NCBI GenBank assembly: GCA_030697525.1
Contig: JAUYPW010000026.1
Coordinates: forward strand, 1 to 42,883
DNA from: a bacterium
GTDB taxonomy: Bacteria > Patescibacteriota > Minisyncoccia > Sungbacterales > HO2-52-23
DNA length: 42,883 bases
Direction of reading: 5' to 3'
Below, piece after piece: positions 1 through 42,883 of the stretch (within the stretch, counting starts at the first letter, position 1; each line of letters begins with the position of its first letter). The notes under the pieces are model-generated. The model did not search any database. It had not been told where the DNA came from and worked only from the letters and a program-made list of their open reading frames with translations. A program made the position numbers and the translations under genes.

Positions 1-99
1 ACTGGACTAGTTTTTTCCCTTGACCTTTAAGTTCTTTGACCAGAGAAACAAACTCATCTTTATTTTTAATTTTTGTTTTTACTTGAAACATGGTAAAAA

Positions 100-1440
100 T
101 TACGAACCGATTTTTTCCAAAAATCTTCCCCAATTAAGATACAGATCCAGAATGGTATTGGTTATTAAAACTAAAGATACACCTAAAAATATTTTATTCC
201 ACAATTTTGTTCTTTCTTTTAATAGACCATATACTGCAAAACCGGCAAATAGGGCGAGCAAGGGATAAACTCCATATCTATATCTTGTCTCTACCACACT
301 AAGAATATAGGGCAGCATGGTCAAAGCCGTTATTCCTGCCAGAACAACTATCTTCAAGTCGCGCTTTCGGGACAGGGCATAGACTAAACCAGTTAACCCC
401 AAAACAAAAGTTATGACCGAAAATATACCGGAACTTATATGGGTTAGGATTCTGGTTGGGTAATCAAGATATGGCCAGAAGCCAGTGGGACGAATAAAAC
501 TCCAGAAGATAGATAGTCTTTTGAAATGTAGCAGTAAGTATTCTCCCGGATATTTTTTTATAAAGCTTATGTATTGTCCCTTCGCATAATTATCTAGCGC
601 AAAAACCCCTTTTTCTAATTCCAACTCTTTTGCATCGGTTAATTTTTCAATTTCGTTCTCTCCGCTGGCGCCGTGGTGATTGCCGACATAAAGGGTATAG
701 AAGCCATATATACGGGAGGGGATAAAAGCTCCGAAGGTCTGATAATTACGGATAATCCACGGTGTGAGCACTACTAATACTATAACGAGAGACAGAGCTA
801 GGTGTTTCCACCTTTTCTGGGATATAAAATATCCGAGAAAAGCCAAATAGGCAAAACTAACAGCGGACCTGGCCAGATAGGCTAGTCCAAAACTTATACT
901 GAAAAATATTAACCAAGAAATATTTTTTTTCTGGTGGTAGCGAAGAAACAAAAAGACTGATAAAACCAGCAAAAAAAGAAAACTGATTTCGGTCATTAGC
1001 ATAGAGGTGCTTTCAATCAAGTCGGGGTACCAGCCATAAATAATAGCTGCGCCAGCGGCGGGAATACGACTTTTAATTTTATCAAAAAGCGTCTGCGTGA
1101 TCCGGTAAATTAGAAATACGGTAGCGGCGTGCAAAAGCGCCTGAATAATCCAGATCAGATAAATATGCACACCAAAAACTTTATAAACTCCCGCGATCCA
1201 AAACTCAAGCAGGGGACCGCTTCGGCCAATGGCCCGGTCAAATTCTTTGTTGGGTGGAATTTGTTCCCAGTAGCCATTTCCCTCGGCGAGATTTATGGCG
1301 ATGCGTTGGTGGGCTTTGGCATCAACATTGAGAGGAGAACGGATGGTAAGACTGTAAACCAAAGACAAAATAAGAGACGATAAAGCAATGAGGTGCGGCA
1401 AGTATTTATAAAAATTTTCCTTTTTAGACGACATAAACAT
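100..1440 (-). CDS. Polytopic membrane glycosyltransferase, GT39/GT83 (ArnT/PMT, COG1807-like) family
   Basis: 446 aa with 10+ predicted TM helices. The N-terminal region resembles ArnT/PMT-family dolichyl/undecaprenyl-phosphate sugar transferases. It lies in a glycan gene cluster. Confidence 0.55.
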   Translation of the reverse strand: MFMSSKKENFYKYLPHLIALSSLILSLVYSLTIRSPLNVDAKAHQRIAINLAEGNGYWEQIPPNKEFDRAIGRSGPLLEFWIAGVYKVFGVHIYLIWIIQALLHAATVFLIYRITQTLFDKIKSRIPAAGAAIIYGWYPDLIESTSMLMTEISFLFLLVLSVFLFLRYHQKKNISWLIFFSISFGLAYLARSAVSFAYLAFLGYFISQKRWKHLALSLVIVLVVLTPWIIRNYQTFGAFIPSRIYGFYTLYVGNHHGASGENEIEKLTDAKELELEKGVFALDNYAKGQYISFIKKYPGEYLLLHFKRLSIFWSFIRPTGFWPYLDYPTRILTHISSGIFSVITFVLGLTGLVYALSRKRDLKIVVLAGITALTMLPYILSVVETRYRYGVYPLLALFAGFAVYGLLKERTKLWNKIFLGVSLVLITNTILDLYLNWGRFLEKIGS

Positions 1441-1492
1441 TTACCATGATAATAAATAAAATACCCCACAGCAAGGTGCGGGGCGAAATATT

Positions 1493-2053
1493 TTACATAA
1501 TCAACTTTAGCGCCTGTTTTCCTAAATCTCTTTTTTCTGGCGTGGCATTTAGAAAATCAGCCAGCAGGAGAGCATCAAAAAAAGCCAGATTCTCTCCAAC
1601 CAGATCATCGGGTTTCTTCCAGCAAACACCTGCGGTTTCTGAACTGTCTTTCAATTCTCCCGAAACTGGTCTACCGGCAAAAACAAAACTTATAACCGGG
1701 CGTATGTGGCCTGGGTATTTTGTAGCTTTTGCGTAATATCTGCCATTCTCACTGAAGAAGGTATAGTGAAGACATTCCGGGCCGTAGATGCCAAGCAGGA
1801 ACTCAATTTTAACAAGCAGGCCCGTCTCTTCCTTCACTTCTCTTATGGCTGTGGCAACCGCATTGCTGTCGCTTGGCTCAACATATCCTCCGAAACAAGC
1901 AGATGTATAATTGTCCCAAGGCTCACCATGACGTTTGCAGGTTAAAATACCTTTTTCGCTGTGAACTATCACGCCCCCACCCACATATGCGGCGGGAAAC
2001 GGCAGAGGAGGAAAGTTGCCAAAATTCATATCAGGCTCCTTTGAAAAGATCAT
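1493..2053 (-). CDS. NUDIX hydrolase
   Basis: A Nudix box (GGYVEPSDSNAVATAIREVKEETGL) matches GX5EX7REUXEEXGU. Confidence 0.75.
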   Translation of the reverse strand: MIFSKEPDMNFGNFPPLPFPAAYVGGGVIVHSEKGILTCKRHGEPWDNYTSACFGGYVEPSDSNAVATAIREVKEETGLLVKIEFLLGIYGPECLHYTFFSENGRYYAKATKYPGHIRPVISFVFAGRPVSGELKDSSETAGVCWKKPDDLVGENLAFFDALLLADFLNATPEKRDLGKQALKLIM

Positions 2054-2211
2054 TGTTGTTGTAACTTGATTATTAAAAATAGTAGCACAAACAACTTATA
2101 GAGTCAATATTTTTCTATTTCAGTTACCATGCTAGAGTACTTTGGAGTTTCAATCATTGATAGCTGTTTAAAATAAAAAATAAAGAATCTTATCGAAGGG
2201 AGTGATAAAAA

Positions 2212-3288
2212 ATGCTAAAGCATACGAGGATTTCAGACCGTAAAAATTCCGTAGCTGGCAACCACGCTAAAACTTACCTAGACCAGCTGAAGGCCAAATT
2301 CAATTCGGCTAAGGTCATAAAAACTCTGCAGACTCTGCGTGGCCTGCGAGTGTTGGTCGTGGGCGATGCGGTGATTGACGAGTACACTTTCTGCCGGCGT
2401 CTTGGCATGGCTACCAAAGACCCGATTGTAAACTGCCAGTTTGTGTCCACCGATGTGTTTGCTGGTGGCGTTTGCGCTATTGCTAACCATGTGGCGGGGT
2501 TTACCGGAGTAGTGAGAATGATAACTGTGGTGGGGAATGACGGCAGATTCAAAAGAGTGCAACATCTGCTTGATTCGGCGATTGACTGCCGTCTGGTGGT
2601 GAAGGGTACTTCAACCACAGTCAAACAGCGCTTCATTGAACTGGACACCTCAACCAAAATGTTTGAGTTGACTCATATGGACGATTCGCCCATAAGCGGT
2701 GTAACCGAGAAAAAACTGCTGGCGGTTTTGGCAAAAGATATTGCATGGGCAGATATGGTGCTTTTGGCGGATTTCGGCCACGGGATGATTACCCCGTCTG
2801 TAATTAATTTTTTATCAAAAAGTGGAAAGTTTCTGGCGGTGAATGCGCAAACCAATTCTGCCAATACGCCGTATAATCCGGTCACCAAACACAAAAGTAT
2901 GCATTATCTTTCTCTGGACGAGAAAGAACTTCGTCTAGCCTTTCATTCGCGATATGACCCTCCAGAAGAACTGCTTCCAAGGCTCGCATCAGCCACTGGG
3001 TGCAAGGCCATAAATTTGACGCTGGGGTCAAACGGCGCCATCTATTGGCACGAAGGAAAACCGATGTCTGTGCCGGCTTTTATGCCTTCCAGTGTTCTGG
3101 ATAGCACTGGGGCGGGAGACGCGGTGCTTTCCGTGACCTCGCTTCTAGCTTACAAAGGTGTTTCGCCAGAACTTTTGCCATTTGTTGGTAACTGTGTCGG
3201 CGCGCTGGCCGTGGGTATCCTCGGCAACAAAGAGCCGGTTCGCCCGCAAGCTCTTTATGATTTCATAACCGACCTCTTGAGCAAGTAA
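2212..3288 (+). CDS. PfkB-family sugar kinase, RfaE/HldE domain-I-like (heptose-7-phosphate kinase-like)
   Basis: N-terminal RVLVVGDAVIDEY and C-terminal DSTGAGDAVLS (the PfkB GAGD anion-hole motif). AAGGGAG RBS upstream. A terminator hairpin with the stop codon in its loop follows. Confidence 0.7.
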   Translation: MLKHTRISDRKNSVAGNHAKTYLDQLKAKFNSAKVIKTLQTLRGLRVLVVGDAVIDEYTFCRRLGMATKDPIVNCQFVSTDVFAGGVCAIANHVAGFTGVVRMITVVGNDGRFKRVQHLLDSAIDCRLVVKGTSTTVKQRFIELDTSTKMFELTHMDDSPISGVTEKKLLAVLAKDIAWADMVLLADFGHGMITPSVINFLSKSGKFLAVNAQTNSANTPYNPVTKHKSMHYLSLDEKELRLAFHSRYDPPEELLPRLASATGCKAINLTLGSNGAIYWHEGKPMSVPAFMPSSVLDSTGAGDAVLSVTSLLAYKGVSPELLPFVGNCVGALAVGILGNKEPVRPQALYDFITDLLSK

Positions 3289-3309
3289 TTGCTTGAGAGG
3301 TTTTTTATT
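3273..3309 (+). terminator. Rho-independent terminator of the PfkB kinase gene
   Basis: cctcttgagcaag-taa-ttgcttgagagg forms a perfect 12-bp stem, followed by TTTTTTATT. Confidence 0.7.
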
Positions 3310-3407
3310 GGTTAACAAGCCACATACGATCGTAGAAAATTTGTTAACCAAGCCTCTAAAAAACAACAGATGTACAGTACTAAGTACTGTACATAATGAT
3401 TTTCTTC

Positions 3408-3438
3408 AAAAAATAAAAACCGCTCCGATAGGTATCGG
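3408..3438 (-). terminator. Terminator of the minus-strand membrane-protein gene (convergent with the PfkB terminator)
   Basis: On the minus strand, hairpin ccgatacctatcgg is followed by agcggTTTTTATTTTTT. Confidence 0.5.
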
Positions 3439-3450
3439 GGTAATTTTTTA

Positions 3451-3822
3451 TTAAATAAACAAATATATAAATACTAAAGCACCAGCCAAACCCAAAAAAA
3501 CATCCAAAACGGTATCTCCCCGTCCGGGCATAATATTCTTTTGCCCGGAAACTTTTTTAATATATTTGGCCAGTCTCGGAATTTTGGCTACCAAACGTTC
3601 CGCCGCTTCCCATAGAAATATTACCGAACCGACACCCGCCAGAATCATGACAGGGGATTGGAAAAAATTAGAAAAAAACATGGCTACAAAAAATCCTCCC
3701 AAGAAATGAAGCGTTTCAAAAAACCAATAGTGCTTATACCCAAATTTATAATACATACCAAAAACCACATTCAGAATGAAAATGGCAAGGAGAGCAACTA
3801 AGGAGGTGATTAGCATATACAC
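3451..3822 (-). CDS. Hypothetical small integral membrane protein (4 TM)
   Basis: 123-aa hydrophobic ORF. No recognisable motif. Confidence 0.4.
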   Translation of the reverse strand: MYMLITSLVALLAIFILNVVFGMYYKFGYKHYWFFETLHFLGGFFVAMFFSNFFQSPVMILAGVGSVIFLWEAAERLVAKIPRLAKYIKKVSGQKNIMPGRGDTVLDVFLGLAGALVFIYLFI

Positions 3823-3906
3823 AAAGTATAACAGAAATTAAAAAACGGGCGACAACCCCGTTTTTGTTAAGGCCCTCCACACAATAAGTCACGTGTGGAG
3901 TCAACC

Positions 3907-3935
3907 TTGACAGATTTATGGCATAGGTTTATGAT
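3907..3935 (+). promoter_or_regulatory. Sigma70-like promoter (TTGACA-17-TATGAT)
   Basis: Near-consensus -35 and -10 hexamers with 17-nt spacing, about 110 nt upstream of ORF 4047. Confidence 0.5.
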
Positions 3936-4046
3936 GTAGGTAGATAGGATTTACCTATCAAATGAGGTTTAAGGGTCTTTTACATCCGTAGTACCAACCG
4001 CAGGAAATATTGGAGGTTTAAACACCTTCAATAAGAAAGGAGAATC

Positions 4047-4328
4047 ATGAGTACGAGTAGGAAGCTCTACATTGCTGGGTCGGTTGTCTTGGTTCTTGGT
4101 TTTGCTCCTTTATTGTTCGTAAGTAGTCCTAAGACTAATCAGACGTATGCGAATACACAAGACTTTACTGATATTAAGAAAATTATCACAGGCAACAGAC
4201 AAATAGATGTACACATCATGGAGATTGATGGATGCCAGTATATCGTATGTCTTAGTGGTGCCATGGCTGTTGTTCACAAGGCGAATTGCAAAAATCCGAT
4301 TCATGCCAATAATAAACAAGTACCTTGA
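4047..4328 (+). CDS. Hypothetical small exported/membrane-anchored protein
   Basis: 93 aa. N-terminal TM/signal-like segment. Strong RBS AAGGAGAATC-ATG. Promoter upstream and hairpin terminator downstream. Confidence 0.45.
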   Translation: MSTSRKLYIAGSVVLVLGFAPLLFVSSPKTNQTYANTQDFTDIKKIITGNRQIDVHIMEIDGCQYIVCLSGAMAVVHKANCKNPIHANNKQVP

Positions 4329-4425
4329 AAGCAAGTAAATAGTGGTCTTTTTAGAACCAAACTAATCTGTTATACTGTTATAAGTCTAGGCGTAAGCTTA
4401 GACTTATTTATTTACCACTCAAACA

Positions 4426-5139
4426 ATGGGAAAAAACCTCTCAGTCATTATCCCAACCTATAATGAAGCTAAAAATATAGAGCCGACTGCGCGGGCTGTG
4501 TTAAGATCGCTCGCGCTGGCTGATATTTCGGATTATGAACTTTTGATTTTGGATAGCGGAAGCACGGATGGAACCATCGAGATTATAAGAAAACTGAAGA
4601 GCCAAAATCCGAACATACAAGTAACAGTTTTTTCTAGCGGCTATGATCTTGGGAAAAAATATGTTGAAGGGGTGAAGATGGCTACCAAACAATATATCGC
4701 CTACGTTCCGGGAGATGACGAGACAGACCATGAATCAATCACCAAAAATTTTCAGGCCGTGGAAAGTGCCGACATTATTCTCACATATACAATAAACCCG
4801 ATAGTGCGTTCTTTGAGGCGCCGGATAATATCCAAATTATATACTTTTATTCTTAATACTCTTTTCGGAATGAAGATTAAATACTATAACGGTACATGCA
4901 TTTTTCCCACAGACGCGGTAAAAAAACTTACTCTAGTCTCTACCAATTTCTCTTACATGTCCGAAATTGTTTTGCGTCTTGTGAATTCTGGTTATCACTA
5001 TCGTGAACTGGATAACAAAATAAGAGACAAAGGGAATGCGCCCTCGCATGCCCTGGGACTTAACGGATTTATTGATGCCGGGAAAACTATCACCAAACTT
5101 TTTTGGGAACTGCGGGTTAAAAAATTTTTCAGCAAATAA
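4426..5139 (+). CDS. Family 2 glycosyltransferase (Dpm1/ArnC-like)
   Basis: LSVIIPTYNE and LILDSGSTDGT motifs of the GT2 (GT-A) fold. Confidence 0.75.
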   Translation: MGKNLSVIIPTYNEAKNIEPTARAVLRSLALADISDYELLILDSGSTDGTIEIIRKLKSQNPNIQVTVFSSGYDLGKKYVEGVKMATKQYIAYVPGDDETDHESITKNFQAVESADIILTYTINPIVRSLRRRIISKLYTFILNTLFGMKIKYYNGTCIFPTDAVKKLTLVSTNFSYMSEIVLRLVNSGYHYRELDNKIRDKGNAPSHALGLNGFIDAGKTITKLFWELRVKKFFSK

Positions 5140-5180
5140 CTTAATTTGCTTTTTCTCGTTTTGTATATATAATCTGCCTT

Positions 5181-7427
5181 ATGCCTCAAAGACATGATGA
5201 TCTGGAAAAAGTTCTACTTTGGATTGTCAGGGTGGGACTATGCCTAATCCCATTCCTCCCGTTTTATGTAGAATCTTCCATGCTCTTCCCTTTTATAACC
5301 GGGAAGAATTTTGCTTTTAGGATAATAATAGAATTTATATTTATTGCATGGGTCGGACTTATTTTAATAAGTCCCGCTTATCGGCCACGGCTTACCACCC
5401 TTTTTAAAGCAGTTACAATTTTTGTTGGTATTGTTTTTCTGGCAGACCTTTTGGGTCCTAATCCGTACCGTTCTTTCTTTTCCAACTATGAACGAATGGA
5501 AGGTTTTATGATGATTTTTCATCTGTACTTGTATTTCTTGATGTTGGTCAGTGTTTTTCGGAAAAAGCGCGACTGGCTGGTATTTTTCAATATTGTTCTT
5601 TTTGCTGGCCTCGCTGTCTCATATATCGCTTTACTACAAAGACTGGGTCTTCGCGTATCTATTCAGGGAGGATTTAGAGTGGACTCCACAATCGGTAACC
5701 CAGCTTATTTGGCGGCCTATTTACTATTTCATGTGTGGCTTTTATTTATATTGTTACAGCAGTTTTGGAAAAAGATTTGGTTGCGGACTATTTATGGGCT
5801 GCTTTTAATTTTTCAACTGGCGATTATTTATTTCACGGCCACTAGAGGTGTTACGCTAGCCCTTTTAGTTTCCTTTGTAGCGCTTACTGCTGTTCTCGCT
5901 TTTTTCTGGAAGAAATTTTTTGGGTCCGAGGCCTTGTACGGCCGAAAAATAGCCATATCAGTTCTTACTATATTGATTGTAAGCTCGGCTATTCTATGGC
6001 AACTGCGGAATTTACAGTCCATCCAATCAAGTCCTGGCTTGGGTCGTCTAACCAGTTATTCCCTAAGCGAGCGCACAATTCAATCTCGGTTTACTATTTG
6101 GGGCATGGCGTTCAAGGGTGCTTTGGAGAGGCCGATATTGGGATGGGGGCAGGAAAATTTTTATCTGGTGTTTCAGAAATATTTTGATCCTAAACTATAT
6201 GCCAGCGAACCGTGGTTTGACCGATCGCATAATGTTTTTTTTGACTGGCTTATCCACACCGGCTTTTTGGGGCTGGCGGGCTACCTTTCTATTTTTGGGA
6301 TAGTGTTTTGGTGGCTGTGGTTGGCATTCAAGAAACGAACAGTCGCTCCGTGGCAGACGCTCATGCTGGGGGGATTATTTGTTTCCTATTTTCTGCAGAA
6401 TTTATTCGTGTTTGATAACTTGAATACATATATTCTATTTTTTGCGTTTCTCGCTTATATGCAATTTATCGCCAAAGATTTAAAAAGCGAGGAGGTTGCT
6501 GTCTTGCCTGCTCATTCAAATGTTCGTTCGGAACAAGCATATGCGGTTATGTCGGGGCTTTTGGTTTTACTACTCATAGTAGGATATTTTATACATATTA
6601 AACCCATTAAAGAGGCCAAGGCTCTAATTCAGGCGATGAAGACAGTTAATACTACGCAGTCTATTTCTGACTGGATTGCCAGTTATAAAAAGGCCTTAAG
6701 TTACGGAACGTTCGGAGGTGATGAGGTTCGCCAGCAAGTAGCCAATACAGCCAGAAGTGTTATAGATCATCCTAAATTTACACCAGAGGAGAAAAAACAA
6801 TTTATAGAATTTGCGCTTGAGGAATTGAGAGAAGACGTTGAAAATCCCGCAAAAGACGTAAAACATGTTCTGTTTTTCGGGGCAATTCTGGAAAAAGCGA
6901 TGCGCCTAAATCCTCCTTACGCGGTTGAAGCAGAAAAAGTCTTACAGGAAGCTATACGGCTAAGCCCCAAAAAACAAGTGATTTATTTTGAACTTGCCCA
7001 GCTGTATTTATCCACCGGTCATCTGGACAGAGCAGCCGAGGTTATGAGAACCGCGTGGCATCTGGATCTAAGCTTTAAGGAAGCCGCCGGAAATCTCTGG
7101 CTTACGGGAATCTTTGCCAAAAAACCAGAAATTATTGCTGAAGTTAAAGCTGTGTATGATCTGGATTCTTTTGGTGAAGAAGTATTATCTCGTCTAGCTT
7201 CGGCTTATCAGCAAGTTCAGGATTATTCATCTGCGCTTCCTGTTTATGAACGATTGGTAAAAATTGCTCCCAAAAATCCAAAATATCTCGCGGTTTACGC
7301 CGCCCTTCTAGCTAATTTTAACAGGAACAAAGAAGCTAAAATATATGCCGAGCAGGCAGCGGCTCTGGATCCCGCTTTTGCCGTGGAGGCAAAAGAATTT
7401 TTGAAGATGCTGAAACAGGGCAAATAG
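5181..7427 (+). CDS. O-antigen ligase-like (Wzy_C) polytopic membrane protein with C-terminal TPR repeats
   Basis: About 12 TM helices with an IGNPAYLAAYL-type Wzy_C core. The C-terminal ~280 aa are soluble TPR-like repeats. Confidence 0.65.
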   Translation: MPQRHDDLEKVLLWIVRVGLCLIPFLPFYVESSMLFPFITGKNFAFRIIIEFIFIAWVGLILISPAYRPRLTTLFKAVTIFVGIVFLADLLGPNPYRSFFSNYERMEGFMMIFHLYLYFLMLVSVFRKKRDWLVFFNIVLFAGLAVSYIALLQRLGLRVSIQGGFRVDSTIGNPAYLAAYLLFHVWLLFILLQQFWKKIWLRTIYGLLLIFQLAIIYFTATRGVTLALLVSFVALTAVLAFFWKKFFGSEALYGRKIAISVLTILIVSSAILWQLRNLQSIQSSPGLGRLTSYSLSERTIQSRFTIWGMAFKGALERPILGWGQENFYLVFQKYFDPKLYASEPWFDRSHNVFFDWLIHTGFLGLAGYLSIFGIVFWWLWLAFKKRTVAPWQTLMLGGLFVSYFLQNLFVFDNLNTYILFFAFLAYMQFIAKDLKSEEVAVLPAHSNVRSEQAYAVMSGLLVLLLIVGYFIHIKPIKEAKALIQAMKTVNTTQSISDWIASYKKALSYGTFGGDEVRQQVANTARSVIDHPKFTPEEKKQFIEFALEELREDVENPAKDVKHVLFFGAILEKAMRLNPPYAVEAEKVLQEAIRLSPKKQVIYFELAQLYLSTGHLDRAAEVMRTAWHLDLSFKEAAGNLWLTGIFAKKPEIIAEVKAVYDLDSFGEEVLSRLASAYQQVQDYSSALPVYERLVKIAPKNPKYLAVYAALLANFNRNKEAKIYAEQAAALDPAFAVEAKEFLKMLKQGK

Positions 7428-7449
7428 ATACGTTGTTATACTCTCTGTT

Positions 7450-8346
7450 ATGAAAGTGAGACCAAAAATAGGCATTGTGGGTGTGGGAATGGTAGGAACC
7501 CCACTCCAAAAATATTTTAGCGAATATAAAAAAAACAGGCGGGGGGTAGACCTTTTTCTTTATGATGCCAATCCCGCCAAGAAATATAACGATGACGTTA
7601 GTCAGGCTGACGTTATTTTCATTTCCGTACCTTCCCCCAGATTCGCCGATGGCTCTTGCGATATCTCCATTGTGGAATCAGCGGTAAAATCTATCAGAGG
7701 AAATAAGATAATTGTCATCAAATCAACCGTTCCCCCCGGCACTACCGAGTCATTGCAAAAAAAATATCCTAAACACAAGTTTTTATTTAATCCGGAGTTT
7801 TTGACGGAAAAAAACGCTTGGCAGGATTTTATAAAACCGGACAGACAAATTGTGGGATATGCAACTGGGAATCTCAAAGCCGCCAAAATCGTATTACCTC
7901 TTTTACCTCCCGCTTCTTTTTCATCTCCTTCTAAATCAATTCAAATTACAGCCAGCGAGGCTGAACTTATAAAATATGGAGCCAATGTATATCTTGCCCG
8001 AAAGATTAATTTTGCTAATGTTTTGACCAACGTCTCCGATGTACTAGGGCTAAAATATAAAAATGTACAAGCAGGTCTTTCCGCCGATCGACGCATTGGA
8101 GGATCTCATCTAGATGTATATCATGGCGGCTATCGGGGTTTTGGCGGGTTTTGTTTCCCCAAAGATCTAGATGCTTTTGTGGCCAGGCTGGATGAACTAG
8201 ATCTAAAAGACGAAGCAAATTTTCTACGCAAAGACAAAGAGTTTAATAAGAATTTATTGGCAAAACAGGGCCTGACTTTGGAGGATGTATCTGTGCATGA
8301 TCACGAGTGGATAAAGAAAAAAATAAAAACTAAAAAACAAAAATGA
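7450..8346 (+). CDS. UDP-glucose/GDP-mannose dehydrogenase-family protein, short form lacking the C-terminal UDP-binding domain
   Basis: Rossmann GIVGVGMVG, NPEFL motif and catalytic-Cys motif GGFCFPKD. Only 298 aa, against about 390-440 for canonical enzymes. Confidence 0.6.
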   Translation: MKVRPKIGIVGVGMVGTPLQKYFSEYKKNRRGVDLFLYDANPAKKYNDDVSQADVIFISVPSPRFADGSCDISIVESAVKSIRGNKIIVIKSTVPPGTTESLQKKYPKHKFLFNPEFLTEKNAWQDFIKPDRQIVGYATGNLKAAKIVLPLLPPASFSSPSKSIQITASEAELIKYGANVYLARKINFANVLTNVSDVLGLKYKNVQAGLSADRRIGGSHLDVYHGGYRGFGGFCFPKDLDAFVARLDELDLKDEANFLRKDKEFNKNLLAKQGLTLEDVSVHDHEWIKKKIKTKKQK

Positions 8347-9245
8347 AGGTCATTGTAACTGGAGGGGCGGGATTTATAGGTTCTCACTTGACCAGAGCCT
8401 TAGTTGAGAAGGGCTATGATGTGCACGTCATAGACAACCTCTCAAATGGCAAAAAAATAAATCTGGACCCCGAAGCTAAATTACATCAGATTGACTTGCG
8501 GGATTTCAGCAAACTGAAGCCCGTTTTTTCTAATGCGAAATTTGTTTTTCATCTGGCCGCTCTTCCTCGGGTACAGCCCTCCATACAAGATCCGCGCAAT
8601 ACCAACGATCATAATGTAAATGCCACTCTTAATGTTTTGCTTGCATCACGAGATGCGGGTGTAAAGAGGGTTGTGTATTCTGCTTCATCTTCGGCTTACG
8701 GCAACCAAAAAAAACTGCCTCTTCGGGAAAACATGGAGGCTAGGCCGCTTAGTCCATACGGACTACAAAAATATATCGGAGAACTATACTGCAAACTTTT
8801 TTCGGATATCTATGGTCTTGAGACAATCTCTCTGCGGTATTTCAATGTTTATGGCCCTGGGGCACCGACCGAGGGCGCTTATGCCATGATGATGGCAAGA
8901 TTTCTTATCCAAAGAAAAAACAGTGAACCGCTTACCATTGTGCCGGATGGGAAACAGTCGCGTGCTTTTACCCATGTTAGAGATGTTGTGAGAGCCAATA
9001 TTTTGGCTGCCAAATCTGCAAAAGTGGGTAGTGGAGAAGTCATAAATATTGCCGGAAAAAAGAATCACACAGTACTTGAAATAGCTGACATGATTGGCGG
9101 CCCTAAAGTTTTTATAGAACCGCGACTTGAACCAAAGCATTCTCTAGCTGATTTATCCAAAGCAAAAAAGCTCCTTGGATGGGAGCCTAAAATAAGTTTG
9201 GAAGAGGGGATTGCCGAGTTAAGAAAACTGCACGGCATATCTTAA
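8343..9245 (+). CDS. NAD-dependent nucleotide-sugar epimerase/dehydratase (UDP-sugar 4-epimerase-like, SDR)
   Basis: TGGAGFIGSH Rossmann motif, SASSSAYG and YxxxK (PYGLQKYIGE). Confidence 0.8.
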   Translation: MKVIVTGGAGFIGSHLTRALVEKGYDVHVIDNLSNGKKINLDPEAKLHQIDLRDFSKLKPVFSNAKFVFHLAALPRVQPSIQDPRNTNDHNVNATLNVLLASRDAGVKRVVYSASSSAYGNQKKLPLRENMEARPLSPYGLQKYIGELYCKLFSDIYGLETISLRYFNVYGPGAPTEGAYAMMMARFLIQRKNSEPLTIVPDGKQSRAFTHVRDVVRANILAAKSAKVGSGEVINIAGKKNHTVLEIADMIGGPKVFIEPRLEPKHSLADLSKAKKLLGWEPKISLEEGIAELRKLHGIS

Positions 9246-9263
9246 ATGTTTTTTCAATATTTT

Positions 9264-10637
9264 TTATCTTCCTCCTCTTTGAATGATAGAGAAAAAAGTT
9301 CGCAGGATTATAAGCAGATCAAGTATGAATGATCTGTTTTTTACATAATAAAGATCATACTGCATTTTTTCTGGCGCATCTTTGGCGGCGGCATCATCTT
9401 CCATGTGTATTTGCGCCCAGCCAGTAAGCCCCGGTTTCATTAAAAGCCTCATTTCATAAAATGGAATTTCTTTTTTCAGCTCCTCCACAAATTCCGGTCT
9501 CTCCGGTCGTGGTCCGACAAAAGACATCTCTCCTTTAAATATGTTTATTATCTGGGGCAATTCGTCCAGATAACTTCTTCGCAAAAAGAGACCAATTTTA
9601 GTGTATATATGATCACCTTCTTTTTCCCAGCCATCTTGTTTGCCTACTTCGGTTCGGAAGGTCGAACGATACTTCAAGATTTCAAAAACTTTTCCGTTTT
9701 TGCCGACTCTTTTCTGACGGAAAAATATAGGTCCTCCATAACATGTTTTTATGGCCATGGCTATGAAAGGAAATAAAAGAAGAGCTGGTATGGAAGCAAT
9801 GAAAGCTATAATCAAATCGGCTAGTCTCTTGGATATTTCCCAGAAAGGCTTCTTAACCCCAACCAGATTTTCTAGGAACCAGAACTCTCCAATTACTGAT
9901 ACGGGCACTTTTCCGACCAAGGCCTCATAGAAAGAACCAAATTCAACCATCTTCAATCCCAAAGGCAGCATCTGGAAGAGGATTTTTATAGTCTCTTTGT
10001 TTTCTTGAATATCTGGGGAGATAACAATTACTTCGGCTTGGGTTTTTTCTACGGCTAACCGAAAATCATCCGTCAATTTATATCTAGAAATTCCGGATAT
10101 GTTCAAGTCGTCCTCCTTATTATCTATAAAAGCTACCGGCCGTTGTCCCAGTTGGGGGTTTTTCAGAAGATATTCGGCCAGCTCTTCAGCTTCTTTGTTT
10201 GTTCCCAAAAATATTATCCGGCTTGGCGATGTACGAATTATTAGAGTATTGAAAATATACCTCCAGAGAAATATAAGGACAGTGGAAAAGACTGCAATGT
10301 TCAGAAGGTTTCTTCTCGGCTCAATTTTCAAAGGCGGAAGAAGGTAGAAAACCAGAATGGCCAATACCACGCCCACGGCAACAGCCTTAAGAAGTCGATA
10401 GATAAAAATACGACTATTTTTTAAAAGCCTCGGCTCATACAGGCCAAAGGAATAAAATATAATTATCCAAAAGGCGAAAATCAAAGCAAAAGGAATAAAA
10501 TGTCTTTCAATCAACAGATTATAGTTCTGTGTCTCGGAGTATCTTAGAAAGAGCACTAGTCGCAGAGAAGTATATAAAAGAAGCCAATCACCTATGGCCA
10601 GCAAAAGAGCTTTAAAAAAATTTTTTCTTTTAAACAT
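9264..10637 (-). CDS. Polyprenyl-phosphate hexose-1-phosphate transferase (WbaP/bacterial sugar transferase family)
   Basis: C-terminal DELPQIINIFKGEMSFVGPRPERPEF signature of PF02397. N-terminal TM helices. Confidence 0.8.
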   Translation of the reverse strand: MFKRKNFFKALLLAIGDWLLLYTSLRLVLFLRYSETQNYNLLIERHFIPFALIFAFWIIIFYSFGLYEPRLLKNSRIFIYRLLKAVAVGVVLAILVFYLLPPLKIEPRRNLLNIAVFSTVLIFLWRYIFNTLIIRTSPSRIIFLGTNKEAEELAEYLLKNPQLGQRPVAFIDNKEDDLNISGISRYKLTDDFRLAVEKTQAEVIVISPDIQENKETIKILFQMLPLGLKMVEFGSFYEALVGKVPVSVIGEFWFLENLVGVKKPFWEISKRLADLIIAFIASIPALLLFPFIAMAIKTCYGGPIFFRQKRVGKNGKVFEILKYRSTFRTEVGKQDGWEKEGDHIYTKIGLFLRRSYLDELPQIINIFKGEMSFVGPRPERPEFVEELKKEIPFYEMRLLMKPGLTGWAQIHMEDDAAAKDAPEKMQYDLYYVKNRSFILDLLIILRTFFSIIQRGGR

Positions 10638-11817
10638 TTTTGTATAAAGAAATTGTTGCAGTAAGCATGTTCCGAAGATTAAACCCCCTTTCTATTTTTA
10701 ATTTTGCTTTGGAACCCAGTTCCTTTCGCAAAATGGGACTGGCGGCAAGTTCGTCTATACTTTTTGCCAGTTCCCTAGAATTTTTAGTGGATACCAGCAG
10801 GCCGTTTTCATTGTGGGTTATGAGGTCGGGTATCCCTCCGACCCGGCTGGCCACAACCGGAAGCTCGGCGGCCATGGCATCTATTATAGTATATGGTAGC
10901 CCCTCCTTTAGGGAAGGCAGGGCGAAAATATCAAAGGCTTTTAGATATTGGTTGGCATCTCGCATGAAGCCGGTCAGAAAAACGTCTTTTTGCAGGCCGA
11001 GGTTTTTTATTTGGTCTTGCAGTTTGTTAAGGTCTTCCCCCTCGCCAATAATAATAAGTTTCAAGTTTAAATATTGAAAAGCATCAATTAAATATGCCAG
11101 TCCTTTATTTTTATTTAGTTCCGCAATTACTCCCACCAGCAGAGTATCTTTGCTGATCTTGGCTCCAGTTTTTTCGGTTAGAAAAGCGCGGGCCTTCTCT
11201 CTGGGTATGAAATTAATAATATCTATGCCGTTATAAATCAGAGATAATTTTCCAGAGGGTATAAATTTCTTAGCCGAAGCTAAGTCAGCTTTGTTTATGA
11301 CAATTATCTTACTTTGAAATAGGGAAGAAAACCAACTTACCAGCCACAAATAAAATATGCTTAAGAAATTTCTATCTTCTTTGAAGGCCCAGCCGTGGAC
11401 GGTATAAACAGTTAAAAGTTTAAAGTTAAAAGCCTGCCCCGTACTGAAACCGAAGGTTTCTAGTACTGGGGTTACAAGTTTGTATAAAAAAGCTGCCAAA
11501 GAACCCAGGACGCCAGCCTTGGAACTGTTGAGGTGTATAATGTCAGGCCTCTCTTGCCGGAAAATTTTCAGTAACTGGAAGAAAGCAGAAATCTCTTTAA
11601 AAAAATTTATATCCCGCTGGAAAGCCGGAATGTTTAAAACTCTTATATTTTTCTCGCGCAACCTCTCGGCTAAAAGTCCATTTCCTCCAAGGGCTACGGT
11701 TACCTCAAATTGGTCTTGCGGCAAATTGGTCACCAAATCATAAACATATTTCTGTGCGCCACCCCAACCGGATTTGGTGATAACAATCAATATTTTCTTA
11801 GTCTTCATAATAGTCAT
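10630..11817 (-). CDS. Family 4 glycosyltransferase (GT-B)
   Basis: EGLPYTIIDAMAAELPVVASRVGGIPDLI matches the GT4 E-x7-E region. Confidence 0.75.
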   Translation of the reverse strand: MTIMKTKKILIVITKSGWGGAQKYVYDLVTNLPQDQFEVTVALGGNGLLAERLREKNIRVLNIPAFQRDINFFKEISAFFQLLKIFRQERPDIIHLNSSKAGVLGSLAAFLYKLVTPVLETFGFSTGQAFNFKLLTVYTVHGWAFKEDRNFLSIFYLWLVSWFSSLFQSKIIVINKADLASAKKFIPSGKLSLIYNGIDIINFIPREKARAFLTEKTGAKISKDTLLVGVIAELNKNKGLAYLIDAFQYLNLKLIIIGEGEDLNKLQDQIKNLGLQKDVFLTGFMRDANQYLKAFDIFALPSLKEGLPYTIIDAMAAELPVVASRVGGIPDLITHNENGLLVSTKNSRELAKSIDELAASPILRKELGSKAKLKIERGFNLRNMLTATISLYKNV

Positions 11818-11874
11818 ATTCCTAATATAACCATAAACAAAGCCATAAAGTAGCCTTGTGTATAAGTTTGTCTT

Positions 11875-11902
11875 TGACTTTTGAGTCTATATCTGATATA
11901 CT
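11875..11902 (+). promoter_or_regulatory. Sigma70-like promoter (TTGACT-16-TATACT) in the GT4/murB divergent intergenic region
   Basis: Near-consensus hexamers. It drives a short hairpin-rich transcript or a long murB leader. Confidence 0.45.
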
Positions 11903-11954
11903 GATTTTAGTGAGTGTTTTCGGGATTATTCCCGAACCTCTGATTTGTCCGGTG

Positions 11955-11995
11955 CAAAGCCCTCTTTCGAGGGTTTTGTGCTTTTTTGTTTTGGG
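11955..11995 (+). terminator. Intrinsic terminator/attenuator-like hairpin + U-run downstream of the promoter above
   Basis: caaagccctc-tttc-gagggttttg (9/10 bp) followed by TGCTTTTTTGTTTT. Confidence 0.45.
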
Positions 11996-12168
11996 TGCGG
12001 TTTTCTCGGGCATACCCGCTTTTTATGATTTTTTAAATAAAAAAGCCCCCGGGGGACCACGGGGGTTATACTCCTTTATTTGTCCTTAAGTGAGTGCCTG
12101 CCCGTGATCCCCAAGAGGCTCTATATATAGATTATTGCAAATCACTACAATTATGCAATAGTAATTAT

Positions 12169-13158
12169 ATGCTAGTTGAGATAAAAGAAAATATACCGAT
12201 TGCCCCATACACGGTGTATAAAATAGGCGGACCAGCCATTTTTTTTGTTGAGATAAAAAATTCGGAAGAACTTAAAGAAGCATTAAATTTTGCGGTAGAT
12301 AAGAATCTGCCGTTTTTTATTTTGGGCGCGGGATCAAATGTCCTAATTTCTGACCAAGGCTTTAATGGGTTGGTTATAAAAATATCGGGTGGAAATATTA
12401 AAGTTGATGGAGAAAGTCTCATGATCGATTCCGGAGTTATGATGGCAAGGGCCGTGGCAGAATCGGCCAAAGCGGGGCTTACTGGATTTGAGTGGGGGAT
12501 AGGGGTGCCGGGCACAGTCGGGGGGTCGGTGCGGGGGAATGCGGGGTGTTTTGGTAACGAGATGAGTCAAATACTTGAGCACACTCAAGTATTTGAAGTT
12601 AAAAGTGAAAAGTTAAAAGTGAAAAATTTAGGTAAAAATTCTGCTGGCAGAATTTTTGGATTAAGTAATAAAGAGTGTAAATTTAATTACAGGGATTCCG
12701 TTTTCAAGAAACACCCTGAATGGGTTATACTCTCAGCCACGTTAAAATTACAAAAAGGCGATCCCAAAGAAATCCAAGAAAAAATTAAAAAGTTCACAGC
12801 CGATAGAAGTGAGAAACAGGACATCGGAACAAAATCTTGCGGGTGTATTTTTAAAAATATAAAGTGGAGCGACACGAACAAAGCCGAGATACTGGAAAAG
12901 TTCTCCTTTTTGGAACAATTCAAAGATAGGCCGACAATCCCGGCTTCTTTTCTGATTGATCAAATCGGATTAAAAAACTTGAGAAAAGGCAAGATATTTA
13001 TCTCGCCCAAACATGCCAATTTTTTTGTGAATGAAGGAGGAGGAACGGCTGCAGAAGTAAAAATTCTAATAGAGACAGTAAAAGAAAAAATAAAAAATCA
13101 TTTTGGGCTGACACTTGAAGAAGAAATTCAGTATCTCGGAGACCATGATCCGCACTAG
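12169..13158 (+). CDS. murB: UDP-N-acetylenolpyruvoylglucosamine reductase
   Basis: FAD-binding FFILGAGSNVLIS, GVPGTVGGSVRGNAGCFG. The start at ATG 12169 (MLVEIKENI) is preferred over the upstream ATG 12094, which lies in AT-rich non-coding sequence. The last 7 codons lie inside a 26-bp inverted repeat. Confidence 0.8.
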   Translation: MLVEIKENIPIAPYTVYKIGGPAIFFVEIKNSEELKEALNFAVDKNLPFFILGAGSNVLISDQGFNGLVIKISGGNIKVDGESLMIDSGVMMARAVAESAKAGLTGFEWGIGVPGTVGGSVRGNAGCFGNEMSQILEHTQVFEVKSEKLKVKNLGKNSAGRIFGLSNKECKFNYRDSVFKKHPEWVILSATLKLQKGDPKEIQEKIKKFTADRSEKQDIGTKSCGCIFKNIKWSDTNKAEILEKFSFLEQFKDRPTIPASFLIDQIGLKNLRKGKIFISPKHANFFVNEGGGTAAEVKILIETVKEKIKNHFGLTLEEEIQYLGDHDPH

Positions 13159-13406
13159 TATCAGCTTTAGAAGCTAAAAAATGAGATGATTTCGCGGCAC
13201 GACGACGAAGGTGTGTGTTTACACACACCGAGGAGGAGTAACAAAGAAATCAACCATTTTTTAGCTTCCCCAGAGTGCGGGACAATTTTGACTATCTTCG
13301 GCGTTTCTTGTCGCTTGTGTATCTAAAGATACACTTCGCTCCTCGAGCCTTGAATATAGTCAAAATTGTCTCCGCTAAATTGATACTAGTGCGGATCATG
13401 GTCTCC
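13138..13406. repeat. Perfect 26-bp inverted repeat pair (13138-13163 / 13381-13406) bracketing a 217-bp multi-hairpin segment; MITE-like or structured RNA
   Basis: GGAGACCATGATCCGCACTAGTATCA and its exact reverse complement. Internal nested stems: gtgtgtg/cacacac, a 16-bp stem ggacaattttgactat/atagtcaaaattgtcc, and gtgtatc/gatacac. A U-run follows the 3' arm. Confidence 0.7.
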
Positions 13407-13454
13407 TAGGTTTTTAGATTTGTAATACGTTAAAAGTTTTGTTAATATTTATTC

Positions 13455-13823
13455 ATGCGCGTGGTGATTCATAAAAAAAATTTAGAAATTACTCCGTCTT
13501 TGCAGGATTTTATTGAAACCAAACTAATTAAACCAGTTGAAAAAGTTTTAAAAAATATTTCGGGTAAAGAATTACCTCTCTTGGAAATTGAAATCGGCCG
13601 CAACACCAAGCATCACTTGAAAGGTAAGGTTTATCATGTGGAAGCCAATTTAAGCATAGGAGGAATTTTTCTGCGCGCAGAAATAGACGAAGATGATGCT
13701 CACAAGGCTTGCGATATGCTGAAAGATGAACTGCTTAGGGAAATAGTAAAATTTAAAAGCAAAAGACTGGATGTCTACAAAAAAGAGGCCCGAAAGGCCA
13801 AAGAAAATTTGTATCTATCTTAA
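13455..13823 (+). CDS. hpf: Ribosome hibernation-promoting factor / ribosome-associated inhibitor (short HPF/RaiA)
   Basis: 122 aa. N-terminal MRVVIHKKNLEITPSLQDFIETKL and the overall pattern match the S30AE/sigma-54 modulation protein family. Confidence 0.7.
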   Translation: MRVVIHKKNLEITPSLQDFIETKLIKPVEKVLKNISGKELPLLEIEIGRNTKHHLKGKVYHVEANLSIGGIFLRAEIDEDDAHKACDMLKDELLREIVKFKSKRLDVYKKEARKAKENLYLS

Positions 13824-13871
13824 ATCGGTACAGCAGAAACTGGAATCCCAATAAACCTTAAAACCAACATC

Positions 13872-14414
13872 ATGGTCCCAAGAAAAATATTTTTTACCAA
13901 AGGAGCTGGACGACACAAAGATGAATTGGCGTCTTTTGAGTTGGCTCTTCGAGATGCTGGAATTGAAAAATTAAATCTGGTGTCTGTGTCTTCCATATTT
14001 CCGCCGGGGTGTAAAATAATTACTAAAACGCAGGGAATGAAAGAATTAAAACCTGGCCAGATTGTCTTTTGTGTCATGTATCAAAATAGGTGTAACGAAC
14101 CCAATCGTCTGATGGCAGCTTCAGTAGGACTTGCTCTGCCTAGCGACAAAAATCAATACGGATATTTGTCTGAACACAAATCTTTTGGGGAGACAGAAGA
14201 GAAGGCGGGCGAGTATGCCGAAGATTTAGCGGCCACGATGCTCGCTACAACGCTGGGCATAGAATTTGACCCGGCTATAGCTTGGGACGAAAGAAAGCAT
14301 ATTTATAAAGCCAGCGGTAAAATAATCCGCACGACCAATGTTACCCAATCATCTATTGGCCACAAAGACGGTCTTTGGATGACTGTTTTGGCCGCGGCGG
14401 TATTTGTGCCTTAA
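13872..14414 (+). CDS. pdaD: Pyruvoyl-dependent arginine decarboxylase (archaeal PdaD type)
   Basis: [11 protein letters not shown]...[17 protein letters not shown] is closely similar to PdaD, with the Ser-Ser self-cleavage site. Confidence 0.8.
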
Positions 14415-14436
14415 ATAATAATAATTTTAAAAAAAT

Positions 14437-15585
14437 ATGAAGTACGATTTTGTGGTAATTGGCGCCAACGGCATACAGGGACGCATAGTATCGCGGGGTT
14501 TGCTTGAGGACGGGCATTCGGTACTACTCTGCGCGATAGATGATTACAAAATGGAAAAAATAATTGATCATCCCAAAGCGGATTTTGCTCTGATAGACCT
14601 GCGTAAAATGGAGAGAGTGAAGAGGGTGGTAAAAAAGGCCGCGGCTCCCATTGTAGTGAACTGCGCGGTGGATGATTATAATTTAAATGTTACTAAGATG
14701 GCTTTGGAGCTTGGCATGCATTATATAGATTTGGGTTCCGAAGAGCAGATGTTTTATGAGCAATTAAGTTTGGATAAGGAATTTAAAGAAAAAGGATTGA
14801 CTGGCGTGACGGGCATAGGTTCTACCCCGGGTATTACCAACGTGATGCTTCGTCATATAAAACCGGAGTTTGATACTATTCATACGGTTCATGTCGGGTT
14901 TGCGTGGGATTCCAATATGCAAGTTTTTGTCACGCCATTTTCTATTGACGCTATTGCCTATGAATTTTCTGAACCGGCCAAGCTTCTGGAAAACGGCGAA
15001 TATGTCTTGCGTTATCCGGATGAGGCTAATGTGGACTATTATTACAAATCCATTGGCAAACAGAAGACCAGATACACTAAACACATTGAGCATCACTCCT
15101 ATTACGAATATCTAAAAGACGTGGGCATAAAAAATATTGCTGTTTTTTCCAGCTTTCCTCCGCATTCCTATGTCGCTTTAAAAAGTTTAGTAGATTTGGG
15201 TTTTACCACCAAAGAGCCGGTGCAGGTGGACAGCGCGTCTATCAAGCCGCTTGATTTTACTATTGAGGCCATGAGAAAAATACCAGTGCCGGAAGGATAC
15301 ACCGAAAAAGAAAACTTGTTTTTGAAAGTAATTGGCACCAAAAATGGGAAAAATAAAACCATAGAAATGGATTGTGTGGCCCACACCCAAGAGGGTTGGG
15401 AAGAACACACCTGCAATGTGGACACCGGTTTTCCAGCAGTGATTTTGGCGGAAATGATTATGGATGGCCGCATCCCCGAGCGGGGCATGTTTTCTCCGGA
15501 AGACATTGTTCCACCAGAACCGTTTTTTCAAGAACTCGCCAAAAGAAAACTTTCGGTGTATAAGGATGGGGAGAAGATAAATTAA
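14437..15585 (+). CDS. Saccharopine dehydrogenase-family NAD(P) oxidoreductase (carboxy(nor)spermidine dehydrogenase-like)
   Basis: N-terminal VVIGANGIQG Rossmann of the saccharopine-DH family. Adjacency to pdaD suggests polyamine synthesis. Confidence 0.55.
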   Translation: MKYDFVVIGANGIQGRIVSRGLLEDGHSVLLCAIDDYKMEKIIDHPKADFALIDLRKMERVKRVVKKAAAPIVVNCAVDDYNLNVTKMALELGMHYIDLGSEEQMFYEQLSLDKEFKEKGLTGVTGIGSTPGITNVMLRHIKPEFDTIHTVHVGFAWDSNMQVFVTPFSIDAIAYEFSEPAKLLENGEYVLRYPDEANVDYYYKSIGKQKTRYTKHIEHHSYYEYLKDVGIKNIAVFSSFPPHSYVALKSLVDLGFTTKEPVQVDSASIKPLDFTIEAMRKIPVPEGYTEKENLFLKVIGTKNGKNKTIEMDCVAHTQEGWEEHTCNVDTGFPAVILAEMIMDGRIPERGMFSPEDIVPPEPFFQELAKRKLSVYKDGEKIN

Positions 15586-15651
15586 TATGATATTCTAATG
15601 CTTTATTTATACCTATTTTTAGGAGGTAGGATTGGGATATAATATTTATCT

Positions 15652-17247
15652 ATGCCGTTTCAAGAAAATTTTTCCCCCAAAAAAGAAATTGAAGGACCAT
15701 ATTTAAGTGACCAGCAAAAACAGGAGCTCGTTCCCGAATATCTTAAACCTTTTCTTAAATGGGTCCGGGAGCATCCAGAATCAGCGAATTTGCCTCTGGT
15801 TGAATCAGGATTTATTGCTGAGGGTACCATTCACCCCGACTTTGAGCAGTTGCACTTACTAAAAAAAAGGATCGCGGAAGAAAATGAACGTCGGCACAAA
15901 CGACAAGAGCATCCGATTTCTTTTGTTGGCATTCATGCCTCTCCCCGTAGGGATGAGGGATCATATCAATTATTGGATAAAGTTCTTGATACACCGGAAC
16001 GCCTAGGTGTGAAGAAGAAACTTCTTACTTTTTATGATGAAGAAGGTGTCTTTCGCCCAGAAAATATTCAAGAGACAGTAGAGGCTATACGGAGGGCTGA
16101 TGGCTTTATGATTACGACGCATACGCGGCGAGGTATTCTTAATTCTTATATTACAGCATTACTTGAGGCACTGGAAAATGAGAATCTTGCGGGAAAGGTT
16201 GTTTCTTTTTCCCATACTTTTTCAAAACCAGAGAAAGATAGCCAGATTGTTCCGCTTCAGCTTTTGCGGCGTTTCTTTGAAGAAAAAGGATGTATCATCT
16301 TGCCGTATTCTTCAATGTATGCACACGAAGGAGAGGCAAATGAACCATGGCTTGTGCGAGACATTGAACGCAATGGAGTAAATTTTATTCAGGCAATTGA
16401 TCGGCTTGGGAGATCGCAGTTACCAGATTTACTTACTGATCCTGCGCAATTGCAGGTACGAAAGAGGGAGGGTGAGACAGAACCTGCGTGGGAAAATTTA
16501 CAGGGGAGGGTAAAGTTTATAAATAAAGAACGTGCAGAACGAAACGAACGACCGCTTAATGTGCTTTTTGTGCTTGGGGGAGAGAACCCCAAGGGATATT
16601 CTGCACGTGCAACCCGCGTACTTGAAAAAAATTTTCAATTCCTTGGGCTCGAGACGGATACTATTAATCTTGCTGAAGAAGATGAAAAAATCAAATTCAC
16701 ATCTGGCAATCCGGAAGTGACTCTAGAGGAAGCAATGCCGCAATTACGCGGCGAGCAAGAGACAGCAGAGGATGTAGCAATGCAGGATGCATATATAAAA
16801 TTGTTGGGTGCAGATGTAGTAATTTTTACCACTCCCGTTCGATGGTTTGGAGTATCTGCACGGCTTCAGAAATTCATTGAGCGTACAACACCACTTGAGG
16901 TCTCCGGTTTTTTGCTTGCAGGCAAAGCCTTTGGGAGTTTAATTACTTTTAGTGAATCAGGAGCTACAGAAGCAGAGGCGCGTCTACAAACCTTTGCAGA
17001 TAATAATGGAATGATGAATATTCCTCTTGGTGGTCTTAAACTCCGATTGGGGAGTAGCCCCGAAGGCAAAAAAAATCCTAAAAATAAAAATTTCTTGGCT
17101 ACGCCTCGTTACAAGTCAATACGCCAAATGGCGGCAATGGGTACCGCGTTAATCACAGAATTTCTTGTGGCCGACGGCGTAAAAGTCAGTCATCTTTCGT
17201 TTGATCATTTGAACCCACTGCTTTCAATTGTAAGCCCTGAAGATTAG
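15652..17247 (+). CDS. Hypothetical protein with two flavodoxin-fold (NADPH-dependent FMN reductase-like) domains
   Basis: Two segments, each with the pattern ...ADG/ADV-(I/V)-(I/M)-xTxxxxG-xSARLxxFIER... Confidence 0.4.
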   Translation: MPFQENFSPKKEIEGPYLSDQQKQELVPEYLKPFLKWVREHPESANLPLVESGFIAEGTIHPDFEQLHLLKKRIAEENERRHKRQEHPISFVGIHASPRRDEGSYQLLDKVLDTPERLGVKKKLLTFYDEEGVFRPENIQETVEAIRRADGFMITTHTRRGILNSYITALLEALENENLAGKVVSFSHTFSKPEKDSQIVPLQLLRRFFEEKGCIILPYSSMYAHEGEANEPWLVRDIERNGVNFIQAIDRLGRSQLPDLLTDPAQLQVRKREGETEPAWENLQGRVKFINKERAERNERPLNVLFVLGGENPKGYSARATRVLEKNFQFLGLETDTINLAEEDEKIKFTSGNPEVTLEEAMPQLRGEQETAEDVAMQDAYIKLLGADVVIFTTPVRWFGVSARLQKFIERTTPLEVSGFLLAGKAFGSLITFSESGATEAEARLQTFADNNGMMNIPLGGLKLRLGSSPEGKKNPKNKNFLATPRYKSIRQMAAMGTALITEFLVADGVKVSHLSFDHLNPLLSIVSPED

Positions 17248-17308
17248 TAGTTGGAAGCAACATCTTCTGCAGTTCTACTTTTGTACCAGACAGATTTTTA
17301 TATAATTA

Positions 17309-17337
17309 CAAAAGGACGTGTGAACCACGTCCTTTTG
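17309..17337 (+). terminator. Terminator hairpin after the flavodoxin-like gene
   Basis: caaaaggacgtg-tgaac-cacgtccttttg, a perfect 12-bp stem. Confidence 0.55.
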
Positions 17338-17383
17338 TATTTGGAAAAAAGCGCTATTTCTGCTATCATGTCCAGACACCAAT

Positions 17384-26303: not shown

Positions 26304-27080
26304 TTGGTGTACATAGTTGAAGTAAAAAACTTAACAAAGAAATTTAGATCCGTCACGGCTGTAGACGGCATTTCTTTTGGTTTGCCTCAAGGAAAAATAA
26401 TTGGCCTTTTGGGTCCAAACGGCGCGGGCAAAACAACCACTATTCAAATGTTGCTCGATTTGATAACTCCCACCTCCGGTTCCATCAGAATTTTTGGCAA
26501 AGAGCTACATTCTCACAGAGAAGAAATATTAAATAAGGTTAATTTTTCTTCTCCCTATGTGTCTTTGCCCTCCAACCTCAAGGTTTGGGAAAATCTTAAT
26601 GTTTTTGCCAATCTTTATGGGGTAAAAAATATAAAAGCAAAGATTGCCGAGTTGAGCGACCTTTTCGGCATAGAAGATTTTATGCAAAAGATGACCTCTC
26701 TTCTCTCCACTGGTCAGCTAACCCGCCTTAATCTAGCCAAAGCTTTTCTAAATGATCCGGAACTGCTTCTGCTGGACGAACCGACAGCATCGCTTGATCC
26801 GGATATTGCCGATCGTATCCGCAAAATGCTTAAAAAGGTCCAGCAGGACAAGGGGGTTACCATTCTTTATACTTCTCACAATATGGTAGAAGTTGAGGAG
26901 ATCTGTGATCAGATTATTTTTATAAATAAAGGGCGGATAGTGGACGAGGGTACCCCCACTGAACTGGTTAAGAAATACGGGCATCGCGACATGAACGACG
27001 TATTTTTGACCATCGTTAGAGAGGGGGAGGCTAAAGAGCTGGTAGTGGATATAAAAAAACACACGAATGAAGTGGCATAG
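26304..27080 (+). CDS. ABC transporter ATP-binding protein (ABC-2 exporter type)
   Basis: Walker A GPNGAGKTTT, signature LSTGQLTRL, Walker B LLLLDEPT. Confidence 0.85.
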   Translation: MVYIVEVKNLTKKFRSVTAVDGISFGLPQGKIIGLLGPNGAGKTTTIQMLLDLITPTSGSIRIFGKELHSHREEILNKVNFSSPYVSLPSNLKVWENLNVFANLYGVKNIKAKIAELSDLFGIEDFMQKMTSLLSTGQLTRLNLAKAFLNDPELLLLDEPTASLDPDIADRIRKMLKKVQQDKGVTILYTSHNMVEVEEICDQIIFINKGRIVDEGTPTELVKKYGHRDMNDVFLTIVREGEAKELVVDIKKHTNEVA

Positions 27081-27861
27081 AATAAAAGCCTTACTCATTA
27101 GATATATGTATCTAAACAAAAGAAGTCTGCCGCGGCTGATGGATATTTTTTATTGGCCTGTTTTGGATCTTTTGTTGTGGGGTTTTTTGAGTTTTTATTT
27201 AGAAAAACTTAACATGGGCAATCTGAATGTGGTTACTTTGCTTCTGGGAGCTATTATTTTTTGGGATTTGCTAAGTCAATCGCAAAGGGCGGTCGCGGTT
27301 TCTTTTTTGGAGGAAGTATGGGAGAAGAACCTTCTTAATTTATTTGTAGCGCCTCTACGGATAAGCGAATTTCTGGTATCTACAATTTTAATCGGTTTTT
27401 TCAGGGTGATTTTGGTCGGCTTGGTCATGGGTTCTCTGGGTCTGCTTTTTTATCATTTTAATATAATCGGACAATTTGGATTTTATTTGATAATTTTTTT
27501 GTTAAATCTTTTGATTTTTGGCTGGTCGTTGGGGCTTCTCATAATCGGGTTTATTTTACGTTTTGGAACCTCGGCGCAGATAATCGCTTTTGGTTTTATG
27601 GTTTTAATTCAGCCTTTCAGCGCGGTCTTTTATCCGGTTAGCGCTCTGCCGGAGAGTTTAAGATACATAGCTTATATTTTACCCTCCACCTATGTTTTTG
27701 AAGGCATGAGGGCGGTCATAGCCAGTTCGGCTTTTCCTTGGTCGCAACTCGGCTTAGCTCTCTTGACCAACGCAATTTATCTGGTGCTAACTTGCTGGTT
27801 TTTCTATCGCATGTTTGCGAGAATAAAAGAGAAGGGGACTATAATGAGATTGAATGATTGA
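27067..27861 (+). CDS. ABC-2 type transporter permease
   Basis: 6-TM permease overlapping the ATPase stop. Typical ABC-2 architecture. Confidence 0.7.
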   Translation: MKWHRIKALLIRYMYLNKRSLPRLMDIFYWPVLDLLLWGFLSFYLEKLNMGNLNVVTLLLGAIIFWDLLSQSQRAVAVSFLEEVWEKNLLNLFVAPLRISEFLVSTILIGFFRVILVGLVMGSLGLLFYHFNIIGQFGFYLIIFLLNLLIFGWSLGLLIIGFILRFGTSAQIIAFGFMVLIQPFSAVFYPVSALPESLRYIAYILPSTYVFEGMRAVIASSAFPWSQLGLALLTNAIYLVLTCWFFYRMFARIKEKGTIMRLND

Positions 27862-27867
27862 GAAAAT

Positions 27868-28033
27868 CACTTCGCTAGTTTCCTCGGCAGTCTTCTCGAA
27901 AACCCGTTCGTCTGCTCCTGCGGCAGACTTCTCTATATCGTCGCGACTGGGTTTGATTGCATAAAGCAATCAAACACCAAGCCCAGCCGCTCCTCAATGG
28001 TTTTCTCAAAGACTGCCTCGGACTAGCTCGGTG
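27868..28033. repeat. Structured palindromic intergenic element, full copy A (~165 nt)
   Basis: Outer long-range stem ggcagtctt..gaaaacc / ggttttc..aagactgcc. Inner hairpin gtctgc-TCCTGCG-gcagac. Hairpin gtttgattgc-ataaa-gcaatcaaac. Conserved segments gtcgtcgcga, ccaagc, cgctcctc. Homologous to 35465-35631. Confidence 0.7.
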
Positions 28034-28058
28034 AATAAGGTTTTTTTAAGGAAATTTT

Positions 28059-28655
28059 ATGGAAGACGAAAGGAAAGAAAAAATGAGGCAGATAAAAGAT
28101 GAGGTGGTGAACTTCAAAGGATCTCCGCTATATAAGGATCGGGTGCAAAATAGAAATCTTCCGGTAATAGGGGAGGGGAGCCACAATGCTAAGATAATGT
28201 TTGTTGGAGAAGCTCCGGGGAAAAATGAAGCCCAAACCGGAAGGCCATTTTGCGGAGCGGCGGGGAGAATACTGGACGAACTTCTACAATCAATCGGCAT
28301 GGATCGCAAAGAAGTTTATATTACTAATATAGTGAAGGATCGTCCGCCGCAAAACCGCGATCCTTTTCCGGAAGAAATAGCGGCGTATGCTCCGTATCTG
28401 GACAGGCAGATAGATATAATTCAGCCGGTAGTTGTTGCGACCCTTGGTAGATTTTCCATGAAGTACATAATGGATAAATTCGCATTGTCTCATGAAATTC
28501 AGTCCATCAGCCGGATTCATGGGCGAGTATTTGAAGCCGAAATTTCTTACGGCAAGGTAAAAATAATACCCATGTATCATCCGGCCACAGTTTTATATAA
28601 CCCGTCTCTTAAAGAGGATTTAAAAAAAGATTTCCAAGTTCTAGCCAAAAACTAA
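28059..28655 (+). CDS. Uracil-DNA glycosylase, family 4
   Basis: GEAPG motif (MFVGEAPGKNEAQTGRPFCGAAGRIL) and HPA(T) near the C-terminus. Confidence 0.8.
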   Translation: MEDERKEKMRQIKDEVVNFKGSPLYKDRVQNRNLPVIGEGSHNAKIMFVGEAPGKNEAQTGRPFCGAAGRILDELLQSIGMDRKEVYITNIVKDRPPQNRDPFPEEIAAYAPYLDRQIDIIQPVVVATLGRFSMKYIMDKFALSHEIQSISRIHGRVFEAEISYGKVKIIPMYHPATVLYNPSLKEDLKKDFQVLAKN

Positions 28656-28661
28656 GCATAG

Positions 28662-28690
28662 TTGACACAAACTACAATATCGGTTATACT
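28662..28690 (+). promoter_or_regulatory. Sigma70 consensus promoter (TTGACA-17-TATACT) of the RRM protein gene
   Basis: Perfect -35 and near-perfect -10 with 17-nt spacer. Confidence 0.6.
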
Positions 28691-28696
28691 GGACAT

Positions 28697-28837
28697 AGTT
28701 GTAAGTTTCTCGTTTTGTTTTCTCGGGCCCCAAACAGAACCTGCGGTTCTGACGGGGTAAACCTTGCCCAATTGGTGTAAGGCGGGAGACAGTAGAGAGG
28801 TCGCCTTACACTTATAAACAAGCAAATGCTTTTATAA
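28697..28837 (+). promoter_or_regulatory. Structured ~140-nt 5' leader of the RRM RNA-binding-protein gene
   Basis: Contains a gttttctcggg box, hairpin gaacc-tgc-ggttc, and a 10-bp stem gtgtaaggcg/cgccttacac with a 17-nt loop. Confidence 0.4.
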
Positions 28838-29200
28838 ATGGCAAAGAAATTATATATAGGTGGTCTGCCTTATAGCGTTACTGATGACCAGCTGAAAGAA
28901 GCCTTTTCCCAAGCGGGAGCGGTTGAATCAGCTACGGTTGTCATTGATAAATTCTCTGGTCGTTCCCGAGGTTTCGGCTTCGTGGAAATGGCTTCGGACG
29001 AAGACGCTGATGCGGCCATCAAAATGTGGAATGGTCAGGATTTCCAAGGACGCAAACTGACCGTCAATGAAGCTCGCCCCATGGAAGCTCGCGCCCCCCG
29101 AACAGGAGGTGCCGCTGGAGGTTTCCGAAGAGGAGGGGCAGGAGGAGATAGAGGCGGATTTGGCGGAGGCAGGAGAGATGACCGAGGAGGAAACTGGTAA
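28838..29200 (+). CDS. RRM-domain glycine-rich RNA-binding protein
   Basis: RNP2 LYIGGL, RNP1 RGFGFVEM, and a C-terminal RGG/Gly-rich tail. Confidence 0.85.
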   Translation: MAKKLYIGGLPYSVTDDQLKEAFSQAGAVESATVVIDKFSGRSRGFGFVEMASDEDADAAIKMWNGQDFQGRKLTVNEARPMEARAPRTGGAAGGFRRGGAGGDRGGFGGGRRDDRGGNW

Positions 29201-29207
29201 TTCCAAG

Positions 29208-29236
29208 AAAAAACACCCTAACGGGTGTTTTTTCTA
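29208..29236 (+). terminator. Rho-independent terminator of the RRM gene
   Basis: aacaccc-taac-gggtgtt followed by TTTTTC. Confidence 0.65.
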
Positions 29237-29271
29237 TTGGCGTATATTTTCCAATTTGTTAATATAGTAAT

Positions 29272-29514
29272 ATGATAGTTGTATATACTAAAACAGGATG
29301 TCCGTGGTGCGCGGAGGTGCTGGAGTTTTTAAGAGATAAAAAAATTGAATTTGAAGAAAAAGAGGTTTTGAAAAATCCTAAGTTTATGGAAGAATTGATG
29401 CAGAGGTCGGGGCAAAATAAAACACCGACTCTAGATGTTGGCGGAGACATACTAGCGGATACAGATATCAGAGCAGTGGAAAATTTTTTAAAAAATAAAG
29501 GAATAATAAATTAA
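29272..29514 (+). CDS. Glutaredoxin-like thiol-disulfide oxidoreductase
   Basis: 80 aa. MIVVYTKTGCPWCAEV with a CPWC active site and a thioredoxin-fold pattern. Confidence 0.75.
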   Translation: MIVVYTKTGCPWCAEVLEFLRDKKIEFEEKEVLKNPKFMEELMQRSGQNKTPTLDVGGDILADTDIRAVENFLKNKGIIN

Positions 29515-29519
29515 TTTTC

Positions 29520-29834
29520 ATGGAGCAAAACCAAACTCAACCAAGTAGTCCGGTTTCGGTGAGCAATGATTCGCTTATGCCTCATCAGGAACCGCATAAT
29601 GGAAATAGCCTGCCTACCGGACAGGCAGGCCAGGTAATACAACCTTCGGTTATTTCCCAAGCGCCAGTTGAGGTACGAGATTTTATAACTGTTTCCAAGA
29701 GCGATTTCGGAGTGATTGCGGAGCCAAAAAGCAAAAAATTGCCGGTGGTGGTTTTGGTGCTGGCGGGATTGATTGGTTTGTTTATACTGTATGAATATAT
29801 GCTGTACAGGTCGCTGATCAATCAAGGTATATAA
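29520..29834 (+). CDS. Hypothetical protein with a C-terminal TM anchor
   Basis: 104 aa. Polar N-terminus and a C-terminal hydrophobic helix. Confidence 0.4.
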   Translation: MEQNQTQPSSPVSVSNDSLMPHQEPHNGNSLPTGQAGQVIQPSVISQAPVEVRDFITVSKSDFGVIAEPKSKKLPVVVLVLAGLIGLFILYEYMLYRSLINQGI

Positions 29835-29844
29835 CTAAGTTAAA

Positions 29845-30153
29845 ATGACAGAAGGGAAATATCTTTGGACTCACCATGCGCGTGAGAAGATGAGGCATTA
29901 TCGGCTCACTGATGCTAGAATTAAAAGAATTATCAGACATCCGACTCGCATTGAGGAGGGTGTTTTGGAAAATGCCGTAGCTTGTATGCAACCCGCCGAA
30001 GGAAAAAAATATTCAGAGATTTGGACTATGTATTTGGTTTCAAAACCCAGCATTAGAATAATCACAGCTTGGCGTTATCCGGGCAAAAGTCCGGAAAGGG
30101 TTCCCGTGCCGGCCAATATTTTAAAAGAAGCTCGAAAATTAATTTATGGCTGA
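29845..30153 (+). CDS. DUF4258-like small protein (putative toxin-like component)
   Basis: HAREKMRHYRLTDARIKRII...ITAWRYP matches the H-A-x-E-R-M-x-x-R-x-I ... I-T-A-Y pattern of DUF4258. Confidence 0.45.
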   Translation: MTEGKYLWTHHAREKMRHYRLTDARIKRIIRHPTRIEEGVLENAVACMQPAEGKKYSEIWTMYLVSKPSIRIITAWRYPGKSPERVPVPANILKEARKLIYG

Positions 30154-30817
30154 AGGACTAATAAAAATATCCCCTTCGGGTATAAGCTCGCTACTAGAAT
30201 GTCCGCGTTGTCTTTGGATGCAATATAATGAGGCCATAAAAAGGCCGCGGGGGATTTTTCCGTCTTTGCCCGACGGTATGGATAATGTTTTTAAAAAATA
30301 TTTTGATGAATTCAGGGAGCAGGGCGGTCTGCCCCCGGAGATAGAAGGAAAAGTTGACGGAAAGCTATTTCCGGATTTAAAAAAATTAAACCAATGGCGT
30401 AATTTTGATTTTGGACGCGGGGGAATAAGAACTACCGTTCCTGAATTTAATATGGTTGTGGCCGGAGCTATAGACGATCTCCTGGTAGCGCCAGACGGCA
30501 GATATATACCTTTTGATTTTAAGACCAGAGGTTATCCGACCAAAGAGGATACTCACGAGCATTACAGATGCCAACTTGATTTATATGCCCTGCTTTTTGA
30601 AAAAAACGGGATGCCCGTGTCAGACCATGGGTATTTATTATTTTTCTGGCCGGAAACATATAGTTTGGGCATGGCCAACTTCAAAACAAATTTAATAAGA
30701 ATGGATGTCTCTCCAAGCCGGGGCTTTACTATATTAGATAAAGCTTATAGAATAATAACAAGTTCGAAACCGGAGTCGCATAAAGAGTGCGAATACTGTC
30801 TTTATAGGGGAGCATAG
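30146..30817 (+). CDS. PD-(D/E)XK-superfamily nuclease with N- and C-terminal CxxC pairs (Cas4/RecB-like fold)
   Basis: AIDDLLV...IPFDFKT gives a D-x(n)-D-x-K core. CPRC at the N-terminus and CEYC at the C-terminus. Overlaps the upstream ORF by 8 nt. Confidence 0.5.
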   Translation: MAEGLIKISPSGISSLLECPRCLWMQYNEAIKRPRGIFPSLPDGMDNVFKKYFDEFREQGGLPPEIEGKVDGKLFPDLKKLNQWRNFDFGRGGIRTTVPEFNMVVAGAIDDLLVAPDGRYIPFDFKTRGYPTKEDTHEHYRCQLDLYALLFEKNGMPVSDHGYLLFFWPETYSLGMANFKTNLIRMDVSPSRGFTILDKAYRIITSSKPESHKECEYCLYRGA

Positions 30818-30841
30818 CAACTTGAAAATAAGGAGGTGTAA

Positions 30842-31267
30842 ATGGACTCACAGACCTTATCGTCATTATGTGTAGGCGTTGCTTTCTCGGTTTTAATTGG
30901 TTTTGTGATTTTTTTTACCAGGCAAGCTAATCGTGAAGAAAATCTTCGAGATTCGGCGGAAAAAGATGATCTGCTTGGAACTGGAAACAAGATGATTGCG
31001 ACTCAGATAAAAAGGGATATCGTAGAAATCCGCAGGGAGGTGGATAAACTTATAGATTCCGCAGTTAAATTGAACGAATTATCTCAAGAAACACTTGAAA
31101 AACTTAGAGAAAGAGCTAAAGATGAGCCTATTACATCCGCTGAATTCAAAATGCTGGTAAGACAAACCCTGAAAGAGTTCCAGGAAATTAGAAATATGCA
31201 TCCCGACAAGGATTATGAGTATTTAGTAGGTAGGGCAATCAAGATTTTATTACAGCTGGCTTATTAG
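30842..31267 (+). CDS. Hypothetical membrane-anchored coiled-coil protein
   Basis: N-terminal TM and a charged helical remainder. RBS AAGGAGGTG. Confidence 0.45.
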   Translation: MDSQTLSSLCVGVAFSVLIGFVIFFTRQANREENLRDSAEKDDLLGTGNKMIATQIKRDIVEIRREVDKLIDSAVKLNELSQETLEKLRERAKDEPITSAEFKMLVRQTLKEFQEIRNMHPDKDYEYLVGRAIKILLQLAY

Positions 31268-31381
31268 TCGGCTGTTTTATTTTGTGATTGTGGCACGGGG
31301 TGTGGATAAGTAGTCTTTATATAACGCGCAAAAAAATATAACATGGAAAATATAACCATTAATTAATTTATACGAGAACAT

Positions 31382-31624
31382 ATGAAAAATACCATGAAGT
31401 GGGTTTGGCTTGTCGTCGCTTTGGTGGTGGGTCTTGGCGGCGGCTATTGGATGGGAAATGTAAAAGGAGTGGCCAAAGAAAAAGCCGCGGCAGAAGCCAA
31501 GAGAAAGACCGCTGAACAGGAAGCGGCTACGGCGGTTAATCCTTTTGAGCAGGCCACAGTAAATCCTTTTGAAAAGTCTCCGACCAATCCTTTTGATAAC
31601 GTAAAGGTTAACCCGTTTGAGTAA
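31382..31624 (+). CDS. Small exported peptide with four tandem (V/T)NPF(E/D) repeats
   Basis: 80 aa. N-terminal TM/signal. Lys/Ala/Glu-rich helix followed by AVNPFE-QATVNPFE-KSPTNPFD-NVKVNPFE. Confidence 0.5.
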   Translation: MKNTMKWVWLVVALVVGLGGGYWMGNVKGVAKEKAAAEAKRKTAEQEAATAVNPFEQATVNPFEKSPTNPFDNVKVNPFE

Positions 31625-31639
31625 TTAACCCCCAAAAAA

Positions 31640-34285
31640 ATGAAAAAAAGTGTATTTTTATCAATAATATTCAGTATTTTTATAGTCGGCTTTGCGTGGT
31701 ATGTATCAGCCGCCTCAATCTTTGATATAGAATTTCCCATACCGGAACTTGGCAACTGTGCCGATAAAGCGGAGTGTAAAACCTATTGCGATGATTTCGA
31801 GCACAAAAGCGAGTGTGCCACCTTTGCCAAAAAATATGGTCTAGTTGATGAAAAAACAGCCGCCAGAGCGGAAAAATTACCCGAAACAGGTCCAGGAGGA
31901 TGCAAGGGAGAAAATGAGTGTCGCAATTACTGTGAGAGCGCTGATCACGCTGACGAATGCTTTGCTTTTGGTGAAGAACACAATTTAGTAAGCGATACTG
32001 ATAAAAAGAAATTTAAAGAGTTTAAAGAAACAGCTGGCCCAGGCGGATGTAAGGGGCCAAACGAATGCCGCGCCTATTGTGAAGATTCAGCTCATGTAGA
32101 CGAGTGTGTGGATTTTGGGCAAAAAAAAGGATTTATATCCGATAAGCAAGCCGAAATTGCCAAAAAAGTTAATAAAGGCGGGGGGCCGGGGGGTTGTAAA
32201 TCTGAACAAGAGTGCCGATCCTATTGCGAAAATCCCGATAATCTCGGGGGTTGTATGGACTTTGCCGAGCAGAATGGATTTATCAACAAAGAACAAGCTA
32301 CGCTTGTAAGAAAAGCGGGTTTTGGCGGGGGGCCTGGTGGATGTAGGGGGGCTGAACAGTGCCGTGATTATTGTGAAGACCCTGCTCATCAGCAGGAATG
32401 TATTGATTTTGGGGAAAAGAACGGCATGATGAGTTCTGAAGAAGCGACACAGGCTAGAAAATTTGCCGGAAAAACTGGGCCGGGAGGATGTACTGGTAGC
32501 CAATGCAGGGAATTTTGTGAGAATCCAGAAAATGGAGATGCTTGTCTTGAATTTGCTGAAAAAGAGAATTTGATCCCGCAGGCGGAACTCCAAAAAGCTA
32601 GAAAGTTTATGCAAGCTTCTCGCGAAGGAGGTCCTGGTGGGTGTAAGGGGGCGCAATGCCGCGCATATTGTGAAGATCCGGAACACCAGGACGAATGTTT
32701 TAGCTTTGCCAAAAATCAAGGTTTGGTTGGGGCTGAAGAGCAGCAATCTTTTGACGCCGGAAAGAAGATAAGAGAAAAAATGCAGCAAGCAGGAGGCCCC
32801 GGAGGTTGCAAAAATGATAATGAATGCCGAACTTATTGCACCAACCTAAGTAATGTAGAAGAATGTATCGCTTTCGGAGCTACCCACGGAGGAGTTTCTC
32901 CGGAGAAAGTAAAACAGATGCTTCAGCAGTTTACCCAAAATCGTTATGAGGCTCAAGGAGGTTTCCAGCCCCCACAGGATTTTAGCCAATTTCAACAAGG
33001 AGCTTTCCGGAAATTTGAAGAATTTAGACAGCTGGAAACAGAATTTCGCGGCAAATTTCAAGGCCCTCCGGGAGGTTTTCCGGGAGGAGGTGGTGAATTT
33101 CCCGGCGGGGGAGCGACCGGCGGACAATTTCCTGGCGGAAGTTTCGGGGGTCCACAAGGAGGTTTTGTGGGTCCGGGGGGATGCTCATCTCCAGCAGAAT
33201 GCATAAAACATTGCTCTGAAAACAGGGAAGAATGTTTCGGTGGATCTCAAGGAGGAGAATCTGGTGGTCCCGGTGGAGATTTTGAGGATGAAGAATTTGG
33301 AGGGCCGCCTGGTTTCGGTGGTGGGTTTGGTGGGGGATTCGGCGGGTTTCCACCGCCAGGCCAAGACCAAGGAGGATTTTTTGGTGGAAAAGGTGGTCCT
33401 CAACTAAGGACAAACATAGTGCACGAATTTAAAGAAGGGGATATACCAGATAATTTCCAACAGCTTCCGGAAGAACAAAGAAAAGATTTCTTTAAGCAAA
33501 AATTTGAAGAGTTCAGGGGTGGACCACCGGCTGGATTCCCCGGTGGTCAGCAAGGCCAATTCCCGAGAGGTTCACAACAACAAGATGGCATGGGTTTTCC
33601 CGGGGGTCAGCAGAGAGGTGGATTTCCTGGATTTAATGAAGGAGGATTTAACGGGGAACGCGAAGAAGAATTTAAAAAAGAGTTTGAACAACAAGGAGGA
33701 CAGTTTTCGGGCAAAGGGGCAACCGGTGGTCCGCCAGCTGGCGGGTTCCCGGGCGGGTCTCAACAGGGGCAATTCCCCAATAGAACTGGAGGATTTCCTA
33801 GTGGTCAGCAAGGTGGTTTTCCTGGTAGCGGCGCAACGGGAGGACAGTTTCCCGGAGAAACACGTCAGCCATTTGAAGGTATAAAGCCGGTTGAAGGAAC
33901 TCCGGGAATATTCAATCAGACCCAACCACACGAGGGAGGTTTTCAACAACCATCTGGTAGTCCGCCAGCTGGCGGGTTTATCCAGCCCTCATCAGGAGGA
34001 TTTCAACCCCAATCAGGAGGAACGTTTAATCAGCCGCAGGGAGATTTTGGAGGCACCTTCCAACAACCCTCTGGAGGAACCTTTCAGCCTCCACCGAGCG
34101 GCGGCACATTTGAATCTGCTCCGCCACCATCGGGAGGAGGAACATTCTCACCTCCGCCTTCAGGAGACGGGGGTGGTACCTTTCAGCCTCCGCCAAGCGG
34201 AACTTTCCAGCCCCCTCCCTCCGGAGCGGCTCCCAGAAAAAGCTTGTTTGGCGGTCTTGTCGATTTCTTCGGGCTTAAAAAATAA
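31640..34285 (+). CDS. Large secreted repeat protein: signal peptide + nine tandem ~50-aa 4-Cys modules + ~350-aa G/F/P/Q-rich low-complexity tail
   Basis: Module consensus GPGGC-x4-5-C-R-x-Y-C-E-x8-C-x-F(G/A). The tail has GGFPGG(Q)QG(Q)FP, FGG and (QPPPSGGTF)n repeats. Hairpin terminator downstream. Confidence 0.7.
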   Translation: MKKSVFLSIIFSIFIVGFAWYVSAASIFDIEFPIPELGNCADKAECKTYCDDFEHKSECATFAKKYGLVDEKTAARAEKLPETGPGGCKGENECRNYCESADHADECFAFGEEHNLVSDTDKKKFKEFKETAGPGGCKGPNECRAYCEDSAHVDECVDFGQKKGFISDKQAEIAKKVNKGGGPGGCKSEQECRSYCENPDNLGGCMDFAEQNGFINKEQATLVRKAGFGGGPGGCRGAEQCRDYCEDPAHQQECIDFGEKNGMMSSEEATQARKFAGKTGPGGCTGSQCREFCENPENGDACLEFAEKENLIPQAELQKARKFMQASREGGPGGCKGAQCRAYCEDPEHQDECFSFAKNQGLVGAEEQQSFDAGKKIREKMQQAGGPGGCKNDNECRTYCTNLSNVEECIAFGATHGGVSPEKVKQMLQQFTQNRYEAQGGFQPPQDFSQFQQGAFRKFEEFRQLETEFRGKFQGPPGGFPGGGGEFPGGGATGGQFPGGSFGGPQGGFVGPGGCSSPAECIKHCSENREECFGGSQGGESGGPGGDFEDEEFGGPPGFGGGFGGGFGGFPPPGQDQGGFFGGKGGPQLRTNIVHEFKEGDIPDNFQQLPEEQRKDFFKQKFEEFRGGPPAGFPGGQQGQFPRGSQQQDGMGFPGGQQRGGFPGFNEGGFNGEREEEFKKEFEQQGGQFSGKGATGGPPAGGFPGGSQQGQFPNRTGGFPSGQQGGFPGSGATGGQFPGETRQPFEGIKPVEGTPGIFNQTQPHEGGFQQPSGSPPAGGFIQPSSGGFQPQSGGTFNQPQGDFGGTFQQPSGGTFQPPPSGGTFESAPPPSGGGTFSPPPSGDGGGTFQPPPSGTFQPPPSGAAPRKSLFGGLVDFFGLKK
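31757..33240 (+). repeat. In-frame tandem DNA repeats encoding the 4-Cys modules (approximate bounds)
   Basis: Nine diverged copies of a ~150-nt unit visible as recurring ggnccnggnggntg(y)aa(r)gg...tgccg...tattg(y)ga. Confidence 0.6.
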
Positions 34286-34300
34286 ATCTTCGAGATTACT

Positions 34301-34338
34301 AAAATCAGTCTGATGGCTATCGGACTGATTTTATTTTT
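34301..34338 (+). terminator. Rho-independent terminator of the large repeat-protein gene
   Basis: aaaatcagtc-tgatggctatcg-gactgatttt followed by ATTTTTAA. Confidence 0.6.
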
Positions 34339-34369
34339 AAGGTACACTATGATATTATTTTCTTAAGTT

Positions 34370-42883: not shown

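Follow-up and report, generated by a model that had tools for sequence, protein, structure and literature searches.

The closest described counterparts of the sequences reported here are the interspersed palindromic repeats of other bacteria. ERIC (or IRU) elements of enterobacteria (~127 bp) are long imperfect palindromes which lie between genes in transcription units, lack a transposase or a target duplication, and are expected to form an RNA hairpin once transcribed. REP sequences and their BIME and REPIN arrangements, with which RAYT proteins are associated, are extragenic, hairpin-forming and located past stop codons, carry a GTAG/CGTC tag, and may have two inverted conserved units which form the base of a long hairpin, while the BOX elements of Streptococcus pneumoniae and the Correia-type MITEs are modular, combining conserved end and central boxes with replaceable segments, stable predicted folds and intergenic, co-transcribed positions. 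In transcripts, copies of REP and ERIC form barriers at 3' ends, terminate transcription weakly or provide processing sites, and active MITE or REPIN families usually have many near-identical copies. The genomes of CPR bacteria are tiny and tightly packed, and their non-coding elements are little known; the literature searches yielded no description of such elements in CPR.

The window analyzed here, that is, the whole contig of 42,883 bp, carries mainly plus-strand housekeeping genes, among them those for glycosyltransferases, murB, hpf, secA, an ABC transporter, uracil-DNA glycosylase (UDG), an RRM protein, secDF and a sigma factor, and its proteins have homologs annotated as Sungbacteria, Sungiibacteriota, Wildermuthbacteria or Parcubacteria. 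Genes for a transposase, RAYT, integrase or reverse transcriptase were not found on the contig, nor was a tRNA. It harbors two elements of ~165 nt each, A and B, which are situated as follows.

17384 to 20050: SecA (protein MDP3710672.1), whose closest homolog is 74% identical and belongs to the relative L133
27067 to 27861, plus strand: ABC-2 permease gene, with its stop codon TGA at 27859 to 27861, 5 nt from the first paired base of A (27867)
27867 to 28034, plus strand: element A, whole, from P1 base to P1 base (MFE fold; covariance model R1, 153 bits over 27874 to 28027)
28059 to 28655, plus strand: UDG gene, starting 24 nt past the end of A
34370 to 35464, plus strand: Trypsin_2 protease gene, whose stop codon TAA at 35462 to 35464 abuts B
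35461 to 35632, plus strand: element B, whole (MFE fold; covariance model R1, 147 bits over 35473 to 35621)
35665 to 35692, plus strand: promoter-like site TTGACT-16-TATTAT, with TG, downstream of B

As the sequence-only reading had noted, both copies lie just past stop codons: they start 0 to 6 nt beyond them, are sense to the flanking genes, and are each located between a stop codon and the following gene or promoter. Their contexts are otherwise unrelated, being permease/UDG for A and protease/hypothetical for B. Because the UDG gene follows A so closely and the scan revealed no promoter-like site between the two, A is probably intercistronic, while the promoter-like site past B assigns that copy to the untranslated 3' end of the protease transcript. 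This gene context favors the plus strand as the transcribed strand of both elements.

That A and B are collinear homologs in the same orientation, as proposed from the letters of the sequence, was borne out by alignment. They align locally with a score of 43, compared with 16.4±2.3 (maximum 28) for 2000 dinucleotide shuffles, and random segments of the window align to A with a maximum score of 21. Six collinear blocks are common to the two copies (TCGCTrGTTTyCTCGGCA, TTCGnCnGCTCCTGCGGCnGnC, TCGTCGCGA, ACCAAGC, CGCTCCTC and TGCCTCGrmCyAGC), which, together with a score ~11 standard deviations above the shuffles, indicates shared ancestry and not convergence. The conserved segment reported earlier does exist as a shared block, although it consists of the 9 nt TCGTCGCGA and not of GTCGTCGCGA, A having a preceding A. 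Overall identity is ~57%; A and B are, therefore, not the near-identical recent duplicates that had been considered, and a plain, recently active MITE is likewise not supported. A coding-potential check found no conserved open reading frame or start codon across the two copies, and all open six-frame translations of A and B, combined in a chimeric query so as to reveal copies within called ORFs, had no match at E ≤ 10 among 5.8 billion proteins.

The long imperfect outer stem ascribed to both copies is supported by folding, with z values of about -8.7. Element A folds at -68.0 kcal/mol on the plus strand (z -8.7 against shuffles) and at -79.5 kcal/mol on the minus strand (z -8.2), and the corresponding values for B are -74.2 kcal/mol (z -8.75) and -85.5 kcal/mol (z -11.2). 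The predicted architecture of both is a stem, P1, of 37 to 40 bp which closes a three-way junction, and its parts are assigned below in the order in which they are met.

27867 to 27904, plus strand: A, P1 5' arm, reading TCACT, TC, GCTAG, a TT bulge, TCC, the TC loop, GGCAGTCTT, CTC and GAAAACC
27910 to 27928, plus strand: A, P2 hairpin GTCTGC-TCCTGCG-GCAGAC with the conserved loop
27938 to 27946, plus strand: A, conserved TCGTCGCGA, comprising J2/3 and the 5' side of P3
27943 to 27990, plus strand: A, P3 domain, reading GCG(A)-CTGG, the variable hairpin TTTGATTGC-ATAAA-GCAATCAAA, the bulge ACCAAGC (27976 to 27982) and CCAG-C-CGC
27988 to 27998, plus strand: A, conserved CGCTCCTC and junction strand J3/1
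27999 to 28034, plus strand: A, P1 3' arm, then AATAAGGTTTTTTT
35468 to 35504, plus strand: B, P1 5' arm, reading TTATCGCTGG, TTT, TC, the TC loop and GGCAA-C-CCAAT-C-TGCAGACA
35511 to 35529, plus strand: B, P2 hairpin GGCCGC-TCCTGCG-GCGGCC
35540 to 35548, plus strand: B, conserved TCGTCGCGA
35545 to 35583, plus strand: B, P3 domain, reading GCGA-TTT, TCACCAA-AAGA-TTGGTGA, the bulge ACCAAGC (35570 to 35576) and AAA-TCGC
35581 to 35592, plus strand: B, conserved CGCTCCTC and junction strand J3/1
35593 to 35632, plus strand: B, P1 3' arm, then the U-rich ATTATTT

At the base of P1 both copies keep GCTrG/CyAGC, a T bulge of 2 to 3 nt in the 5' arm, two to three pairs, a TC/TC internal loop and GGCA/TGCC, while the distal 15 to 20 pairs differ entirely in sequence between A and B. 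The internal hairpin with an identical loop and a co-varied stem (gtctgc-TCCTGCG-gcagac in A, ggccgc-TCCTGCG-gcggcc in B), pointed out in the sequence-only reading, corresponds to P2, in which a stem of 6 bp carries the 7-nt loop TCCTGCG, invariant between the copies. The junction strand J2/3 ends in TCGTC, and P3 opens with GCGA.../...TCGC. The second hairpin, also correctly recognized as different in sequence between the copies (gtttgattgc-ataaa-gcaatcaaac in A, ttcaccaa-aaga-ttggtgaa in B), is held within P3, where the invariant ACCAAGC constitutes a 3' bulge; because this hairpin sits inside a larger conserved helix, the core of the element is a three-way junction. J3/1 begins with TCCTC, so that GCTCCT occurs twice per element, in loop or unpaired contexts. 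Helix lengths vary between A and B, and the junction strands are kept. U-rich tracts follow the stems, GGTTTTTTT being located 7 nt past A and TTTATTATTT directly past B; the long stems were not called by the terminator scan, and ordinary short terminators are present elsewhere on the contig. A reading of the minus-strand stem base as a kink-turn was rejected, as the bulge and the tandem G·A are separated by two to three pairs.

Compensatory substitutions preserving the helices, which had been put forward as the signature of a functional structured RNA, are more extensive than claimed. In a structure-guided alignment of the two sequences, partly circular in that the variable helices were aligned by structure, each of the 46 pairs is Watson-Crick in A as well as in B, every cell with letters on both sides being a standard pair, and 19 of them, in six helices, have changed on both sides, with none changed on one side, none broken and no G·U pair. 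The compensated-pair values of A and B were attained by none of 500 shuffles, a figure which refers to two sequences and an alignment fitted to structure, and when the 3' partner was slid by one to three columns as a control, pairing fell to 26 to 45%. Among the 21 pairs that are anchored by conserved flanks, five are changed at both positions, and single-sided changes are absent. Identical columns are more frequent at unpaired positions (45/68, 66%) than at paired ones (44/92, 48%), and such a concentration of conservation in unpaired positions, with freely varying helix sequences, is classically expected of functional structured RNA. As the helices have remained complementary despite replacement of their sequence, and the unpaired motifs have been kept, a non-neutral process has maintained the helices; with only two sequences, no significance can be assigned to the covariation.

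The distribution of these changes over the strands bears on the molecule concerned. Selected RNA helices as a rule admit G·U pairs and are asymmetric between strands, while strand-symmetric Watson-Crick complementarity is a property of DNA palindromes, arising through recognition of a folded single strand or through arm-to-arm templated repair (quasipalindrome correction). G·U pairs are equally scarce in the MFE folds of the two strands of A and B, and in both copies folding is ~11 kcal/mol more favorable on the minus strand, opposite to the coding strand of the genes; the TC/TC loop, which is a stabilizing tandem G·A on the minus strand, probably contributes to this advantage. Compensation which is exclusively Watson-Crick, lacks G·U pairs and shows no strand bias is, therefore, more typical of a DNA palindrome than of a selected RNA helix, and the better minus-strand fold together with the absence of a G·U strand bias fits a palindrome constrained on both strands.

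The outcome which the sequence-only reading had named as refuting it, a lack of further copies, was obtained within the reach of the searches: the contig, the relatives and the public collections, with GTDB represented by the 118 loci listed, yielded no third copy. Searches of the contig with nhmmer, blastn and the calibrated covariance model R1, with filters off, returned only A and B, at 153 and 147 bits, respectively. The proposed check against Rfam gave no match for either copy: there were 0 matches at gathering thresholds for the whole window and the loci of four relatives, and at E ≤ 10 A and B retrieved only noise of 11 to 15 bits from snoRNA and miRNA models. The pattern GCTCCTGCGGC-N6-24-TCGTCGCGA matched at least 118 loci in GTDB genome contigs, the source genome being unsampled among the matches listed; BLAST of A and B against all 118 loci listed gave no match at E ≤ 1e-3, and the Patescibacteria locus inspected among the listed matches was a chance match within a coding region. 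A three-motif pattern retrieved six matches from JGI metagenomes, all of them chance matches in coding regions. In viral contigs, the two-motif pattern used for GTDB matched 4 loci and a looser pattern 117 loci, and a P3-domain pattern matched none. An nhmmer profile of A and B, applied to 253 fetched loci, matched only the Logan contig L119 of the same organism, and blastn in distant mode of A and B against phages and plasmids gave no match. Besides the contig itself, just short identical Logan contigs of SRR13727529 were found. A candidate paralog from the same MAG, MDP3727444.1, was discarded because it derives from a different MAG. L119, from SRR13727529, is 100% identical to window positions 24370 to 35530 over the 11.2 kb fetched and ends at 35530, 66 nt into B and right past the P2 hairpin, where an assembly-graph branch from another B-like copy or variant may be located.

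Four relatives were compared, namely, L131 (GCA_964546255.1), L132, L133 (GCA_964358425.1) and L135 (CP066690.1, Candidatus Sungiibacteriota). The closest of these, L133, is syntenic over most of the window (Wzy...murB-hpf...secA-DUF5674...UDG-RRM-Grx...PDDEXK...secD). No A/B element is present at syntenic or nearby sites in L133, L131, L132 or L135, and R1 found no match in their ~81 kb. Gene order differs among the genomes exactly at A, between the ABC transporter and UDG, and at B, between the protease and three small genes; L131 keeps UDG...PDDEXK and an 881-aa homolog, while L133 keeps UDG-RRM-Grx...PDDEXK. L133 also lacks a counterpart of a second palindrome of the window, a 275-nt structure between murB and hpf (element C, see below), its murB-hpf spacer containing an ordinary small terminator. 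In L135, an unrelated 152-nt element (2196 to 2347) with a 21-bp closing stem and a multi-branched fold (z -8.25) lies directly past murB. C and the L135 element, both long-stem palindromes past murB, show that structured palindromic insertions of unrelated sequence recur at gene ends in this clade. L135 bears a second long inverted repeat upstream of murB (848 to 989), and in L131 G+C-rich palindromes of 23 to 31 nt, 250 nt apart, are located at 19047 to 19341, within the 3' part of a DUF87/TraG-like ATPase gene.

We tentatively propose, with somewhat less than even confidence, that a lineage-restricted family of intergenic imperfect-palindrome repeats, of the same general kind as REPIN/BIME, ERIC, BOX and MITE sequences, includes A and B as two old and diverged members. 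This proposal is supported by structure and homology above chance, by the compensatory changes, by the absence of a G·U strand bias together with the better minus-strand fold, by the unrelated contexts of the two copies, by their absence in relatives, by the recurrence of other, unrelated palindromes past genes in the clade and by the lack of an Rfam match. Counting against it are the small number of copies (two in 42.9 kb, ~57% identical), the absence of a target-site duplication and of a transposase or RAYT on the contig, the conservation of unpaired positions, the sense placement past stop codons, and the partial circularity of the structure-guided alignment. The inverted termini typical of MITEs are conserved in both copies (GCTrG.../...CyAGC and GGCA/TGCC). 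No direct repeat flanks A or B; the flanks AAAAT... and ...ATAA are common to the two elements and are not duplicated within either copy. They share no GTAG/CGTC tag of the REP type, their ends reading TCGCTAG/TCGCTGG. Since A and B thus depart from MITEs (target duplication), REP (tag), attC sites and every Rfam family, they would represent a new family of this general kind and no named one.

In this proposed repeat family, the element would have arisen and spread as DNA. Its complementarity would be kept at the DNA level, either through a mobilizing or recombining protein that recognizes the folded single strand or through arm-to-arm templated repair, and the conserved boxes would serve as protein recognition sites. 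Located within transcription units, the element would be transcribed with the upstream gene, and the resulting RNA, a long stem followed by a U-rich stretch, may secondarily function as a 3'-end barrier, weak terminator or RNase III-type processing site. The ERIC-type placement, the lack of an evident transposase or target duplication and the expected RNA hairpin listed at the outset apply, by description, to A and B; the differences are the apparent absence of any sequence relation, the other phylum, the branched three-way-junction center with conserved loops, and the presence of two copies which are more diverged than is usual for ERIC. With REP, BIME and REPIN sequences they share, in addition to position and hairpin formation, Watson-Crick helices consistent with single-strand DNA recognition and the inverted conserved units at the base of a long hairpin, but they lack the end tag, no RAYT is encoded on the contig, and their conserved central junction has no REPIN counterpart. 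The likeness to BOX and Correia-type elements concerns modularity, folding and position; A and B have no sequence similarity to them, no terminal TA or other duplication, a lower copy identity and no visible series of subfamilies. The structural claim of the sequence-only reading stands. Between the alternatives it offered, an ncRNA or a REP/BIME/MITE-like family, the evidence (Watson-Crick-only pairing, no strand bias and no third copy within the searches) does not tip the balance toward the ncRNA. A repeat family which keeps so elaborate a fold over deep divergence would be unusual in a CPR genome. As mobile or recombinogenic DNA, the element would point to a mobilization system not seen so far, placed at sites of differing gene order among relatives; as an RNA, it would be a rare lineage-specific regulatory RNA in the CPR radiation. 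The weight of either finding is limited by its basis of two copies on one metagenome-assembled contig.

It is possible, if rather unlikely, that A and B are instead paralogs of a genuinely new structured RNA, in which P1 would carry a three-way junction that displays the ACCAAGC bulge and exposes GCUCCU at two places, the P2 loop (UCCUGCG) and J3/1 (CGCUCCUC). Such an RNA would derive from the upstream mRNA, either forming its 3' end or arising from it by processing. It might act by pairing of its anti-Shine-Dalgarno-like CUCCU with ribosome-binding sites or by binding a protein, for instance the RRM protein, whose gene (28838 to 29200) lies 0.8 kb downstream of A. The more specific version, an undescribed class of RNA in Sungbacteria-like CPR which is released from mRNA 3' ends and acts in trans on ribosome-binding sites or as an RRM ligand, is regarded as doubtful; if the minus strand were active instead, it would expose AGGA/GAGGAG motifs and the tandem G·A loop. 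In favor of this explanation are the stronger conservation of unpaired blocks than of helices, the 19 compensated pairs without a broken one in six helices, the retention of junction strands while helix lengths differ, and the sense orientation directly past stops; the leader of the RRM gene, moreover, has an extra hairpin whose CCUGCGG loop is preceded by GUUUUCUCGG, in a stretch absent from the L133 leader. That last link is weak, the leader scoring only 5.4 bits with R1 (E ~9), and the RNA explanation has to contend with the lack of G·U pairs and one-sided changes, the better fold of the minus strand, the absence of a shared gene association, a covariation to which, with two sequences, no significance can be given, and the lack of homologs in the four relatives, JGI metagenomes, viral contigs, phages, plasmids and Rfam families. 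Its nearest described models would be the multicopy sRNAs with C/U-rich seed loops (LhrC, Rsa and RoxS types), which A and B would resemble as paralogs that expose CUCCU-like motifs, both in a loop and in a single-stranded stretch, and have variable helices; unlike those, they have no independent promoter or clean terminator, and a closing stem of 37 to 40 bp is atypical.

The same all-Watson-Crick helices, combined with a position immediately past open reading frames and in their orientation, recall integron attC sites, and A and B might accordingly be folded single-strand DNA recombination sites at which a recombinase encoded elsewhere shuffles gene blocks. Structure prevails over sequence in both, the conserved stem base of A and B has extrahelical T's and an unpaired spacer (the TC/TC loop), the distal part is variable and branched, and both copies mark gene-order differences from relatives (ABC transporter/UDG and protease/small genes). 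We nevertheless consider this improbable: RYYYAAC/GTTRRRY boxes are absent from the ends on either strand, no integrase (IntI) and no cassette or cassette array is present on the contig, and the apical junction is conserved, whereas the terminal structures of attC are variable. The 7.4 kb separating A and B contain ~10 genes, several of them in an order conserved with relatives, and so do not form a cassette. Still less probable is the view that the elements are oversized terminators or mRNA-stabilizing hairpins which evolved in place and resemble each other by convergence or chance; the U-rich tracts past both stems and the position of B between a stop codon and the following promoter-like site would suit it, but the six shared blocks and the alignment score reflect common ancestry, the long stems escape the terminator scan while ordinary short terminators occur elsewhere on the contig, and a gene without its own promoter starts 24 nt past A. 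A divergent housekeeping RNA, either 6S or a Y-RNA- or vault-RNA-like partner of a nearby vault-protein homolog, seems the least credible of these explanations. In its length of ~165 nt and in its long closing stem around an open center the element bears a loose resemblance to 6S RNA, and a major vault protein homolog is encoded 3.7 kb upstream of A; yet the center is a three-way junction and not a bubble, no Rfam model for 6S, Y RNA, vault RNA or others matches at E ≤ 10, no TROVE or Ro protein was seen on the contig, and the absence of the element in the relatives examined argues against it. Readings as SECIS, retron, DGR or omega-RNA were dismissed, as the partner gene or signal is missing.

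Parts of the conserved blocks recur on the contig outside A and B. The motif TTTYCTCGG is present 8 times against 1.3 expected, at sites which include 12001, 27879, 28718 and 35478, and, with one T fewer, 41999; those in intergenic regions lie without exception on the plus strand, each immediately before the GG-starting 5' arm of a hairpin. Five candidates, C (13135 to 13409), D (28706 to 28775), E (24160 to 24215), F (41994 to 42060) and the site at 12000, carry GTTTyCTCGG or CCTCG by their stem bases, and were not accepted as family members because R1 gives those it lists only 5 to 8 bits, which is not significant. E, past the vault-protein gene, has a stem base (CTCGGCT...GGCCTCGCTAGG) which resembles that of A and B (R1 7.0 bits, E ~3, not significant). 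F, directly past the stop of the DUF8128 gene, resembles them by eye at its stem base (GTTTCTCGGGTAT...ATAGCCTCGACCCGC) and is absent among the R1 matches listed at E ≤ 10. C is a 275-nt super-palindrome between murB and hpf/raiA (z -15), in which arms of 29 nt, 97% complementary, enclose two hairpins of ~90 nt each; its 5' arm comprises the last eight codons of murB, including the stop, and a TTTTT run follows its 3' arm. It contains TCGCTCCTC, as do A and B, and its score with R1 is not significant; its CTCGG lies within conserved murB codons, and Rfam at E ≤ 10 returned nothing for it.

In front of the 140-nt leader of the RRM gene (28697 to 28837) lies a strong promoter-like site, TTGACA-17-TATACT. 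The leader start, TGTAAGT.TTTCTCGTT, and a hairpin, GTGTAAGGCG...CGCCTTACAC, are conserved in L133, from which an insert of ~45 to 60 nt (GGGCCCC...CAGAAC-CTGCG-GTTCTG...GGGG...GCCC) is absent. The vault-protein homolog (21632 to 24127) is a protein of 831 aa with Vault_3 and MVP_shoulder domains, residues 329 to 783 of which match solved eukaryotic major vault proteins (E 3e-15), and it is unusual for a CPR bacterium. At 11874 to 11990, in a divergent intergenic region, a promoter-like TTGACT-17-TATACT with TG is followed by two hairpins, a 14-bp terminator-like stem and a T run; this region, which has no Rfam match, is a candidate for a small RNA of ~80 nt or for a murB leader.
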